Source: Deltaproteobacteria bacterium (GTDB lineage: Bacteria > Desulfobacterota > Desulfobaccia > Desulfobaccales > 0-14-0-80-60-11). From it: 64,000 nt of DNA. The stretch covers positions 203 to 64,202 of the forward strand of contig JACQYN010000014.1 in the NCBI GenBank assembly GCA_016208235.1, given 5' to 3'. A model generated the notes under the pieces. It was not told where the DNA came from and did no database searches. It worked only from the letters and a program-made list of their open reading frames with translations. A program made the translations under genes and the position numbers. Positions 1 through 64,000 of this stretch are shown here, in pieces. Positions within the stretch are counted from its first letter, which is position 1, and each line of letters starts with the position of its first letter.

Positions 1-41
1 ACTTCCCCTCCATCGCCAGCTTCCGGGAATTGATGAATTAA

Positions 42-170
42 GATTCACCACAAAGACACAAAGGCACAAAGGTTCACAAAGAGAATTAAATTTTGCCTTT
101 GGCGCAAAGCGCCAAGGGCAAAATAAAATACTTTGTGTATCTTTGTGTCCTTGTGCCTTTGTGGTAAATC
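42..170. repeat. nested palindromic element, CACAAAG-arm family
   Basis: Arm 42-83 (CACAAAG x4) is inverted against arm 131-170 (CTTTGTG x4). The inner hairpin is TTTTGCCTTTGGCGC-AAA-GCGCCAAGGGCAAAA (90-122). Confidence 0.9.
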
Positions 171-176
171 TTTTTC

Positions 177-1428
177 TTACGCGGGCACGCGCTCGATGCG
201 CGCTCCCAGCGCGGAGAGTTTTTCCACCAGATGCGCGTAGCCCCGGTCCAGGTGGTAAACCCGGTGGACCTCGGTGGTGCCCTGCGCAGCCAGCCCGGCA
301 ATGATCAGGGACGCGGAGGCCCGCAAGTCCGTAGCCATCACCGGTGCGCCGGAAAGATGGCGGCGGCCTCGGACCACCGCCTGGTTGCCGGAGATGGTGA
401 TGTCCGCGCCCAGGCGTTTGAGTTCCCCCACGTGAATGAAGCGGTCTTCGAAGATGGTTTCGGTGATGACGCTGGCGCCTTTGGCCACACTCATCAGGGC
501 CATGAACTGGGCCTGCATGTCCGTGGGGAAACCGGGGTAGGGGAGGGTCTTTACGTCCACTCCGGCTAGGCTGCCCCCGGGCTGCACCTCGATGCGGCTA
601 TCTGTTACGGTGCAACGCACCCCCGCCTCATGGAACTTCTCCAGGACCGCGGTGAGGTGGGCTACGGGCGCGTTGGCGATGGCGACCTTACCCTTGGCTC
701 ATGACGGTGTAGGTCGAAGGCGTCAGGGCCTCCACCCCATGGATGGTGAGGACGTCGGTGCCGATGCCTTCGATCTGGGCTCCAAGAGTTACCAGGAAGC
801 GGGCCAGGTCGCCCACTTCCGGTTCCTGGGCGGCATTGACGAGTCTGGTGGTGCCTTTGGCCAGGGTGGCGGCCATCAGCAGGTTTTCGGTGCCGGTGAC
901 CGTGGGGAAATCCAGGATAATCTCCGCGCCCTTGAGTTCCTTGGCCTTGGCCTCCACGTAGCCCTGGTTCAGGGTGATTTTGACCCCCATGGCCTCCAGG
1001 CCCTTCAGGTGCAAATTTATGGGCCGGGCGCCGATGGCGCAACCCCCGGGCATGGAGACGCTGGCCTGGCGGGCCCGGGCCAAGAGCGGCCCCAGGACCA
1101 GGACCGCGGCCCGCATGGTCTTGACCACCTCGTAGGGTGCCATCCAGCCGGTGAGGTTGCTGGAGTCCACTATCAGGACACCCTTTTGGTGGGGTGGGCC
1201 TCCGTGCCCGCCAACCGCTGCCTGCTCCTCCTCTTCAAACTGCACCCCCATCAGCCCCAGGACCTTCTTCATGGTGCGGATATCCGCCAGGGCCGGGACG
1301 TTGTAAAGCCGGTGCACGCCCGGGGCCAGCAGAGTCGCGGCCATAATGGGCAGGGCCGCGTTCTTGGCCCCGCTGATGATTACTTCCCCACTAAGGGTCA
1401 CGCCGCCGTCAATGACGATTTTGTCCAT
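177..1428 (-). pseudogene. murA: UDP-N-acetylglucosamine 1-carboxyvinyltransferase MurA, reading frame broken at about 693-699
   Basis: ORF 688..1428 is the MurA N-terminal two thirds ([24 protein letters not shown]). ORF 177..620 (frame open up to ~698) is the C-terminal third ([26 protein letters not shown]). The two parts are in different frames and the conserved PDRIExGTF segment is absent. Confidence 0.85.
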
Positions 1429-1446
1429 CTTTTTCCATCTTTATTT

Positions 1447-1654
1447 TCTGGTTCCCAAGCTGTGCTTGGGAACCCACTTAGGCGCAAAGCTGTGCTTTGC
1501 AAATCAACTCAAAAAGTTAACCATTATTTCGGCATGAAAAAATCTTAAATTCCCAAGCCGCTTGGGATACAGCGGTGTTCCCAAGTTCAACGTGGGAACG
1601 AGAAATAGGGGGTAATCTTTTAGCCGAAAACCGAAAACTGAAAACCGAAAACCG
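1447..1654. repeat. cluster of GTTCCCAAGC...GCTTGGGAAC hairpins plus a (GAAAACN)4 array
   Basis: Hairpins at 1447-1470, 1478-1500, 1549-1567 and 1577-1600, plus CCGAAAACCGAAAACTGAAAACCGAAAACCG at 1624-1654. Confidence 0.85.
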
Positions 1655-1657
1655 TAT

Positions 1658-2059
1658 TTAAAGCTTACCAAAAAACTCCGTGATGTCGAAGAACACGTCC
1701 TTTTTGCTGCCGTCCTTCAGTTCAATCTCCATGCGGTCATAATCCTTGCCTTTTACATGGAGGACGCTCTGGCGTTTCAATTTCCAGTCCGCGTTGGGCT
1801 GGCCGAATTTTTTCATCAGGTAATAATACTCTGCGTTGATGCCGACCCGGGAGTTGGGCGCGCCGGAGATGACCACCGCGGTTTCCGGGGTATCCCCCGG
1901 CCCGCCTTTAAAAACGATCTTTGGCTTGGCGGGTTTTTCCGGGGCTGGCGCTGTCGCCTGGGCGTAAGCCAATTTGGCCCCAGATGAGGGGAGAGAGAAC
2001 GGACTGGAAAAAGAAAATAGCAGGGTCGCTACCAAGAGCATACAAATGGTTCTTGCCAT
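1658..2059 (-). CDS. small secreted/lipoprotein-like protein, unknown function (133 aa)
   Basis: ATG at 2059 is preceded by GGAGG. The N-terminus MARTICMLLVATLLFSFSS looks like a signal peptide. The upstream part of the 207-aa track ORF overlaps the methyltransferase and looks non-coding. Confidence 0.55.
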   Translation of the reverse strand: MARTICMLLVATLLFSFSSPFSLPSSGAKLAYAQATAPAPEKPAKPKIVFKGGPGDTPETAVVISGAPNSRVGINAEYYYLMKKFGQPNADWKLKRQSVLHVKGKDYDRMEIELKDGSKKDVFFDITEFFGKL

Positions 2060-2081
2060 GGGGGCCTCCTGACGGAGCCTA

Positions 2082-3023
2082 TCACTTTGTGTTGTCTTCA
2101 AGAATAATCTCCAAAACCTTCTGGGCCTTGAATTCCATGACAAACTGCTTGACCCTTCTCTCCGCCAACCTGGCATACCGCTGCTCAATCTCGTACCCCA
2201 CATACCGCCGCTCCCCCTGGAGCGCGGCAATCGCGGCCTGGCCGGAGCCCATGAAGGGGTCCAGGACCACCTCCCCCTCATAGGTGTAAAGCTGGATGAG
2301 GCGCTGGGGTAGCTCCACCGGGAAGGGCGCGGGGTGGCCCACCTTGCGGGCGGAGACCGCGGGGAAGGTCCAGATGCTCTTGGTGTATTCCAAAAATTCT
2401 TCCCGGTTGATGGTGGCCTGGCGCTTGTGGGGATTTTTCCGCTTAAAGCCCTCTTTGGAAAAAATCAGGATGTATTCGTGAATATCCCGGAGCGTGGGGT
2501 TGGCCGGGGACTTCCAGGACCCCCAAGCCGTGGAGCCCGCGGCGGATGCCGCCTTGTTCCAGATGATTTCCCCCCGCATCAGGAAGCCGATTTCCACCAT
2601 TCCCTGGATGATGAAGGAGTGAAGGGGAATATAGGGTTTGCGCCCCAGGTTGGCGATGTTGACACAGGCCCGGCCCCCGGGGACCAGCACCCGGTGCACC
2701 TCCCGCCAGACTCGCTGCAAAAAACCCAGGTATTCCTCCAGGGTGAAGTCCTCGTCGTAGTCTTTGCCCACGTTGTAAGGAGGCGAAGTGACCATCAGGT
2801 GGACGCTGTTATCGGGAAGTTCCTCCATTTCTTCCGAGGACTTGCAGAAAATCTGATTTAAATACTCCGGGGGCACCGGCTTCTCCTCATAGGCAACCTC
2901 TTGCTCCTGGGGGATCTGGGCATATAATTTACTGGCATAAAAAGCGGAAGAATCGTGGGAAATCCGGCCCGGAGTGCCGAAGGAACTGGTGCGGGTCTTT
3001 TTTCTAAGAGGCAGATTTTTCAT
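2082..3023 (-). CDS. beta-class N6-adenine/N4-cytosine DNA methyltransferase (PF01555-like), orphan
   Basis: Motif IV SPPY (MVTSPPYNVGKDY) lies N-terminal to the AdoMet motif DPFMGSGQAAIAAL. The likely start is the ATG at 3023 (MKNLPLRKK). No restriction endonuclease ORF is adjacent. Confidence 0.85.
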   Translation of the reverse strand: MKNLPLRKKTRTSSFGTPGRISHDSSAFYASKLYAQIPQEQEVAYEEKPVPPEYLNQIFCKSSEEMEELPDNSVHLMVTSPPYNVGKDYDEDFTLEEYLGFLQRVWREVHRVLVPGGRACVNIANLGRKPYIPLHSFIIQGMVEIGFLMRGEIIWNKAASAAGSTAWGSWKSPANPTLRDIHEYILIFSKEGFKRKNPHKRQATINREEFLEYTKSIWTFPAVSARKVGHPAPFPVELPQRLIQLYTYEGEVVLDPFMGSGQAAIAALQGERRYVGYEIEQRYARLAERRVKQFVMEFKAQKVLEIILEDNTK

Positions 3024-3033
3024 GAAAAGACCA

Positions 3034-3151
3034 GTAGGGTGCGTTTCACGCACCATAACCCGGGGCCAAGGATCGAGACCGGCTATTATTTACCCGGACA
3101 CAGGGGTTTTCTAAAATGGAGATCTTTTTTGGTGCGTGAAACGCACCCTAC
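3034..3151. repeat. GTAG-headed REP-like inverted doublet
   Basis: GTAGGGTGCGTTTCACGCACC (3034-3054) against GGTGCGTGAAACGCACCCTAC (3131-3151). Confidence 0.9.
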
Positions 3152-3355
3152 ATGTCTATTCCTGCGAACCTGATGAATGGTGATGCATCCCCAGGTCTTA
3201 TTCTGTACCCGCACAGGCGAGACGCCTGTGCCACCAACACCTCCTGACTTGGAGAAGTCCGGCTATTCCCCCAACCCCTGAATTTCCCTTGGTTTGTCAG
3301 CGTCCTATATGTTAGGATTATTATATTTAGGCCCAGGGGGAAAGGAAAGGAATTT

Positions 3356-3997
3356 ATGGAATTCTGGGTGCTGGCCGGGGTGCCAGCCACCTCGTTTATT
3401 GTCGCCCTGTCCGGGGCCCTGATGCCCGGGCCGCTCCTCACGGTGACCGTGGGAGAGGCCGCGCGCCGGGGTTTCTGGGCCGGACCCCTGATTATCGTCG
3501 GCCATGCCTTGCTGGAGCTGGCCCTGGTGTTGCTGCTCCTGGCAGGCGTGGGGGCCTGGCTGCACCAGCCCGCCATCCTGGGCCTGGTGGGTGTGTTGGG
3601 CGCGGGCATGTTAGGATGGATGGGCCTGGCCCTGATGCGGGCCTCCAAGCACAGCCGCCTGGAGTTTGACCCCCAGGCCCACTCCGGGTTACACCCGGTC
3701 ATGGCCGGTGTTCTATTAAGCCTGGCCAACCCCTACTGGCTTCTCTGGTGGCTGACCATCGGCCTGGGCTACGTAATGTTTGCCGGGAAATACGGCCTCC
3801 CCGGGGTGGCTCTGTTCTATGTAGGCCATATCCTGGCCGACTTCGTCTGGTACAGCCTGGTCTCCGGCGCGGTGGCCCAGGGGCGGCGTTTTCTTTCCGA
3901 CCGGCTCTACCAGGGCTTCCTGGCCTGCTGCGGCTTTTTCCTGGTGGGTTTCGGCGGCTACTTCGGCTTTCAGGGAGTGAAGTTTCTCCTCGGTTAA
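3356..3997 (+). CDS. LysE/RhtB-family amino-acid exporter
   Basis: 213-aa multi-TM protein with a family-like N-terminus (GALMPGPLLTVTVGEA) and size typical of the family. Confidence 0.75.
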   Translation: MEFWVLAGVPATSFIVALSGALMPGPLLTVTVGEAARRGFWAGPLIIVGHALLELALVLLLLAGVGAWLHQPAILGLVGVLGAGMLGWMGLALMRASKHSRLEFDPQAHSGLHPVMAGVLLSLANPYWLLWWLTIGLGYVMFAGKYGLPGVALFYVGHILADFVWYSLVSGAVAQGRRFLSDRLYQGFLACCGFFLVGFGGYFGFQGVKFLLG

Positions 3998-3999
3998 AT

Positions 4000-4058
4000 G
4001 TAGGGGCGCACCCATGTGTGCGTCCCCGGCAAGAGCGGACACATGGGTCCGCCCCTAC
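4000..4058. repeat. GTAG-headed REP-like inverted doublet
   Basis: GTAGGGGCGCACCCATGTGTGCGTCCCC ... GCGGACACATGGGTCCGCCCCTAC. Confidence 0.9.
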
Positions 4059-4095
4059 ATAAGACAATAATTTGAAAAGCTGATCCGGAGGCTCA

Positions 4096-4719
4096 ATGAT
4101 CCAAAAAGCCCTGATGGTGGGGTTGCTGGAAGTCAATTGTTATATCCTGGGCGACGAAGAGACCAAGGAAGCAGTGGTCATCGATCCGGGGGGGGATGAG
4201 GACGAGATCCTGGAGGCCTTGAAATACCATGGTCTGCAATTGAAAACCATCATCGACACCCACGGCCACTTCGACCACGTGGACGCCAATCAGCCCCTGA
4301 AGGACGCCACCGGCGCGGCCATCGCCATCCATGAGGCGGACGCGGCCATGCTGGCCAAACCCTCCGCGGAGGCCATGTTCTTCACCGGCAACCGCCTGCG
4401 CCTCTCCCAGGCGGATATACTTCTTAAGGAAGGCGATGTCCTCAGCTTCGGCAAATACCGCCTAAAGGTGCTTCACACCCCGGGCCATACCCCGGGCGGC
4501 ATCAGCCTGGTGATGGAAGGCAGCCCCCTGGTTTACGTGGGTGATCTCCTCTTCCAGGGCTCCATCGGCCGCACTGACTTCCCCGGGGGCTCCTTCGAGG
4601 ACCTGATCAACGCGGTGAAAACCAAAATTTTCCCCCTGGGGGACAACTACACCGTGTACCCGGGGCACGGCCCGGTCACCACCGTGGGCCAGGAACGGAA
4701 GTATAATCCGTTTTTTTAA
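4096..4719 (+). CDS. MBL-fold metallo-hydrolase (glyoxalase II-like)
   Basis: HxHxDH motif (THGHFDHV), a later HTPGHTPG, and 207 aa length. Confidence 0.85.
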   Translation: MIQKALMVGLLEVNCYILGDEETKEAVVIDPGGDEDEILEALKYHGLQLKTIIDTHGHFDHVDANQPLKDATGAAIAIHEADAAMLAKPSAEAMFFTGNRLRLSQADILLKEGDVLSFGKYRLKVLHTPGHTPGGISLVMEGSPLVYVGDLLFQGSIGRTDFPGGSFEDLINAVKTKIFPLGDNYTVYPGHGPVTTVGQERKYNPFF

Positions 4720-4810
4720 CAGTGAGCAGTGAGCAGTAAGCAGCTGCTCACTGTTCACTTGAAGAGATAGGTCTCACGCAAAGACGCAAAGGCGCAAAGT
4801 AAGACGCAAA
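4719..4810. repeat. (CAGTGAG)n self-hairpin followed by a (CGCAAAG)n array
   Basis: ACAGTGAGCAGTGAGCAGTAAGCAGCTGCTCACTGT (4719-4759) and CACGCAAAGACGCAAAGGCGCAAAGTAAGACGCAAA (4772-4810). Confidence 0.85.
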
Positions 4811-4926
4811 TATATAGAAATGGAAGGTGCTTCCTTCGCACCAAAATTGCTTTGCAGACCAACAAGTTAATGTGGGGTGGGCACTGCCCGCCAATTCCTT
4901 AGCTTAAGTTTATAAAGGACACCTTG

Positions 4927-6141
4927 ATGGCCTTCACCGGCAAGCGCATCTTATTGGGAGTCTCCGGCGGCATCGCCGCGTACAAGGCCGCGGAGTTGGC
5001 CCGGCGGTTGGTCTCCGGGGGCGCGGCGGTCAAGGTGGTAATGACCCGGGCGGCCCAGGAGTTTGTCACGCCTTTGACTTTCCAGGCCCTGACCGGGGAG
5101 GAGGTGGCTACCACCATGTTCGGCCCCGGCAGCGAGCCCTTGGAGCACGTGGCCCTGGGACAAAAGGTGGACGCCCTGGTGCTCGCCCCGGCCACGGCCA
5201 ATCTCCTGGGCAAGATGGCCGCAGGGATCGGCGATGATCTCCTCACCACTATCCTTCTGGCGGCCACCAAGCCCATCCTGGTCTGTCCGGCCATGAATTG
5301 CGAGATGTGGGCGAATCCCGCAGTGCAGGAAAACGTGGCCCGGCTCCGGGATCGAGGCCTGACGGTGTTGCAGCCGGAAGCCGGGGAGCTGGCCTGTGGC
5401 GCGGTGGGTTACGGCCGCCTGCCGGAGCCGGAGACCATCCTGGAGGCCCTGGCGAAGTTAGTGACCCCCCAGGACCTGGCAGGACGCCGTATTCTGGTGA
5501 CCGCCGGGCCTACCCACGAAGATATGGACCCGGTGCGGTTTTTGACCAACCGCTCCAGCGGCAAGCAGGGCTACGCCCTGGCGAAGGTGGCTTGGCGCCG
5601 GGGTGCCGAGGTCTGCCTGATCAGCGGCCCGTCTCACCTTCCTGCGCCCCAGGGGGTGGAGCGCCTGGAGGTCAGGTCCGCCCGGGAGATGCTGGACGCG
5701 GTGCTGGCCCGCTTCCCCCAAACGGAGGCCCTGCTTATGGCCGCGGCCGTGGGGGATTATCACCCTACGAGTCGGGCCGAACACAAGATCAAGCGGGGTT
5801 CCCAGGAATTGACGGTGCACCTGACCCAGAATCCGGACATCCTCAAGGAAGTGGCCGCGCTCAAGAAAAGGCAGGTGGTGGTGGGCTTCGCGGCGGAGAC
5901 CCGGGACCTGGAGGCCACGGCCCGGAGGAAGCTCGAGGACAAGGGCCTGGACCTGATTGTGGCCAACCAGGTAAACCGCCCGGACTCAGGCTTTGCGGTG
6001 GACACCAACGAAGTGGCCATCATCGGGCGTAAAAATTTGCTGGTGCGCCTGCCGCTCCTCAGCAAGGAGGAAGTGGCGGCAAAGGTTCTGGACCAGGTAG
6101 TGGCGCTGCTGCCAACCCGCCAGGGGGGCAAAAGTGCCTGA
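4927..6141 (+). CDS. coaBC: bifunctional phosphopantothenoylcysteine decarboxylase / phosphopantothenate-cysteine ligase
   Basis: N-terminal flavoprotein domain (LLGVSGGIAAYKAAEL) plus a C-terminal CoaB domain (VTAGPTHEDMDPVRFLTNRSSGKQG, GFAAET). About 404 aa. Confidence 0.92.
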   Translation: MAFTGKRILLGVSGGIAAYKAAELARRLVSGGAAVKVVMTRAAQEFVTPLTFQALTGEEVATTMFGPGSEPLEHVALGQKVDALVLAPATANLLGKMAAGIGDDLLTTILLAATKPILVCPAMNCEMWANPAVQENVARLRDRGLTVLQPEAGELACGAVGYGRLPEPETILEALAKLVTPQDLAGRRILVTAGPTHEDMDPVRFLTNRSSGKQGYALAKVAWRRGAEVCLISGPSHLPAPQGVERLEVRSAREMLDAVLARFPQTEALLMAAAVGDYHPTSRAEHKIKRGSQELTVHLTQNPDILKEVAALKKRQVVVGFAAETRDLEATARRKLEDKGLDLIVANQVNRPDSGFAVDTNEVAIIGRKNLLVRLPLLSKEEVAAKVLDQVVALLPTRQGGKSA

Positions 6142-6838
6142 GGACCCGGCCCTGGAACTGCAGGAGTTGACCGCGGCCCTGGAGGACTGGCTGCGCTTCC
6201 AGCGCCGCCTGGGTTGGCCGGGTACTCCCGCAGAGAGCGAGACCCCGTCCCCAGAACAGGTTCAAGAGACCGACCGGGTTTTAACCCTGAAGGAGATACG
6301 CGCCGAGTTGGGGGATTGCAAGCGCTGCAAGCTCTCTCGGGGCCGCAAAACCATCGTCTTTGGGGATGGTTCGGCCCGGGCCCGTCTGATGTTCATCGGC
6401 GAAGGCCCGGGAGAGGAAGAAGACCTCCAGGGGCTTCCCTTTGTGGGCGCGGCCGGGCAGTTGTTAAACAGGCTCTTGAGCAAACTGGGCCTCAGGCGGG
6501 AGGAAGTCTATATCGCCAATGTCGTGAAATGCCGCCCCCCCGGGAACCGGGAGCCGGAGGCGGATGAGACCGGGCAATGCCTCCCTTTCCTGCGGAAGCA
6601 GATTGAAGCCATCAAGCCCCGGGTGATCGTCACCCTGGGACGGGTGGCCACCCAAGCCCTGCTGGGCACCCAGGCCCCCTTGACCCGGATGCGGGGCCAA
6701 TGGCAGAAGTACCGGGAAATCAGGGTTATGCCCACCTTTCATCCTTCGTACCTGCTCCGCTTTCCCAAGGAGCGCCATAAGACCTGGGAAGACATGCAAC
6801 AGGTAATGGAGTATCTGGCGGCCCATGATGAAATTTAA
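6134..6838 (+). CDS. uracil-DNA glycosylase, family 4
   Basis: FIGEGPGEEEDLQGLPFVGAAGQLL and HPSYLLR motifs. GTG start overlaps the coaBC stop. Confidence 0.85.
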   Translation: MPEDPALELQELTAALEDWLRFQRRLGWPGTPAESETPSPEQVQETDRVLTLKEIRAELGDCKRCKLSRGRKTIVFGDGSARARLMFIGEGPGEEEDLQGLPFVGAAGQLLNRLLSKLGLRREEVYIANVVKCRPPGNREPEADETGQCLPFLRKQIEAIKPRVIVTLGRVATQALLGTQAPLTRMRGQWQKYREIRVMPTFHPSYLLRFPKERHKTWEDMQQVMEYLAAHDEI

Positions 6839-8132
6839 GTACCTTATTTATTTATCTATTTTTATTTTAGTCGGGCTTGGGCTCTGGAGCGCGGGTCTCG
6901 AGGCCGCCCCCCGCCGCGTCTTCGTCCTGCCTGCGGTTGGTTCCATCAATCCCGGACTGGCGGAGTTCATCCTGGACGGCATCCGCACTGCCGAAAAGGA
7001 GCAGGCCGAAGCCCTGGTGATTCAACTGGACACCCCCGGGGGGCTGGATTCCTCCATGCGGCAGATCGCCCAGGCCATCATCAATTCCAAGGTGCCGGTG
7101 ATCGTCTATGTCTCGCCCCGGGGGGCCCGGGCCGCGTCCGCGGGGCTGCTGATCACCATGGCCGCGCCGGTGGCCGCCATGGCCCCGGGCACCAACATCG
7201 GCGCGGCCCATCCCGTATCCGTGGGGCTGGGGAAAGTGGATAAAGTCATGGGCCAGAAGATGGTGAACGACATGGTCGCCTATGGCCGGGCCCTGGCCAC
7301 GGAACGGGGCCGCAACGCCGACTGGGTGGAGAAGGGCATCCGCCAGAGCGCGTCCATTCCTGCGGCCGAGGCCCTGCGCCTGAAGGTTGTGGACTTGGGG
7401 GCTGAAGACCTAGACGATTTGCTGAAGAAAGTGGACGGCCGCAAGGTGATGGTGGCAGGAAAACCACTGGTTCTGCATACCGCGGGCGCCACCGTCAGGG
7501 ATATCCCCGAGGGCCTGCGCACCCGGATTCTGAAGCACATCGCCGATCCCAACATCGCCTTTATCCTGATGATGATCGGCCTGGCGGGGCTCTATTTCGA
7601 ACTGGCCCATCCGGGAGTGGTCTTCCCGGGAGTGGTGGGGGCCCTGTGCCTCCTTCTGGCCTTTTTCGCGTTCCAGACCCTGCCCATCAATTTTATCGGT
7701 ATCCTCCTGATCCTTTTGGCCTTTATTCTCTTTATCCTGGAATTCAAAATTACCAGCTACGGTCTCCTCTCCCTGGGAGGAGTGATTTCTTTGCTATTGG
7801 GGTCCATGATGCTTTTTCGCCAAGGGGAGATGGGTATCGGCATATCCTGGTGGGTTTTGATCCCCACGGTCCTGGTGGTCTCTGGGTTTTTCATCGCGGT
7901 GGCCGGCATCGTCTTTCGCATGCATTTCCGCCGCTCTATGACCGGTACCGCCGGGATGGTGGGGGAAAAGGGCGTGGCTCATACCGCCCTGGCCCCGGAA
8001 GGCCAGGTCTTCGTGCACGGGGAATACTGGCACGCGGTGAGTGAAGAACCGATTGCCCCGGGGGAGCCCGTGGAGGTTGTGGAAGTGGTTAATCTGAAGC
8101 TTAAGGTGCGCAAAGCAGAAAAATCTCAGTAA
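6825..8132 (+). CDS. NfeD-family membrane-bound ClpP-class serine protease
   Basis: Signal/TM N-terminus, a ClpP-like domain, a block of TM helices and a C-terminal NfeD OB-like domain. It sits immediately upstream of an SPFH gene. Confidence 0.85.
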   Translation: MMKFKYLIYLSIFILVGLGLWSAGLEAAPRRVFVLPAVGSINPGLAEFILDGIRTAEKEQAEALVIQLDTPGGLDSSMRQIAQAIINSKVPVIVYVSPRGARAASAGLLITMAAPVAAMAPGTNIGAAHPVSVGLGKVDKVMGQKMVNDMVAYGRALATERGRNADWVEKGIRQSASIPAAEALRLKVVDLGAEDLDDLLKKVDGRKVMVAGKPLVLHTAGATVRDIPEGLRTRILKHIADPNIAFILMMIGLAGLYFELAHPGVVFPGVVGALCLLLAFFAFQTLPINFIGILLILLAFILFILEFKITSYGLLSLGGVISLLLGSMMLFRQGEMGIGISWWVLIPTVLVVSGFFIAVAGIVFRMHFRRSMTGTAGMVGEKGVAHTALAPEGQVFVHGEYWHAVSEEPIAPGEPVEVVEVVNLKLKVRKAEKSQ

Positions 8133-8213
8133 TACTTTTTCCCCTTTCTCATGATATAAACTTGCAATTATGACAGTCTTTATTTAACCGAAAACCGGCA
8201 TAAGGAGGCGGGC

Positions 8214-9005
8214 ATGTTCCAGTTTCTCTCCAGTTCTGTGGTCCTGATCATCATCCTGGTGGTGTTCTTCCTGATGAGCGCCATCAAGATTCTCAACGAA
8301 TACGAACGGGGGGTGATCTTCCGGTTGGGCCGGGCTTTGGATCACGCCAAAGGCCCGGGACTGATTATCCTCATCCCCGTAGTGGACAAGATGGTCAAGG
8401 TCAACCTGCAGTTGGTCACCTATGACGTCCCCTCCCAGGATATCATCACCCGGGACAACGTCACCGTGAAGGTGAACGCGGTGGTCTATTTCCGGGTGAT
8501 GGATCCCCTGAAGGCGATCATCGAAGTCCGGGATTACTATGCCGCCACCCAGCTCCTGGCCCAAACCACCCTCCGGAGCGTCTGCGGCCAGGTGGAGCTG
8601 GACGACCTCTTGGCTGAGCGAGAGAAGGTCAATGCCCGACTGGCGGATATCCTGGACCAGCAGACCGAGCCTTGGGGAATCAAGGTGACCCTGGTGGAAG
8701 TGAGGGCCATCGACCTGCCCATCGAGATGCAGCGGGCCATGGCCAAACAGGCGGAAGCGGAGCGGGAACGGCGGGCCAAAGTGATCAACGCCGAAGGGGA
8801 ATTCCAGGCTGCGGCCAAGATGGCGGACGCCGCCCGGGTGCTGGCCACGGAACCCATGTCCCTGCAACTGCGCTACCTTCAAACCTTAAGGGAAATCGCC
8901 GCGGAAAAGAACTCCACCACCCTCTTCCCCATCCCCATCGATCTGGTGAAACCCTTCATCAAGTTGGCGGAGCGGCTGGAGGTGCTGGAGGAGAAGAAGG
9001 GATAG
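8214..9005 (+). CDS. SPFH/band-7 (stomatin-like) membrane protein
   Basis: N-terminal TM followed by [12 protein letters not shown]...[15 protein letters not shown]...[10 protein letters not shown], typical of stomatin/slipin proteins. Confidence 0.9.
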
Positions 9006-9007
9006 AA

Positions 9008-9042
9008 AGCTATCAGCTGTCAGCTTTCAGCGATCAGCTTTT
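9008..9042. repeat. (CAGCTNT)n heptamer array
   Basis: AAGCTATCAGCTGTCAGCTTTCAGCGATCAGCTTTT. Related arrays occur at 20607-20640 (inverted), 40774-40812, 53919-53949 and 54022-54054. Confidence 0.85.
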
Positions 9043-9083
9043 GAAGATTTATACTAAGTTACCGTCAAAGAAGTAATATTGAG

Positions 9084-9159
9084 CTGTCATTCTGAACGGA
9101 GCGAAGCGGAGTGAAGAATCTCGTATTTTGAGATTCTTCGCTGCGCTCAGAATGACAAT
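9084..9159. repeat. 76-bp near-perfect palindrome (GTCATTCTGA...TCAGAATGAC family)
   Basis: CTGTCATTCTGAACGGAGCGAAGCGGAGTGAAGAATCTCGTATTTTGAGATTCTTCGCTGCGCTCAGAATGACAAT. A half copy lies at 49369-49404. Confidence 0.9.
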
Positions 9160-9299
9160 TTTACTTTTTTGTCCGCAACTTGGTATTAGCAATGATATTA
9201 ATAACGGGGGGCGGGCACTGTCCGCCATGAATGTAGCCGCAGGCTTCAGCCTGCGCCTTAAACCTTGGAAAAGCCGAAAGTTCATGAAGGAGAGAAATA

Positions 9300-9632
9300 A
9301 TGGCCAAAAAGGAACGCAAAGAGAAAAAGGAAAAACCCCTGGACAAAATGACGGCCACGGAACTCCGGAAATATGCCCTGGATTTGGGAGAGATTACCGG
9401 CGTCCACGGCATGAACAAAGAGGAATTGCTGGCGGCCATCAAGAAAGTCAAAGGCATCAAGGACGAAGGCAAGTCCGGCGAGAAGGTGAGCATGCGGGAC
9501 TTGAAAGAAAAGGCCCGGGAGATGCGGGCCAAGAAGCAGGAGGCGGTGGCTGGGGGAGAACCCCGGAAAAAGCTCGACATCCTGCGCAAAAAAGCCAACC
9601 GCCTGAAAAAGCGGACCAGAAGGGCGGCGTGA
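9300..9632 (+). CDS. lysine-rich small protein with Rho_N/SAP-like helix-extended-helix
   Basis: MTATELRKYALDLGEITGVHGMNKEELLAAI resembles the Rho N-terminal (SAP-like) motif. The rest is K/E/R-rich. Confidence 0.5.
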   Translation: MAKKERKEKKEKPLDKMTATELRKYALDLGEITGVHGMNKEELLAAIKKVKGIKDEGKSGEKVSMRDLKEKAREMRAKKQEAVAGGEPRKKLDILRKKANRLKKRTRRAA

Positions 9633-9641
9633 GGAATCGCA

Positions 9642-9839
9642 ATGAAGTATCGCGTTGTCATCCAAAAGACCGAAGAGGGGTATAGTGTTTCTTGCCCCGG
9701 CTTGCCGGGCTGTTGGTCTCAAGGGGACACGGAAACGGAAGCCCTGGAAAATATCCAGGATGCCATCCAGGAGTATCTGGCCGCGGTGGCTGAATCGGTT
9801 CAAGGCCAGGATGTGCGAGAAATTGAAGTGGCCATTTGA
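9642..9839 (+). CDS. hicB: HicB-like antitoxin (UPF0150 fold, no DNA-binding extension)
   Basis: YRVVIQKTEEGYSVSCPGLPGCWSQGDTETEALENIQDAIQEYL is the typical HicB N-domain. It is immediately followed by hicA. Confidence 0.75.
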   Translation: MKYRVVIQKTEEGYSVSCPGLPGCWSQGDTETEALENIQDAIQEYLAAVAESVQGQDVREIEVAI

Positions 9840-9841
9840 GC

Positions 9842-10057
9842 ATGCCCAAGATACCTGGGGTTAATCACCTGGAAGCTATCCGAGCCTTAGAAAAGGCCGG
9901 ATTTCGTCTGGTGCGCCAGGGACGGAAGCATGTGGTCATGTCTAATGGTCCTCGTTTTTTGACAATTCCACGTCATAATCCCATAAATGCCTATACCATG
10001 GGGGGTATTGTGCGTGATGCGGGTTTGAGTGTGGAAGAATTCCTGGAACTACTCTAA
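9842..10057 (+). CDS. hicA: HicA-family mRNA interferase toxin
   Basis: EAIRALEKAGFRLVRQGRKHVVM...IPRHNPINAYTMGGIVRDAGL fits the YcfA/HicA pattern. The ATG lies 3 nt after the hicB stop (the track ORF starts at TTG 9836). Confidence 0.75.
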   Translation: MPKIPGVNHLEAIRALEKAGFRLVRQGRKHVVMSNGPRFLTIPRHNPINAYTMGGIVRDAGLSVEEFLELL

Positions 10058-10090
10058 AAAGCCTCAGGGGCGTAAAAGGAGGGAAAAGCT

Positions 10091-10345
10091 ATGTGTCAGA
10101 TGGGTCACGGCCACGGGCACGGACACGGCCATGGCGGCATGCATGGCCACGGCTGGGGCGGTATGCATCACGGGCACGGTTGCTGCAACGGCAGAATGAT
10201 GTCCGGCTGCTGCTGCGGCATGGGCTTCCGGCGCTTCATCTCCCCCGCGGAGGAACTGGAGCGCCTCAAGGACTACCTGGATGAGCTGAAAAAAGAGATG
10301 GCCGGAGTGGAAGCCCGGATTCACGAGCTTAAGGGGAATAAATAA
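10091..10345 (+). CDS. His/Gly/Cys-rich small protein with C-terminal coiled coil (DUF5320-like architecture)
   Basis: MCQMGHGHGHGHGHGGMHGHGWGGMHHGHGCCNGRMMSGCCCGMGFRRF followed by EELERLKDYLDELKKEMAGVEARIHELK. The family assignment is from memory of DUF5320 layout, not from a search. Confidence 0.55.
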   Translation: MCQMGHGHGHGHGHGGMHGHGWGGMHHGHGCCNGRMMSGCCCGMGFRRFISPAEELERLKDYLDELKKEMAGVEARIHELKGNK

Positions 10346-10440
10346 GGCAGGCCATCCCAGCAACTAAAACAATATGGGTTTGGGGGAGGGGGCAGGGGCC
10401 CACGCCCCTGCCTCCTCCCCCAAAACATATCTCCCAAAAG

Positions 10441-10475
10441 AGTAAAGCCGGGCCATGGCCCGGCTTTACTTTTAT
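10441..10475. terminator. bidirectional intrinsic terminator between convergent genes
   Basis: Perfect 30-nt palindrome AGTAAAGCCGGGCCATGGCCCGGCTTTACT flanked by T-rich/A-rich runs. It lies between the 10091..10345 gene (+) and nuoN (-). Confidence 0.6.
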
Positions 10476-10522
10476 AAAAACCCGTCCGGCAGGGATGGGG
10501 GACCGGAAGTTGGTTCAGCTTA

Positions 10523-11986
10523 TTACAACAATCCCGGAAAGACCTTCACGGAATTCATGGCCAGGTCATAGATGAACCCTGGGAAGACGCCGATGAGCAG
10601 CACGCCCAGGGCGGTGAGGGCCAACGTCGCGGTCACCGCGGGCGCGAAGCTCACGGGGCCTAAGTCCGCTTCCGCGGGTTTCATGTACATAAGCACGGTG
10701 ATGCGCAGATAATAGTACACGGACACCACGGAGTTCATCACGCCGATGATGGCCAGCCAGATGTAGCCCGCCTGCACCGCCGCGGAAAAGACATAGAATT
10801 TGCCCACGAACCCCGCGGTGGGAGGAATGCCCGCCAGCGCGAACATGAACAGAGCCATGCTGGCGGCCAGGACCGGGTGCTGGAATCCCAGGCCGGAGTA
10901 GTCGTAGATGCTGAGGTAGCTGTCCTTCTTCCTTCCCACCAGGATGACCACCCCGAAGGCCCCCAGGTTCATCAGGGTATAGGCCAGGAGGTAGTACATC
11001 AGGCTCACCGCGCCCAGTTGGTTGGCGGCGATGATGGCCACCAGGAGGTAGCCCGCATGGGCAATGGAGGAGTAGGCCAGCATGCGTTTGATGTTGGTCT
11101 GGGCAATGGCCACGATATTTCCCAGGGTCATGGTGGCCACGGCCAACACCCAGAGGACCATCTGCCAGTCGGGCTGCAGGACCGGGAAGGCCAGAAAAAA
11201 GACCCGGGCGAAGGCTGCAAAGGCCGCAGCCTTCACGCCCACGGCCATGAACGCGGTCACCGAGGTGGGCGCGCCTTCATAGACGTCCGGAGTCCACATG
11301 TGGAAGGGCACGGAGGCCACCTTGAAGCCGAAGCCTACGATCAGTAAAGCAACGGCCAAAAGGGTCAGGGGCTTGAAGGTTTCGGCCCCGGCCAGACGGG
11401 CCGGCAGGTCGTTCAGAAACAGAGTGCCGCCTGAGGCCCCGTAGAGCATGGCCATGCCGAAGAGCAGGAAGGCGCTGGCGAAGGCGCCCAGCAGCAAATA
11501 TTTGAGCGCGGCTTCATTGGAGCGGGCATCTTCCCGGAAGAGTCCCGCCAGTACATACACGGCGATGGACATCACTTCTATGCCCAGGAAGATCATGATC
11601 AAATGCGAGCCCGAGGCCATGAGCATCATGCCCACAGTGGCGAAGAGCAGGAGCGCGTAATATTCCGCCAGGTTCTTGCCGTAATCCTTCAGGTACTGGA
11701 GGGACAGCAGCACGGTGAGCCCGGTGCCCAGGATGAAGACGATATAGAAGAAAAAGGAGAAATTGTCCACATAGACCATGCGGGCAAAGTCCATGCCGGT
11801 CTTGCCCCAGAGGGAGACGGTTTGGAATCCGGCCACCGCCAGGCCCACCAGGGCCAGTACCGGGGCCGCGGTGCGGTTCCCCTTGGGGGAGAGGGCATCC
11901 GTCAGGAGGATGGCGATGGCGAAGACCGACAAGGTGATCCAGGGACCGATGCTCTCCAGGCTGAAGGTCGGAATGGTCAGGGTCAT
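10523..11986 (-). CDS. nuoN: NADH-quinone oxidoreductase subunit N
   Basis: 487-aa polytopic antiporter-like subunit, last gene of the nuo run, with a 4-nt overlap with nuoM. Confidence 0.9.
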
Positions 11987-13518
11987 CGGGCTTCCCCCTT
12001 GTCCCCGTGAGATAGGCTGACTTCAGTGGTTTTGGCCTTCTCCATCAAGGCCAGGAAGTTTTCCGTGGATGCTTTGGTCTTGCTCAAGAATGTATTGGGA
12101 TAGACCCCGATCCAGACGATGAACAGCAAGAGCGGCACAAAGATGGCGATCTCCCGGCAGGAGAGGTCTTTCAGTTCTTTGTTCTTCTCGTTGGTCACTT
12201 CCCCGAACATCACCCGCTGGAACATCCACAGCATGTAACAGGCCGCGAAGATGACACCCGTGGCCGCGACAATGGCATAGAGCATGTTGGTCTTAAACGC
12301 GCCCAGGAGGATGAGAAATTCCCCCACAAAGCCGTTCAAGCCGGGGAGCCCGATGGAAGATAGAGTCACGATCATGAAGATGGCGGCGTAGATGGGCATG
12401 GGGGTGGAAAGACCCCCGAAGTCGGCGATCATCCGGGTGTGCCGCCGTTCATAGATCATGCCCACGATCAAAAACAAGGCCCCGGTGGACAGCCCGTGGT
12501 TGATCATCTGGATGATGCCCCCCTGGACCCCGGGCATGGTGAAGGTGAAAAGCCCCAGCATGACAAAACCCAGATGGCTTACGGAAGAAAAAGCGACGAG
12601 GCGCTTCAGGTCCTTTTGCACCATGGAGACCAGCGCGCCGTAAACGATGCCGATCACCGCCAGGATGCTGAACAGGGGCACGAAGTAATGGGCTGCCTGG
12701 GGGAAGAGAGGCATGTTGAAGCGCAGGAAACCGTAGGTCCCCATCTTCAGGAGCACCGCGGCCAGGATGACCGAACCCACAGTGGGGGCCTCGGTGTGGG
12801 CGTCCGGCAACCAGGTATGGAAGGGGAACATGGGCACCTTGATGGCGAAGGCCAGCCCAAAGGCCAAAAACATCCAGAACTGCATGCGGAAGGGGACGTT
12901 CAGGCTGTATAGCTTAAGGAGATCAAAGGTGTAAGTCCCGGTGGCCTTGCCATAGTAGAAGTAGAGGACCAAAATGGCGACCAGCATCAGCACGCTGCCG
13001 AACATGGTGAAGAGGAAAAATTTGATGGCCGCGTAGACCCGCCGGGCCGGGTTGCCCCAGATACCGATGAGCAGGTACATGGGGATGAGCATCACTTCCC
13101 AGAACACGTAGAAGAGAAAGAGGTCCAGGGCCACGAAGACGCCCAACATGCCGGCCATCAGGGTCAGGAGGCAGATCATGAACTCCTTGACCCGGTGTTG
13201 GATGTCCGTCCAGGTGGCGAGCACGCAAAGCGGGGTCAGAAAGGTCGAGAGCATGATCAGCAGCAGGGAGAAGCCGTCGATCCCCACGTAGTAGCTGATG
13301 CCGTATTGGGGCAGCCAGTTATAGCGCTCCACGAACTGCATGGCCGCAGTCTGGCTGTCGAATTGGAACCACAGGGGCAGGGAAAACAAGAATTCCGCGA
13401 GAGACAGCCCCAGGGTGACCTGCTTCAGCAGTTTGTGGTTCTTCCGGTCCAGGAAGGCCAGGAGCACCGCGCCCAGAACGGGGAAGAAGACCAGGATGGA
13501 GAGGATGGGTAATTGCAT
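11983..13518 (-). CDS. nuoM: NADH-quinone oxidoreductase subunit M
   Basis: 511-aa antiporter-like subunit ([18 protein letters not shown]). Confidence 0.92.
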
Positions 13519-13533
13519 AAGCCCCTCTAGTCG

Positions 13534-15441
13534 TTAACGTCCAATAAGGTAGCCGGTGATCACCACCACCCCCAGGAGGATGGCAAAGGCGTAATTCTGG
13601 ACAAAGCCCGTCTCCAGCTTGCGGAGGTGGGCGCTCAAGAAGGCGATGATTCCGGCGCTGCCGTTCACCACGCCGTCCACTCCCTTTGCGTCCACCACGG
13701 TCCACAGGAAGTTGGAGCCCACCTTGATGGGTTCCACCACCGTGGTGTCATAAATCTCATCCACATAGTACTTGTGATAGATGAGGTCGTAGATGGTGTG
13801 GAACTTCTCCGAGACGATGGTGGGGAGGTCCGGCACGAGGATATAAAATTTGTAAGCGGTATAAATCCCCAGACCCGCCACCCCCATGCTGAGGAGCATC
13901 ATGCCCACCTCGAAGGTGGCCGTGGGATGGGCCGCGGCATGGTGGGCCACCGGGGTGATGGAGGGGGACAGGAAATCCCGGAACACATGGGCTCCCTCGA
14001 TGAGGGGAATGCCCACGAAGCCGCCCACCACCGAGAGCCCCGCCAGGATCATCAGGGGGACGGTCATCAGGGGTGGAGATTCGTGGACATGTTGGGCCAC
14101 ATGGGGGTCTACCCGGGATTCGCCGTGGAAAGTCATGAACACCGCCCGGAACATGTAAAACGCGGTGATAAACGCCGCGGCGGTGGCGATGCCCCAATAA
14201 ATGACTTTGCCGTCCACCAGGGAGTGGAACAGGATCTCATCCTTACTGAAGAAGCCGGCGAAGGGAAAGATACCGGCAATGGCCAGGGTGGCCAGCAAGA
14301 AAGTCCAGTAAGTGATGGGCATGTGTTTTTTCAGGTTCCCCATCTTGCGCATGTCCAACTCGCCGCTCAGGCCGTGCATCACCGAGCCGGAGCCCAAAAA
14401 GAGGAGGGCCTTGAAAAAGGCGTGGGTCATGAGATGGAAGATACCGGAGACATATGCGCCCACCCCGCAGGCCAGGAACATGTACCCCAACTGGCTCACG
14501 GTGGAGTAAGCCAGGACCCGCTTGATATCGAACTGGGCCATGCCGATGGTGGCGGCAAAGATGGCGGTGAGCGCGCCGATGGTGGCCACCACCGTTAAGG
14601 AAACGGGGGCCAGGGAATAGAGGGCGCTGCACCGGGCCACCATATAGACGCCGGCGGTGACCATGGTGGCCGCGTGGATCAAGGCGGAAACCGGGGTGGG
14701 GCCTTCCATGGCGTCCGGCAGCCAGGTGTATAGGGGCAACTGCGCGGATTTGCCGGTGGCGCCGATAAACAGGAATAGGGTAATAGCGGTGATCACCCCC
14801 GCGCCCACCGGGTACTTGGCGGCCAGTGCGAAGACCTCCCGGAAATTCACGGAGCCGAAGGTCCAGAAGATGAGAAAGATGCCCAAAAGAAAACCGAAGT
14901 CGCCGATCCGGTTGACCACAAAGGCCTTTTTCCCTGCGTCGGACGCGGACTGCTTTTCATAGTAGTAGCCGATGAGCAGGTAAGAACAGAGCCCCACGCC
15001 TTCCCAGCCCACGAACATCAGCAGGAAGTTGTTGGCCCCCACCAGGATGAGCATGGCGCAGACGAAGAGGTTTAAGTAGGTGAAGAAGCGGTAAAACCCC
15101 GGGTCGTCGTGCATGTAACTGACGGAGTAGATATGGATGAGGGTGCTCACCCCGGAGACGATGAGGAGCATGATCAGGGACAGGGGGTCGATGAGAAAGG
15201 CCACCTGCGCCTGGAAAGAACCGGAAGCGATCCAGGTGTAAACCACCTTTTCCACCGGCCGGGCTTCGGGGGGCAGCTTCAAAAATTGCAGGAAGATGCA
15301 CAGGGTGACCAGGAAGCTCAACCCTACGGCCACGGAGCCGATGGTTCCCACCACGTTCTTGGGCAGGTTTTTACCCACGAGGCCGTTAATCAGAAAGCCC
15401 ACGAAGGGGAAAAGAGGAATCAGCCAGACATAGTCCATCAT
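13534..15441 (-). CDS. nuoL: NADH-quinone oxidoreductase subunit L
   Basis: 635-aa antiporter-like subunit (WLPDAMEGPTPVSALIHAATMV) with the long C-terminal extension typical of NuoL. Confidence 0.92.
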   Translation of the reverse strand: MMDYVWLIPLFPFVGFLINGLVGKNLPKNVVGTIGSVAVGLSFLVTLCIFLQFLKLPPEARPVEKVVYTWIASGSFQAQVAFLIDPLSLIMLLIVSGVSTLIHIYSVSYMHDDPGFYRFFTYLNLFVCAMLILVGANNFLLMFVGWEGVGLCSYLLIGYYYEKQSASDAGKKAFVVNRIGDFGFLLGIFLIFWTFGSVNFREVFALAAKYPVGAGVITAITLFLFIGATGKSAQLPLYTWLPDAMEGPTPVSALIHAATMVTAGVYMVARCSALYSLAPVSLTVVATIGALTAIFAATIGMAQFDIKRVLAYSTVSQLGYMFLACGVGAYVSGIFHLMTHAFFKALLFLGSGSVMHGLSGELDMRKMGNLKKHMPITYWTFLLATLAIAGIFPFAGFFSKDEILFHSLVDGKVIYWGIATAAAFITAFYMFRAVFMTFHGESRVDPHVAQHVHESPPLMTVPLMILAGLSVVGGFVGIPLIEGAHVFRDFLSPSITPVAHHAAAHPTATFEVGMMLLSMGVAGLGIYTAYKFYILVPDLPTIVSEKFHTIYDLIYHKYYVDEIYDTTVVEPIKVGSNFLWTVVDAKGVDGVVNGSAGIIAFLSAHLRKLETGFVQNYAFAILLGVVVITGYLIGR

Positions 15442-15451
15442 GGGGTATGCC

Positions 15452-15757
15452 TCACCACTTGAGGATATTGAGTTCGTCCACGTACACCGTGGCCCGGTTG
15501 CGGAAGATGGCCACGATCAGGGCCAGTCCCACCGCCACTTCGGCCGCGGCCACGGTCATCACGAAGAACACGAACATCTGGCCGTCCACCGCCTTGAAAT
15601 AGTCGGCAAAACCGATGAAGGCCAAATTGACGGCGTTGAGCATCATCTCGATGCACATCATGATCACCAGGACGTTACGCCGCACCAGCACCCCGATCAC
15701 TCCCAGGGCGAAGAGGGCTATGCTCAAGGCCAGGTAATAGGATACAGGCACTACCAT
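15452..15757 (-). CDS. nuoK: NADH-quinone oxidoreductase subunit K
   Basis: 101-aa three-TM protein starting at the internal ATG ([13 protein letters not shown]...). The upstream track extension overlaps a REP-like repeat. Confidence 0.88.
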
Positions 15758-15770
15758 TCGGGTTCTCCGC

Positions 15771-15821
15771 GTAGGGTGCGCCCTGCGCACCATTAAATGG
15801 GGTGCGTAGAACGCACCCTAA
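15771..15821. repeat. GTAG-headed REP-like doublet between nuoK and nuoJ
   Basis: GTAGGGTGCGCCCTGCGCACC ... GGTGCGTAGAACGCACCCTAA. Confidence 0.85.
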
Positions 15822-15825
15822 AAAT

Positions 15826-16323
<498 letters not shown>

Positions 16324-16363
16324 CCCTCGAGCCTCCTATATGCAACCCAGGCAAAAGGCCGCA

Positions 16364-16795
16364 TCACAGCCAATCCGCCATCCGGAGTTCGGACTTTTTC
16401 TGCGTAGCCCGGTCGATATCGAGAATGAGCAGGCTTTTGTCATACTGAGCCAGCTCGTAGAGGTTATTCAACTTGATGGCCCCCTTGGGGCAGGCCTCCT
16501 GGCACAGGCCGCAGAAGATGCAGCGGGTCAGGTCGATGGTGAAAGCCACCGGGTATTTTTCGTGCTCCGGGCCTTCCGCAGGAACAATGCCTTTGATGGC
16601 GTTGCTGGGGCAGACCACCAGGCACAGGGTGCAGGCCACGCAGCGGCGCCGCCCGTCGTCGTTGACGATCAGCTCCGGGTGCCCCCGGAAGCGGGGCGCC
16701 ACCTGCCGCTTTTCCTCCGGGTACTGGAGGGTGATGGGCTTGGTAAAAACGTGGCGCAGAGTGGTGGCCAGGCCTTTAATTAACGGGATAATCAT
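16364..16795 (-). CDS. nuoI: NADH-quinone oxidoreductase subunit I (2x[4Fe-4S])
   Basis: Two ferredoxin motifs, CVACTLCLVVCP and CIFCGLCQEACP. Confidence 0.9.
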   Translation of the reverse strand: MIIPLIKGLATTLRHVFTKPITLQYPEEKRQVAPRFRGHPELIVNDDGRRRCVACTLCLVVCPSNAIKGIVPAEGPEHEKYPVAFTIDLTRCIFCGLCQEACPKGAIKLNNLYELAQYDKSLLILDIDRATQKKSELRMADWL

Positions 16796-16798
16796 CTA

Positions 16799-17916
16799 CT
16801 ACCTCTGCAAAAACTGAATGATAATGCCGGTGAACAATATATTCACCAGGCACAGGGGCAACATCACTTTCCACCCCAGTTTCATGAGCTGGTCGAAACG
16901 GAAGCGGGGAAAGGTCCCCCGCACCCAGATAAAGAAGAAGACCAACGCAAAGGTCTTGATTACGAACCAGGCGATGGGGGGCAGCACCGGGCCCTGCCAG
17001 CCGCCCAAAAAGAGGGTGGTGCACAGGGCGCTGGCGACGATGATGTGGCAGTATTCCCCCATCATGAACAAGCCCCACTTCATGGAGCTGTATTCCGTCT
17101 GGAAGCCGGCCACCAGCTCGTTTTCGCATTCAATCAAGTCAAAGGGGGTGCGGGCGCATTCGGCCATGGCCGCGGTCAAAAACAGCAGGAACCCTAGGGG
17201 CTGGTAGACGATGAACCACATGGATTTCTGCGCTTCCACGATCTTCACCAGGCTCAGGCTGCCCGCCAGCATGAGCACGCCGATGACGGACAGGCCCAGG
17301 GCTAGCTCATAGCTGACCATCTGCGCGGAGAGACGCAAGCCCCCCAGCAGAGAGTACTTGTTGTTGGAGGCCCAGCCGCCCAGGACCGCGCCATACACCG
17401 ACAGGGAACCCATGGCAAAGATGTATAAGAGGCCCACGTTTACGTCGGCGATCACCCCCTGGTTCAGACTCGCCACCGTCAGGTCCACCGTATGGCCGTA
17501 AATGGTCAGGCTATCGGGAAGGATCTGGGCGGCAAAGGGAATGGCCGCGAAGGGTAGAAAAGCAGTCACCGCGGTGATGACCGGGGCCATGACAAAGAGG
17601 ACCTTGTTCCCGCCCGGAGGGGTGAAGTCTTCTTTGAAGAGCAACTTGAGCAAGTCCGCCAAGGGCTGCAGCAAACCCCAGGGCCCTACCCGGTTGGGGC
17701 CGTAGCGCAACTGGATGAAACCCAGGACTTTGCGCTCCATGAGCACCGTGTAGGCGATGAGGGCCCTACCCGGTTGGGGCCGTAGCGCAACTGGATGAAA
17801 CCCAGGACTTTGCGCTCCATGAGCACCGTGTAGGCGATGGCCGTGAGGAAGACCACCAGAATGAGGGTGATCTTCACGGCGGTCATGATTACCAAGAGGG
17901 GCAACTGATTCATCAT
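16799..17916 (-). pseudogene. nuoH: NADH-quinone oxidoreductase subunit H, frame disrupted by an 80-bp tandem duplication
   Basis: ORF 17686..17916 (MMNQLPLLV...TVLMERKVLGFIQLRYGPNRVGP then out of frame) and ORF 16799..17746 (MLMERKVLGFIQLRYGPNRVGPWGLLQP...) both encode the same NuoH N-terminal segment. The span is 1118 nt; minus 80 it is 1038 nt, or 346 codons. Confidence 0.88.
17680..17839. repeat. perfect 80-bp direct tandem duplication inside nuoH
   Basis: 17680-17759 is identical to 17760-17839 when read directly from the sequence lines. Confidence 0.95.
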
Positions 17917-17917
17917 A

Positions 17918-20518
17918 TTAACCCTTCTGGATGGTTACCCTAACCAGGTTGGAGTTGAGAGTCAGTATATGGACCGGGGGCTGGGCAAAATGCTCCGGCA
18001 GGAAGACCACTCCCGGGGGCATCTCCGGGGCCAGGGCCACGGGCACGCTGATCTCCCCCTGGGAGGAAATGACCTTGGCCGTATCTCCAGCCGCGAGCCC
18101 TAAGCTCTGGGCGTCTTCCGGGTTCAGTTGCAGCGTAGCTTCGCTCATCAACTTCAAGGTGCCGTCGGGAGCATGGGTGGTATAAGACCCGGAATGGTTC
18201 AGGGCCTTGCCGATAATCAGGGTGTGAGGCCGGCGGCCCAGCAGGCTCAGGTCCGCCTCGAAGGGGATGAACGTGCCGGTGAGCGCGGCCTGCATCTGCG
18301 GGTAAGCGGCCTTGGGGCTTAGGCCCGCCCACAGGGGCATGGCCCGGGCCAGTTCCCGGAAGATCTGTTTGGGGTGGCTGGCGCCCAGTTTATAGCCCAT
18401 CTTTGCGCCCAACTGGCCGATGATCTGCCAATCCGGGCGCACGCCGTTAGCGGGCAGGGCCTGGGCCAAAACCCCCAGGGTGCCGTCGCTGCTGATGAAG
18501 CTCCCTTCCTGCTCCGCGTGCACCGCCACCGGCAGGACCACCTGGGCCAGCTTGGCGGTGTCGGTGAGGAACGCATCCTGGACCACCAGGAAGGGCACCT
18601 TTTTCAGGAGCTTTTCCGTGCGGCTGCGGTGGGGCAGGGCCCGGAGCAGGTCACCCCCCAACATATAAATAGCCTGGGGTGCGGCCGGATCGTTGGCCTC
18701 CAGTTTATCCAGCATATCCGGCAGGGTAAGGCCCGCCGCGGTTTCGTCAATGGGCACAAAACCGGGGAGGCGATTCGGCAGGACCCCCGCTTCACAGACG
18801 CCCCGGGAGTTGTTCTTCTCTGCCACCGGGTAAACCGCGCTGCCCGGGGTTCCGGGGCGGCCGATGAGCAGGAAGAGGTCGGCCAGGGCCAGGGCGTTTT
18901 GCTCGCCCTTGTCCTGGGCCAGAAGCTCGGTGCCGCAGATGATGGCGGGAGCCTGGGCCTGGGCCAGGAGGGCCGCGGTTTCCTTGATGAGGGTTTCCTC
19001 CACTCCAGTCTTGGAAGCCACGTCCTTCAGGCTCACCTTCTTGAAGCTTTCCTTGAACTCCTCCAAGCCCGCGGCGCTCACCGCCGGGGTCCGGTCGGGG
19101 TTCGCAGCAAAGAAGGCCTTGAACAAGCCGGAAAGCAAGATGCGCTCCGTGCCGGGCTTATAGCGCAGGCTCAGGTGCGCGTAACGGTCGAACTTGGTAC
19201 GCCGGGGATTGGCCAGCACCAGGCGGAAATTCTCATTATCCAACGCCCGGAGCAACTTCCAGCCCAGGGGCGGCATCTCCGGAGTGACGTCCGCGCCCAA
19301 CACCAGGGCCAGGTCCGCGTTCGGAAGATCAGCAAAATGCCCCAAAACAAAGGGGAAGCCGCTGCCTTGCGCGCCTTCGCCCAGAGTCAAGGGTGATTGG
19401 TAGGGCAGGGGAGGGGCGGTGGAAGCCTCCACCCCGGAGACCTGGGGGAGGCCAAAGACCGCGGCCAGGCCCTTCAAGGCCCGAACGTAGGTGTAGCGCC
19501 CCGGGTTATCCAACTGGTTGGTGCCCAACCCCTGGCGGAAAAATTTCTGAAAGAGGTAGTTGGCCTCATTGGTAGCCCGGGCGGAGCCTACGCCGTAGAT
19601 GGCGTTCGCGCCCGCGCTCTCTGCGATCTCCTTGAACTTGGCGGCCACCAGGTCCAGGGCCTCGTCCCAGGAGGCCTCCCGGAAGTTGCCGTTATCCTTG
19701 ATCAACGGGGTCTTCAGGCGGTCCGGGGCCTCCACCACCGGGAAGCCGAAGCGGCCCCGGGAGCAGAGCAAAATGCTGGCCTGGTTCCGGACCCGCAGGA
19801 TATGGTCGTCCTTGGTGTGCAGGTCATAGACGCAGCCGCCGCCGCAGAAGGGGCAGACGGTTTCGGTCTTGGTCACTTCCCAGGCCCGGGCCCGGTACTT
19901 CCAGAGCTTGTTGATCAGGGCCCCCACCGGGCAGATGTCGATGCAGGAGCCGCAGAATTCGCAATCCAGGGGTAACTGGCCGGAGCCCAGCTCCGTGAAG
20001 TAGCCCCGCTGCATGAAGTTGATGGCCATGGCCTCCACGTGGTCCCGGCAGATGTGGATGCAGCGGCCGCAGGTGACGCAGCGGTCCGGGTGCCGCTCCA
20101 CGAAGAGGGACTCGTAGTCGTGGTTGGGGGCCAGCTTGACGGCCTCCAGGTCCACCTTCTCCACGGCCAGGGTATGGGTCAGGTCCTGGAGCTCGCACTC
20201 GCCGCCCTTGTCGCAGATGGGGCACTCCAGGGCGTGGTTGATGAGCACCAGCTTCATCAATTCACCCCGAATCTGCTGCAGGCGCTCGGAGTTGGTATTG
20301 ACCTCCATGCCTTCGTTGACCACGGTGGCGCAGGCCGGCAGGGGCCGGGGGGGGCCGGGTTTGACTTCCACCACGCAGATGCGACAGGCGCCGATGGGCT
20401 TCAGGGCCGGGTGGTAACAGAGCCTGGGGATGAAGATGCCGTTAGCGTCGGCCACTTCCAGGACGGTTTTCCCCTTGGGCGCTTGAATCGCCCGGCCGTC
20501 AATGGTCAGATTAACCAT
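17918..20518 (-). CDS. nuoG: NADH-quinone oxidoreductase subunit G (75-kDa type)
   Basis: N-terminal 2Fe-2S (CYHPALKPIGACRIC), HALECPICDKGGECELQD, 4Fe-4S motifs (CVTCGRCIHIC, CEFCGSCIDICPVGAL), then a molybdopterin-oxidoreductase-like domain. Confidence 0.9.
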   Translation of the reverse strand: MVNLTIDGRAIQAPKGKTVLEVADANGIFIPRLCYHPALKPIGACRICVVEVKPGPPRPLPACATVVNEGMEVNTNSERLQQIRGELMKLVLINHALECPICDKGGECELQDLTHTLAVEKVDLEAVKLAPNHDYESLFVERHPDRCVTCGRCIHICRDHVEAMAINFMQRGYFTELGSGQLPLDCEFCGSCIDICPVGALINKLWKYRARAWEVTKTETVCPFCGGGCVYDLHTKDDHILRVRNQASILLCSRGRFGFPVVEAPDRLKTPLIKDNGNFREASWDEALDLVAAKFKEIAESAGANAIYGVGSARATNEANYLFQKFFRQGLGTNQLDNPGRYTYVRALKGLAAVFGLPQVSGVEASTAPPLPYQSPLTLGEGAQGSGFPFVLGHFADLPNADLALVLGADVTPEMPPLGWKLLRALDNENFRLVLANPRRTKFDRYAHLSLRYKPGTERILLSGLFKAFFAANPDRTPAVSAAGLEEFKESFKKVSLKDVASKTGVEETLIKETAALLAQAQAPAIICGTELLAQDKGEQNALALADLFLLIGRPGTPGSAVYPVAEKNNSRGVCEAGVLPNRLPGFVPIDETAAGLTLPDMLDKLEANDPAAPQAIYMLGGDLLRALPHRSRTEKLLKKVPFLVVQDAFLTDTAKLAQVVLPVAVHAEQEGSFISSDGTLGVLAQALPANGVRPDWQIIGQLGAKMGYKLGASHPKQIFRELARAMPLWAGLSPKAAYPQMQAALTGTFIPFEADLSLLGRRPHTLIIGKALNHSGSYTTHAPDGTLKLMSEATLQLNPEDAQSLGLAAGDTAKVISSQGEISVPVALAPEMPPGVVFLPEHFAQPPVHILTLNSNLVRVTIQKG

Positions 20519-20542
20519 AAATCGTTCCTATGTTTTCGCCAT

Positions 20543-20640
20543 GTAGGGTGGGCACGGCCCACCATTTCTCATTTATCGGCGGACCGTGCCCGCCCTGCAT
20601 TTTATTTAGCTGAAAGCTGACCGCTGAAAGCTGATAGCTT
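20543..20640. repeat. REP-like doublet plus (AGCTGAN)n array between nuoG and the inserted ORF
   Basis: GTAGGGTGGGCACGGCCCACC ... GGCGGACCGTGCCCGCCCTGCA, then TAGCTGAAAGCTGACCGCTGAAAGCTGATAGCTT. Confidence 0.85.
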
Positions 20641-20643
20641 CTC

Positions 20644-21015
20644 CTAATCCAGCCTCTCCAGGTTGGTCACCATGTAAAAGGGTTCGCTCATGGTGGTCTT
20701 CTTGTCACAGGTCAACCTAACTTTCCACCCCAGCCCTTTGATTTTGCCGGGGGTGAGGACCGCGGAGGGCTGGTCGGTATCGATAAGTCCGAACCTGGAG
20801 GCGTCCCTAGTAGTAACGCGAATATCAAGCTTCGGTTTGCTGTCCAGCTTGATGGCCAGATTTTTCTCCATACCGCCCATGGGCCCCATGGAGGTTTTAA
20901 TGGCAATCTCTTCGATCTTCCCCACAAAGGTCAGTCCAGTATCTTGGGCCGCCCCGGCCAGTGCCGTGAAAGCGAAAAGCAATAATAATACTATAGGGAA
21001 GATCTTTTTCAGCAT
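20644..21015 (-). CDS. small secreted protein of unknown function, inserted between nuoD and nuoG
   Basis: Signal peptide MLKKIFPIVLLLLFAFTALAGAAQD. I recognise no family. GC looks lower than the flanking nuo genes, and REP-like palindromes lie on both sides. Confidence 0.55.
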   Translation of the reverse strand: MLKKIFPIVLLLLFAFTALAGAAQDTGLTFVGKIEEIAIKTSMGPMGGMEKNLAIKLDSKPKLDIRVTTRDASRFGLIDTDQPSAVLTPGKIKGLGWKVRLTCDKKTTMSEPFYMVTNLERLD

Positions 21016-21073
21016 GATCGTTTCAGATAAAAGCCTAAGGGAATCGGCGGCGGGCGGGACGCCCGCCCTACCA

Positions 21074-22273
21074 CTACCTATCCACGTCCGCCAGGACGAT
21101 GTCCATGGTGCCGATCAAGGCGATGGCGTCGGCCAGGAGCCGGCCCCGGGCCAGTTTGTCCATGGCCGAGAGGTTGATAAACGACGGCCCCCGGATCTTC
21201 AGCCGGAAAGGCTGGGGGCTGCCGTCGCTCACGATATAAAAACCCATCTCCCCTTTGGGGGCCTCGATGCACTGGTAAACCTCGCCCACGGGCGGGGTGA
21301 TGCCTTCCTGGATCAACTTGAAGTGGTTGATCAACCCGGCGATGTCGTTATAGACCGCGTCCTTGGGAGGCAGGCTGACCCGGGGATCTTTGACCTTGAT
21401 GTCCCCGGGGGGCAGATCCGGCAGCCGCTCCAGCACCTGGCGGACGATGCGGTTCGCCTGGAGCATCTCCTCCATGCGCACCAGGTAACGGTCGTAGGTG
21501 TCGCCGTTTCTCCCCAGGGGCACCACAAAATCGAAGTCCTCGTAACTGGAATAGGGGTTGTCCCGGCGCAGATCCCAGTTCACTCCCGAGCCCCGGGCCA
21601 TGGGACCGGACCAGCCCCAGTCCAGGACCTCGTCCGGGGTCATGGCGCCCACGCCCTTGGTGCGCTCAATCCAGATTTGGTTTTTGGTCAGGAGGTTATG
21701 GTAATCCTGGTGCTTTTCCGGGAAAGTCTTGACGAATTCCCAGGCCGCGGGGATGAACCCTTCGGGGAGATCCGCGGCCAGACCGCCGATGCGGCAGTAC
21801 AAGGGGAACATGCGGGCCCCGGAGACCATCTCGCAGAGGTCCATGATCTTTTCCCGTTCCCTAAAGGCGTAGAACAAAGGCGTCATGGCCCCCAGGTCGT
21901 GGCCGTGGGTGCCCAGCCAGAAGAGGTGGGAGGCGATACGGGTCAGCTCCGCGATCATTACCCGGATATACTGGGCCCGTTTGGAGACCTCCACGCCCAG
22001 CAGTTTTTCCATGGCCAGGCAGAAGCCGAAGTTGTTGACCTCTCCGGCCAGGTAGTCCAGGCGGTTCATCAGGGGCATGCACTTGTGGTAAGTGCGGTAT
22101 TCGCACATCTTCTCGATGCCCCGGTGCAGGTAGCCGATATCCGGATCGGCCCGCAGGATGAGTTCGCCGTCCAGCTCCAAGAGGACCCGGAGCACCCCGT
22201 GGGTGCTGGGGTGCGACGGCCCCAGGTTGAGGAGCATGGTTTCGGTGCGTTTCATGGTCTCAGCGCCGTTCAT
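21074..22273 (-). CDS. nuoD: NADH-quinone oxidoreductase subunit D
   Basis: LNLGPSHPSTHGVLR near the N-terminus and C-terminal LIGTMDIVLADVDR. Confidence 0.93.
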   Translation of the reverse strand: MNGAETMKRTETMLLNLGPSHPSTHGVLRVLLELDGELILRADPDIGYLHRGIEKMCEYRTYHKCMPLMNRLDYLAGEVNNFGFCLAMEKLLGVEVSKRAQYIRVMIAELTRIASHLFWLGTHGHDLGAMTPLFYAFREREKIMDLCEMVSGARMFPLYCRIGGLAADLPEGFIPAAWEFVKTFPEKHQDYHNLLTKNQIWIERTKGVGAMTPDEVLDWGWSGPMARGSGVNWDLRRDNPYSSYEDFDFVVPLGRNGDTYDRYLVRMEEMLQANRIVRQVLERLPDLPPGDIKVKDPRVSLPPKDAVYNDIAGLINHFKLIQEGITPPVGEVYQCIEAPKGEMGFYIVSDGSPQPFRLKIRGPSFINLSAMDKLARGRLLADAIALIGTMDIVLADVDR

Positions 22274-22282
22274 CAGGTATTC

Positions 22283-22738
22283 CTACTTGCCCCGTAAGGG
22301 ATAGTCTTTGCGCAGGGGATGGCCCACCCAATCATTGGGCATCAGGATGCGCCGCAGGTCGGGATGGCCCCGGAAGCGGATGCCCATCAGATCGTAAGCC
22401 TCCCGCTCGTGCCAGTTGGCCGTGGACCAAACCGGCACCACCGAATCAATCGCGGGCGCGGCGTCGTCCGGGAGCAGGGTCTTTAACGTCACCCGGTTCC
22501 GGTTCTTGTGGGAGTAAAGATTATAGACCACCCCGAACCGGGGGCTCTGGGGGAGGTAATCCATGGCCGCGATCATGGAAAGATAGCGGAAAGAGGTCTG
22601 GGGCGCGTCCCGCAGGGCCTTACAGATGTCCACGATGCGCCTGGGTTTGACGATGATGGTGGTCTCCCCCCGGAACTCCACCACTTCCACCACTTCTTCG
22701 GGAAATTTTTCCTGCAGCAGTTCCGCGGCCTTGTTCAT
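22283..22738 (-). CDS. nuoC: NADH-quinone oxidoreductase subunit C
   Basis: 30-kDa subunit pattern [25 protein letters not shown]. Confidence 0.9.
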
Positions 22739-23250
22739 ACGGCCTCCTGGCGCAGCGCCAGCCGTTCCCGGTATTTCTTGGTCAGGAAGGGGTCTTGCAA
22801 AATCTTTTCATGAAGTTTCAAAATTCCGTAGAGCAGCCCTTCCGGCCGGGGCGGGCACCCCGGGACATAGACGTCCACCGGCAGGTAGGTGTCGATGCCC
22901 TGGACCACCGCGTAGGAGTCGAAAATGCCCCCGGAGCAGGCGCAGGCCCCCATGGCGATGACCCACTTGGGCTCCGTCATCTGCTCGTAGATGCGCTCGA
23001 TCGCGGGCATCATCTTCTTGCACACCGTGCCCGCGATGATGATCACATCCGCCTGGCGGGGGGAAGCCCTAAAGGCCTCCATACCGAAGCGGGCGATGTC
23101 CCAGCGGTTGGCCGCGGTGCAGATCATCTCGATGGCGCAGCAGGCCAGACCGAAGGTGGCAGGCCAGAGACTGCTCTTGCGGCCCCAATCCACGAGCTTT
23201 TCCAGGCTGGTGGTGAGGATGTTGTATCCCAGGTGTTCTTCTATTCCCAT
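22735..23250 (-). CDS. nuoB: NADH-quinone oxidoreductase subunit B
   Basis: [16 protein letters not shown] and VPGCPPRPE cluster-N2 ligand motifs. Confidence 0.93.
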
Positions 23251-23597
23251 TCCAACGCTCCCTTACCCCAGACGTAAGCCAGTCCCACCGCCAGGATGAC
23301 GATGAACACGCCCATCTCCCACAGGCCGAACCAGCCCAGGGGTTTGAACACCACGGCCCAGGGGTAGAGGAAAATAGCTTCAATGTCGAAGACAATGAAG
23401 AACATGGCGATGATGTAAAACCGCACCGTGTAGCGGCTGCGGGCGTCGCCGATGGGGTCCATGCCGCATTCATAAGGGATGTCTTTCTGGGGGGTGTGGG
23501 TCTTTTTGCCCAGCAATTCGGACAGCAGCACCATCACCCCCATCAGCCCCACGGCGATGAGCATGTAAATTAGGATGGGCAAGTATTCGATGAGCAT
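23241..23597 (-). CDS. nuoA: NADH-quinone oxidoreductase subunit A
   Basis: 118-aa three-TM protein ([24 protein letters not shown]). Confidence 0.9.
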
Positions 23598-23660
23598 ATG
23601 GCGACCTTTTTAGATTATCCAAATGAGGCCACTTAAAGTGGCGCAATCTTGGGGTACGCC

Positions 23661-23713
23661 GCACAGGCGGGACGCCTGTGCCACTATTTTTGGGCGGACC
23701 CATGTGTCCGCCC
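23661..23713. repeat. two hairpins between nuoEF and nuoA
   Basis: GCACAGGCGGGACGCCTGTGCC and GGGCGGACCCATGTGTCCGCCC. The first family recurs at 3211-3235, 36765-36785 and 49337-49361. Confidence 0.85.
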
Positions 23714-23721
23714 TTTATTCT

Positions 23722-25578
23722 CTAATGGCTGTGCGTTTCCGCCTTACACACCCCCAGCGGACATTCCCCCGCCAGGTGCGCGTCGTATTCGTCTTTGAAC
23801 CGCTCCATGGTGGTCTTGATGAAGGAATGGGGACTCCACCCCAGCGCGCAGTTGGCGCTTTCCACCATGGCTTTGGACAGAGAGTACATGCGGTCCAGGT
23901 CCGCCTGCGCGCCTTGGCCCGCGGCCACCTTGCAGATCAACTCGTAGAGTACCCGGGTGCCCCGGCGGCAAGGGAGGCAAAAACCGCAGGATTCGTGCTG
24001 GAAGAAGTAGAGCAGGCACTTCACCACGTCGATGATGCAGGTGGTGTCGTCCATAACCATCATGGTGCCGGAGCCCAATCCCCCTTCGACCTTGGCCAGC
24101 GCCCCGTGTTCAATGGTGGTGTTCAGGTGTTCCGGGAGGAAGAAGCCCACGGACGCGCCGCCGGGCTGGACGCTCTTGATCTTCCTGCCATTCCGGACGC
24201 CGCCGCCGTAATTGTCGATGAGTTCCTGGAGCGTCATGCCCAGGTTGGCTTCCACGATCCCGGGTTTATTCACGTGGCCCACCACCTGCATGATCTTGGT
24301 GCCCGCGGTGTCCTGGGTGCCCTTGGCTTTGTACCATTCAGAGCCTTTGAGGACGATGGTGGGGACGTTCGACAGTGACTCCACGTTGTTGACGATGGTG
24401 GGCTTGTACCAGACCCCCACCTGGCCGGGGAAGGGCGGCTTCACCCGGGGATTGCCCCGCTGGCCCTGGATGGATTCGATGAGCGCGGTTTCCTCGCCGC
24501 AGACATAAGAGCCGCCGCCGGTCTGCACCTGGATGTGGAAGGAGAACCCGGAGCCCATGATGTTGTCGCCCAGCAAGCCCTTGGCCTCCGCGGCCTTAAT
24601 CGCGGCATTGAGGCGGTGCATGCTCAGGTAATATTCGCCCCGGCAGTAGATGTAGCCGAAGTTGGCCCCCACCGCGTAGCCGGCGATGGCCATGCCTTCC
24701 AGCACCTTATGGGGGTCGCCCTCCATGATGTAGCGGTCCTTGATGGTGCCAGGCTCCCCTTCGTCCGCGTTACAGACGATATACTTGGGGGTGATGGGGC
24801 TGGGCCGGGTGAAGGACCATTTCAGACCGGTGGGGAACCCCGCGCCGCCCCGGCCCCTCAGACCTGAGTCCTTGACCACGTTGACCACCTCTTCGGGGGT
24901 CATCCCCAAGGCTTTTTTCAGACCCTCGTAGCCGCCCCGAGCCTGGTAGTCTTTCAGACTTAAGGGGTCGATCTGGTCCACGTTGGCCAGAAGCACCAGT
25001 TCATCCGGGCTGGGAGGATAGTCGCTCAGGGCGTTGGTGGTGCGGGCCAGCTTCCGGTAATCCGGGGCCTTACCGGCCCGGTAGTCGCCGAGGATATTCT
25101 TAATGCGCTCCTGGGTGAGGCGGCCGTGGACCACCTCGTTGATCTGCATGGCCGGGGCCACCTCGCAGACTCCCAGACAGGCGGTGTGCTCCAGGGTAAA
25201 GAGGCCGTCGGTGGTGGTTTCCCCCACGCTGATCCCCAGTTCCCCTTTGAGTACTTCCACCAGGTTATCCACCCCCAGGATGTGGCATTGGGGCGATTCG
25301 CACACCCGGATGATGTATTTGCCCCGGGGCGAAGTGGCGTACATGGTGTAAAAACTGAGGACGCCGTAGAGGTAAGGATAGGGGACATCCATGCCCTGGG
25401 ACACGAGCTTCAGGGCCTCCAGGGGGAGCCAGTTGCCGCACAGGCCTTGGACGGCGTGCAACGCGGGCAGGAGTCCGCCCTTGGTGGCGCGGAAGCGGCG
25501 GCAGGTTTCCTGGATGGCGGAAACTTGCTCCGGGCTAAGAGAAGCGCTGACGGGGCGTTTGATTTCCAGCATTATCAA
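23722..25578 (-). CDS. nuoEF: fused NuoE-NuoF NADH dehydrogenase flavoprotein subunit
   Basis: N-terminal NuoE-type 2Fe-2S thioredoxin fold (CESPQCHILG...CLGVCEVAPAMQIN) is fused to NuoF (GLRGRGGAGFPTGLKW; ESCGFCLPCRRG). It lies upstream of nuoA. Confidence 0.88.
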   Translation of the reverse strand: MIMLEIKRPVSASLSPEQVSAIQETCRRFRATKGGLLPALHAVQGLCGNWLPLEALKLVSQGMDVPYPYLYGVLSFYTMYATSPRGKYIIRVCESPQCHILGVDNLVEVLKGELGISVGETTTDGLFTLEHTACLGVCEVAPAMQINEVVHGRLTQERIKNILGDYRAGKAPDYRKLARTTNALSDYPPSPDELVLLANVDQIDPLSLKDYQARGGYEGLKKALGMTPEEVVNVVKDSGLRGRGGAGFPTGLKWSFTRPSPITPKYIVCNADEGEPGTIKDRYIMEGDPHKVLEGMAIAGYAVGANFGYIYCRGEYYLSMHRLNAAIKAAEAKGLLGDNIMGSGFSFHIQVQTGGGSYVCGEETALIESIQGQRGNPRVKPPFPGQVGVWYKPTIVNNVESLSNVPTIVLKGSEWYKAKGTQDTAGTKIMQVVGHVNKPGIVEANLGMTLQELIDNYGGGVRNGRKIKSVQPGGASVGFFLPEHLNTTIEHGALAKVEGGLGSGTMMVMDDTTCIIDVVKCLLYFFQHESCGFCLPCRRGTRVLYELICKVAAGQGAQADLDRMYSLSKAMVESANCALGWSPHSFIKTTMERFKDEYDAHLAGECPLGVCKAETHSH

Positions 25579-25735
25579 CCCATTGTTACTATTTTCTTTG
25601 TGAAAATTTTCTTATATCTGGAAATTTTTAATCCCATTCCACCTCACTGTCAAGCACTTTTTTACTTTTTCCGGGGAATACCTGGAGTCCTCCATCTGCG
25701 CCCTTGTATGAGAATGGGGGAGGGGACAGGATGAA

Positions 25736-26012
25736 CCAGTAGTCAGTGGCCAGTGGCCAGTGGTCAGTGGCCAGTGGTCAGTAGTCATACCGAGTTGCAG
25801 TCAAAAAGGTATTAAAACGTAGGGGCGAACCTTGTGTTCGCCCGGTCGCTCCAGGGCGAACACAAGGTTCGCCCCTACGAAAAAATATGCCTTTGATGAC
25901 TAATTGGTATCAGTAGTCAGAATCGGCATCCGAGAACTTGCCTCAAAACAGAAAACAGAAAACAGAATACTGGCCACTGACCACTGACCACTGACCACTG
26001 ACCACTGAACAC
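25736..26012. repeat. 277-bp composite imperfect palindrome (heptamer arms + REP doublet core)
   Basis: Outer arms are (CAGTGGY)n at 25736-25787 against (CCACTGA)n at 25971-26012. The inner pair is ATACCGAGTTGCAGTCAAAAAGG against CCTTTGATGACTAATTGGTAT. The core is GTAGGGGCGAACCTTGTGTTCGCCC...GGGCGAACACAAGGTTCGCCCCTAC (25819-25878). Confidence 0.92.
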
Positions 26013-26019
26013 TTCATCA

Positions 26020-26589
26020 TCACCGGCCCGCCATCCGCTTCCCCAAGACCTTCAGCCATGCGCCGCCTTCCCGGAGCAGCATTTTCCCCAGGCGCAGGAA
26101 CCTGCGGCGCTGCCAGTAATCCCGGAGCAGGCCCGGGAAGGGCAGGGGGTGTAGCAAGTGGAGGTGGGCTCCGGCCTGCCGCCGGAAGAGATAATGGGCC
26201 CGGCGCATGTGCAGGTGGTCGGTGACCAGGCCCACCCGTTTAAGCCCCAGCTTCTGCAGCAGGGCCAGGGTATTTTTGGCCGCCGCGGCGGTATTGCGGC
26301 TGGTCTCTTCCAGGACCAGCAGGGCTGCCAGGCGCTCCCGGATCTCGGCCCCCCAGTTCTCCTCCACCCACTTCAGGGACCACTTCGCCATGGCCCGGGC
26401 CTCGGAGACCGGCGCGCCCCGGTTCTGACCGCCGCTAAGGAGGAAGTAGGCCCCAGGGTAATGCTCCCGCCACAGATTCAGGGCATGGAGGAGGCGCAGC
26501 CGGGTGGGCCGACCGGGGTAGCCGTCCGCGCCCACCCGGCCCCCCAGGATAATGAGGACCTGCAAGGGAGGGGGGGTAGAAATTTCCAT
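26020..26589 (-). CDS. YdcF/DUF218-family protein
   Basis: VLIILGGRVGADGYP...RLRLLHALNLW...LLSGG pattern typical of DUF218. Confidence 0.65.
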   Translation of the reverse strand: MEISTPPPLQVLIILGGRVGADGYPGRPTRLRLLHALNLWREHYPGAYFLLSGGQNRGAPVSEARAMAKWSLKWVEENWGAEIRERLAALLVLEETSRNTAAAAKNTLALLQKLGLKRVGLVTDHLHMRRAHYLFRRQAGAHLHLLHPLPFPGLLRDYWQRRRFLRLGKMLLREGGAWLKVLGKRMAGR

Positions 26590-26614
26590 GATCGCCGATA
26601 TACCACTAAATCCG

Positions 26615-26745
26615 CAGTCTCAAACTCCCCCTCCCTTGAGGGGAGGGGGTTGGGGGGAGGGTGGCGACTTGTGGCCCTGAACCTCCAAAAAGACGCCACC
26701 CCCACCCTAACCCTCCTCCCTCAAGGGGGAGGGGATTTTTCAGTC
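26615..26745. repeat. G-rich CCCTCAAGGGGGAGGGG-type inverted pair
   Basis: ACTCCCCCTCCCTTGAGGGGAGGGGGTTGGGGGGAGGGTGGCG against GCCACCCCCACCCTAACCCTCCTCCCTCAAGGGGGAGGGGA. Confidence 0.88.
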
Positions 26746-26866
26746 TTTTTAAGAGGATGTGGGAAATTATTAAACGCTTTGAGTTATTTAGAGATGCGCA
26801 ATTATTTATGTCGTTCTGCATAGTCATGTAAGGTATTTCTAGAGCAAAACACTATCATCATTTTCC

Positions 26867-27601
26867 CTACTTGCCCTGCTTTTTCCGCAGGGCCCGGGTT
26901 CCGGTTTTCCAGGCCGGTTCATCCCGCTTTTGCCCCCGTTCCGGTTTCCCGGTGATCATCTGCGGCAAATCCAGCATGAACGTGCCGGGGGTGGGCGGAG
27001 CCTTGGGTTTGGGCGCGGCCTTGGGCAGGGGCACTTCTTTGGGGGGGCCGGGCATCGTCAAGAATTCCCGGGGAATTGCGGCGGCTGCCAGGTATAATTC
27101 CTCGCCGTAAGCCTGGAAGGCCGTGCCCCCCCGGGCTGCGGCCTGGGCCGCCACGGTCACCGGGACCGGATCGTTGGCCCGGCGCTTTCCCAGACGCCGG
27201 GCCATTTCCGGCCTCCGGGCCAGGACCAGCTCCCGGCCGAGTGGGGGCTTAAGGCCTTGCTCCCAGACCAGGGTGTGGACTTTGGGGAAAATAGCCAGAT
27301 ACAGGGAGGAGGGCAGGGGCCCGTCCGGGTCCCGGCGCAGTTCGGGGGGCGCGGGGTTCAGACTGCGGACGCTTTCTCCGGCAACTTCCAGAACGGGCGG
27401 GGAAGTCAGGGCCGCCAGGCGCTCCAGGTCTTCCCGGCGCACCCGGGTAAATCCGGGTTCTTCATGGAGGGCCTGGAGAATCTGTTTGACCGGAATCCAG
27501 CCCCCTTCTTCCAGCACCAGGCCGAACTCATCAGGGCGGCGGCCCAACATGTAGGCCAGCATCCGGGCCAGGGTCTCCAGTTCCCGGGGCAGATGGGACA
27601 T
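26867..27601 (-). CDS. Tpt1/KptA-like (RNA 2'-phosphotransferase fold) protein with divergent active-site positions and a basic P/K-rich tail
   Basis: By-eye colinearity with E. coli KptA: LARMLAYMLGRRPDEFGLVLEEGGWIPVKQIL matches [28 protein letters not shown]. See the corresponding finding for the substituted catalytic positions. Confidence 0.5.
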   Translation of the reverse strand: MSHLPRELETLARMLAYMLGRRPDEFGLVLEEGGWIPVKQILQALHEEPGFTRVRREDLERLAALTSPPVLEVAGESVRSLNPAPPELRRDPDGPLPSSLYLAIFPKVHTLVWEQGLKPPLGRELVLARRPEMARRLGKRRANDPVPVTVAAQAAARGGTAFQAYGEELYLAAAAIPREFLTMPGPPKEVPLPKAAPKPKAPPTPGTFMLDLPQMITGKPERGQKRDEPAWKTGTRALRKKQGK

Positions 27602-27646
27602 AATGTTCTCCGGTGGATTGGCTTTGTGGGAGGAGGGACCAGGAGA

Positions 27647-27738
27647 CCAGTGAGCGGTGAGCAGTTAGCAGTGAGCAGCAAAAAGAAGAACTATCGAGCC
27701 AACACTTTTTTAACTGCTTACTGCTTACAGCTCACACC
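27647..27738. repeat. (GTGAGCA)n inverted arms
   Basis: ACCAGTGAGCGGTGAGCAGTTAGCAGTGAGCAGC (27647-27680) against TAACTGCTTACTGCTTACAGCTCACACC (27711-27738). Confidence 0.85.
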
Positions 27739-27788
27739 GGTTGCCCTCCCGCCCACATCACCCTAGGTTTCTTTTTACCAGACGTCGA

Positions 27789-27816
27789 TTGACAAGGCAA
27801 TTAAACATGATAATAT
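27789..27816 (+). promoter_or_regulatory. sigma70-like promoter candidate
   Basis: TTGACA (27789-27794), a 16-nt spacer, then TAATAT (27811-27816), about 18 nt upstream of the ATG at 27834. Confidence 0.45.
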
Positions 27817-27833
27817 TTTAAGGTTAAAGGATT

Positions 27834-28370
27834 ATGGGCCGCTCTCTTTTTCTCCAGCATCATAAGGAACTTCTCCGGGACGCGACGGTCATCGCCGAGG
27901 AGATGACCTCCGACTTTTTTAAGCTGACGCCCAACTGCTGGCGCCGGGCCCGTTACGACATTCTTACCCTGGAGGGCCTGGAGCAGGAGGAGATCTCCTC
28001 CCACGCCCTGGCCCTGGTGGCCAAATATCACGGCTGCCATCGGGATCGGGTCTTGAAGTCCGCGGTCTTTGATTTCTACCGCATCTGTCTTCAGGACCAC
28101 AATATCCTCAAGGCCCTGGACTCGTGCCCGGACCTCAGTCTGCTCCCGTTGCTCCTTTATATTTTAACCCACGAATTGGTGCACGTGGTGCGCTTCAGCC
28201 GGTTCCAGGCTCTGTTCGAAGCCCCGGAGGAGCAGAAAAGAGAGGAAGAGAAACGGGTACACCTGTTGACCCAAAAAATCCTGACTCCCCTCAATTCCCG
28301 GGAAGTTCCCCGGGTAATTCGCTATTATGAAGACAATTGGCAAGGAGGTTGGCAGTATGCCCATCTATGA
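27834..28370 (+). CDS. hypothetical protein with HExxH motif
   Basis: 178 aa with [11 protein letters not shown] as the only recognisable motif. The 3' end overlaps the next gene by 14 nt. Confidence 0.5.
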
Positions 28371-28641
28371 GTATCAATGCGCCGCTTGCGGGCAGGTTAT
28401 GGAGAAATGGCAGAAATTCTCCGAAGCGCCCCTGACGGTTTGCCCCCAATGCGGCGGCGGTCTCGAAAAAATTATCAGCTCCTGCTCTTTCCATCTCAAG
28501 GGCGGCGGCTGGTACGTCAGTGATTACGGCGGCAAGTGCCAAAGCCCTGGCAATTCTGAAGCACCTAAGGAGACCACCGAGTCCACCGCCGCCAAGGAAA
28601 GCGAAAAGACCGAGGCCACTCCTCCCCCCAAATTCAAGTGA
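28357..28641 (+). CDS. FmdB-family zinc-ribbon protein
   Basis: [12 protein letters not shown]...CPQCGG, with AAGGAGG 9 nt upstream of the ATG at 28357. Confidence 0.8.
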
Positions 28642-28686
28642 AAGACCTGCTGAGACTCCCCGGGTGGGAGAGAAAGGAAGCATACG

Positions 28687-29265
28687 TTGGCGGAAATTAA
28701 GAGCGCCCTGGAACTGGCCCTGGAAAAAGCGGAGCAGTATGGCCGGGCTACTAAAGAGGAACTGACCCGGGGCCAATTTCGGGACCAGGGCCGCCAATTG
28801 GCGGTCAATTTTCTGAAAGACGGCGGCGACCTGGAGGCCGAGATCTCGAGCCTTCCGGCCCCGGCTCAAGAGGAAGCCCGGGCGGCCATCAAGGAAGTGC
28901 TGCTCAGGAACATTACGCTGCCCCGGAACGGGGAACTGGAACCCCGCAGGGCCCAGGCGCTGGAGGGCTTGATGCTGGTGGCCCGGGATAAGAAGGCCAT
29001 GGCCCGGCAGAAGGCGGAGCTGGAGCAGCTTCTCCAAAACTTCCTGCAGGTGCGAAACAACGTCCTGCAGCAGCTTAAGGCCAGGTTCGGCGCGGGCATC
29101 GACCAGATGCAGCGGGCCCTGGAAGCGCAGATGCGCCAGAGGGTGAAGGTGGAGGTGGAACACCTGCCCCAATTCCAGGAGGAATGGCGGCGGTTCCAGG
29201 GGCAGCTCTTCGATCAGTTTGAGCCCATGCTGGAGGCCTGCAAGGAAAAGATGCTGAGCCTATAA
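28687..29265 (+). CDS. hypothetical alpha-helical/coiled-coil protein
   Basis: 192-aa ORF with a TTG start, a coding-like composition, and an intrinsic terminator downstream. Confidence 0.5.
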   Translation: MAEIKSALELALEKAEQYGRATKEELTRGQFRDQGRQLAVNFLKDGGDLEAEISSLPAPAQEEARAAIKEVLLRNITLPRNGELEPRRAQALEGLMLVARDKKAMARQKAELEQLLQNFLQVRNNVLQQLKARFGAGIDQMQRALEAQMRQRVKVEVEHLPQFQEEWRRFQGQLFDQFEPMLEACKEKMLSL

Positions 29266-29266
29266 G

Positions 29267-29437
29267 ACGGTTTTCAGTTTTAAGTTTTCAGTTTTCGGTA
29301 AATTTTAAGAATAAGAGGCGACCCCACGGGTCGCCTTTTATCATTTTAGGGTTTAGAGATTTAGTAAAGACAGAGATAGTCTGATTAACAGGCTCTTTTT
29401 TTTACGAAAAACGGAAAACAGAAAACAGAAAACTGCC
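29267..29437. repeat. (GTTTTCN)n / (GAAAACN)n inverted arms enclosing a terminator hairpin
   Basis: GACGGTTTTCAGTTTTAAGTTTTCAGTTTTCGGTA (29267-29300) against ACGAAAAACGGAAAACAGAAAACAGAAAACTGCC (29404-29437). Confidence 0.88.
29316..29347 (+). terminator. intrinsic terminator
   Basis: AGGCGACC-CCACG-GGTCGCCT followed by TTTTATCATTTT, about 50 nt after the stop at 29265. Confidence 0.65.
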
Positions 29438-30187
29438 TCACTCTAACCGGCACAGGCGTCTAAAATTGTCCCCCAAAATGGCCCGGACTTCGGCCTCCGG
29501 CAGGCCCAGACCCAGGATTTTCGCCAGTTCCGTATCCGGGCGGCTGAAGGGGTAATCGCTGCCGAACATGAGGCGCTCGCTGCCGTAGCGGCGCAGAAAA
29601 TCCTGGATTTCCGGCAGCCCGGCCACGGCCATGTCCGCCCAGACCAGGTCCCGGCCCCAGACCCCGGCCGCGTCCAGGGCCCGGTAGCCGCCGCTCAGGG
29701 CCCCCAGGTGGGGGATGATCACCGGCAGGTCCGGAGCAAGTTTATCCAGGAAGAACAGGGTGTTTTCCAGAGATTCCTCCAGGAGAATAGGCAAGCCCCG
29801 GTCCCGCACCTTATCCAGGAACTCCCGGCACCGGGGGGAGTGATAATCATACTTAGGCTCATCGGGGTGGCGGTGCCATTTGATGGCCACGTACTCCGGT
29901 CCCAAATCCTCCCAGGCAAAGTCGTTCCACACGAAAAAATAAGGAAATATTTGGATTTCCGGGTCATTAAGGTCCAGCAGATACCGGTGGGCCCGGCGGC
30001 GGCAGTCCTGCCAGGCCGGGGTGTCGGTAAATGTCGGGTCGTAGCGGTCATAAACGTCCTCCACCGGGGGGATGGCCCCGGCCCCGGTGATGCCCGCGGC
30101 CAAAAGCAGGGGCCGGATATCCTCCCACCGCCAGGAGACTTTCTGTATTCCGCTATGGAGATGGCAATCGATGATTAGCGAAGGCAT
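29438..30187 (-). CDS. amidohydrolase-family (TIM-barrel metal-dependent hydrolase) protein
   Basis: N-terminal IIDCHLH and C-terminal MFGSDYPF motifs. Confidence 0.75.
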   Translation of the reverse strand: MPSLIIDCHLHSGIQKVSWRWEDIRPLLLAAGITGAGAIPPVEDVYDRYDPTFTDTPAWQDCRRRAHRYLLDLNDPEIQIFPYFFVWNDFAWEDLGPEYVAIKWHRHPDEPKYDYHSPRCREFLDKVRDRGLPILLEESLENTLFFLDKLAPDLPVIIPHLGALSGGYRALDAAGVWGRDLVWADMAVAGLPEIQDFLRRYGSERLMFGSDYPFSRPDTELAKILGLGLPEAEVRAILGDNFRRLCRLE

Positions 30188-30194
30188 GACCCGA

Positions 30195-32438
30195 TCAAGC
30201 TATGGCTTCATGAAACTGTTTTTCCTGCTCGACCTCTCGGGGTCTGGTGAGCATAGAGAGAAAATAAAGTCCCGCTACCATCAAGAGCAGGGCCTTGATG
30301 CCGGTCACAAAAGTAACGGACTGCAGGAGCGCGCCTACCAGGGCGCCGATAAGATTGGCTCCCAAAGCCTTGTCTTTGCCTGACACCGCGGCAAAGGAGC
30401 GGATGAAAACAATGCCGCTGAAGAGCATAGGCAAGGTGGTCAGGCCGCCGACTGCTATCACTTTGCTGGCGTAGGGCAGAAATGCGAACCGGGAGAGATC
30501 TATAAAATAGAGGAGCAGGCAGATGCCGCAAAGGACCGAATACACCATTCCGAGGGGAATCCGGGGGAATTTGTGGGCGATCAGGTTGGCCAATAAAATC
30601 ATGGCCAGGACCCCGGAGACAATGACCGCGTTGACATCCCAGGTGTTGCCAAAGACCACCGCAGCCTTGCTGATATTCTGCACTTCGAGGAGCAGAAACG
30701 CCGCGCCCAAAAAGAAAAAATGCCAATCGGATTGGTTCCAGCCTTTGATCACTCCCCCTATCTTCAGCTTCCATCGGCAGTGCAGGAAGAGCAAGACCAT
30801 CAATCCCGCCAGAAGATAATAGAGTATAGGAATATTAGGGGTCATCAGATAGATGTAAGGCCAGTCATCGGCGGCAACCTTGGTGGTATAGGTTAGTGGC
30901 ACCGGGTAGTTTTTTTGCCATCGGCTGATTATGTCGTTTAACTTGGGGTCTTTTAAGATCTGCTTTTGGGCTGCCTCCAGATCCCCAGCCACAAACATGG
31001 TGCCTCCCCAACCGTAATTAGTGCCGGGAATACGGAAAGTTAAGGGCTTTGCCCCAAAGACCTCACGCAGAACCCGGGCCATACGGTCGGCAATAAAAGG
31101 TTTTTGGGCCTCGAAACTCAGCACCATGATACCGCCTGCCCCCAGCAGAGATTTGGCTCGAGTTATGCTTTCCCGGGTATAAACGTAATGATCCAACCTG
31201 GCGTTGGTCATGGCGGTGGTAGTGTGAGAGTCCAAAAGACCGAAGGAAATAACGTCATATTTCTCCGTGGAAGTGGCGAAAAAAGACCGGGCGTCGTCAT
31301 TGATCATTTTCAGGGCGTTAGAAGAATACGGTCTTTCCGGGTGATAGCGCTGCCCCAAGCGAATAATCGCGGGGTCGATTTCCACTGCTTGGATCTCTTT
31401 GACCCCGTGGCGCAGCCCACCGGAGGCATCATTGCCGGAACCTGCCCCGACAATCAACATTTTTTGGGGATGGGGATGGAGCAGCACCGGGATGTCGTAT
31501 TGACTGTAGCCGTTCATCTCCTGGGGAAAAAGTTGGGGATTCGCCCGGATATGAGCGGGGCTCAGATTGAGCATGGCTTGGTACCCGGTATTATTCACGG
31601 TCACCAAGTATTTCCCCACTGGGCCCTCTCCGGGTGCTGATTCGGTGACCACCAGCTTTTGGTAAGGTGACCAAACCACCTCCAGAGCCCCCCATTCCTG
31701 TCCGGCAAACCAGGCCAGAATAACGATCCCGACCATCATCATCAGGCTCACCAGCCGATCCCGGCCAACTTTGGGAAGAAAAAACAGGGCTAATCCGCCA
31801 AAAACCAAGAACCAACTCACCGGCGGTTGATAGCAAAAGCTAAGGAGCACAAAAATCCAGGTACCCACCAGGCTTCCGGCCACATTGACTGAGTAAGCCC
31901 AGATGGTATGAGGGTGGTCGTCCATCAAGCGGCCCAGGATGCGCCCAATGGGGATAAAAATGTCCAGGATTAAAACCATGAGGAGATAAGTAAGGCCCAG
32001 ACCCAAAAATAAATCTAATATCGTCTGCCCCACACTGGTTCTGAAGGCAGAATCCCATATCACCAAATCCCCCAAGATGCTCAGCTTGGAACTGATCTGG
32101 ATAAAAATCTGTTTGGTTATCGGCACGGCCAGTAGGAAAACCAGGATCAGCAAGGGCAGCAACATTTGCCGCAGTTTGATGGGCTGGCGGGAGGTAAAAC
32201 AACCAAGGCCCAATCCCAAAAAACAAACGACCAGGATGGTGTTCTGCAGGTACGCGAAGATACGGACCTCGGTGCCGATCCAGCGAATCAACAGCATCTC
32301 CAAAAAAAGCCCCAAGACACTGATCAGAAAAATGGCCCAGGTTTGGTTAACAGGACCCAGATCATCGGCACGATCGACTTGTGAGCCAGGATGCTCCATT
32401 TCCCCTCCGAGAGCTGATGGCGGTAATAGCCTTCTCAA
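30195..32438 (-). CDS. polytopic membrane protein with a central spermidine-synthase-like AdoMet-fold domain
   Basis: TM blocks at both ends flank a central LIVGAGSGNDASGGLRHGVKEIQAVEIDPAIIRLGQRY...YDVISFGLLDS. GC looks lower than its neighbours. Confidence 0.7.
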   Translation of the reverse strand: MRRLLPPSALGGEMEHPGSQVDRADDLGPVNQTWAIFLISVLGLFLEMLLIRWIGTEVRIFAYLQNTILVVCFLGLGLGCFTSRQPIKLRQMLLPLLILVFLLAVPITKQIFIQISSKLSILGDLVIWDSAFRTSVGQTILDLFLGLGLTYLLMVLILDIFIPIGRILGRLMDDHPHTIWAYSVNVAGSLVGTWIFVLLSFCYQPPVSWFLVFGGLALFFLPKVGRDRLVSLMMMVGIVILAWFAGQEWGALEVVWSPYQKLVVTESAPGEGPVGKYLVTVNNTGYQAMLNLSPAHIRANPQLFPQEMNGYSQYDIPVLLHPHPQKMLIVGAGSGNDASGGLRHGVKEIQAVEIDPAIIRLGQRYHPERPYSSNALKMINDDARSFFATSTEKYDVISFGLLDSHTTTAMTNARLDHYVYTRESITRAKSLLGAGGIMVLSFEAQKPFIADRMARVLREVFGAKPLTFRIPGTNYGWGGTMFVAGDLEAAQKQILKDPKLNDIISRWQKNYPVPLTYTTKVAADDWPYIYLMTPNIPILYYLLAGLMVLLFLHCRWKLKIGGVIKGWNQSDWHFFFLGAAFLLLEVQNISKAAVVFGNTWDVNAVIVSGVLAMILLANLIAHKFPRIPLGMVYSVLCGICLLLYFIDLSRFAFLPYASKVIAVGGLTTLPMLFSGIVFIRSFAAVSGKDKALGANLIGALVGALLQSVTFVTGIKALLLMVAGLYFLSMLTRPREVEQEKQFHEAIA

Positions 32439-32670
32439 CGGGGCAAGTTAAACCTATTTCTCCTAAAAGACCAGCCAATTTCCTATCATGCCAATTTCTT
32501 AATTATTTATTATGGATTAAGAATGGTCTTGGCCGTGGCCGGTCAAAGATCCGGATCTGGACCTTGACCAGGGATGGTCTCGGGAAACCTGCGGAACGCA
32601 GATAAGCTGGCCAATGCGCAGCTAACAGGGGAAAATGCCCAAAAAAGGAGATCCCGGGAGACGCCGCCCT

Positions 32671-33012
32671 TTAGCAGGTCAAATGCAAAGCTGCAGCCCA
32701 GCGGCGGTTTTCCGGCATCTGGTTGATGACCAGGCAGGCCTCCCGGGTGGGTTTGGCCACTAATTCGATCCCCTTATCCTGCAAGTAAACGGCCAATTCC
32801 CGGTCCACTTCCATCCGCCCGTATGCGCCCGCGCCGACCACCAGGACCTGGGGGTCCCCGGCCAAGGCTTCGAAGACATCAGGGATTTGCAACAGGTGGC
32901 CCTCTGCCCGCCACCAATCGCTTTTAATGTGCCCCGGCCAAATCAGCAGGTCCTGGCGATATGTCTTCCCGTCGATGACGATCTGCCCGAATTCATAGCT
33001 GTCGATCCGCAT
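32671..33012 (-). CDS. Mth938-like (DUF498) domain protein
   Basis: 113 aa with FGQIVIDGKTYRQDLLIWP...VLVVGAGAYGRMEV...GIELVAKPTREACLVIN. Confidence 0.65.
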   Translation of the reverse strand: MRIDSYEFGQIVIDGKTYRQDLLIWPGHIKSDWWRAEGHLLQIPDVFEALAGDPQVLVVGAGAYGRMEVDRELAVYLQDKGIELVAKPTREACLVINQMPENRRWAAALHLTC

Positions 33013-33020
33013 ACTTTTTC

Positions 33021-33550
33021 CTAACGCCCCCTCCTTCCTCCCCCCCGATAGGGGTCAAAATAGGGCGGAGTGAACCAGTATTTCAGGTTCGGGTCGTGAT
33101 CGTACCACTCCGGGGGTACGGGATAGTACCACTTTTCCCAGACTGGGGGCGCGTTAAACACCACTTCCCGGGCCTTAAGCACCAGGAAGCCGTTCCCGCG
33201 GCCCTTCATTTCTCCCGCTACTTTTACCGTGCTCTTTGGCTGATAAGTATTGGGGTTGAGCCACTGGTCGCTCTCCACCACGAAGGTGCCCCCGGATGGC
33301 GATCCTTTAGGATTTCCAAGATTCGCCAGCTCTTGCTGGTTGACGGTCATCAGGCTCCCCTGGCCCAGGGGCTGCACGCTCATCACCTCCCCCCCAGGAT
33401 CACCAACCGGCCCTGGTATTGCTCGGGATGGGCGCTGAGCGCGGCGAAATCCACCGGCGGCCCGGCCTGTTGCTGGAGGCTGGGGGAAATCCCCGTCGCG
33501 CAACCGGTCAGAATAGCCAATATCAAAACCAAAAGCCATTGCGGCTTCAT
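33021..33550 (-). pseudogene. Slp-family outer-membrane lipoprotein, frameshifted at a homopolymer
   Basis: Lipobox MKPQWLLVLILAILTGCA...QYQGRLVILGGR* (ORF 33383..33664, ATG 33550) continues in another frame as EVMSVQPLGQGS... (ORF 33021..33539). The junction is a C7 run at 33389-33395. Confidence 0.65.
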
Positions 33551-33741
33551 TTTTATTCTCCTTTGAACTTGGCCTGGCCCAGTGGCCGCTAGGCCGGGAT
33601 TGACCAGGATAGGTGCTCTTTGCGCCCCTGGGACTTTGGCCTCTCTCTCCGTTACTCTGTCCAATAAGATAATAATCGCTTGATCCGTGGCAAGAGGTGC
33701 GTTGAGTTTGCCGGAGCCGCGGTTTATGCTACATTGTGACT

Positions 33742-34515
33742 ATGGAGAAGAAAAAGCGCCGCACTGCGGCCACCCGGGTGCGCCTGGAGAAGGTGGCGGT
33801 GGTTCTTTTCCGGCCCCGGCTGCCGGAAAACATCGGCGCGGTGGCCCGGGCCGCTTGCAACATGGGGCTCAGCCGCCTGGTGGTGGTGCAGCCCCAGGAC
33901 CTGGACCGCCAGCGCCTAGCCATGATGGCCACCGGCGCGGCCGGGCACCTCCTGGACCGGATGGAGGTCCATGACGACCTGGCCGCGGCCTTGGCCCCTT
34001 TCCCTTACATCGTGGGCACTACCGCCCGGGTGGGCGGGGTGCGCCTGGAATACGCCACCCCCCGGGAGATGGCGGCCCGGCTGGTGGATGTCTCCCAACA
34101 CAACGAGGTGGCCCTCCTCTTCGGCCCGGAGAACTTCGGCCTCACCAACGAGGAACTCCCCTTCTGCCACGCCCTGGTCCACATCCCCACCGCCGAGTGC
34201 TCGTCTTTGAACCTGGCCCAGGCAGTGATGGTGCTGGCCTACGAGATTTTCACCGCCGCGAGTGATAAGACCCGGTTCGTGCCCCGGCTGGCCAACTCCC
34301 GGGAGCTGGAATCCATGTACGCCATGCTCCAGGAGACCCTGGTGCGGATCAACTTCATCTCCCACCAAAATCCGGAACACTGGATGTTCAACGTCCGCCG
34401 GCTCTTTGCCCACCACGGCCTCCGGGCCCGGGAGGCCCAGGTCATCAAAGGCATCTGTAGGCAGATAGATTGGTATGCGGGGAAGAGGCTGGAGGGGAAG
34501 GAAGGTAAGAAGTGA
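33742..34515 (+). CDS. SpoU/TrmH-family RNA 2'-O-methyltransferase (TrmJ-like)
   Basis: VVLFRPRLPENIGAVARAACNMGL...LLFGPENFGLTNEEL...IPTAECSSLNLAQAV. Confidence 0.8.
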   Translation: MEKKKRRTAATRVRLEKVAVVLFRPRLPENIGAVARAACNMGLSRLVVVQPQDLDRQRLAMMATGAAGHLLDRMEVHDDLAAALAPFPYIVGTTARVGGVRLEYATPREMAARLVDVSQHNEVALLFGPENFGLTNEELPFCHALVHIPTAECSSLNLAQAVMVLAYEIFTAASDKTRFVPRLANSRELESMYAMLQETLVRINFISHQNPEHWMFNVRRLFAHHGLRAREAQVIKGICRQIDWYAGKRLEGKEGKK

Positions 34516-34536
34516 TTTGGGGGAGAGGGATAAAAG

Positions 34537-34640
34537 AAGTGGTCAGTTGTCAGTGGCCAGTGGCCAGTATGGGCATCCAAGACTCTTGATTCAAAACTGA
34601 CCACTGACCACTGGTTACTGATCACTGGCCATTGTCAACT
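34537..34640. repeat. (CAGTGGY)n inverted arms
   Basis: AAGTGGTCAGTTGTCAGTGGCCAGTGGCCAGTAT against ACTGACCACTGACCACTGGTTACTGATCACTGGCCATTGTCAACT. Confidence 0.88.
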
Positions 34641-34666
34641 TGCTCCCTGGCCTTCCCTCCACATAC

Positions 34667-35503
34667 TTATGGCTTATAATACATCAACCTCTGGGCCAAC
34701 GGGGCCACTGCCTCTTCGAGGGTTTTTTGTTCATCCGGGGTCATGGTTACAAAATTTTCCGCGGCATGGGCCAGGGCCTTGACGTGTCCCGGGGTGTCGC
34801 AGCCGATGACCACCAGGCTTACGGGCTGGCTCAGGGCGTAGGCCACCAGCTCGAAGGTCAATTTCCCCGGCTCTTCCGCCATCCGGGGGAGAAGCCCCCG
34901 GCAAAGCACTTTCATGCCGATGACCCCCAGGCCCCGGGCCTGGGCCTCCGCGGCTAAAGGCAGAAAAGAGCGATCGTGGGGCTCTGCGGGGTTGACCGGC
35001 AGCAATACCGTGTCGAAATTATAGAGGTCCAGGGCCCGGCGTAGCACTTCCGGGTCGTGGTGGCCGGTGACCCCAACGAAGCGGGTCCAGCCCTTTTCCT
35101 TAGCTTCCCGAAATGCCTCCAAGGCCCCGCCGGGCGCGGTGATGGCCTCCAGGTCCGCCTCGGTGCGCACGTCGTGGATCTGCCACAGGTCCAGGTGGTC
35201 GGTGTCCAGGTTTTTCAGGGTGATGGACAGATGGCTCATGGCCTCTTTATAGGTGCGGCCATGGGATTTGCTGGTCAAAAAAATTTGGTCCCGATGGCCC
35301 TTCAATCCTTTGCCTAGATAGGCCTCGCTCCCCGAATAAGCCCGGGCCGATTCGAAATACCCGATGCCCGCGGCCAGCGCCGCCTCGATGACCGCCTGGG
35401 CTCCTTTCTCCTCCCCATAAGTGCGTAGTATCCCTTCGCCGCCCAGCCCCAGGATGGTGGCCTGATGCCCGGTACGGCCCAGGGGCCGTTGGGAAATGGT
35501 CAT
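34667..35503 (-). CDS. aldo/keto reductase
   Basis: ATG at 35503 follows AGGAGG. RPLGRTGHQATILGLGGEG... has AKR-like length and motifs. Confidence 0.85.
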   Translation of the reverse strand: MTISQRPLGRTGHQATILGLGGEGILRTYGEEKGAQAVIEAALAAGIGYFESARAYSGSEAYLGKGLKGHRDQIFLTSKSHGRTYKEAMSHLSITLKNLDTDHLDLWQIHDVRTEADLEAITAPGGALEAFREAKEKGWTRFVGVTGHHDPEVLRRALDLYNFDTVLLPVNPAEPHDRSFLPLAAEAQARGLGVIGMKVLCRGLLPRMAEEPGKLTFELVAYALSQPVSLVVIGCDTPGHVKALAHAAENFVTMTPDEQKTLEEAVAPLAQRLMYYKP

Positions 35504-35522
35504 GGATGCCTCCTGAAAAATT

Positions 35523-35627
35523 AACCACAGAGGCACAGAGGTCACAAAGGTTCACCAAGAAAATCAATGTATGGCGCGCTTTACGCACCATACATTCCTT
35601 TGTGCTCTTTGTGTCTTTGTGGTGAAA
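35523..35627. repeat. nested palindromic element, CACAAAG/CACAGAG-arm family
   Basis: AACCACAGAGGCACAGAGGTCACAAAGGTTCACCAAG ... core ATGTATGGCGCGCTTTACGCACCATACAT ... CCTTTGTGCTCTTTGTGTCTTTGTGGTG. Confidence 0.88.
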
Positions 35628-35675
35628 TTTTGCCAGCCTTGACAGGCGGGAGCCGCCTGTTATTCTAATGATAAG

Positions 35676-37694
35676 ATGCCAGAATACAAAGTAAAGCCCG
35701 ATTCTCCTTATCCGGGGTTGGCCGGGGCCATGGACCAGATGCCCAAGGCGGCCTGTGGCGTCTATCTGTTCAAGGAGGCCGGGGGCCGGGTATTGTACGT
35801 GGGCAAAGCAGTGAACCTGCGGAATCGCCTCCGCTCCTATCTCCAGAACCCGGAGAGGCACGATCCCAAGACGGATATGATGTTGAAGAAGGCGGCCCGG
35901 GTGGATTTTCTGCTCACCGCCACGGAGCGGGAGGCCCTGATCCTGGAGCGCAACCTGATCAAGGAACACCGGCCCCGCTTCAACGTCATGCTCCGGGACG
36001 ACAAGAATTATCTCTGTCTTCGGCTGAACCTGAAAGAGGAATACCCGACTTTGCGGTTCGTGCGGCACTTCCACGCGGACGGCGCCCTTTATTTCGGCCC
36101 TTATTCCTCTGCGTGCATGGCCCGGGAGACCCTGAAGGTCATGAAGCGGGCCTTCAAGCTGCGCACTTGCAAAGAGAGCCGCCTGGCCCCCCGCTCCCGG
36201 CCTTGTTTGGAGTACCAATTAGAACAGTGTTTAGCCCCCTGCGCCGGGATGGTGGACTGCGAGTCCTACCGCCAGGCGGCCCAGGAGGCGGCCCAGTTTC
36301 TCAAAGGCCGGGGCCGGAACCTGTTGAAACAGCTCAAGGCGCAGATGGCGGAAGCCGCGGCCAACCTGGAGTTTGAAAAGGCCGCCACCCTCAGGGACCG
36401 GATCACGGCCATCAATCAGACCCTGGAGCGCCAGGACATGGCCCGGCCCAGCTTTCGGGACCAGGACGTCCTGGGAGTGGCCCGGAAAGACGGCCGGGCC
36501 CTGGTTCTGGTGCTCATGGTGCGGGGGGGCCTGGTCACCGGCAGCAGGGAATATTATTTCCCCGACTCCCTGCCGGAGAGCGACCTGCTGGGGGGATTTC
36601 TCAAACAATACTATACCGAGGAAAGACCGCTCCCGGACGAGATTCTGCTCCCCCATGACCTCCCGGAAAGACGCCTCCTGCAAGAGGTCTTCCGTGACCA
36701 AAAAGGCGGGGCGGTGCGCCTTGTTGCTGGTAAAGCTTTTGGGGGAGGGGGCGAGGGGTCGGTAGCACAGGCGTCTCGCCTGTGGACCTTAGAACCCTCC
36801 CCACAACCCCCTCCCCCAACCCCATACAGGGGGTTGGGAGGGGAGTTTGAGGGGAGGGCGGGGGAACAAGGTTCACCCGGTCATCATCTCAAATCATCTA
36901 ACCATCGCTCCCGCTTGCTGGCCCTGGCCGCGGAGAACGCCTGGGCGGCCTGGGAGCGGCGGCAGGTGAAAGTGGAGCCTATGGACGCGCTCCGGGATTT
37001 GCAGGCAAGGCTTCATCTGCCGCAAATGCCGGAGCGCCTGGAGTGTCTGGATATTTCCAACCTCCAGGGGAGCCAGGCAGTGGGCGCGCTGGTAGCCTTC
37101 ACCGGGGGCGTGCCGGACAAATCCGGCTACCGGCGCTTCCGCATCCGGGAGGTGGCCGGCCAGGACGATTACGCCATGCTCCGGGAGGTGGTGCGGCGGC
37201 ATTACGGCAAAGAAGGCCAGGCGCTGCCGGACTTGCTGGTGGTTGACGGCGGCCAAGGGCAGTTGAACGTGGTCCTGCAGGCCCTCAAAGAAATGGACCT
37301 GCCGTCTTTCCCTGTGGTGGGCCTGGCCAAGGCCGGAACCCAGGAGGGCCGGGAGGTGCGGGACCGGCTCTTCCTGCCGGGGCGGAAAAATCCCCGCTTT
37401 TTCCCGGCCAATGCCCCGGGTTGGCTGTTGCTGCTGCGGCTCAGAGACGAAGCCCATCGCTTTGCCATCACCTACCACCGGGGTCGGGCTCGGAAAGAGC
37501 TGCTACACTCCTTGTTGGACGAGATTCCCGGCATCGGGCCGGTGCGGCGACAGCGGCTATTTCAGCACTATCCTGACCTGGAAGCGTTGAAACAGGCGAG
37601 CGTGGAAGACCTGGCGGCCATCCCCGGCTTCACCCGCAAGGCCGCGGCAGAGTTGCAAGAATGGTTGGCGGGGGAGAGCCGAGAAAAGGATTAA
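35676..37694 (+). CDS. uvrC: excinuclease ABC subunit C, carrying an in-frame ~59-codon repeat-derived insertion
   Basis: GIY-YIG (GVYLFKEAGGRVLYVGKAVNLRNRLRSY), UVR domain (FEKAATLRDRI), endonuclease domain (ECLDISNLQG), and C-terminal (HhH)2. The insertion is at 36726-36902. Confidence 0.9.
   Translation: MPEYKVKPDSPYPGLAGAMDQMPKAACGVYLFKEAGGRVLYVGKAVNLRNRLRSYLQNPERHDPKTDMMLKKAARVDFLLTATEREALILERNLIKEHRPRFNVMLRDDKNYLCLRLNLKEEYPTLRFVRHFHADGALYFGPYSSACMARETLKVMKRAFKLRTCKESRLAPRSRPCLEYQLEQCLAPCAGMVDCESYRQAAQEAAQFLKGRGRNLLKQLKAQMAEAAANLEFEKAATLRDRITAINQTLERQDMARPSFRDQDVLGVARKDGRALVLVLMVRGGLVTGSREYYFPDSLPESDLLGGFLKQYYTEERPLPDEILLPHDLPERRLLQEVFRDQKGGAVRLVAGKAFGGGGEGSVAQASRLWTLEPSPQPPPPTPYRGLGGEFEGRAGEQGSPGHHLKSSNHRSRLLALAAENAWAAWERRQVKVEPMDALRDLQARLHLPQMPERLECLDISNLQGSQAVGALVAFTGGVPDKSGYRRFRIREVAGQDDYAMLREVVRRHYGKEGQALPDLLVVDGGQGQLNVVLQALKEMDLPSFPVVGLAKAGTQEGREVRDRLFLPGRKNPRFFPANAPGWLLLLRLRDEAHRFAITYHRGRARKELLHSLLDEIPGIGPVRRQRLFQHYPDLEALKQASVEDLAAIPGFTRKAAAELQEWLAGESREKD
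36726..36902. repeat. composite G-rich/hairpin repeat inserted in-frame in uvrC
   Basis: It contains GCACAGGCGTCTCGCCTGTGG (the family seen at 3211, 23661 and 49337) and CCCTCCCCACAACCCCCTCCCCCAACCCC...GGGGTTGGGAGGGGAGTTTGAGGGGAGGG (the family seen at 26615 and 46745). It is 177 nt, or 59 codons. Confidence 0.8.
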
Positions 37695-37815
37695 CCACAA
37701 AGACACCAAGACACAAAGGACCACAAAGAAAATAAAAGAAGGGTGCGCAAAAAGCGCACCCTTCTTTTACTTTTTTCTCTGTGAATCTTTGTGCCTTTGT
37801 GGCTTTGTGGTGAAT
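37693..37815. repeat. nested palindromic element, CACAAAG-arm family
   Basis: AACCACAAAGACACCAAGACACAAAGGACCACAAAG ... core AGAAGGGTGCGCAAAAAGCGCACCCTTCT ... CTTTGTGCCTTTGTGGCTTTGTGGTG. Confidence 0.9.
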
Positions 37816-37820
37816 CTTTA

Positions 37821-38603
37821 TTAATGCCGCGAGTTCGACGCCTCCAGGGCCTCGATCTGCTCCTGGGTGAGGCCGAAGCGGCGGTCCCGTCGGCGGTAGG
37901 CTTCCAGGGCTTGATGAAAATCATCTTCCCGGAAGTCGGGCCACAGGGTGTCGGTGACGTAAAGCTCGGTGTACGCGGACTGCCAGAGGAGGAAGTTGCT
38001 CAGGCGGTATTCGCCGCTGGTGCGGATCATGAGGTCCGGGTCGGGCATGTCCGCGGTATAGAGGTAACGGGCGAAGAGGGCGGTGTCGATTTCTTCGGGT
38101 TTAAGACGGCCGGCCAGGATGTCTTGGGCCAGGGTCTGCACGGCCTGGACGATCTCGGAGCGGCCGCCGTAGCTCAAGGCCAGGGTCAGGACCATTTGGG
38201 TCTCCCCCCCGGCGGTGGCGGCAATGGTTCCGGCCAAATCCCGCTGCACTGCTTCCGGCAATTGTTTCAGGTTGCCGATGGCCCGAAGCGCGATTTGATT
38301 TTCCTGCATCTCCGGGAGTTCCCGGTGCAGGTAGCGGCGCAGCAGGGCCATCAAGGCCCGGATTTCCATGGAGGGGCGTTGCCAGTTTTCTTCGGAGAAG
38401 GCGAACAGGGTAAGGTAGGAGATTCCCAGTTTGCGGGCCAGGCGCACCACAGTGCGCACTGATTCCACTCCGGCTACGTGGCCCTTGATGCGGAGCAGGC
38501 CGCGCTGTTGGGCCCAGCGGCCGTTACCGTCCATGATAATGGCCACGTGGCGGGGAAGGCGGTTGTTGTTTAGGGGATGGACAGTCTCTGGCAAATCTTT
38601 CAC
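37821..38603 (-). CDS. uppS: isoprenyl transferase (undecaprenyl-diphosphate synthase)
   Basis: HVAIIMDGNGRWA, FAFSEENWQRP and RTSGEYRLSNFLLWQ. Confidence 0.92.
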   Translation of the reverse strand: MKDLPETVHPLNNNRLPRHVAIIMDGNGRWAQQRGLLRIKGHVAGVESVRTVVRLARKLGISYLTLFAFSEENWQRPSMEIRALMALLRRYLHRELPEMQENQIALRAIGNLKQLPEAVQRDLAGTIAATAGGETQMVLTLALSYGGRSEIVQAVQTLAQDILAGRLKPEEIDTALFARYLYTADMPDPDLMIRTSGEYRLSNFLLWQSAYTELYVTDTLWPDFREDDFHQALEAYRRRDRRFGLTQEQIEALEASNSRH

Positions 38604-38611
38604 CGGGGGTG

Positions 38612-39169
38612 CTAAAAAGTCATGATCTCCTTTTCTTTTTCCGCGGCCTGGGTATCAACCTTTTTAATGAAATCATCCGTGACCTTCTGGACTTCTTCTT
38701 GACCCCGGTGGGCATCATCTTCCGGCAATTGTTTTTCTTTCTTCAAATCCTTGAACTGCTCGTTTGCCTCCCGGCGGATGTTGCGCAGAGCCACCTTGGC
38801 CTCTTCCCCCATTTTCTTCACCACCTTGCCCAGTTCTTTACGCCGCTCGGTGGTCAAGGCCGGGATGGGCAGGCGGATAACCTTGCCGTCGTTTACCGGG
38901 TTGAGCCCCAGGTCGGATTTGAGGATGGCCTTTTCAATATCTCCCAATACGGTGGGGTCCCAGGGTTGCACGGTGAGCAGCCGGCTTTCGGGCGCGGCCA
39001 GGGAGGCCACCTGGCTGAGAGGCATGCTGGTGCCGTAGCAATCGACTTTAATGCCATCAAGCAGGGCAACGGAGGCGCGGCCGGTGCGCACCCGGGACAG
39101 ATCCCGGGCCATGGCCTCCAGCACTTTGTCCATTTTCCGCTTCGTTTCCTCCAGAACCTTATCTTTCAT
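38612..39169 (-). CDS. frr: ribosome recycling factor
   Basis: 185 aa with [19 protein letters not shown]...[25 protein letters not shown]. Confidence 0.95.
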
Positions 39170-39896
39170 GGCCTCGGCTCTCCACTATGGTGCCCACTTT
39201 CTGGCCCAGCACCACCTTTTTCATATTGCCCGGTTCCAGCAGTTTGAAGACGATAATGGGGATCTTTTGTTCCTTGGACATGGTCACTGCGGTAATGTCC
39301 ATTACCCTCAGGTCCTTCTCCAGGATGTCGAAATAGGTAAGGCGGGGCAGCATCAGGGCCTCGGCGTCCTTTTCCGGGTCCCGGTCGTAGATGCCAGCCA
39401 CCTTGGTGCCCTTGAGGATGGCCTGGGCTCCGATCTCCGTGGCCCTTAAAGCCGCGGCGGTATCGGTGGTGAAATAGGGGCTGCCGGTGCCCGCGGCAAA
39501 GATCAACACCCGCCCCTTTTCAAGGTGGCGCATGGCCCGGCGGCGGATGTAAGGCTCGGCCACTTCATGCATGGCGATGGCCGACAACACCCGGGTGGGC
39601 ACCCCGGTCTTTTCCAGGACGTCCTGGAGGGCCAGGGCATTGATTACCGTGGCCAACATGCCCATATAGTCCCCCACCGTCCGCTCGATCCCCTGGGCGC
39701 TCACCGCCAGGCCTCGGAAGATATTGCCGCCGCCCACCACTATGCCCACTTCCACCTTCAGGTCCGTCACCTCTTTGATTTCTCGGGCAATGGCCTTCAG
39801 GGTGTCGGGGCAGAGGCCGAATTTCTTCTCTCCGGCCAGGGTTTCGCCGCTCACTTTGAGGAGGATGCGGCGGTATTTGGGGGTCTCCGGGGTCAC
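39159..39896 (-). CDS. pyrH: UMP kinase
   Basis: [11 protein letters not shown]...[10 protein letters not shown]...VYDRDPEK. Confidence 0.95.
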
Positions 39897-39903
39897 GGTC
39901 TCC

Positions 39904-40755
39904 TCAGGTTCCCAATTGGTAACGGGTGAAACGGACCACCCGGAGTTCCGCGCCGCCCGCTTCCTTGAGCAGTTGGGCCACGGTGATATCCGGGTTTTTC
40001 ACAAAGGGCTGCTCCACCAGGCAGAACTCTTTAAAAAACTTGTCCAGCCGCCCGGTCACCATGCGCTCAATGATCTTCTCCGGTTTGCCGCTCTCCCGGG
40101 CCTGGGCCTGGTAAATAGCGGTCTCCTGGGCGATGACCGCGGGATCCACATCCTCCCGGGTGACGGCCAGGGGGTTGGACGCGGCCACCTGCATGGCCAA
40201 ATCCTTGGCCAGGGTCGTCAGTTCCGGGGTGACCTTGGCGCTGCTCAATTCCAGGAGCACGCCGATGCGGCCGCCGAAGTGGATATAAGCGCCCACCAGG
40301 CCGCGGCCGGCAAAACGGGAAAAGCGGCGCACCCGGATGTTCTCTCCGGTCTGGCCGATGATTTCATTGAGATAATCTTGTACAGTGAGGCTGGGTTGGG
40401 GCTGCCAGGGCTGGGCCAGCAGGGCGTCCACCTGCGCCGGAGCCGCGGTCGCGATCTGGGCCGCCAGGAGTTGGGCGAAATTTTGGAACGCATCGGTTTT
40501 GGCCACAAAATCCGATTCGCAGTTCACTTCCAGCAGCACGCCGCTCAGGCCGTTCCCGGCCACCTGGGCCACCACCACTCCTTCGCTGGTAGCCCGTTCG
40601 GCCCTTTTCCCGGCCACGGCGATGCCTTTCTGGCGCAGATAGGCCACGGCCTTTTCCAGATCCCCTTCGGTCTCCTTCAAGGCTTTTTTACAATCCATAA
40701 ACCCGCAGTTGGTCTTGTCCCGCAGGGTTTTTACCAGTTCCGCTGAAATTTCCAA
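39904..40755 (-). CDS. tsf: translation elongation factor Ts
   Basis: [38 protein letters not shown], positioned downstream of rpsB. Confidence 0.93.
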
Positions 40756-40894
40756 ACCTGTCCTCCTTATTAGGAGCTGTCAACCGTTAGCTGTCAGCTA
40801 TCAGCAAAAATCAAAACACAGGGAAGGTAGGTCCCTGATCGTTGCTTTTGTTAACCGAAGACCGAAAAAAAGAAGACCGAAAACGGTATTGCCC

Positions 40895-41722
40895 TTACTC
40901 TGCAGCCGGGGCTTCCGGTGCTTCCGCCTTTTCTTCCGGGGCCGGGGGTTCCGCAGCCTCCGCCGGAGCCTCCACAGGCGCGGCCGCGGCTTCTTCCGCC
41001 TGCATTTCCTTGTCCGTCATCGCCTGGAGACGCTCTTCCCGGAGTTTTTTGCCCTCTATAGACGCGTCCGCGATGCGGGAAGTGAGAAGGCGGATGGCCC
41101 GGATGGCGTCGTCATTGCCGGGAATGGGATAGTCGATTTCCGTGGGGTCGCAGTTGCTGTCCACGATGGCCAGGATGGGGACCTTGGTCTTCCGGGCCTC
41201 CTGCACGGCAATGTCTTCTTTGCGGGGGTCCACTATGTAGATGATATCCGGAAGACGCCCCATGTTCTTGATGCCCCCCAGGGACCGCTCCAGTTTGGCG
41301 GCCTTCTTCTCCATCATCAGCACTTCCTTTTTGGGGAAGCGCTTCAGGGAGCCGTCTTCCTTCATGGCCTCAAAGTCCTTGAGGCGTTGAATGGAGCGGC
41401 TGATGGTCTGGAAGTTGGTGAGCATCCCTCCCAGCCAGCGGTGGTTGACGTAGAACATGCCCGCGCGTTTGGCCTCTTCGGCAATGGCGTCCATGGCCTG
41501 CTTCTTGGTGCCCACGAACAGGACCACGCCGCCGTCGGCCACTTTTTCCACCACAAAATTGTACGCGGTTTTGAAGAACTGGACGGTCTTTTGGAGATCG
41601 ATGATGTGGATGCCGTTTCTGGCCCCGAAGATGTAAGGACCCATCTTGGGGTTCCAACGGCGGGTCTGGTGGCCGAAATGCACCCCGGCCTCCAACAGCT
41701 CCTTCATGGTGACATAAGCCAT
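40895..41722 (-). CDS. rpsB: 30S ribosomal protein S2 with an A/E/P-rich C-terminal tail
   Basis: [22 protein letters not shown]... with AGGAGG upstream of the ATG at 41722. Confidence 0.95.
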
Positions 41723-42120
41723 ACTGCTTCCTCCTGGTTGGTCCGCCGCTCCGCCGCCGGCAAGGCCACCTGGCCGGACTCAACACCGACAGGCACCAGC
41801 CCGCCCTGGCGGGGCGTGTGTACTTCCAAAAGTTCGCTAATTTCTGCAAGATGCTCCAAAAGTAGGGATAACTGCTGCTTTGGACGACGCTCCGAACCAC
41901 CCCGAAAAATGATGATGGATGGCTTCTTTATTTTTCGTAATGCCAGCAAGGTACCGAAGTCTGTATCCGCTGAAACGATAACCCGATCCTCATCTCCGGC
42001 TCTGCTAAATATTTCTTCGTCAGTGGCCCGCTGCAAATTGTAATCCCGGACATGGACAGCGTCGAAGCCAGATTTACGCAATCCCTCAGCAATGATAGGC
42101 GACAGGGCGTTGTCCACCAA
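41704..42120 (-). CDS. DUF5615-family (PIN-like) putative toxin, with a 3' end that reads into the rpsB start region
   Basis: [28 protein letters not shown]...[10 protein letters not shown] is the typical DUF5615/Mut7-C-like pattern. The last ~39 codons lie in GC-rich host-like sequence. Confidence 0.55.
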
Positions 42121-42124
42121 AACT

Positions 42125-42355
42125 TCAAGCAGTACTCACTAACGGGAGTTCGCGTTCCCGCACCGCTTCGGCGGCAAAGCGCAATGCCTCTTGGATATCT
42201 GCCAATTCCAGATCCGGGTATGCCTCCAAGATTTCTTTATTGGTCATGCCATCTGCAACCATACTAACTACAGTGGCTACCGGAATCCTGAACCCCCGGA
42301 TGCAAGGCTGGCCTCCCATTTGGTCTGGTCTTACCGTTATTCTCTCAAATTTCAT
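42125..42355 (-). CDS. DUF433-family putative antitoxin
   Basis: ITVRPDQMGGQPCIRGFRIPVATVVSMVADGMTNKEILEAYPDLELADIQEAL. The likely start is the ATG at 42355. Confidence 0.7.
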   Translation of the reverse strand: MKFERITVRPDQMGGQPCIRGFRIPVATVVSMVADGMTNKEILEAYPDLELADIQEALRFAAEAVRERELPLVSTA

Positions 42356-42512
42356 GAGGTTAATCCTTATCTGGCATAATAAGGAAATTAACAGAAAGAA
42401 CGTAAACTTACAATATCTTTTGCCCGGGGATGTCAATAAAGATGTCCGGCTTTCATACCAAATGAAATGTCAGGTTGAGTTTCTGAGAAAACTGTAGCTC
42501 CAGACAGAGGGA

Positions 42513-42965
42513 TCACGCCAGATGTTTTTGCATCCACACCACATGGACATCTTCCCCAAACTTGCGGCCCACCCGGAGGAACCTGCCGCATTCCTGGAAG
42601 CCGTTCTTAAGACGAAACCTGATGCTCTCCTGGTTTCGGGAAGAAATGTTAGCTATCAGAGAATCTATTCCCCTTTGCCCGGCCTCCCGTTTTCCGGGAG
42701 TAATGAAATAGGAGACCTCTGCGGTTCTTTTAAAAGAGTCTGCGAAGTGGTGCGGCCGCATAAATCCAAACCCCACAACCTGATGGTCGCCAGCTTTGAT
42801 AACTAGCGCGGGATAACCCCGGGACATCTCCAAGAACCGGTCAAAGAAATGGTAATCTACCGATTCTTCAGGATAAGCCGCATAACTCTGTCTGATAAAG
42901 TAGTTTAAGATATCGATCACCGCCTGGCGGTGGCTGTCTGACATCTCTTCAAAGCTATAGTCCAT
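42513..42965 (-). CDS. GNAT-family N-acetyltransferase (PAT-like) with a shortened acetyl-CoA-binding segment
   Basis: 150 aa from the ATG at 42965. The ends match PAT-like GNATs (AEVSYFI...NQESIRFRLKNGF...VGRKFGEDVHVVWMQ). The R/QxxGxG region appears about 13 aa short. Confidence 0.6.
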   Translation of the reverse strand: MDYSFEEMSDSHRQAVIDILNYFIRQSYAAYPEESVDYHFFDRFLEMSRGYPALVIKAGDHQVVGFGFMRPHHFADSFKRTAEVSYFITPGKREAGQRGIDSLIANISSRNQESIRFRLKNGFQECGRFLRVGRKFGEDVHVVWMQKHLA

Positions 42966-42984
42966 TTTTCTACCCTCAATGCGC

Positions 42985-44265
42985 TTACCCTCGGAAAGGG
43001 GGAATGGTGGGAGGCAACGCGGTTTCCTCCGCCGTCTCCAACTCGGTAAAAGCCAGATGCCGCAGTTCCGGATTCCTGAAGAGAATAACCCCGGCGACGA
43101 TGGCCGCCAACAGGCTGCCCCCGGCAATGGTGAGTCCCGGTCCCAGGTAATGGGCCGCGCTCCCGTAAAAGATGCTGCCCACCGGCGACAGGCCCATGAC
43201 GATGAGACCGAAGAGGCTCATGATGCGGCCCCGGAGCTCATCCGGCACATTCAGTTGCAGCAGGCTGTTGCCGGTAGACAGCAAAGTCACCATGCCGAAC
43301 CCGGCCAACAAGATGAAGACCAGGGCCAGGTAGTAATTGCCGCAAAGGCCCAAACCGATTAACCCCGAGAGGAACAATCCCAGACCCCCCAGAAAAGAGG
43401 GCATGGGCGGGCGCCGCTGCAGGCGCCGGGCCAGGGTGAGGCCTCCCAAAAAGGCCCCCAGGCCGCTGCCAGCGCTGAGTAGGCCGAAGCCCTTGGGCCC
43501 CGCGCCCAGCACATCCCGGGCCAGGATGGGCAGCAGCACAAAGAACGGCATGGCCAGGATGGCCACCGCACTCATAATAAGCAGTACCAGCTTGAGTCCG
43601 TTCCGTTCCCAGAGGTGATCCTTCACTTCCCTCCAGGCCCGCCGGAAAGGAGTCCAGGTGGTGGGCTGGGAGCGAGGCAGATGCATCATGAACAGGGCCA
43701 GAAGCACTGCCAGAAAGGAGACCGCGTTCAGAAAAAAGCAGTTGGCCATGCCCACCACCGCGATGAGCACCCCGGCCACCGCCGGCCCTATCACCCGGGT
43801 GGCGTTGAACAGAGTGGAGTTCAGGGCGATGGCATTGGGGAGGTCCGGTTTGCCCACCAGGTCGACGATAAAGGCCTGGCGCGCCGGGATATCGAAGGCC
43901 ATCACCGTGCCGGACAGAAAGACGATGATGCACAGGTCCCAGATTTTGATGACTTCCAGTTCCACCAACACTCCCAGGGCCAGGGCCAGGATCATCAACG
44001 CGGCCTGGGTGATAAAGAGCAGACGGAGTTTGGAGGTGTGATCCGCCACCACTCCCCCCAGGAAGGAAAAAAGCAACACCGGCAGGGTCTGCAAAGCCCC
44101 CACCAGACCCAGATAAAAGGAGGAGTTGGTGAGTTCCAGGACCAACCAGCCAAAGGCCGTGGCCTGCATCCAGGAACCGGTCAGAGAGATCATCTGGCCG
44201 GTGTAGAACAGACGGAAATTGCGATGCCGCAGCGCGGCAAAGGTTTTAAGACTTACAAAATCCAT
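42985..44265 (-). CDS. MFS transporter (EntS/MFS_3-like)
   Basis: 426 aa and about 12 TM. The N-terminal RNFRLFYTGQMISLTGSWMQ is typical of this subfamily. Confidence 0.8.
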   Translation of the reverse strand: MDFVSLKTFAALRHRNFRLFYTGQMISLTGSWMQATAFGWLVLELTNSSFYLGLVGALQTLPVLLFSFLGGVVADHTSKLRLLFITQAALMILALALGVLVELEVIKIWDLCIIVFLSGTVMAFDIPARQAFIVDLVGKPDLPNAIALNSTLFNATRVIGPAVAGVLIAVVGMANCFFLNAVSFLAVLLALFMMHLPRSQPTTWTPFRRAWREVKDHLWERNGLKLVLLIMSAVAILAMPFFVLLPILARDVLGAGPKGFGLLSAGSGLGAFLGGLTLARRLQRRPPMPSFLGGLGLFLSGLIGLGLCGNYYLALVFILLAGFGMVTLLSTGNSLLQLNVPDELRGRIMSLFGLIVMGLSPVGSIFYGSAAHYLGPGLTIAGGSLLAAIVAGVILFRNPELRHLAFTELETAEETALPPTIPPFRG

Positions 44266-44583
44266 ATGAGGTGTTCATGGGGGGAGGTGGGGGCATTGGG
44301 TCGGCTGTTGGTGTTGTCTCCCAGCTCCGCTAAAATTTGCCAAATCAGAGTAGATACTGAATTTAAAAATTATTGTTTAATTCTACCGGAAAGCCACACG
44401 GGGCGCAAGGAAGGTCAATGGCCCCAAATTAAAGCTTCTTCAAGATTTCCGATTATTCAGTATAACTCCCGGGGTGGAACCAGGAGGTCCCAATTTTGGC
44501 ACGCTGGCCGGGGTTCCCCAAATGGTAATTTAACTTTCCGGCCCCAAACGTTTGAACCGCCCACCCGGTTCCCTCTTAATCAC

Positions 44584-44608
44584 CCCCTCCCCCAGGAGGG
44601 GTTTTTTT
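44584..44608 (+). terminator. orphan intrinsic terminator (plus strand)
   Basis: CCCCTCC-CCCA-GGAGGGG followed by T7. No annotated plus-strand gene lies upstream. Confidence 0.5.
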
Positions 44609-44693
44609 CTGGATGCGGGCCTGCTATGGTTAACCTGCAAAGCAAATGTGCAGACATCCTTACCAAATACTTTCTTTCCCCCCAGGTTACCCC

Positions 44694-44721
44694 TTGACAC
44701 CTTCGCCCAACTGGTCATACT
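44694..44721 (+). promoter_or_regulatory. sigma70-like promoter candidate for yggT
   Basis: TTGACA (44694-44699), a 16-nt spacer, then CATACT. Confidence 0.3.
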
Positions 44722-44752
44722 ATCCAAGCATCTCTTTAGGGGTAAGGATGGG

Positions 44753-45052
44753 ATGATAGCCTTTAGACACCTGCTGGACGCCATTGCCACCGTCTTGGAC
44801 CTGGCCTTGAATATCTATATGTGGCTGGTCATTGCCCGGGCCTTGCTCTCCTGGGTCAACCCCGACCCTTATAATCCCATTGTCCGCTTTTTGTATAACG
44901 TTACCGAACCGGTAATGAGTTTCCTGCGGCGGCGGGTGCCGGTAGTCTTCGGCGGCCTGGACCTCTCCCCCCTGATCGTCATCGCGGTCATCATGTTTCT
45001 GCGTATTTTCCTGGTCCAGACCCTGCACGATTATGCCCGCATGATCGGCTAG
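44753..45052 (+). CDS. yggT: YggT-family membrane protein
   Basis: 99 aa from the internal ATG, with IARALLSWVNPDPYNPIVRFLYNVTEPV. Confidence 0.8.
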   Translation: MIAFRHLLDAIATVLDLALNIYMWLVIARALLSWVNPDPYNPIVRFLYNVTEPVMSFLRRRVPVVFGGLDLSPLIVIAVIMFLRIFLVQTLHDYARMIG

Positions 45053-45071
45053 CGGCTTTCGGAAATCCCCG

Positions 45072-45371
45072 GTGTCCCAGTTTTATCATCCCACCTGCCA
45101 GGGCTTTATCCTGCGTTTGACCGTGGTGCCGGGCGCTTCCCGCACGGAGGTGGTGGGACTCCATGGGGACCGCCTCAAATTGCGGGTGGCCGCGGCCCCG
45201 GAAAAAGGCGCGGCCAACCGTAAGTTACTGGAATTTCTGGCCGCGCGCCTGGGACTCCCCAAGAAAGCGGTGCGCTTGAGCGGCGGCGCCCACAGCCGGG
45301 AAAAGGTGGTGGAGTTACAAGACCTTTCCCCGGACCTGGCGGAGCGCCTGGAGCGGCTGCTCCCCGTTTAG
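45072..45371 (+). CDS. yggU: DUF167 (YggU/UPF0235) protein
   Basis: LRLTVVPGASRTEVVGLHGDRLKLRVAAAPEKGAANRKLLEFLA, with a GTG start. Confidence 0.8.
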   Translation: MSQFYHPTCQGFILRLTVVPGASRTEVVGLHGDRLKLRVAAAPEKGAANRKLLEFLAARLGLPKKAVRLSGGAHSREKVVELQDLSPDLAERLERLLPV

Positions 45372-45471
45372 CGCTTAAGCTTGACAAGCACTCCGCCGAT
45401 GATAAGAATTAGTTACAGCAGGAGGGGAGAATATTCCGGTACGGGGATCGTTGGGGAGCCGATTTTCTAGG

Positions 45472-46536
45472 ATGGAAGATTATTACGAAACCCTGGGCAT
45501 CTCCAGGAACGCCACGCCTGAGGAGATAAAGACCGCGTACCGCCGGTTGGCCCTGAGGTACCATCCAGACAAAAATCCCGGTAACCAGGCCGCGGAAGAG
45601 AGGTTTAAACTCCTGTCCGAGGCCTATCAGGTATTGTCCGACATCGAAAAGCGGCAGCTTTACGATCTTTACGGGCACGCGGGCCTGGCGGGCATGGATG
45701 TGAGCGGCTTCGGCGGTTTTGAAGACATCTTCTCCAGTTTCGGCGAGGTTTTCGAGGATTTCTTCGGGTTCGGGCGGCGGCGGGGCCGTCCCCGGCCCCA
45801 ACCCGGCGCGGATTTGCGCCACCGGGTGGTGCTGACCCTGGAGCAGGTGATGCAGGGGATAGACACCTCCCTGGAGGTGGAGCGCCACGCGCCCTGCCGC
45901 AGTTGCTTCGGCACCGGCCTGGAGCCCGGCACCCGGTCCCAGACCTGCACCCGCTGCGGCGGCCGGGGCCAGGTGGGCCAGTCCCGGGGGATGCTCAAGA
46001 TTTTCACCACCTGTCCCGAATGCCGGGGCGCGGGCAGCCTCATCGCCACCCCCTGCAAAGAATGCCACGGCGCCGGCGCGGTGCGGGAAACCAAGCAGGT
46101 CCAGGTGCGTATTCCCCCCGGGGTGGATAAAGGCGTGCGTCTGCGCCTCCGGGGCGAAGGCGAGGCCGGCGCGGCCGGGGGCTCTCCGGGTGACCTGTAC
46201 GTCGAAATACAGATCGCGCCCCACCCCCTCTTCACCCGGGAGGGCAAGAACCTGCAGTACCGGGCCCAACTCTCTTTCGTGGAAGCCGCTTTGGGCTCGG
46301 AAGTGGAGATTCCCACCCTCAATTCCTCCGCCCGCCTCACCGTCCCCTCCGGCACCCAGCCCGGGGCCACCTTCCGCATTCCCGGAGAAGGGCTGCCCGG
46401 CCTCCGGGGCAACTCCCGGGGCGACCTGATGGTGGAAGTGGAACTGAAAACCCCTACCAAACTCTCTTCCCGGCAAGAAGAATTGCTCAAAGAATTCCTT
46501 AAGCTCACCGAACAAGAAACCCGGAAAGCCAAGTAA
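45472..46536 (+). CDS. dnaJ: molecular chaperone DnaJ
   Basis: J domain ([33 protein letters not shown]), G/F region and four CxxCxGxG zinc-finger repeats. Confidence 0.9.
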
Positions 46537-46744
46537 TACCGTTTTGGGTTTTTAGTTTTTGGTTTTTCGTGAAAATAGGGGCGGGGGTGTGTCGCAACTG
46601 TGCCGCTTGGCGCCGGGGATGGTTTGGGGATAAGGCGGTGTTTTTGCGGATTATTTCGGGTTGAGTCGGAGAAATTGCGGAACAGGGGGCGGGGGGGAGG
46701 AAAAGGGTTAGCGAGGTTAGGGAAAAGCGGGGAAGGGGGCGCAA

Positions 46745-47062
46745 AAGACCCACCCCCACCCCGACCCTCCCCCCTCAAGGGGGAGGGGGTTTGCACGCCG
46801 GGGACGGCAGATGATTTACGATACCCCTGACATCCAAATGGGAGGAATTTGGGGCTTGGGCAGGGGAGAGAGCGTGGTTGGTCAGGGGGAGGGGGCATGG
46901 TATTAGAGCAGATTATAGGCGGCCTGCGGCCACCGTTTTTGTGGGGGACGGCGGGCGCGGCAAACCCTCTATCCAATTCTCGTATCCGGTTCTCGGCGTA
47001 CAAGGGGTCTTTTCCCCCTCCCCCTTGAGGGGGGAGGGCCGGGGTGGGGGTGAATTGGGGTG
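46745..47062. repeat. inverted pair of G-rich CCCTCAAGGGGGAGGGG elements about 220 bp apart, in a G-tract-dense spacer
   Basis: CCCACCCCCACCCCGACCCTCCCCCCTCAAGGGGGAGGGGG (about 46750-46793) against CCCCCTCCCCCTTGAGGGGGGAGGGCCGGGGTGGGGGTG (about 47017-47059). Confidence 0.85.
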
Positions 47063-47101
47063 GAAAGGGCCTCAATGCCGGACATTGGCCAGGGGGCAGG
47101 A

Positions 47102-47467
47102 TCAGGGGCCGGGGGGCGGGCTGAGGCGGAAGCGTTCGTGGAGGTTTTTTGTAAAGTGGAGGCGCAGGGACTCCCGGAGGGCGCCGAGCGCGACATATAG
47201 GGAGTGGGAGCTGGACGCGGTGTGGTAGAGGCGGTCCAGTCTGAGGGACAGGAGTTCCAGTTGCTCTAATAAGGCTTTTTGCGCCTCCCGGTGGGCATGG
47301 AGTTCGTGGAGGTCCATTTGCTGCTGGAGGTGGCGGGTGTGGCGGCAGAGGGACGAAGGGGAGAGGCCGTAGGGCGCGGCCAGGGCGCGGTAAGAGACGC
47401 CGTTTAAGAGGCCCCGGTCGATCTCGACCCGGGAGGGATGATTGCAGACACTACACCGCTTATTCAT
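47102..47467 (-). CDS. zinc-ribbon + helix-turn-helix protein (phage/plasmid-type small regulator)
   Basis: CSVCNHPSRVEIDRGLLNGVSYRALAAPYGLSPSSLCRHTRHL resembles small HTH proteins common in phages. The C-terminal half is helical. Confidence 0.5.
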   Translation of the reverse strand: MNKRCSVCNHPSRVEIDRGLLNGVSYRALAAPYGLSPSSLCRHTRHLQQQMDLHELHAHREAQKALLEQLELLSLRLDRLYHTASSSHSLYVALGALRESLRLHFTKNLHERFRLSPPPGP

Positions 47468-47613
47468 TTAAAGACCGTTTTCGGTTTTCAGTTTTCGGTT
47501 TTCGGTAAAAGAATCAGGATCAGGATAAGGTTATCAGGGGAGGGGGCAGGGGGCCAGTACGGGTTGTACAGTTGGCAGGAAAAAAGGCGAAAAGGTTCAA
47601 AAATGTAAAGTTT

Positions 47614-47642
47614 TTGACAAAAAGCCAAATATGAACTAACAT
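47614..47642 (+). promoter_or_regulatory. sigma70-like promoter candidate for the ATPase-Toprim gene
   Basis: TTGACA (47614-47619), a 17-nt spacer, then TAACAT (47637-47642). Confidence 0.35.
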
Positions 47643-47761
47643 AGGCACAAGCTGAAGGCTTAGAGGGGCGAAGAAGGCGGCGGGCAGTGGTCTTTCCACA
47701 ATGACTGCTAATTATAAATATAAAACATTATATCAATAATATAAGAAGTATTGAGAATATA

Positions 47762-49315
47762 ATGAAATATCTATACTCGCAATTAGACAAAGATAATTTC
47801 AGTTGGTTTGCTCAAGATATGAGTGTGGCCTCCTTAACGGAAATCGATCTCCGACGTGGAAGTTTGCGAGGTTTGAATGGATTTCAAATTAAGATCACCT
47901 ATCCAATATCGGTGATTGCTGGCAAAAACAGGTCAGGAAAATCAACAATCCTGGCTATGGCCTGCTGTGCTTTTCATAATCGTAAAGAGGGATTTAAACT
48001 ACCTGAAAGAAGATTAACCTATTATTCGTTCTCTGATTTTTTCCTGCAGACTTCAGAAGAAGTTCCATTAGAAGGCATTGCAATATTCTACCGTATAATG
48101 CATAACAATTGGAAAAAATCTAAATATGCACCTGACGGTTCCGGTAACCTATTTCAATCGCGAGTGAAAAGAAGAGGGGGAAAATGGAACAATTATGATA
48201 GGCGGGTAAAAAGAAATGTAGTGTTTCTAGGTGTACAGAGGGTGGTTCCGCATTCCGAGAAAAGCATTTCAACGAGTTATAGGACCTATTTTTCAGATCA
48301 AGCCCCTGCTGGATGGGAGACAGAGGTAAAGGAGGTGGTAGGAAGAATTCTAGGCGCATCTTACGACAGCTTCTGGATGAAAACTTATGGAAGGTATCAT
48401 CTGCCCCTTGTTGCCAACCGTGGGAATATATATTCAGGATTCAATATGGGAGCAGGCGAAAATGCCTTGTTTGAAATATTCTCCATAATTCATGCTACCC
48501 CCAAAGGAACCTTACTTGTCATTGATGAAATCGAGCTTGGGCTTCATGAAGCCGCCCAAAAGAAATTAATCAAAGAACTAAAAGAAGTATGTAGGGAAAG
48601 ACATATTCAAGTAATCTGTACCACCCATTCGGCAGCGATAATTGAAGCAGTTCCTCCAGAAGCTCGTTTTTATATAGAAAATTTTTCTGGAAAAACTAGT
48701 ATTACCCCTGGTATCTCGTCAGCTTACGCAGCAGGGAAGCTCTCAGGGGAAAAATCAAATGAATTGGATATATACGTAGAGGATGGGAAGGCTGAAACTA
48801 TTGTGGAACCATTTTTAAGTAATGATGTAAGAAAGCGTGTATCAATAATTCCGATAGGTTCTCCAATAACAATTATCCGCCATATGGCTGGACGATATAA
48901 AGAAAAAAGGAAAGCAGAATGTATATGTGTTATGGATGGTGACCAGGCAGCGAAAATCCGTCATCATATGAAAAAGTTTCTGGAGGCTTTGGAAAACAGC
49001 AAAGACACTGAAAAAGAGATAGAATGGTTTGAACAAAGATTGGTATTTTTGCCAGGAAAAACTTGGCCTGAAAAATGGTTGATTCAAACTCTTAGATCAA
49101 TAGACCTAAGCGAATTAGCTGAGATTTTACGGATTTCCAAAGAAGAGCTTTCTTCTTATATTGAAGATGCGACAAGTGCAAAAAAACATGATGAAATTTA
49201 CATATTAGCAAAGAGCTTATCGCTAAATCATCAACATGCATGCTCTACGATATGCCAGTGGTTATCGCGGGTAAAAAATGAGGAGTTTGCTTTAATAGAT
49301 CAAAAGATAAGATAA
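47762..49315 (+). CDS. ABC-type (AAA_15/21-like) ATPase fused to a Toprim/DUF4435-like domain; OLD-family / fused PARIS-like defence candidate
   Basis: Walker A VIAGKNRSGKSTIL; signature-like FNMGAGENALF; Walker B LLVIDEIELGLHE; H-loop ICTTHS. The C-terminal IYVEDGKAE and CVMDGDQ (E...DxD, 52 residues apart) fit a Toprim fold. The gene is strongly AT-rich relative to its flanks. Confidence 0.65.
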   Translation: MKYLYSQLDKDNFSWFAQDMSVASLTEIDLRRGSLRGLNGFQIKITYPISVIAGKNRSGKSTILAMACCAFHNRKEGFKLPERRLTYYSFSDFFLQTSEEVPLEGIAIFYRIMHNNWKKSKYAPDGSGNLFQSRVKRRGGKWNNYDRRVKRNVVFLGVQRVVPHSEKSISTSYRTYFSDQAPAGWETEVKEVVGRILGASYDSFWMKTYGRYHLPLVANRGNIYSGFNMGAGENALFEIFSIIHATPKGTLLVIDEIELGLHEAAQKKLIKELKEVCRERHIQVICTTHSAAIIEAVPPEARFYIENFSGKTSITPGISSAYAAGKLSGEKSNELDIYVEDGKAETIVEPFLSNDVRKRVSIIPIGSPITIIRHMAGRYKEKRKAECICVMDGDQAAKIRHHMKKFLEALENSKDTEKEIEWFEQRLVFLPGKTWPEKWLIQTLRSIDLSELAEILRISKEELSSYIEDATSAKKHDEIYILAKSLSLNHQHACSTICQWLSRVKNEEFALIDQKIR

Positions 49316-49494
49316 GAAACTTCTTAAGATAACCCAGCACAGGCAAGATGCCTGTGCCACCAAAAGAAAGATTCTTCGGTCGCTTCGCTTCCTCAGAATG
49401 ACAGTTTTTCTTTTACTGGCCACTGGCTACTGGCCACTGACCACTATTCCCCGATCTCCATCCCCACAAATACTCCTCTCCAATCCCACACCCC

Positions 49495-51489
49495 CTATGC
49501 ATACTTCAATTTGGCCTCTTCCAGGGAGCGGATTTGGTCCCGGAGGTGGGCGGCGCGTTCGAAGTCGAGTTTTTTGGCCGCGGATTGCATCTCTTTTTTC
49601 AGGCGGTTGATGGGGGCGGGGGTGGTTTCCGCCAGGTAGGGGGATTGTTCTTCCGCGGCCTTGGGGATGGTGACGTAGTCCTGTTCGTAGACGGAGGACA
49701 AAATATCTTTGATTTTGCTTTGGATGGTCTCCGGGGTGATGTGGTGGCGGCGGTTGTAGACCTCCTGGACCCGGCGGCGGCGGTTGGTTTCGTCGATGGC
49801 CGCGGCCATGGAGGGGGTGACCCGGTCGGCGTAAAACAAGACCTGGCCCCGGACGTGGCGGGCGGCCCGGCCGCAGGTCTGGATGAGGGAGCGGGCGGAG
49901 CGCAGAAACCCTTCCTTGTCGGCGTCGAGGATGGCCACCAGGGAGACTTCCGGCAGGTCCAGGCCCTCCCGCAGCAGGTTGATGCCGATGAGGACCTCGA
50001 AGACGCCCAGGCGCAGGTCCCGGATGATCTCCATGCGCTCGAGGGTGGTGATGTCGGAATGGAGGTAGCGGACTTTGAGGCCCAGGTCCCGGTAGTATTC
50101 GGTGAGGTCTTCGGCCATGCGCTTGGTGAGGGTGGTGACCAGGACCCGTTCTTCCCGGTCCAGGCGGGCGCGGATTTCGGCCAAAAGGTCGTCCACCTGG
50201 TGGGTGGCGGGTTTGACCACGATCTCGGGGTCCATGAGGCCGGTGGGGCGCACCACTTGTTCTACGACCCGGCTCGCGGCCTGCTCCATTTCGTAGGGGC
50301 CGGGGGTGGCGGAGACGTAGATGAGTTGGCTGACCCGGGCCTTAAATTCCTCGAAGCTCAAGGGGCGGTTGTCCAGGGCCGAAGGCAGGCGGAAGCCGTA
50401 GTCCACCAGGGTCTGTTTCCGGGAGCGGTCGCCCCGGAACATGCCCTGGAGCTGGGGGATGGAGATGTGGGACTCGTCGATGACCATCAGGGATTCCCGG
50501 GGCAGGTAGTCCAGGAGGGTGGGGGGCGGCTCCCCCGCGGCCCGGCCGGTGAGGTGCCGGGAGTAGTTCTCGATGCCGTGGCAATAGCCCAACTCTTTAA
50601 GCATCTCCAGATCGAAGCGGGTGCGCTCCTCTATCCGCTGGGCCTCGATGAGCTTGCCCTGATTTTGGAAATAGGGGAGGCGCTCGCCCAGCTCGGCCTC
50701 GATGGCCTCCAGGGCCAGGGAGCGGCGCAAATCGGTGGTGACGTAGTGGGACGCGGGATAGACCGTGACTTTTTTGAGTTTTTGGATGGTGGTGCCCCGT
50801 AAAGGGTCGATCTCCCGGATGGACTCCACGGTGTCGCCCCAGAACTCGATGCGCAGGGCCCGGTCCTCTTCGTAGGCCGGGAAGATTTCCACCCGGTCGC
50901 CGCGAACACGAAAAGTGCCGCGGTGGAAATCGATGTCGTTTCTTTCGTAGAGAATATCCACCAGCTTGCGGAGGACCTCTTTGCGGTCCTTTTTCATGCC
51001 CTCCTCGAGGTAGAGGAGCATGCCGTGGTAGGCCTCCGGCGAGCCCAGGCCGTAGATGCAGGAGACGGACGCGACGATGATCACGTCCTGGCGCTCGAGC
51101 AGCGAGCGGGTGGCGGAGTGGCGCAGGCGGTCGATGGCTTCGTTGATGGCGGAGTCTTTTTCGATATAGAGGTCGGCCTGGGGCACGTAGGCCTCGGGCT
51201 GGTAGTAGTCGTAGTAGCTGACGAAATACTCCACCGCGTTGTCCGGGAAGAATTCCTGGAACTCGCCGTAGAGCTGGGCCGCCAGGGTCTTGTTGGGGGC
51301 CAGGACCAGGGTGGGGCGGTTGATCCGGGCGATGACGTTGGCGATGGTGAAGGTCTTGCCGGAACCGGTGACGCCTAGGAGGACCTGGTGGGGCTCGCCG
51401 GCGCGCACCCCCGCGGTGAGCTTCTTGATGGCCTCGGGCTGGTCGCCTTTGGGTTTAAAAGAAGTGACTAAGTGGAAGCGGTCGGACAT
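49495..51489 (-). CDS. uvrB: excinuclease ABC subunit B
   Basis: 664 aa with [10 protein letters not shown], a DESH box and the C-terminal UVR domain [11 protein letters not shown]. Confidence 0.96.
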
Positions 51490-51505
51490 GGGGATATTAT
51501 ATCAA

Positions 51506-51633
51506 AAGAAGTGGTCAGTGGTCAGTGGCCAGTGGCCAGTTAATCAGTAATCAGTGGTCAGGGGTCAGAGGGAAAAGAAGTGGTCAGTGGCCAGAGAAAA
51601 AACTGATTACTGATCACTGACCACTGGCCACTG
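51506..51633. repeat. (CAGTGGY)n arms and GGTCAGGGGTCAG segment downstream of the GYD gene
   Basis: AAGAAGTGGTCAGTGGTCAGTGGCCAGTGGCCAG...GGTCAGGGGTCAGAGGGAAAAGAAGTGGTCAGTGGCC...CTGATTACTGATCACTGACCACTGGCCACTG. Confidence 0.88.
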
Positions 51634-51643
51634 TATCCCGGCC

Positions 51644-51928
51644 CTATCCCGCGGCAATGATTTTGTCGAACTCTTCCACTGCGATCGCCGGGCAGGTGGT
51701 GAAAGAGATCCCGGTCATTTTGCTCAAGGCCAGAGAAGCCTTGACCGCGGCCTCGATTCCCGGGAGGTTGACCACCAACAGAAGGTCGGTTTCTCCCAGC
51801 AAGGCATACATCGCCTTCACTTCTCCGCCCAGTTTCTTGATCAAACCCTCTGCGGCTTTGGTGCGCTCCGAGCTGGCCTCTTTAATGGCCTGGGCCGAGT
51901 ACTTGCCAAACATCAGGAATGTAGCCAT
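51644..51928 (-). CDS. GYD-domain protein
   Basis: MATFLMFGKYS...MYALLGETDLLLVVNLP. AAGGAGG lies 7 nt upstream of the ATG at 51928. Confidence 0.7.
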   Translation of the reverse strand: MATFLMFGKYSAQAIKEASSERTKAAEGLIKKLGGEVKAMYALLGETDLLLVVNLPGIEAAVKASLALSKMTGISFTTCPAIAVEEFDKIIAAG

Positions 51929-52027
51929 GTGCAACCCTCCTTAAAGACGGTTTTCAGTTTTCGGTTTTCGGTTTGGGGTTTGGGTTTTTGCGTTTAAAAA
52001 AAACGGATTACAGAGCCCCACGCAACA

Positions 52028-52085
52028 TTACTGACCACTGACCACCGACCACTTCTTTTCCCTGACCCCTGACCCCTGACCCCTG
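52028..52085. repeat. inverted partner of 51556-51594
   Basis: TTACTGACCACTGACCACCGACCACTTCTTTTCCCTGACCCCTGACCCCTGACCCCTG. Its reverse complement matches 51556-51594 with about 2 mismatches and 1 indel, by eye. Confidence 0.85.
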
Positions 52086-52087
52086 CA

Positions 52088-53560
52088 TCACTTCACCCGC
52101 CAGATAGTGCCCTGGGGGGTGTCCTCTAACAAAATGCCCTTCTCCAACAACTCTTTCCGGATGCTGTCCGCCCGGGCGTAGTCCTTGTCTTTCCGGGCCT
52201 GGGTGCGGGCGGCGATGAGGTGTTCGATCTCTTCCGGGCTGATTTGCAGGTCCAGGGGTTTCTGGCGCAGGGACTTGACCATGGCCGCGGGGTCGGCCTG
52301 GAGCAGGTTCAGGACCGCGCCCAGTTCCTTAATTCCCCGGTGCAGGTTGAAGAGGATGGTGAGATAACCCGGTTCGGAGCACTGTTCCTCCAGCAGGCGG
52401 TTGAGGAGGCGCACGGCTTCGAAGAGAAAACCCAGGGCCTGGGCGGTGTTCAGGTCATCGTCCAGGGCGTTGGCGAGGCGGCCCTGGAGGGACCCCAGGC
52501 GGGCGCATTCTTCAAAGGTGAGGTTGGCGGGGTAGTAATCCAGTTTCCCGGGCAGGGCAATGTGGGGATACTGGCGCAGTACGTCTTCCAGATGGGCCAG
52601 GCAGGTGTAGAGGCGCAGGAGCGCAGTCTCCGCCTCCGCCAGGGCCGCGTCCGAGAAGTCCAGGGGGCTGCGGTAATGGACGTTGATCAGGAAGAAGCGC
52701 ACCACTTCCGCGGGGAATTTGGCCAGGACCTCCTTCACCGTGAAAAAGTTCCCCAGGGACTTGGACATCTTTTCCTGGTTGATGGTGAGCAGCCCGTGGT
52801 GCAGCCAGAACCGGGAAAAAGGTTTTCCTGTGGCCGCCTCGGACTGGGCCAGTTCGTTTTCGTGGTGGGGGAATACCAGATCCTGGCCGCCGCCGTGGAG
52901 GTCCAGGGTCTCCCCCAGGTAGCGCATGGACATGGCGGAGCACTCGATGTGCCAGCCCGGGCGGCCCGGGCCCCAGGGGCTGTCCCAGGCCGGCTCCCCG
53001 GGCTTGGACCCTTTCCAGAGGACGAAGTCCAGGGGGTCCTCTTTATGGGGGTCCACTTCGATACGGGCGCCCACCAGCATATCATCCAGGCTCTGTCCGG
53101 AGAGTTTGCCGTAGCCAGGAAAACGCCGCACCCGGAAATAAACGTCTTCGTTGCCCTGATAGGCAAAGCCTTTATCTTCCAGGACCCGGATGAGGTCGAT
53201 GATCTCCGGGATATGCTCCGTGGCCCGAGGCTCAATCTGGGCCGGGGGGATCCCTAAGGCCGCCATGTCCTCCCGGAAGGAGGCGATGTAGCGCTCCGCC
53301 ACCTCCAGCCAGGGCACCCCGGTCTCCTGGGCCCGGCGGATGATCTTATCGTCGATGTCGGTGAAGTTGCGCACCCAGGTGACCTCCAGGCCCCGGCGCC
53401 GCAGGTAGCGCACCAGGACCTCGAAGACCACGGTGGAGCGGGCGTGCCCCAGGTGGCAGTCGTCGTACACCGTCACCCCGCAGGCATAGAGACCCACTTT
53501 TCCGGGGCGCAGGGGCTGGAAAGATTCTTTGCATCGACTTAAAGTATTATAGAGCTGCAT
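52088..53560 (-). CDS. cysS: cysteine--tRNA ligase
   Basis: HLGH (CHLGHARS) and KMSKS motifs; 490 aa. Confidence 0.95.
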   Translation of the reverse strand: MQLYNTLSRCKESFQPLRPGKVGLYACGVTVYDDCHLGHARSTVVFEVLVRYLRRRGLEVTWVRNFTDIDDKIIRRAQETGVPWLEVAERYIASFREDMAALGIPPAQIEPRATEHIPEIIDLIRVLEDKGFAYQGNEDVYFRVRRFPGYGKLSGQSLDDMLVGARIEVDPHKEDPLDFVLWKGSKPGEPAWDSPWGPGRPGWHIECSAMSMRYLGETLDLHGGGQDLVFPHHENELAQSEAATGKPFSRFWLHHGLLTINQEKMSKSLGNFFTVKEVLAKFPAEVVRFFLINVHYRSPLDFSDAALAEAETALLRLYTCLAHLEDVLRQYPHIALPGKLDYYPANLTFEECARLGSLQGRLANALDDDLNTAQALGFLFEAVRLLNRLLEEQCSEPGYLTILFNLHRGIKELGAVLNLLQADPAAMVKSLRQKPLDLQISPEEIEHLIAARTQARKDKDYARADSIRKELLEKGILLEDTPQGTIWRVK

Positions 53561-53649
53561 AGCAAAAAGGGGTTGACAAGTCCGGGAAGATAAGAGAAGT
53601 CATTTTTCTAGTCCCGTTCCTGAAACGGGGAGCAACCTCAGGAGGAATA

Positions 53650-53910
53650 ATGTCCGAAGTCATCAGCCGGGTGCCGAAAAACGCCCGGGAAGTTCTATTT
53701 CTGTCTTTGTCCGAGTTCAAGGGCCACCGCCTCATCGATTTTCGGGTCCATGTCCCCGGCGATAAAGAAGAGGAATGGGTGCCCACCCGCAAGGGGGTTT
53801 CCCTGGCCGTGGGGCTCTATCCGGCTTTCAAGCAAGCCCTGGCCCAGCTGGAAGCGGCTTTGCTGGAGCAGGGTCTGCTGGATCCGGAGGACCTGGAGTC
53901 TCCGCAGTAG
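53650..53910 (+). CDS. PC4/YdbC-like ssDNA-binding domain protein
   Basis: REVLFLSLSEFKGHRLIDFRVHV...WVPTRKGVSL fits the bacterial PC4-like pattern. Confidence 0.55.
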   Translation: MSEVISRVPKNAREVLFLSLSEFKGHRLIDFRVHVPGDKEEEWVPTRKGVSLAVGLYPAFKQALAQLEAALLEQGLLDPEDLESPQ

Positions 53911-54269
53911 GAGGGTACAAGCCGTCAGCTATCAGCAGTCAGCTTATAGAAAAACCGGAGGTTTGGCACTAAATTCAGCAAACCCGGTTTTCCATTTTCT
54001 TTTGATCTGATTCTTGGTTTTAAAAAGCTAAAAGCTGAAGGCTGACTGCTAAATTGCCCCTGGCCCCTCCCGCAGAACTGCCTTGCTGGTTATTTGATAT
54101 TACCCCAGGACTCACCGGATAGGCAAACGGAAAAGGGTGGGGTGCGCCAGGGGGCGGGGAGAGACAAGGAAAAAAGGCCGCAATTGCGGTGATTGTCCCA
54201 GGCGCTATCCTGGAGATGAGTTCTGCGGAATTGGCTTTAAAGGGAAGGTCGGGGAGGAGGCGAAGACGC

Positions 54270-55175
54270 TCAGGTCCCCGGACCTTTTCCCAAAAGCCTT
54301 TTTTCACGGGTCTTGGTCTGGGTCTTCGGCAACGCGGCCCGGTTTTGGCTCTTCTCCTCATAAAGGGCGCGGTCGGCCTGGGCCATGAGGGCCGCGGGGG
54401 TAAGACGGCGGTCCGGCTGGAACCGGGCGTAGCCCAGGCTGAGCCCCACGGGAAAGGGAAAAACCGCAGCCAGGCCCATTTCCACCCGCCGGCGCAGGGC
54501 CAGCAAGCTGCTGAGATCCCGGTAGTACAGGCAGGCGAACTCATCTCCCCCATGCCGGGCCAGCATTTCCGGTTTCTTCAACTGAGCCGACCAGGATTGG
54601 GCCAGTTCCTTCAGAAACGCGTCCCCCACCCGGTGCCCCCACTGGTCGTTGATCTCCTTGAAGCGATCCACATCCGCCATGGCCACCAAGAAAGGGCGTC
54701 CGGCCCGGCAGGCTTCCTTCAGGGTGTTGTCCCAGTGGCGCCGGTTAAAGAGGCCGGTGAGCTCATCCCGGCTGGCCAGGTCCTGGAGGGCCTTCTGGGC
54801 CTGGGTCAGGCGCAGCCCCGCTTTGACCTTGGCTCCCACCTCCACCGGATCGATGGGTTTGGTGATGAAGTCGTCCGCGCCTTTGGAGATGCCTTCACCG
54901 ATGTAACTCTTTTCCAAGGCGGTGAGGAAGATGAAGAAGATCTCTTTGAGCGCGGGGTCCCCCTTGATGGCCTGGCAGACCTGGGGACCGTCCACTCCGG
55001 GCATCATCCAATCACAGATGATCAATTCCGGCTTTTCTTGCTGCGCCCGGGCCAAACCGGAGGCGCCATCGGTAGCCACCATCACCTGGTAGCCTTCCTT
55101 CTCTAAAAATTTTTGGAGGATCCGCAAACACGCGGGGTCGTCATCCACCACTAAAACCCTGGGGGTTGCAGGCAT
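54270..55175 (-). CDS. response regulator receiver + GGDEF diguanylate cyclase
   Basis: REC (VLVVDDDP...LIICDWMMPGVDG) followed by a GGDEF domain (HGGDEFACLY). Confidence 0.85.
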   Translation of the reverse strand: MPATPRVLVVDDDPACLRILQKFLEKEGYQVMVATDGASGLARAQQEKPELIICDWMMPGVDGPQVCQAIKGDPALKEIFFIFLTALEKSYIGEGISKGADDFITKPIDPVEVGAKVKAGLRLTQAQKALQDLASRDELTGLFNRRHWDNTLKEACRAGRPFLVAMADVDRFKEINDQWGHRVGDAFLKELAQSWSAQLKKPEMLARHGGDEFACLYYRDLSSLLALRRRVEMGLAAVFPFPVGLSLGYARFQPDRRLTPAALMAQADRALYEEKSQNRAALPKTQTKTREKRLLGKGPGT

Positions 55176-55372
55176 ATCAAACCTCAAGGACCGTTTCCGG
55201 GTCCGTTTTTTCGTTTTGGGTTAAAAGATCTATAAATTGCGTCAAAAATAATTGGGCATCTTTGTCTCCGCGCCCTCTGGGCCTCCGCGGCGAATCTTTT
55301 TTCCCCCAGAGGCGCAGAGAACGTAGAGAAAGTTTATGTGCAATTACTTAAGGCGCTCTGCCTTGAAAAGTG

Positions 55373-55683
55373 CCAAGTTCCAAGTTCCAGGTTCCAAGTT
55401 AGGGGTATGCCCATCAGGAACTTTTCATAATTTACGGGTGGGCGGAAGGCCCAGGAATGACTGAATAAAAGATTCATTTTTGTTTCCAAGTTGAACTTAG
55501 GAACGCCGATTCCTCCCAAGCTTTCCCTGGGGAATTAAATTGCCAATGGGAAAAATGCTTAACCGGTTGAAATACTTTGCAAAGCAAAGCTTTGCGGTTC
55601 ATCGGGGTTCTCAAACGCAGCTTGGGAACCAGAAAAATAAAGCCTGCGGCTGCCACCCTCTCGTTCCCAATCACTCGGGAACG
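55373..55683. repeat. (CCAAGTT)4 array and several GTTCCCAAG...CTTGGGAAC-type hairpins
   Basis: CCAAGTTCCAAGTTCCAGGTTCCAAGTT (55373-55400), with hairpins at about 55482-55504, 55576-55596, 55606-55630 and 55662-55683. Confidence 0.85.
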
Positions 55684-55690
55684 AGGAAAA

Positions 55691-57385
55691 TTATCCCCAC
55701 CCTTCTTTAAAGAAGGGTTCCTTTTTCAGCCGTCCAGCCACCGTATCCAGAAGTTCCCGAGCCCGGAAAGGCTTGTTCAGGGTGGGGGGCAATTCTTGGA
55801 GGCCCCCCTTGCCCTGGCTCAAGGCCGCTTCGTGGCCGGTGACCAAGAGCACCGGAATCGTGTCGGTATCCGGATCTCTCCTGAGGGCCTGGCACAGATC
55901 CAAGCCGCTGTGCAACCTGGCCCGGGGCCGCACCGGCAGGCCCATGTCAATGGTGACCAGCGCCGGCTGCAAGCGCCGGGCTCCTTCCAGGCCGTCATCC
56001 GCGGTCACCGCGTACGCGGTGCGGTAACCGCCTTTGTTGAGGATGTGGGCCATCACGTCGACGATTTTCGGCTCATCCTCCACCACCAGTACCAGGGGGC
56101 CGTTGTCCGGGCCGGTAATATGGAACCCCTTTTCCCGGTCTTCGGCCCGGCGCCAATGCAAGGGCTGGCGGGACACCAGAGGAAGGGTAAAATGAACCTT
56201 GGTTCCCCGCCCCAGACCGGGGCTGGTAAGCCAGATCTGGCCCCCCATGAATTCCACCAGGTTCTTGCAGATGGCCAGTCCCAGGCCGGTGCCGCCGTAT
56301 TGGCGGGTGGTGGAGCCGTCCCCCTGGACAAACTTCTTGAACAGGTCCTGCTGCGCGCCCGGAGCAATGCCGATGCCCGTGTCCTGGACTTCAAAACGCA
56401 CATGGCCTTTGGCGGGGAGGGCCCGGGCTTTGACCTGCACTTCCCCTTGGGGGGTGAATTTGATGGCGTTGGCCACTAGATTGACCAGGACCTGCTGAAA
56501 TTTTCCCGGGTCGCCGCGAACCGCCATATCCCCCTGGGAAGGCTTGAAGCTCAGTTTCAGGTTTTTTTGATCCGCCTGGAGTTCCGTCAGTTTTCGCACC
56601 GCCTCGAAGATCTGGGGGACGTTCACCTCCCCCAACTGCACTTCCATCTGTCCCGCTTCAATGCGGGCGCTGTCCAAAAGATCGTTGATCAGGTTCAGGA
56701 GGCTGCGGGCGCTGTCCAAGGCGTTCTGGAGGAACTCCCGCTCTTCCTCGGGAGTGTCGCAGAGGCCGTTGATGACTAGGCGCAAATAGCCCATGATGGC
56801 GTTGAGGGGGGTGCGCAGTTCATGGGAGGTATTGGCCAAAAATTCGCTCTTCAGGCGGTTGGCCCGGTCCAGTTCCAGGTTGGCCTGCTCCAGGCTGCGA
56901 TTGAGGCGCATCAGCGTCAATTCCTGGCGCTGCAGCCGCCGCACCAGCTCTTCGGGCCGCCTTTTATCCTGAACTACCGCCACGCTGCCCAGGACTTTTT
57001 TCCCCGGGCTGTAAATCCGCACCAGGGTGATCTCCACCGGCACTGCTTTGCCCTGCCGGTTCCGGACCATCATGGGCCAGTTTTCCACCCGCCCTTTGGC
57101 CCGGCATTCGGCCAGCATCTTGTCCAGGGCTTTGGGGTCGGCATAGAACTCCCGAAAATGGCGGCCGATGACCTCCCGGGGCTCCATGCCGAAAATGAGG
57201 GTGCAGGCAGGATTGGTAAAGCGGATGATCCCGGTATGGTCGGTGACCCCCACGCAGTCCAAGGAGAGATTTCCCAAGGTCTCCAGAAAGGAATGGGCCA
57301 CCTCCTCCGTAAAACAGAGGCATACCGGTGCCGATTCCATCTTCTGCTGTTCCGTTCTTGCTTCGCTGATATTGGTGCGCCCCAT
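55691..57385 (-). CDS. hybrid sensor histidine kinase (PAS-HisKA-HATPase-REC)
   Basis: PAS (GIIRFTNPACTLIFG), H-box (SHELRTPLNAI), G-boxes (DTGIGI, GTGLGLAI) and a C-terminal REC (LVVEDEPKIV). Confidence 0.85.
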   Translation of the reverse strand: MGRTNISEARTEQQKMESAPVCLCFTEEVAHSFLETLGNLSLDCVGVTDHTGIIRFTNPACTLIFGMEPREVIGRHFREFYADPKALDKMLAECRAKGRVENWPMMVRNRQGKAVPVEITLVRIYSPGKKVLGSVAVVQDKRRPEELVRRLQRQELTLMRLNRSLEQANLELDRANRLKSEFLANTSHELRTPLNAIMGYLRLVINGLCDTPEEEREFLQNALDSARSLLNLINDLLDSARIEAGQMEVQLGEVNVPQIFEAVRKLTELQADQKNLKLSFKPSQGDMAVRGDPGKFQQVLVNLVANAIKFTPQGEVQVKARALPAKGHVRFEVQDTGIGIAPGAQQDLFKKFVQGDGSTTRQYGGTGLGLAICKNLVEFMGGQIWLTSPGLGRGTKVHFTLPLVSRQPLHWRRAEDREKGFHITGPDNGPLVLVVEDEPKIVDVMAHILNKGGYRTAYAVTADDGLEGARRLQPALVTIDMGLPVRPRARLHSGLDLCQALRRDPDTDTIPVLLVTGHEAALSQGKGGLQELPPTLNKPFRARELLDTVAGRLKKEPFFKEGWG

Positions 57386-57537
57386 GCTTTATACCTCTTA
57401 ATAACTTTCGGAACTCCTGGTCGAAACTTGAACAAAACGAACTAATTTTTCTCCCGGTCCTCCTCCTTGATTTGTCTCCATTCATTCCTATAATAAGCGA
57501 AAAATCACGGCGGCTCTGACGGCCAAAAGGAGTAATT

Positions 57538-58122
57538 ATGAGCTATACGGCCAAAGACTATTCTTTTCTCTTGGGCATGCAGGGGTTCAGTGACACCTTG
57601 CTGAAAAACCATTTCACCCTCTATCAAGGCTACGTGACCAATACCAACAAGGTTATGGACTTGCTGGCGGCCAAGCTGCAAGCGGGCCAGGAAGGCACTC
57701 CGGAATTTGCCGAGCTCAAGCGGCGTCTGGGCTGGGAATTTAACGGCATGCGCCTCCATGAGCTCTACTTCGAGAACCTGGGGGGCGACGGGGACGCGTC
57801 CAAAGCCCCGAACCTGACCAAAAGGGTGGAGGCCCAGTTCGGCTCCGTGGAGGCCTGCGCCAAGGACTTTATGGCCACCGCGGCCATGCGGGGCATCGGC
57901 TGGGTCATCTGTTACGAAGATATCGAAAACGGCCTGCTCATCAACCAGTGGATCAATGAGCACGACGTGGGCCATCCCGCGGGCTGCAACCCCATCCTGG
58001 TCCTGGATGTCTTTGAACACGCGTTTATGATCGACTACGGCCTGAAACGCGCGGATTACATCAACAACTTCTTCAAAAATATCAAGTGGGACGTGGTGGA
58101 GCAGCGCCTGGAGACCACTTAA
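57538..58122 (+). CDS. Fe/Mn-family superoxide dismutase
   Basis: Metal-ligand contexts LLKNHFTLYQGY, GMRLHELYF and LDVFEHAFMIDY. Confidence 0.82.
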   Translation: MSYTAKDYSFLLGMQGFSDTLLKNHFTLYQGYVTNTNKVMDLLAAKLQAGQEGTPEFAELKRRLGWEFNGMRLHELYFENLGGDGDASKAPNLTKRVEAQFGSVEACAKDFMATAAMRGIGWVICYEDIENGLLINQWINEHDVGHPAGCNPILVLDVFEHAFMIDYGLKRADYINNFFKNIKWDVVEQRLETT

Positions 58123-58162
58123 GCTTCCGAAGTCGGTTGGGGGAGGGGTCCAGGCAATGTGG

Positions 58163-58187
58163 AACAGCCACCCTCGGCTGTTTTTTA
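58163..58187 (+). terminator. intrinsic terminator after the SOD gene
   Basis: AACAGCC-ACCCTC-GGCTGTT followed by a T-run. Confidence 0.7.
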
Positions 58188-58613
58188 GGAGACGAGGGCG
58201 CCAACTCTCCATCCCTGTCCCCTCCCGCAAATCTCTACTCCGCTTATAATCGTGACCAGGATAATTATGGCGAACAAAGTTTGGTAAATTCTGCTTGCCA
58301 GTGTGCCTATTTTTGCTATTAATTTTTTAGATATTGTCTCGGGCGCCTTGGGAGCCGGCGCCTGAGAAAAAACCCTGCAAGGGGGTGGAATCTTGGTGAA
58401 GAAGCCGGCCTTCCGCCTGATCCTTTCCACATCACGCTGATTTTATTGCCCTTTTAAAGTCACGTCCCAGTCTCCCAATTCCGGCCCCAGCTGCACACCC
58501 TAACCAAAATTTAACCTCCGGCGGAAGACACTTTTCCCTTACCGAAATATTGGCCTCGAGCCCTGGGTCTAATCGGGAAACTTTTTTCTAAAGTATTCCC
58601 AAGGAGGTTCACT

Positions 58614-59090
58614 ATGCCTGTTATTCTCGCAGAAGCCCCAAGAGATGTGGGCATCGGCATCAGGCCCGCCCTGGTCCGTGATCTGCCGCGGATCATGGAA
58701 ATCGAGCGCCTGGCCTTCGGGGAGCAGTGGGATTACTACCAGTTCAAGGCCTCCCTGGATGACGTTTTTCTGTTGGCCGTGGATGCGGCCACCGCCGACA
58801 TAGTCGGTTTCCTGGTAGCCTGCTGCTGCGAGATCACCCGACGGGGCATCATCCTGCGCGTCGCGGTCCACCCGGATTTTCAGGGCCGGGGCATCGCCAC
58901 GGAACTTATCGAAAGATCGCTTGGAGAGTTGAAAAAGAAAAAACTGGACGAAGTCGAACTCGACGTGGACATCCTCAAGGGCGGGGCCATAGGCCTCTAC
59001 GAAAAGGTGGGTTTCCAGGTGGTGGAGATCTTTTCGCCCAGCGAGGAAAACGACGACACCTTTTACATAATGCGGAAGAAGTTGGGCTGA
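58614..59090 (+). CDS. rimI: GNAT acetyltransferase (RimI-like)
   Basis: IMEIERLAFGEQW...LRVAVHPDFQGRGIATELI, with AAGGAGG upstream. Confidence 0.7.
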   Translation: MPVILAEAPRDVGIGIRPALVRDLPRIMEIERLAFGEQWDYYQFKASLDDVFLLAVDAATADIVGFLVACCCEITRRGIILRVAVHPDFQGRGIATELIERSLGELKKKKLDEVELDVDILKGGAIGLYEKVGFQVVEIFSPSEENDDTFYIMRKKLG

Positions 59091-59236
59091 GGCGTCTAGG
59101 TTAAGGGAAGGCCAGGAACCTCAGGTCCCTGGCCCTCTTGCCGCAACCTCCCACCCAAAAATGCTTTGCATCTCTTGGTTCTCCGGGTTACGCTGGTTAA
59201 GGCCTTTCCGGGCTGACTCTGTGACCAGGAGAAGCT

Positions 59237-60202
59237 ATGCGCCGCACCGGCTATGTCTATGATGAACGTTACCTGAGGCATGACCCCGGGGCCTGGCATC
59301 CGGAACGCCCCGACCGCTTGAAGGCCATCCAGAAAAACCTCCAGGAATCGGGCCTCACCGAGTTGGTGACGCCCATCCAACCCTATGAGGCCCCCCTTAA
59401 GTGGGTGGAGCGTCTCCACGACCCCGATTATATCCGGCGTTTTCGGGAGGCTTGCGCCCAGGGCAAGAACATCTTTGAGGTGCCGGATTGCGGCATCTGT
59501 CCGGAATCTTACGACATTGCGCTATTGGCCGCAGGCGGCGTACTGGCCGCGGCGGACGCGGTCATGGAGGGGAAGGTGGACAACGCCTTCTGCGCGGTGC
59601 GGCCTCCGGGACATCATGCCGAACGTAACCGGGCGCTGGGATTCTGCTTTTTTAACAACATAGCTATAGGCGCGGTTTATCTTTTGGAAAATTACGGCCT
59701 GGAACGGGTGGCCATCGTGGATTGGGATGTGCACCACGGCAACGGCACCCAACATCTCTTCGAAGCCGACCCCCGGGTATTTTATCTGTCCCTGCACGAA
59801 GACCCCGAATATTGCTATCCCGGCACCGGTTACCGCCGGGAGACGGGTAAGGGTCCAGGCCAGGGTTTTACCCTGAACCTGCCTTTTCCCCCCCGGAGCG
59901 GGGACGAGGACTATCTGGAAGCCTTGAAAAAAGAGGGCATACCCCGCTTGATGGAATTTGCCCCCCAAGTTTTATTGATTTCCGCGGGCTTCGATGCCCA
60001 CCAGAGCGACCCCCTGGCCCATATGAACCTGAGCCGGGATGCTTACCGGCAGATGGGGCGGATCCTCCTGGATTTGGCCCAGGAGACCGCTGGTGGCCGG
60101 CTCATCACGGTACTGGAAGGGGGATACAACCTGGAAGTCCTGGAAGAATGCACCGAGGACCACATCCGGTTGCTCTTGGACATACCCCTGGACCATTTTT
60201 GA
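59237..60202 (+). CDS. histone deacetylase-family amidohydrolase (AcuC/HDAC-like)
   Basis: RPPGHHA, DWDVHHGNGTQ and SAGFDAH motifs. Confidence 0.88.
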   Translation: MRRTGYVYDERYLRHDPGAWHPERPDRLKAIQKNLQESGLTELVTPIQPYEAPLKWVERLHDPDYIRRFREACAQGKNIFEVPDCGICPESYDIALLAAGGVLAAADAVMEGKVDNAFCAVRPPGHHAERNRALGFCFFNNIAIGAVYLLENYGLERVAIVDWDVHHGNGTQHLFEADPRVFYLSLHEDPEYCYPGTGYRRETGKGPGQGFTLNLPFPPRSGDEDYLEALKKEGIPRLMEFAPQVLLISAGFDAHQSDPLAHMNLSRDAYRQMGRILLDLAQETAGGRLITVLEGGYNLEVLEECTEDHIRLLLDIPLDHF

Positions 60203-60594
60203 GGGGCAAGGGCGGTTTTTAGTTTTTGGTTTTCAGTTTTTAGTTTTTAGTAAAAAGATGTGGGGCGGATTTGCCTGCGGGATTTGATTCCGGCCAGCCC
60301 TCCATACCTATTTTCACTTGCAAATAATACAAACCCACAATGTTCTGCTAATCTTTTAACTATTCAACTACAAACGCAAAACTAAAAACTATATTTAAAT
60401 TTCTTGACAGCTCTGGGCAAAATGTGCTACAGGGCTGAATATCCTTTAGTCAGGCGCAATGCAGTGAATCGGGGCGACTTAGCAACTTAGCAAGGCAATG
60501 ACGGTATGGCGGGAGCCGGCCGTTTTTTTTTGGCCTGCGCCCCCCGCGGCTGAAAGCCGACAAAGGAATCCAGGTCGAAGGAGCGGGAGGAGTT

Positions 60595-60801
60595 ATGGAA
60601 CGCTATACCGGCAGTGTCAAGTGGTTCAATGAGGCCAAGGGGTATGGCTTCATCAAGCGGGATGACGGCCCCGACCTGTTCGTGCATTACACCAATATCG
60701 TGGGCAGCGGCTTCCGCACCTTGAAGGAAGACGACAAGGTGGAATTCGAAGTAAACGAAGGCCCCAAGGGTTTGCAGGCGGTAAAGGTCAGCAAGATCTG
60801 A
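60595..60801 (+). CDS. cspA: cold-shock protein (CspA family)
   Basis: [15 protein letters not shown] (RNP1) and DLFVHY (RNP2); 68 aa. Confidence 0.93.
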
Positions 60802-60886
60802 CGCAGTAATTTAAGCATCGGCAGGCTCAGAAGGTCGCACCAGGAAATCGCTCCCGCGTCTTGGCCTTGCGGCAACGGCGTGTATG

Positions 60887-60942
60887 GCGGTATAAGCTGT
60901 GGTTTTTGCGGTTCGCCTTATACCGCTTTTTTCTTTTATATG
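60887..60942 (+). terminator. candidate intrinsic terminator downstream of cspA
   Basis: GCGGTATAAG ... CTTATACCGC (10-bp stem, long loop) followed by TTTTTT. Confidence 0.45.
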
Positions 60943-61140
60943 CCTGGGATACCAAGTAAAGGTGGGGCGGGCCTCTGTGCCCGCCATTTTTATTTTTGTA
61001 GATTCCGTTGGGGCGAATTCCATGGCTGTCTGCTAAGGCTATAAAGGCCGTAGGAGCTGGTTTTCCACCCCCTTACGGACTCTGAACCCTTCCCTCCCTA
61101 ACCCGCAAATAAGCTGGGACCGGCGAACTAGCGGGGACGG

Positions 61141-61293
61141 CTAACTTACCTGCTTAAGTCGGTGGTTCTTCCTGTTATGCTCAACGTTGAACAGCACATG
61201 ACCTTTTTTCGAATAGCCCAAAAAATTTACTACGCAACAGGCCAGGGCAAATCCGCCGAACCCACAAATGATCCAAAACGGGGTGGCGTCCAT
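61141..61293 (-). CDS. possible 50-aa small membrane protein (not in the ORF track)
   Basis: My own translation is MDATPFWIICGFGGFALACCVVNFLGYSKKGHVLFNVEHNRKNHRLKQVS. AAGGAAG lies 7 nt upstream of the ATG. Confidence 0.3.
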   Translation of the reverse strand: MDATPFWIICGFGGFALACCVVNFLGYSKKGHVLFNVEHNRKNHRLKQVS

Positions 61294-61407
61294 TTTCGTT
61301 CTTCCTTAGCAAGGGTTAAAAGGGATTTTTATCAAAACTGATTAAAATATGGTTAAAAAATATAATCATATTTTGTCTTTATTCAGGGGAACAGATGTGC
61401 CCACCCC

Positions 61408-61614
61408 TTATAAAAAGGGTGGTTTAACGAAATTACCTGTTTTTATCCAATTTGATAAATAATTTATAAGCCCCATATATGAACGCCTCTCCCCATATTG
61501 CGTAACGAGCTCAAGTCTTTTTTGTAATGGCATAGTAAAATATAGCGGACTTTCAATAAATAGCGATACAATTTCTTTTTTTATTATAATTTTTGATATT
61601 CCATTTGAAGTCAT
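61408..61614 (-). CDS. hypothetical 68-aa ORF in an AT-rich region
   Basis: This is the only track ORF in the 61.3-62.1 kb AT-rich stretch. I recognise no family, and it may be a gene fragment. Confidence 0.2.
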   Translation of the reverse strand: MTSNGISKIIIKKEIVSLFIESPLYFTMPLQKRLELVTQYGERRSYMGLINYLSNWIKTGNFVKPPFL

Positions 61615-62119
61615 TTTGTTGGTATCCTAAGTTATGGCTGATTATATGGCGGCTTCTTAAAAATAATCCACTCTGACCATATCGAATAATTTGTTGACAC
61701 AATACTGTACATTAATCTTACCATTGTCCAGGGAAGTATTAATAACATATGATAGGCAGCCCCAATGAGCAATCCCTTAATGCTGGGTTCAGAAGTTCGA
61801 TTATTATGGAATTTTAACTTCTATTATGCAATTTTAGTGCCGTAACTAATCTATTAAAATTACTAAACATGTTCAAATAAAAGGATAGGGAAATTCCAAT
61901 ATTTTGGAGTATTTTCTAAAATTTTTGAAAAATTAAGCGAGTGATGAATTCATTCAGGCAGGAGGATTATTTTAGGCGGAGAAATAATATCGATTCAGCC
62001 CCGCACGCCGCCGAGGTTTTTTGGCAGCAAGCCCGTTAAAGATCACTGTTATGATCCGAAACTTATCAACTTGCTGAAAATTCAACCTATCTGGATCATA
62101 GTTGCAGGGGCCTGTCCTG

Positions 62120-63562
62120 TCAGGCGTTTACATCATGCCACCGCCTGGCAAAGTGGATGAAGGCATACATGGCCATGGCGGCAAAAATTCCGGCAATGGC
62201 AAAAGGCGTCCAGACCCAACTGGGATCGTACTTGTCCCACAACAGTTGCGTCACCTGAGCCGGGGTCTGGCCCAGCATCTCCGTCAATCTGGCAAAGGCC
62301 TGGGAACGATCCGGAAGATCATGCACCTTAAGCACTTCGGACATGTACCGCAGGGCCAGATTCGCCTTTTCGCCGGCCTGTTCATAGAGCTTTCCTCCCA
62401 GAAAAGACCCGTAGCCCCAGCCAAAGGCATAAGGGATACTGGCGTAGCCCATGTACAGCGCCTTCTTGCCTTCAGGCGCGATCACGGCCAGATACTCTCT
62501 CATCTTGGGGGAACACATCATCTCCCCCGCAGTGAAGCAGACGATGCCGGCCAGACACATGAAAATGGACATGCTGGAACCCACCAAATAAATACCCAAG
62601 CTGACAAAGATAAAGCCGAAAAAGATGGAGGTTAGCCGGCGCATCACCCGGTTGGCATACCATGATAGCGGGGCGACCAGGAAAATAATCATAAAAGGAT
62701 TGAGATTGATCACCCACTCCTGGGCGATTTGGGGACCCCGGGAGAGGTTCCGGGAGAGCATGAATTCCGGCAGGTGCCGGGCCAGGGAGGAACTGTCGGT
62801 CCAATCCACGATGAAATTGGGCAGCATGTCCCAGAGCTGCTCGAGCACTGCCCAGAACACCGAAATAATGAGAATAAAGGCGAGAAGCCGGGGGTTGAGG
62901 ATTTCCCGGGCCGTGTCCACCACCACCTGCCAGACTCCGGTGGATCTATCGACCCCTGAATCCATTTCCTGGTAAGTGAAAAGCCACAACAGGTTCAGGG
63001 TGACCAGGACGGCACAGCCGTAAAAGACCATGGGCCAGGAGTACCCATAGAGAAAATGCGCCAGCGGCGGGCCCAGGAAGGCGCCGACGTTGATCACCAT
63101 GTAGAAGAAACCCCAGCCCACCCCGGAGGTCTCATGGGTGAGGGTCTTGACAAAGGTTCCCTGAATGGGCGGCTTGAAGACCGCAGTACCCGCGGCCAGC
63201 AGCAGGCAGCCGGCGAAAAACGGCCAGAAGGTGCGTTGGGTGGCCATCATGAGGTAGCCCAGCACTTTTAAAATTATAGCCACCACGATCTGCCTCTTGT
63301 ACCCATAGCGGTCGGCGAAGCCGCCGGTGAACACCGGCAGGGAAGACTGTACCAAGGCCCACCACAGGAAAATGAACCCCTTCTCGCTCTGGCTGAAGTG
63401 CAATCCGCCGATCTCGTCGGCCTGGGCGATATAGATGGGGATGACGACGCGCACGCCGTAATAGGCGAGGCGTTCGATCGTCTCCATGATGTTGGCAACC
63501 CAGAAAGGCCAGGTCAGGCCTCGTGTCTGCCCCCAGAATGACGGTGTATCCGGTGCACCCAT
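62120..63562 (-). CDS. POT/PTR2-family proton-dependent oligopeptide transporter
   Basis: ExxERxxYY-type motif (METIERLAYYGV), FADRYGYKR, about 12-14 TM and 480 aa. Confidence 0.82.
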   Translation of the reverse strand: MGAPDTPSFWGQTRGLTWPFWVANIMETIERLAYYGVRVVIPIYIAQADEIGGLHFSQSEKGFIFLWWALVQSSLPVFTGGFADRYGYKRQIVVAIILKVLGYLMMATQRTFWPFFAGCLLLAAGTAVFKPPIQGTFVKTLTHETSGVGWGFFYMVINVGAFLGPPLAHFLYGYSWPMVFYGCAVLVTLNLLWLFTYQEMDSGVDRSTGVWQVVVDTAREILNPRLLAFILIISVFWAVLEQLWDMLPNFIVDWTDSSSLARHLPEFMLSRNLSRGPQIAQEWVINLNPFMIIFLVAPLSWYANRVMRRLTSIFFGFIFVSLGIYLVGSSMSIFMCLAGIVCFTAGEMMCSPKMREYLAVIAPEGKKALYMGYASIPYAFGWGYGSFLGGKLYEQAGEKANLALRYMSEVLKVHDLPDRSQAFARLTEMLGQTPAQVTQLLWDKYDPSWVWTPFAIAGIFAAMAMYAFIHFARRWHDVNA

Positions 63563-63769
63563 GCGGGTCCTTTCGGCGACGGAAACTCTTCGGGTTTACT
63601 GGGGTGAGTATAAAGGAAAGAGAGGATGCCGGTTAAGAAAAATCTAGCCGAGAGAAATTGCGCGCGCGGGAAAAATAGGAACAGACGTTATTTTTTAAAA
63701 ACTGAAAGGCAGGTGGGCAGGGGGGCTCAGAGGCCGGAAAAAATAGCGTCTGTCCCTATTCTTCCAAAC

Positions 63770-64000
63770 TCAACTCAAACCGATTTCTTCATCGGTGAGG
63801 TAGCACGCGGGGTCCGGGGCCCAGAGGTCGCCGGTGAGGGCTTCGGCCCGGACCCGGAAGTTGCCGGCGCAGACGTCCAGCCAGCGGCAATCGGCGCAGC
63901 GCCCGGTCACGTAGCGTTTTTTGTCCTTGAGGCGGGCCATGAGTTCGTCGGTCATGTCTGTCCAGATCTCGCTGAACCGCCGGCGCCGGACGTTGCCGAA
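63770..64000 (-). CDS. radical SAM/SPASM-domain protein (AhbD/NirJ-like), C-terminal part only; continues past the window end
   Basis: The frame is open to base 64000 (FGNVRRRRFSEIWTD...GRCADCRWLDVCAGNFRVRAEALTGDLWAPDPACYL), which is the SPASM C-terminal pattern. Confidence 0.6.
   Translation of the reverse strand, partial: FGNVRRRRFSEIWTDMTDELMARLKDKKRYVTGRCADCRWLDVCAGNFRVRAEALTGDLWAPDPACYLTDEEIGLS

Follow-up and report, generated by a model that had tools for sequence, protein, structure and literature searches.

The window analysed here, a stretch of 64,000 nt from a Desulfobaccales contig, contains at 25736-26012 an intergenic spacer of 277 bp which forms one long imperfect palindrome. 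It lies between two genes on the minus strand, a DUF218 gene (26020-26589), whose stop codon is followed by a heptamer array, and a NuoE/NuoF-fusion gene (23722-25578) located downstream. The latter possesses a sigma-70-type promoter, TTGACA-18-AAAAAT (25624-25653, minus strand), which is the sole part of the focal spacer conserved across relatives. The outer arms of the palindrome, identified using Tandem Repeats Finder and the sequence itself, are heptamer arrays: 7.3 copies of CAGTRGY on the left (25737-25787) and 6.4 copies of ACTGRCC on the right (25969-26013). On the sense (minus) strand of the flanking genes the right array reads (CAGTGGY)n, its first base being 6 nt past the DUF218 stop codon, and the left array is the A+C-rich, CTG-bearing 3' arm. 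The two are 82-90% complementary, and the predicted fold of the 301-nt focal region has an energy of -175.6 kcal/mol (z = -16 versus shuffles). A second, unpaired heptamer array, consisting of 3.3 copies of AAAACAG (25945-25967; sense strand (CTGTTTT)n), is found within the former loop of the array hairpin.

The original prediction of a 277-bp palindrome with (CAGTGGY)7 arms and a REP doublet core was correct, but the "inner unique inverted pair" described between them belongs to a dispersed element (25787-25910). This nested, palindromic MITE/REPIN-like element of ca. 124 bp has 20-nt terminal inverted repeats (ATACCGAGTTGCAGTCAAAAAGG ... CCTTTGATGACTAATTGGTAT). As is typical of MITEs, which combine terminal inverted repeats with several copies in unrelated contexts, copies lacking heptamer flanks occur in unrelated contexts (L004, L081/L082, L067 and L106), and orthologous copies are present in L001 and L086. 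The core of the element is a REP doublet (25819-25878), that is, inverted copies of GTAG plus a hairpin (GTAGGGGCGAACCTTGTGTTCGCCC) at 25819-25843 and 25854-25878. The copy at 25819-25843 contains GTAGGGGCGAAC-CTTGT-GTTCGCCC, and the inverted doublet of a GTAG-type tetranucleotide beside a GC-rich hairpin is the arrangement of REP and REPIN sequences. No RAYT (IS200/IS605-like TnpA) gene was seen in the 64-kb window, 20 ORFs of which were scanned against Pfam. The octamer CAGTAGTC (25779-25786, plus strand) is directly repeated at 25911-25918, abutting the nested element at both ends. These flanks may be an 8-bp target duplication, or may be the interrupted heptamer array continuing; no consistent target duplication was found at the other copies of the element.

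The focal palindrome thus has two components: an array hairpin and, inserted into it, a separate REP-doublet element of the MITE/REPIN type. Its core resembles REP, BIME, REPIN and MITE sequences in being a GTAG-hairpin doublet within a ca. 124-bp element present at unrelated sites. The array hairpins share with REP hairpins the intercistronic niche, a functional likeness, but the heptamer arms differ from REP and MITE sequences in having no conserved interior or termini, in varying by single 7-nt units and in often being unpaired. A structure-specific mobile system, which had been proposed as an explanation, would fit only the nested inner element. Among orthologues the number of array units in the focal spacer is 7 in the window, ca. 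25 in L001, ca. 8 in L004 and none in L006. No exact match to the DUF218 or the NuoM protein is on record, and the best metagenome hit at the focal locus has 93% protein identity; arm-length polymorphism was accordingly assessed from near-identical pairs of contigs at other loci.

Twenty period-7 arrays of 2.7-8.3 copies were detected in the window by Tandem Repeats Finder and our own scan. Almost all of the positions originally listed were recovered, those at 40774-40812, 40854-40887 and 55189-55227 only as weak, degenerate arrays. In the convergent spacer at 29270-29433, four copies of GTTTTCA (29270-29296) begin 4 nt past one stop codon and four copies of GAAAACA (29404-29433) end 4 nt short of the other, with a canonical bidirectional terminator hairpin (29316-29336) in the loop. 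The spacer separating uvrB from the GYD gene holds an inverted pair (51510-51633) whose unit variants are mirrored in the two arms: CAGTGGT, CAGTGGC, CAGTAAT and CAGGGGT versus ACTGATT, ACTGATC, ACTGACC and ACTGGCC. Further inverted pairs are (AGTGGYC)n/(ACTGACC)n in a convergent spacer (34538-34631), (CAGTGAG)n/(ACTGCTY)n in a divergent spacer (27650-27736), and one with the AGCT-containing units CAGCTAT/AGCTGAA (53919-54045). At 4720-4759 three copies of CAGTGAG, starting on the base after a stop codon, are directly followed by their inverted copy, while at 60215-60391 five copies of GTTTTTA (60215-60251), 12 nt past a stop codon, have (AACTAAA)n as partner (60366-60391).

The unpaired arrays comprise 4.4 copies of CCGAAAA (1624-1654; sense CGGTTTT) located 3 nt from the stop codon of a minus-strand gene; 4.3 copies of GTTTTCG (47477-47506; sense CGAAAAC) 9 nt upstream of a minus-strand start codon; (GTTTTKR)n (46541-46567) 4 nt past a stop codon; 4.4 copies of ACTGGCC (49415-49445) in a convergent spacer; and 4.7 copies of AAGTTCC (55368-55400). 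The self-complementary unit AGCTNTC is present in 4.6 copies 2 nt past a stop codon (9008-9038), and a sister array (20608-20639) is situated 4 nt from another. Lastly, the spacer at 51950-52085 contains arrays which do not match one another: (GTTTTCR/GGTTTGG)n (51950-51988) adjoins the Shine-Dalgarno site of the GYD gene, and three copies of ACTGACC (52030-52052) plus four of CCCTGAC (52060-52085) lie 2 nt from the cysS stop codon. The arrays do recur throughout the window, as had been proposed, but the accompanying arms-around-a-core design is not general: an inverted partner was detected for only about one-third to one-half of arrays.

At a score of at least 14 the window contains 16 period-7 arrays and none of any other period between 4 and 13; there were none in 20 dinucleotide shuffles. 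Relatives (1.26 Mb) contain 104 period-7 arrays versus 0-14 at other periods, and in unrelated contigs the values are 240 versus 5-21. Altogether 241 period-7 arrays were found in 1.95 Mb of DNA consisting of the window and related Desulfobaccales loci, and 225 of these are intergenic, though ca. 79% of the DNA is coding. The copy-number distribution peaks at about four units (mode 4-5 units, 28-35 nt). The same arrays are present in 80 genome and 80 metagenome Desulfobaccales loci, on contigs of up to 3.4 Mb, and independently assembled, near-identical contigs (L045/L135, L005/L086 and L081/L082) share identical arrays. They are therefore neither confined to this region nor an artefact of assembly.

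The positional bias which had been suspected from the vicinity of gene ends was confirmed. All of the 28 window arrays scored for position are intergenic, and 12 start 0-12 nt from a stop codon. In total, 65 stop-codon-adjacent arrays were observed against 19.9 expected, and with orthologues collapsed into 36 independent spacer families the count is ca. 18 (18.1) against 5.0. The arrays also have a nearly absolute polarity, the G+T-rich or CAG version following stop codons and the A+C-rich or CTG version preceding starts. In terms of independent gene families this amounts to 26 G+T-rich versus 2 A+C-rich after stop codons, and 10 A+C-rich versus 3 G+T-rich before starts. G+T content alone gives wrong scores for balanced units (for example AGCTATC, GGTTCAA and CAGTAAT), and when units were scored by T/A richness, then by CAG versus CTG, the apparent exceptions vanished. 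The rule is valid in tandem, convergent and divergent spacers and is obeyed by unpaired arrays (35 versus 2); for inverted pairs the ratio is 25:0 in the present loci, and unrelated contigs, which form an independent set, give 57:8.

The arms had been regarded as belonging to several sequence-unrelated families. This is not so: CAGTGGY, CAGTGAG, CAGTAAT and CAGGGGT are mixed inside single arrays (51510-51633 in the window, and L001), and all 95 of the 95 observed units are joined in one single-substitution network, versus 59% in the null. A CAG/CNG core is enriched, being present in 90 of 146 units (44 expected), a proportion which excludes it as a universal feature. Polymorphism of arm length between strains, which had been put forward as a check, does exist. 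In contig pairs at least 99% identical, three of five multi-nucleotide indels are exact 7-nt changes inside arrays (two in L017/L104 and one in L080/L138), length change by whole units as would result from slipped-strand mispairing. The two arms of a pair covary, with a mean unit identity of 6.17/7 versus 5.69 in the null (p = 0.003), and in pairs of T-rich arrays complementarity is systematically lacking at the seventh base. Array spacers have predicted folds of -0.35 to -0.46 kcal/mol per nt. Among the paired spacers the sense strand folds more stably in 10 and the antisense strand in 11; because the two fold equally well there is no sign in these spacers of RNA-level selection for pairing itself. 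At least four runs of at least three G per array, as needed for G-quadruplexes, are not found in arrays of the dominant units (GGTTTTC, CAGTGGY, CAGTGAG and AGCTATC) and occur only in the minor CAGGGGT family.

Arrays are located inside the nuo operon, between nuoA and nuoB and after nuoD, in dozens of species. Depending on the species the unit at the orthologous NuoD stop codon is CAGTAAG, CAGCTAT, CGGTTTT, GGTTTTT, CAGGGGT or CAGTGAG; orthologous stop codons retain an array while its unit sequence changes, and an array is kept at the same stop codon among species of only 75-92% protein identity. At the nuoA-nuoB junction there is either a 10-nt overlap (ATGGGAATAG) or a spacer of 70-233 nt between the direct repeats ATGGGAAT / ATGGGCAT. 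Mapped on the NuoEF tree, the overlap is the ancestral state, to which members of the spacer-bearing clade have returned at least three times. To judge from these sequences, the discrete insertion and deletion of this spacer looks more like the behaviour of a mobile cassette than like gradual growth. In other species REP-like hairpins fill the nuoA-nuoB spacer instead. In L011, L015, L016 and L017 a (CCGAAAA)n array lies directly against the -35 box of the nuoEF promoter, where an UP element would be located.

Several feature classes can be eliminated, in agreement with the original prediction that the arrays are neither CRISPRs nor simple terminators nor a single MITE family. CRISPR direct repeats of ca. 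21-48 nt are separated by unique spacers of similar length, whereas the present units are 7 nt long, contiguous and without spacers. Intrinsic terminators are excluded by location inside the nuo operon, by the polarity, which renders the 3' arm A/C-rich, and by the absence of a T-run (a U-tract in the transcript) after that arm; furthermore, the loop at 29316-29336 already holds a separate canonical terminator. In an all-against-all BLAST of the window spacers similarity was confined to the arrays, and since the loops are not shared between spacers one MITE family cannot account for all of the palindromes. There were no matches to Rfam structured RNA families at the gathering score in the whole window, and no transposase or nuclease linked to the arrays was found in it, 20 ORFs having been scanned against Pfam.

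It had also been claimed that no known feature class explains the arrays. They are real and genome-wide, yet belong to a class already known. Heptamers also make up the cyanobacterial STRR (short tandemly repeated repetitive) sequences, with the units CCCCAGT, TTGGTCA and CAACAGT. A cyanobacterial origin of the window, to which the heptamers might point, was rejected since the flanking genes assign it to the Desulfobaccales. Intergenic heptanucleotide arrays have been published for several groups of bacteria (PMC4692102, PMC4679880, PMC2700814). Those of Xanthomonas and Nostoc, described by Rehm et al. in 2015 (PMC4692102), have the G-rich units GGGAATC / GGGGAYT. They are dispersed, with a strong intergenic bias, a mode of four units and inverted copies; on the coding strand, stop codons are followed by the G-rich sequence and starts are preceded by its complement; length and sequence vary among close species, and there is no link to gene classes or IS elements. 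The Desulfobaccales arrays are likewise intergenic 7-nt tandems with a mode of four units and the same positional and strand rule. They differ in that the units (GGTTTTC, CAGTGGY, CAGTGAG, AGCTATC) are mostly not G-quadruplex-prone, in the many families per genome and in the prominence of inverted pairs spanning the spacer.

Geobacter metallireducens has 53 pairs of sites on opposite strands, each with 3-5 tandem units of 7-9 nt, in several families (GTTGCTYN, TCTCCGTS[Y] and MTYCTGA); the distance between the members of a pair is variable, and the sites are intergenic, even within an operon (proB-proA) (PMC2700814). From the published description MTYCTGA resembles CCACTGA / TTACTGA of the Desulfobaccales, but no polarity or stop-codon rule was reported for Geobacter. 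As summarized in PMC4679880 and PMC4692102, tandem heptanucleotides dominate the long simple repeats of some genomes (the cyanobacterial STRR; the 2007 survey of Mrazek et al.), and polymerase slippage is their proposed source; these published summaries mention neither an inverted-pair architecture nor a polarity rule. The direct repeat TAACTGA was described by MacGregor in 2015 from marine Beggiatoaceae, cyanobacteria and Bacteroidetes in intergenic arrays which comprise 2-6 units, have the forward (A/C-rich) orientation and are located immediately ahead of starts, with 7-nt-step indels between close strains and mixed heptamer families (PMC4679880). TAACTGA arrays exist in the Desulfobaccales as well, one example (L057, 7461-7485) being 5 nt before a start codon. 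By comparison with the Beggiatoaceae, which have one dominant, mostly pre-start unit and almost no inverted copies, in the Desulfobaccales trailers after stop codons dominate and pairs are common.

The Desulfobaccales arrays have the attributes of the STRR / long-SSR class, namely 7-nt tandems of at least three copies, an excess of period 7, a non-coding bias, unit-step variation and the strand rule. With moderate confidence we interpret them as slippage-generated intergenic heptanucleotide SSR arrays of this class, filtered by selection at the transcript level. They arise and change in length through slipped-strand mispairing, by whole 7-nt units, and unit variants are propagated along single arrays and from one arm of a spacer to the other, probably by intrastrand template switching in the hairpin. 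Selection would hold arrays in non-coding DNA, against the stop codon or against the Shine-Dalgarno site or promoter, and would favour the polarity in which the transcript trailer after a stop is G/U-rich and C-poor and the leader before a start A/C-rich and G-poor. We infer this filter from what the opposite polarity might do: C-rich RNA could become accessible to Rho, a hairpin could be followed by a U-rich 3' arm, as in an intrinsic terminator, and leaders could be G-rich and structure-prone. Because of the polarity a pair of arrays of one family in a spacer would automatically be inverted, and the whole spacer could therefore fold as a long stem-loop. Such a stem-loop would be tolerated within operons, like REP/BIME elements, without terminating transcription. 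Several observations do not fit easily: neutral slippage alone predicts neither the peak at about four units nor the persistence of arrays at one stop codon across species; sense and antisense transcripts of paired spacers are equally stable; the 7-nt size of the unit is not accounted for; and the spacer between nuoA and nuoB is inserted and deleted like a cassette.

A rather unlikely alternative is that the arrays are periodic protein-binding sites tuning the expression of neighbouring genes. The protein might be a nucleoid or "global regulator" protein acting on DNA, or one that binds single-stranded RNA or DNA and covers 7 nt, for example a protein of the cold-shock-domain type, each unit being occupied by one monomer. 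The fixed period and the mode of 28-35 nt resemble a footprint, and the strict polarity relative to gene ends, the retention of arrays at orthologous stop codons and (CCGAAAA)n at the nuoEF -35 box are further points in its favour. GGTTTTC and AGTTTTT are similar to the T-rich heptamers to which CspB binds, each heptamer taking up a single protein, according to the summary in PMC4679880, and Aklujkar et al. (2009) interpreted the paired arrays of Geobacter as putative IHF/HU "global regulator binding sites" (PMC2700814). The flanked genes, however, are ordinary housekeeping genes with no common theme, and a sequence-specific protein is improbable since the units are not conserved at orthologous sites and their many families range from T-rich through CAGTGGY to CAGGGGT.

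It is unlikely that the RNA hairpins of paired arrays are themselves selected, as mRNA 3' stabilizers or RNase III/E processing sites analogous to REP/BIME. About two-thirds of arrays have no detectable partner, the folding is symmetrical between sense and antisense, the seventh base of T-rich pairs is non-complementary, and where a convergent spacer contains an internal terminator, transcription would stop short of the 3' arm. This has to be set against the very stable folds of the focal region and of array spacers in general, the array starts 0-12 nt past stop codons, the covariation of the arms and the REP-like hairpins in the nuoA-nuoB spacer of other species.

We also consider, as a doubtful possibility, that the arrays constitute a transcript-level code, in which genes would tend to acquire an A/C-rich leader and a complementary G/U-rich trailer; these would be read unit by unit by a single-strand-binding protein of 7-nt footprint (cold-shock-domain type), or would pair as a leader/trailer panhandle. 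If this were true the 7-nt period, the four-unit mode and the polarity found in several phyla would reflect one unrecognised, general post-transcriptional mechanism.

That the arm-loop-arm units are mobile cassettes, MITE-like or moved by structure-specific recombination, which insert at gene ends and excise precisely, seems improbable. The idea derives from the nuoA-nuoB junction, with its ATGGGAATAG overlap or its spacer within the ATGGGAAT / ATGGGCAT direct repeat and the repeated return of the ancestral state. In addition TTAAAGAC adjoins GGTTTTC arrays at unrelated sites, and the same arrays are found in contigs of a viral collection. Yet replication slippage alone is expected to delete precisely between short direct repeats flanking a palindrome. 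Spacers share no loops, conservation of the termini beyond the array is inconsistent, array length changes one unit at a time, many arrays are unpaired, and no array-linked transposase or nuclease was found in the window. An assembly artefact of low-complexity sequence can be dismissed: a suspicious, perfect 80-bp tandem duplication in the window (17680-17839) frameshifts nuoH, and some contigs (L001) stop inside array-rich spacers, but identical arrays were assembled independently, the 160 loci originate from many studies, and both the position and the polarity of the arrays obey strict rules.

In several bacterial phyla heptamer arrays rank with the most frequent of the long simple repeats, and in the literature cited here neither a function nor the reason for the 7-nt unit has been established since they were first described. 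The present data extend the Xanthomonas/Nostoc observation to a distant phylum and to units which do not form G-quadruplexes. In practical terms, contig breaks and spurious palindromes of metagenome-assembled genomes are accounted for by the arrays, which should be masked or annotated as one class rather than as novel elements. The polarity, the stop-codon adjacency, the mode of about four units and the conservation of position rather than sequence have been quantified here, and all of them constrain any mechanism. The Desulfobaccales supply numerous related genomes that differ in the unit placed after one and the same stop codon, which makes comparative and experimental tests feasible.

The period-7 arrays that the original prediction described in the window are borne out: 16 of them score above the level reached by any other period between 4 and 13, and dinucleotide shuffles of the window produced no array at that score. 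Nearly all of the sites it proposed were recovered, those at 40774-40812, 40854-40887 and 55189-55227 being merely degenerate traces. The closest NuoE/F relatives (92-93% identity) are metagenome-assembled genomes of the Desulfobaccales (Thermodesulfobacteriota). The 1.26 Mb surrounding 80 related genome loci contain 104 arrays of period 7, and 0-3 arrays each of periods 5, 6, 9 and 10. With 80 metagenome loci included (1.95 Mb) there are 241 arrays, of which just 16 lie within genes, the division into intergenic and coding being that of our own gene calls. Since near-identical contigs from independent assemblies carry identical arrays, and arrays are present on contigs as long as 3.4 Mb, these repeats are neither assembly artefacts nor local to this region; they are found across 160 Desulfobaccales loci. 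In the relatives period 8 ranks next after period 7 (14 arrays versus 104), and the 8-nt-unit arrays of the window (CACAAAGR, ACGCAAAG; 49-72, 141-163, 4776-4799, 35526-35621 and 37696-37810) share the inverted-pair design. IMG/VR contigs classed as viral (L161-L199) are densely packed with heptamer arrays whose units are those of the window, with 240 in a total of 346 kb and up to 21 per 10 kb.

It had been proposed that no known feature class explains these arrays, but published heptamer repeats fit. Rehm et al. (PMC4692102) described GGGAATC/GGGGAYT heptamers in Xanthomonas and Nostoc which, like the arrays here, show an intergenic bias and a mode of four units. They lie nearest to the 5' neighbouring ORF regardless of the direction in which it runs, and past a stop codon the coding strand bears them whereas ahead of a start the non-coding strand does, which is the rule of the arrays here; inverted copies, differences among close species and a function that is not known were also reported. 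In Geobacter metallireducens, Aklujkar et al. (PMC2700814) listed 24, 21 and 8 opposite-strand site pairs, each site having 3-5 tandem units of 7-9 nt from different families (including MTYCTGA), and guessed that these are IHF/HU sites. MacGregor (PMC4679880) described TAACTGA arrays 5' of starts, with indels in 7-nt steps, and noted that each cold-shock protein binds one heptamer; as summarized there, Mrazek (2007) saw heptamers more often than any other long simple repeat and suggested polymerase slippage as their source. Because these three papers describe like arrays, the feature in the window is a real, well-defined instance of a published class and not a new category. No earlier report of heptamer arrays in the Desulfobaccales was found in the literature searched.

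Nor are the arms unrelated in sequence, as had been thought. Different units mix in single arrays: one in L001, a related locus, passes through CCACTGA, CCCCTGG, TTACTGA and CTCACTG, and that at 51510-51633 of the window through CAGTGGT, CAGTGGC, CAGTAAT and CAGGGGT. All 95 distinct units belong to one single-substitution network, compared with 59% connected among composition-matched random units. A C-N-G core is enriched, not universal (90 of 146 units versus 44 expected). At the orthologous NuoD stop codon (...MDIVLADVDR*) arrays of CAGTAAG, CAGCTAT, CGGTTTT, GGTTTTT, CAGGGGT or CAGTGAG occur, depending upon the species; here the array position is conserved and the unit sequence is not. In some arrays the stop codon doubles as the beginning of the first unit, e.g. 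TAAGCAG.

Were arrays placed uniformly within their spacers, 19.9 would be expected no more than 15 nt from a stop codon and 19.2 near a start; the actual counts are 65 and 17. After orthologues were collapsed into 36 independent spacer families the values are 18.1 versus 5.0 expected for stops and 2.8 versus 4.7 for starts. The sense strand directly after the stop carries the G+T-rich or CAG-bearing version in 26 independent gene families versus 2, and directly before the start the A+C-rich version in 10 versus 3. Expressed geometrically, on either DNA strand, the 5' edge of a spacer is G+T-rich and its 3' edge A+C-rich. This polarity is valid in tandem, convergent and divergent spacers, and is obeyed by arrays lacking a partner (35 versus 2) and by inverted pairs (25 agree, 0 oppose). 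Among 39 unrelated array-rich contigs of the viral collection 57 pairs obey the rule and 8 do not; the arms of the latter are roughly 220-330 nt apart, so a small gene, and not a single spacer, may lie between them.

An inverted partner lies within 300 nt of 50 of the 146 arrays, at a pairing threshold reached by no shuffle, and partners agree at 6.17 of 7 unit positions (5.69 expected, p = 0.003). Folding of the paired spacers showed no asymmetry between sense and antisense strands (10 versus 11). Complementarity is often lacking at the seventh base of T-rich pairs (GTTTTCA versus GAAAACA; window 29270-29433, and the related loci L049 19464/19582 and L026 19445/19545), and since both arms have CAG on one strand a regular purine-purine mismatch results every 7 bp. 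Copy number peaks at 4-4.5 units and drops steeply above 5. The comparison of strains suggested for detecting arm-length polymorphism did reveal exact 7-nt steps: contig pairs of 99% identity or more differ by five multi-nucleotide indels, and three of these add or remove exactly 7 nt within an array. A 129-nt indel between 99.9%-identical contigs (L045 15941, L135 11942-12070) lies in apparent coding sequence and is unrelated to arrays.

The 277-bp palindrome at 25736-26012 lies in the spacer that separates two minus-strand genes, one for a DUF218 protein (26020-26589) and one for a NuoE/F fusion (23722-25578). This spacer holds three arrays, (CAGTRGY)x7.3 at 25737-25787, (AAAACAG)x3.3 at 25945-25967 and (ACTGRCC)x6.4 at 25969-26013, the outer two being 82-90% complementary; the folding energy of the region, -175.6 kcal/mol, is 16 standard deviations below that of shuffles. 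The palindrome is two things, an array hairpin and a nested REP-doublet element. The inner inverted pair, which had been read as unique, and the REP doublet are actually one element of ~124 bp (25787-25910) with copies elsewhere, having ~20-nt terminal inverted repeats (ATACCGAGTTGCAGTCAAA...) and a core of two inverted GTAG-hairpin REP units (25819-25843 and 25854-25878). Copies in L004, L081/L082 and L067 have no heptamer flanks, that in L106 has an array on one side only, and L001 and L086 have the element at the orthologous position. In the window a direct repeat, CAGTAGTC, abuts both of its ends (25779-25786 and 25911-25918), which places it within the terminal part of the left array; the pre-insertion state was an array hairpin with a ~48-nt loop holding the small AAAACAG array. 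Conservation between orthologous spacers is confined to the promoter (TTGACA at 25653-25648, -10 box at 25629-25624) and the 5' leader; their arrays range from none (L006) to ~25 mixed units (L001). In L011 (3828), L015 (1059), L016 (9891) and L017 (2627) the nuoEF promoter is preceded by arrays of (CCGAAAA)n or (CTCAAAA)n that stop a few bases short of its conserved -35 box (AAAAAGTGCTTGACA), where an UP element would lie.

In ~37 relatives a spacer of 70-233 nt separates nuoA and nuoB inside the nuo operon. A (GGTTTTY)n array begins 2-9 nt past the nuoA stop in ~27 of these, (AAAAACY)n lies at the 3' end just ahead of the Shine-Dalgarno site in ~10, and other species have REP-like hairpins or other palindromic elements instead. 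The window (23241-23250) and 11 relatives possess a 10-nt nuoA/nuoB overlap (ATGGGAATAG), which in the NuoEF tree is the outgroup state and has returned precisely at least three times within the spacer-bearing clade. Where present, the spacer is flanked by ATGGGAAT and ATGGGCAT. The simplest history has the spacer gained together with a duplicate of the overlap and later lost precisely between the direct repeats; no other observation hints as strongly at cassette-like behaviour. Slippage alone, however, is expected to remove a palindrome precisely when short direct repeats lie on either side of it. A role as terminators is rejected on the basis of the location in the nuo operon, the A-rich 3' arm with no T-run behind it, and the canonical bidirectional terminator found separately inside the array loop of the convergent spacer 29266-29437.

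Several other elements were observed. A GC-rich REP-like hairpin family (GTAGGGGCGCACCC..., GGGCGGGCACNGNGCCCGCC) recurs in spacers of this lineage, including window 3998-4060, 20541-20600 and 23640-23715 and the nuoA-nuoB spacers of L019, L023, L027, L056 and L071. Another MITE-like family is probably represented by a ~165-nt palindromic element in two unrelated spacers (1439-1600 and 55482-55642; 73% identity). Long G/C-run palindromes (CCCCCTCCCTTGAGGGGAGGGGG...) are common to spacers 26620-26740 and 46740-47050, with similar-looking ones in L016, L032 and L042. The minus-strand gene nuoH (16799-17746) has a perfect 80-bp tandem duplication (17680-17839) in its 5' end and is frameshifted as given; with one copy removed the N-terminus is intact (MMNQLPLLVIMTAVKITLILVV...), and the duplication is either an assembly artefact or very recent. 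Two islands have 41-46% GC versus 58% overall: 47762-49315 contains a gene for an AAA_21/AbiEii-type ATPase, likely acquired and of the defence or toxin-antitoxin kind, and in 60802-62119 (1.3 kb) no convincing gene was found.

Whole-unit changes, quick turnover, exclusion from genes, fixed polarity and presence in operons are established for the arrays. The most likely mechanism, to which we give an even chance, is an origin by slippage with transcript-level selection for polarity. Arrays would be created and resized by slippage, and deletion bias plus selection would drive them up to the nearest constraint. Polarity would be the survivor of selection on the transcript: a G/U-rich, C-poor trailer would offer no Rho loading site, an A-rich 3' arm would not resemble an intrinsic terminator, and an A/C-rich leader would be unstructured. 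With fixed polarity, two arrays of the same family in one spacer would be inverted by construction, and hairpin-templated repair would keep them alike. Slippage and selection do not account for the 7-nt unit, the mode of ~4 units, or array persistence at given stop codons, and for this reason the alternative that the arrays are periodic binding sites for a protein with a 7-nt footprint stays alive. These results establish no new mechanism. The heptamer class is a long-standing puzzle, which the rules quantified here sharpen.

What the first reader, a model, noticed from the sequence alone, without database searches (positions are those of the whole stretch)
47614..49448. AT-rich islet encoding a single ABC-ATPase/Toprim fusion: compact OLD-family or fused PARIS-like defence candidate
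The 517-aa protein is the only gene in a sharply AT-rich segment. By eye the segment is far below the ~60% GC of its flanks; this was not computed.

The N-terminal half has Walker A (GKNRSGKST), an ABC-signature-like loop (GAGENALF), Walker B (LLVIDEIELGLHE) and an H-loop (CTTHS). The C-terminal half has a Glu motif (IYVEDGKAE) and DxD (CVMDGDQ) 52 residues apart. That is the Toprim arrangement found in OLD nucleases, Gabija GajA and the DUF4435 nuclease AriB of PARIS. A further ~110-aa helical tail has no match I recognise.

At 517 aa it is shorter than the class 1 OLD, GajA and AriA+AriB architectures I recall, and it has no partner gene. The islet is bounded by repeat debris on both sides: 47473-47510 on the left, and on the right the GCACAGGC hairpin at 49337-49361, a half palindrome at 49369-49404 and (CCACTGG)n at 49413-49448. 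It lies between a phage-type HTH gene and uvrB. It is the best candidate in this window for a horizontally acquired, possibly uncharacterised minimal anti-phage module.
Basis: partly seen in the sequence, partly recalled or inferred. Interest (0 to 1): 0.65.

Follow-up and report, generated by a model that had tools for sequence, protein, structure and literature searches.

The report
Standalone HEC-04/IbfA-type ATPase–Toprim defence gene
A foreign-looking, AT-rich 1.9-kb insert next to uvrB carries one gene for an ATP-binding sensor fused to a nuclease; it is a distant member of the HEC-04/IbfA family, whose E. coli and plasmid members are already shown to block phages, so it is a likely anti-phage gene but not a new kind.

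Summary
ORF 47762-49315 (+, 517 aa) is the only gene in the most AT-rich stretch of the window (GC 0.39 against 0.585; GC3 0.32 against 0.87 for uvrB).

The C-terminal half is Toprim, shown by profile matches, by topology, and by its one meaningful fold match, the OLD C-terminal region.

It is neither a canonical OLD nuclease nor a fused PARIS system. None of 50 family members hits Pfam Toprim_OLD or DUF4435. Its best match is PADLOC HEC-04 (E 1e-44).

It aligns end to end with the experimentally validated E. coli HEC-04 (hhalign 99.9%) and with R64 IbfA (99.8%). The four residues whose mutation abolishes HEC-04 defence align in register: K60, E340, D392 and D394.

Homologs stand alone with no conserved partner. 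They are scattered across bacteria, archaea, plasmids and prophages, often beside toxin-antitoxin or defence genes.

The flanking "repeat debris" is ordinary intergenic heptamer repeat found throughout the window.

A sibling assembly carries a frameshifting 131-nt deletion in the gene.

Verdict: a new, divergent (about 27% identical) member of a known single-gene defence family. Its trigger and substrate are unknown.

The parts
47540..49410 (.). AT-rich islet, GC 0.39 against 0.585 for the rest of the window. It holds one gene and lies between a 121-aa gene of unknown family and uvrB.
   Evidence: It is the lowest-GC 1500-nt stretch of the window.
47614..47642 (+). Promoter-like site TTGACA-17-TAACAT, about 120 nt upstream of the ATG.
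   Evidence: 10 of 12 matches. This is a consensus match only; the region has no more such sites than shuffled sequence does.
47762..49315 (+). CDS of 517 aa: HEC-04/IbfA-type ABC ATPase-Toprim protein.
   Evidence: ORF. (PADLOC HEC-04, E 1.1e-44). (alignment to the tested E. coli HEC-04). (R64 IbfA). (model pLDDT 86.7).
47762..48661 (+). ABC-ATPase head, residues 1 to about 300. Walker A 54-62 (K60), signature-like SGFNMGAGE 225-233, Walker B 251-258 (D255, E256), H-loop H289.
   Evidence: AAA_21, AAA_15, SMC_N. (these residues are invariant in 50 homologs). (fold matches to OLD, GajA, PtuA, Rad50 and SMC heads).
47921..47947 (+). Walker A GKNRSGKST. K60 aligns with K62 of HEC-04.
48749..49051 (+). 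Toprim core, residues about 330-430. Strand 1 ends in E340-D341 and strand 3 ends in D392-G-D394.
   Evidence: strand-helix topology. (invariant residues). (ATPase-Toprim_I-B profile covers 229-473). (6NJX OLD C-terminal region, TM about 0.5). (E340 aligns with E319; D392/D394 align with D375/D377 of HEC-04).
49052..49312 (+). C-terminal helical tail, residues 431-517. Carries invariant P431, P436, E437, W439, H476 and E478.
   Evidence: conservation. (homologous to the tails of HEC-04 and IbfA). (aligned as part of the OLD Toprim-plus-helical region).
49100..49230 (+). 131-nt segment missing from the sibling assembly GCA_016209115.1. The loss frameshifts the protein after residue 446, giving a 462-aa product that lacks H476 and E478.
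   Evidence: The junction shows ATCA microhomology, and the flanking DNA is 99.8-99.9% identical.
49335..49359 (.). GC-rich hairpin (11 pairs) between the convergent ATPase-Toprim gene and uvrB. Probably a shared terminator.
   Evidence: (scored on the minus strand) and the sequence.

Best explanation
The gene encodes a standalone, horizontally acquired ABC-ATPase/Toprim nuclease of the HEC-04/IbfA family, and it most likely acts as a single-protein anti-phage (abortive-infection type) defence.

Proposed mechanism: the N-terminal ABC head (K60, D255/E256, H289) binds ATP and acts as the sensor or conformational switch. On an infection cue it releases the activity of the C-terminal metal-dependent Toprim nuclease (E340, D392, D394, helped by the conserved helical tail). 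The nuclease then cuts nucleic acid and stops phage production at a cost to the cell.

Shown here: the architecture, the fold, conservation of every catalytic residue, full-length homology to two proteins with experimental evidence of phage interference, the lack of a partner gene, the foreign composition and the sporadic distribution.

Inferred: that this copy defends its host, what triggers it, its oligomeric state, and its substrate. The substrate could be tRNA/RNA, as reported for AriB and P2 OLD, or DNA, as in the in vitro DNA-cleavage activities tabulated for OLD-family proteins in the review. I lean slightly towards RNA or translation arrest, because IbfA leaves phage DNA replication intact.
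For: Family assignment:
- PADLOC's best model is HEC-04, E 1.1e-44 at 151 bits, covering residues 34-458.
- R64 IbfA scores 141 bits on the same model, and the tested HEC-04 scores 746 bits.
- BLASTP against the tested E. coli HEC-04 gives E 2e-31 at 27% identity.
- hhalign of the family profile against HEC-04 gives probability 99.9% over 439 columns to the last residue. Against IbfA it gives 99.8% over 436 columns.
- K60, E340, D392 and D394 align with K62, E319, D375 and D377. In HEC-04, the K62A mutant and the combined E319A/D375A/D377A mutant each abolish defence (paper 10.1101/2024.01.29.577857).
- IbfA lowers plating efficiency and burst size without blocking phage DNA replication (PMC12111858).

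Fold:
- The full model has pLDDT 86.7. Its top matches are Thermus OLD, GajA and the retron Eco8 effector.
- The C-terminal domain model has pLDDT 91.5. Its only meaningful match is the Xanthomonas OLD C-terminal region 6NJX, with 202 columns aligned and TM 0.48/0.51.

Conservation: all catalytic residues are invariant in 50 homologs.

Accessory and mobile character:
- GC3 is 0.32 against 0.87 for uvrB.
- Homolog genes are also AT-richer than their flanks in 4 of the 5 other homolog loci measured.
- Neighbours differ in every locus examined and there is no shared partner.
- Some loci are defence-island-like, with SLFN helicase, HNH, Fic, Mrr and toxin-antitoxin genes.
- Relatives sit on conjugative plasmids, next to integrases in temperate phages, and in a P2-like prophage between the replication endonuclease and the portal gene.
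- None of 80 uvrB loci from other species has the gene.
Against: - No experiment exists on this subfamily.
- Identity to the tested proteins is only 26-28%, and the PADLOC score is a fifth of that of a close HEC-04 member.
- The window shows no other defence genes next to the gene; it sits among housekeeping genes (dnaJ, uvrB, cysS).
- No integrase, tRNA or flanking direct repeat explains how it arrived.
- The IbfA authors themselves suggest that chromosomal distant homologs may have other roles.
- A sibling population carries a disrupted copy, so the gene may be decaying here.
- The substrate and trigger of HEC-04/IbfA are unknown, so the mechanistic core rests on analogy.
Confidence: 0.7

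Rival explanations
1. It is a canonical class 1 OLD nuclease: a standalone member of the P2 Old / Thermus OLD family.
For: The best full-length fold match is Thermus OLD 6P74 (E 5e-14). The best C-terminal match is the Xanthomonas OLD C-terminal region. Class 1 OLDs are defined as single genes away from other defence genes (PMC10568477), which fits this context.
Against: None of 50 family members hits a Toprim_OLD Pfam model at E<=1. The PADLOC Old model matches only residues 247-321 of the ATPase (E 3e-10). Sequence and profile affinity is much stronger to HEC-04. TM-scores to OLD are low: 0.30 for the full length and about 0.5 for the domain. The region inserted in the ATPase head (residues about 90-225) is mostly beta-strand in the model. 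From my own recall, not checked here, OLD's dimerisation insert is helical.
Confidence: 0.12
2. It is a fused PARIS system, with AriA and AriB in one polypeptide.
For: AriA profiles match at E 3e-16. PARIS also pairs an ABC ATPase with a Toprim nuclease.
Against: The AriA matches cover only residues 227-294, the generic Walker B and H-loop region. No member hits DUF4435. No AriB chain appears among the 50 listed matches of the C-terminal domain search. At 517 aa the protein is much shorter than AriA (53-55 kDa) plus AriB (35 kDa) (abstracts).
Confidence: 0.04
3. It is an orphaned effector of a type I-B (OLD-type) retron.
For: The PADLOC ATPase-Toprim_I-B model matches at E 8.9e-31 over residues 229-473. 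Retron Eco8 effector structures are among the top fold matches.
Against: There is no reverse-transcriptase ORF in or beside the islet. No Rfam RNA was found. No RVT family gene appears next to any of the homologs examined. The NCBIfam Eco8 effector model gives 29.8 bits against a cutoff of 250.
Confidence: 0.03
4. It is a housekeeping or DNA-repair ABC ATPase (RecF/SbcC/RecN-like) linked to uvrB, or a decaying passenger gene with no current function.
For: It lies adjacent to uvrB and close to dnaJ. There are weak SMC_N, RecN and UvrA profile matches. A sibling assembly has a frameshifting deletion. The IbfA authors speculate about non-defence roles for chromosomal homologs.
Against: The repair-family matches fall far below their cutoffs and cover only the Walker B region. 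The gene is absent from all 80 other uvrB loci, while cysS-uvrB is conserved in 12 of them. Its composition is foreign. The copy in the window is intact, with every catalytic residue conserved.
Confidence: 0.1

Closest known systems
HEC-04 (PADLOC PDLC04149; tested representative E. coli WP_044502283.1, 490 aa)
   Same: Single-gene ABC ATPase fused to TOPRIM plus a helical tail. Alignment runs the full length (hhalign 99.9%). The Walker A Lys and the Toprim Glu and DxD that are essential for defence are identical and in register. The tail motif LPGxTxPE and a conserved His are shared.
   Different: Only 27% identical, and 151 bits against 746 on the family model. The window subfamily has an extra stretch of about 24 residues at 80-105 in the ATPase insert and a longer helix after the DxD. 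The host is an anaerobic Deltaproteobacteria/Thermodesulfobacteriota-type MAG rather than E. coli. The gene is neither Hma-embedded nor prophage-borne here.
IbfA of IncI1 plasmids R64 / pUA1135 (518 aa)
   Same: Same length and architecture. hhalign gives 99.8% over 436 columns. Its score on the HEC-04 model is the same as the window protein's (141 against 151 bits). Phage interference was demonstrated with an abortive-infection-like phenotype.
   Different: About 26% identity. IbfA is plasmid-borne in an operon with ProQ/FinO-like and yde/ydf genes. The window gene is chromosomal and monocistronic.
OLD-family nucleases (class 1 Thermus/P2 OLD; class 2 GajA; class 3 retron Eco8 effector)
   Same: N-terminal ABC ATPase plus C-terminal Toprim with helical elements. 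These are the best structural matches. The standalone organisation resembles class 1.
   Different: No Toprim_OLD Pfam match in any of 50 members. TM-scores are low. The ATPase insert region is mostly beta-strand in the model. There is no helicase or reverse-transcriptase partner.
PARIS (AriA + AriB)
   Same: The ABC ATPase sensor plus Toprim effector logic.
   Different: PARIS is made of two proteins of 53-55 and 35 kDa. Its Toprim is of the DUF4435 type, which is not detected here.

Membership tests
HEC-04 / IbfA single-gene ATPase-TOPRIM defence | Best-scoring defence-family profile is HEC-04, covering both the ATPase and Toprim parts | tested here: met
   PDLC04149 gives E 1.1e-44 at 151 bits, query 34-458 and profile 34-417 of 494. 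This is comparable with R64 IbfA at 141 bits. The subfamily member P0084 covers profile 31-480. The score is far below that of a close member (746 bits), so this is a distant branch.
HEC-04 / IbfA single-gene ATPase-TOPRIM defence | Full-length homology to the experimentally tested proteins, including the C-terminal tail | tested here: met
   hhalign of A1 against E. coli HEC-04: 99.9%, E 1.8e-33, 439 columns to residue 490. Against R64 IbfA: 99.8%, E 8.4e-30, 436 columns.
HEC-04 / IbfA single-gene ATPase-TOPRIM defence | Walker A Lys and Toprim Glu plus DxD, the residues required for HEC-04 defence | tested here: met
   K60, E340, D392 and D394 align with K62, E319, D375 and D377. They are invariant in 50 homologs.
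HEC-04 / IbfA single-gene ATPase-TOPRIM defence | Single gene with no obligatory partner | tested here: met
   It is the only gene in the islet. Neighbours differ in the homolog loci examined, and the upstream genes are unrelated to each other.
HEC-04 / IbfA single-gene ATPase-TOPRIM defence | Protects against phage infection | not testable with these tools
   Needs phage challenge with wild-type and mutant alleles.
OLD family nuclease (classes 1-4) | C-terminal Toprim domain recognised by OLD-type Toprim profiles | tested here: not met
   None of 50 members hits Toprim_OLD in Pfam at E<=1. The PADLOC Old model matches only residues 247-321.
OLD family nuclease (classes 1-4) | Overall fold: ABC ATPase followed by Toprim plus a helical region | tested here: met
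   Foldseek top matches are 6P74, 8U7I/8SM3 and 9LPA. The C-terminal domain matches 6NJX at TM 0.48/0.51.
OLD family nuclease (classes 1-4) | Dimerisation domain inserted in the ATPase head | tested here: inconclusive
   The model shows mostly strands and two short helices in residues 90-225. No multimer was modelled, and no residue-level superposition on OLD was available.
PARIS (AriA/AriB), fused form | DUF4435-type Toprim (AriB) region | tested here: not met
   No DUF4435 hit in 50 members. No AriB chain among the 50 listed matches of the domain fold search.
PARIS (AriA/AriB), fused form | AriA-type ATPase matched over its length | tested here: not met
   AriA profiles match only residues 227-294.
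Retron type I-B (ATPase-Toprim effector) | Adjacent reverse transcriptase and msr/msd ncRNA | tested here: not met
   No RT ORF near the gene. No Rfam hit. No RT next to the homologs examined. The Eco8 effector NCBIfam model gives 29.8 bits against a cutoff of 250.

The most novel reading that the evidence does not exclude
This clade of about 520-aa proteins may be a functionally distinct single-protein ABC-Toprim system. It comprises roughly 200 clusters at 50% identity, found mainly in anaerobic Thermodesulfobacteriota, Dehalococcoidia and Methanosarcina and other archaea. It has its own ATPase insert and an extended Toprim helix. It might respond to a trigger or cut a substrate that differs from enterobacterial HEC-04/IbfA, for example acting as a tRNase switched on by a replication intermediate, as now proposed for P2 OLD. 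Alternatively it might have a non-defence role.
Probability: 0.2. Interest if true: 0.5.

Novelty: new member of a known kind. Interest (0 to 1): 0.3.

Why it matters
HEC-04/IbfA is among the smallest ABC-ATPase/Toprim defences, and its trigger and substrate are still unknown. This window adds a well-conserved, cross-domain (bacteria and archaea) branch of that family, with every catalytic residue intact. It extends the family well beyond Enterobacteriaceae and provides sequence diversity for finding specificity determinants, namely the ATPase inserts and the helical tail. For genome annotation it replaces "AAA family ATPase" with a specific, testable assignment. It does not reveal a new type of system.

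Tried and rejected
1. Empty-site test. uvrB loci were fetched from 80 species, but the closest UvrB is only 69% identical and synteny downstream of uvrB is not conserved. The test therefore shows only that the gene is absent from all of those loci; it cannot give a true before-and-after comparison.

2. Conserved partner gene. A 221-223-aa gene sits directly upstream in two homolog loci, but the two proteins are unrelated to each other and absent from the window.

3. Integration signatures. There is no tRNA in the window, no integrase or transposase in the islet, and no flanking direct repeats beyond chance 12-16-mers.

4. The heptamer repeats as islet boundaries. Rejected, because they occur window-wide.

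5. Retron RNA or other ncRNA. Rfam gave nothing credible.

6. The neighbouring 121-aa gene as a linked regulator. It has no Pfam match, only a weak PHROG transposase-HTH hit (E 0.01), and it does not co-occur with homologs.

7. Sequence search of solved structures. It found only weak Walker B matches to PtuA.

8. Fold search of the C-terminal domain against viral structures. Nothing significant; short HTH-like matches to the tail are below significance.

Full report
**1. Checking the observation**

- Gene GC is 0.387 and islet 47540-49410 is 0.392, against 0.585 for the rest of the window.
- GC3 is 0.322, against 0.868 for the adjacent uvrB and 0.795 for the upstream 121-aa gene.
- Among 1500-nt windows (mean 0.579, sd 0.047) the minimum, 0.380, falls on this islet.

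All the motifs named are present at residues 54 (Walker A), 230, 251 (Walker B), 286 (H-loop), 337 (Glu) and 389 (DxD). E340 to D392 is 52 residues. In an alignment of 50 homologs at 47-78% identity, these residues are invariant: K60, D255/E256, H289, E340/D341 and D392-G-D394. So are tail residues P431, P436, E437, W439, H476 and E478.

**2. Corrections to the observation**

The "repeat debris" exists at the stated coordinates but is not specific to the islet.
- (GTTTTCG)n-like arrays occur at 1626, 25951, 29269, 29414, 47476, 51949 and 60221: 19 matches against 0.7 expected.
- (CCACTGG)n arrays occur at 25736, 25974, 34550, 49413, 51515 and 51614: 22 matches against 1.0 expected.

These are dispersed intergenic repeats of the host. 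The hairpin at 49335-49359 is a terminator-like stem between the convergent gene and uvrB. There is no tRNA, no integrase and no flanking direct repeat. The statement that 517 aa is shorter than class 1 OLDs is wrong, since the Thermus OLD chain is 512 residues.

**3. What the protein is**

Pfam recognises only the ABC-type ATPase half: AAA_21, AAA_15, AAA_23 and SMC_N. PADLOC models cover both halves. HEC-04 matches at E 1.1e-44 over residues 34-458, and the retron I-B ATPase-Toprim model matches at E 8.9e-31 over residues 229-473. PHROG 3940, of unknown function, matches at 3e-62.

AlphaFold models are confident: pLDDT 86.7 for the full length, and 91.5 with pTM 0.82 for residues 301-517. 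The C-terminal domain has the Toprim layout, with E340 after strand 1 and DGD after strand 3. Helices follow.

Foldseek places the whole protein nearest Thermus OLD (5e-14), Gabija GajA and the retron Eco8 effector. The isolated C-terminal domain has one meaningful match, the Toprim-plus-helical C-terminal region of Xanthomonas OLD (6NJX): 202 columns against a 204-residue chain, TM 0.48/0.51. The Toprim claim therefore stands, and the "unmatched" tail corresponds to the helical region that accompanies OLD-type Toprim domains.

**4. Which family**

The literature gives the identity. [quoted passage not shown] It is a single-gene system that protects E. coli from phages and is toxic when induced. 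It loses activity in a Walker A mutant (K62A) and in a combined metal-site mutant (E319A/D375A/D377A) (bioRxiv 10.1101/2024.01.29.577857). IbfA of plasmids R64 and pUA1135 (518 aa) is homologous to HEC-04 and causes an abortive-infection-like block of a P22-like phage without stopping phage DNA replication (PMC12111858).

I retrieved the tested HEC-04 sequence (WP_044502283.1) from the paper's table and from E. coli strain 789.
- BLASTP against the window protein gives E 2e-31 at 27% identity. K60, E340, D392 and D394 align in register with K62, E319, D375 and D377.
- Profile-to-sequence comparison aligns the window's family with HEC-04 over 439 columns to the last residue (99.9%).
- It aligns with R64 IbfA over 436 columns (99.8%). 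This includes the tail motif LPGxTxPE and the conserved His.

As a calibration on the PADLOC HEC-04 model, the tested protein scores 746 bits, IbfA 141 bits and the window protein 151 bits. The window protein is thus as much a member as IbfA is: a distant branch of the same family.

**5. What it is not**

None of the 50 family members hits a Toprim_OLD or DUF4435 Pfam model at E<=1. AriA models match only residues 227-294, and no AriB chain appears among the 50 listed matches of the domain fold search. No reverse transcriptase or retron RNA is nearby, either here or beside homologs. The Eco8 effector model scores 30 bits against a cutoff of 250. Repair-ATPase models (RecN, RecF, UvrA) are far below their cutoffs.

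**6. Distribution and context**

A word-indexed search found 1,339 relatives, the best 120 of them almost all about 521 aa. They come from Thermodesulfobacteriota, Dehalococcoidales, Methanosarcina, Pacearchaeota and others. An exhaustive search of 1.84 billion cluster representatives found 198 clusters at E<=1e-30, most of them full-length matches at 490-545 aa.

Neighbourhoods differ in every locus examined.
- Methanosarcina: next to a tRNA synthetase gene and HepT/MNT-type toxin-antitoxin genes.
- Another locus: next to a PIN toxin pair.
- Another: between nadC and mfd.
- Two loci are defence-island-like. One carries Fic, MazG, an SLFN-type helicase and two HNH genes. The other carries Mrr, HATPase_c_3 and HNH.

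No partner gene is shared. Homolog genes are AT-richer than their flanks in 4 of the 5 other homolog loci measured.

More distant relatives sit on 866 plasmids, mostly conjugative enterobacterial ones. They also sit next to integrases in temperate phages. The tested HEC-04 lies in a P2-like prophage between the replication endonuclease and portal genes; from my own knowledge, that is the P2 hotspot where old itself sits.

None of 80 uvrB loci from other species carries the gene, although cysS-uvrB is conserved in 12 of them. The closest of those genomes is distant (69% UvrB identity), so this is not a true empty-site test.

**7. A disrupted sibling copy**

The public MAG assembly GCA_016209115.1 matches the window at 99.8-99.9% identity but lacks 49100-49230. 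That 131-nt deletion has ATCA microhomology at its junction and frameshifts the protein after residue 446. The result is a 462-aa product without the conserved H476 and E478. If the deletion is real rather than an assembly error, it shows the gene is dispensable and can be lost. That fits a costly accessory gene, given that HEC-04 is toxic on induction.

**8. Mechanism**

The best-supported model is an ABC-ATPase sensor or switch controlling a fused metal-dependent Toprim nuclease, acting alone and giving abortive-infection-type protection. The substrate is open.
- OLD-family proteins cleave DNA in vitro.
- AriB of PARIS cleaves tRNA, and a 2026 preprint reports that P2 OLD also cleaves tRNA after tetramer destabilisation.
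- IbfA leaves phage DNA replication intact but reduces late gene expression and viability. This leans towards an RNA or translation target.

None of this has been tested for this clade.

**9. Verdict**

It is, however, a divergent member of a described and experimentally supported family (HEC-04/IbfA), not an uncharacterised module, not PARIS, and not a canonical OLD. Novelty: new member of a known kind. Interest is modest (0.3). It comes mainly from the family's unknown trigger and substrate and from the cross-domain spread of this clade.

Noticed in passing
window 1626-1653, 25736-25784, 25951-26008, 29269-29296, 29414-29434, 34550-34614, 47476-47503, 49413-49440, 51515-51542, 51614-51634, 51949-51976, 60221-60241: Two families of tandem heptamer repeats, (GTTTTCG)n and (CCACTGG)n, are scattered through intergenic regions. 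Both are far above chance: 19 matches against 0.7 expected and 22 against 1.0. The CCACTGG type often occurs as inverted pairs 30-200 nt apart, for example 25736-25784(-) with 25974-26008(+), 34550(-) with 34601(+), and 51515(-) with 51614(+). They recall cyanobacterial STRR-type heptamer repeats. Their function is unknown.
   Followed up: partly
window 49100-49230; L010 1620-1626: A sibling public assembly (GCA_016209115.1, 99.8-99.9% identical) lacks 131 nt inside the gene. This frameshifts the C-terminal tail and gives a 462-aa product. The junction has ATCA microhomology. It is either a real loss-of-function polymorphism or an assembly error.
   Followed up: partly
window 60200-62100: A second AT-rich stretch (GC 0.42-0.45). 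It holds a 68-aa cold-shock-type gene (60595-60801, +), followed by about 1.3 kb with no ORF of 70 aa or more, no Rfam match and no repeats.
   Followed up: partly
window 46540-47100: A 560-bp GC-rich gap between dnaJ and the 121-aa gene, with no convincing ORF. It contains two similar G/C-run palindromes (about 46760-46790 CCCCCTCAAGGGGGAGGGGG and about 47014-47040 CCCCTCCCCCTTGAGGGGGGAGGG). The only Rfam matches are spurious miRNA hits below threshold.
   Followed up: no
Its only other hit is a weak PHROG transposase-HTH match (E 0.01). It does not co-occur with homologs of the ATPase-Toprim gene.
   Followed up: partly
L095 7001-8473 (E. coli 789 chromosome): The experimentally tested HEC-04 protein (WP_044502283.1) lies in a P2-like prophage between the replication endonuclease and the portal gene, and RefSeq annotates it 'ATP-dependent nuclease'. 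From my own knowledge, this is the P2 old/tin defence hotspot.
   Followed up: partly
L097 2328-3940 (Burkholderia phage phiE094): A phage-borne relative is annotated as two adjacent 'AAA family ATPase' CDSs (gp49 and gp48), next to the integrase and followed by a cytidine deaminase gene. It may be a split or frameshifted copy.
   Followed up: no
window residues 436-517 of the protein (nt 49067-49312): The last helices give weak, non-significant similarities to HTH domains: Pfam HTH_10 at E 0.1 for residues 445-472, and Foldseek XRE-type HTH hits with probability up to 0.72. This hints at a nucleic-acid-binding role for the tail.
   Followed up: no
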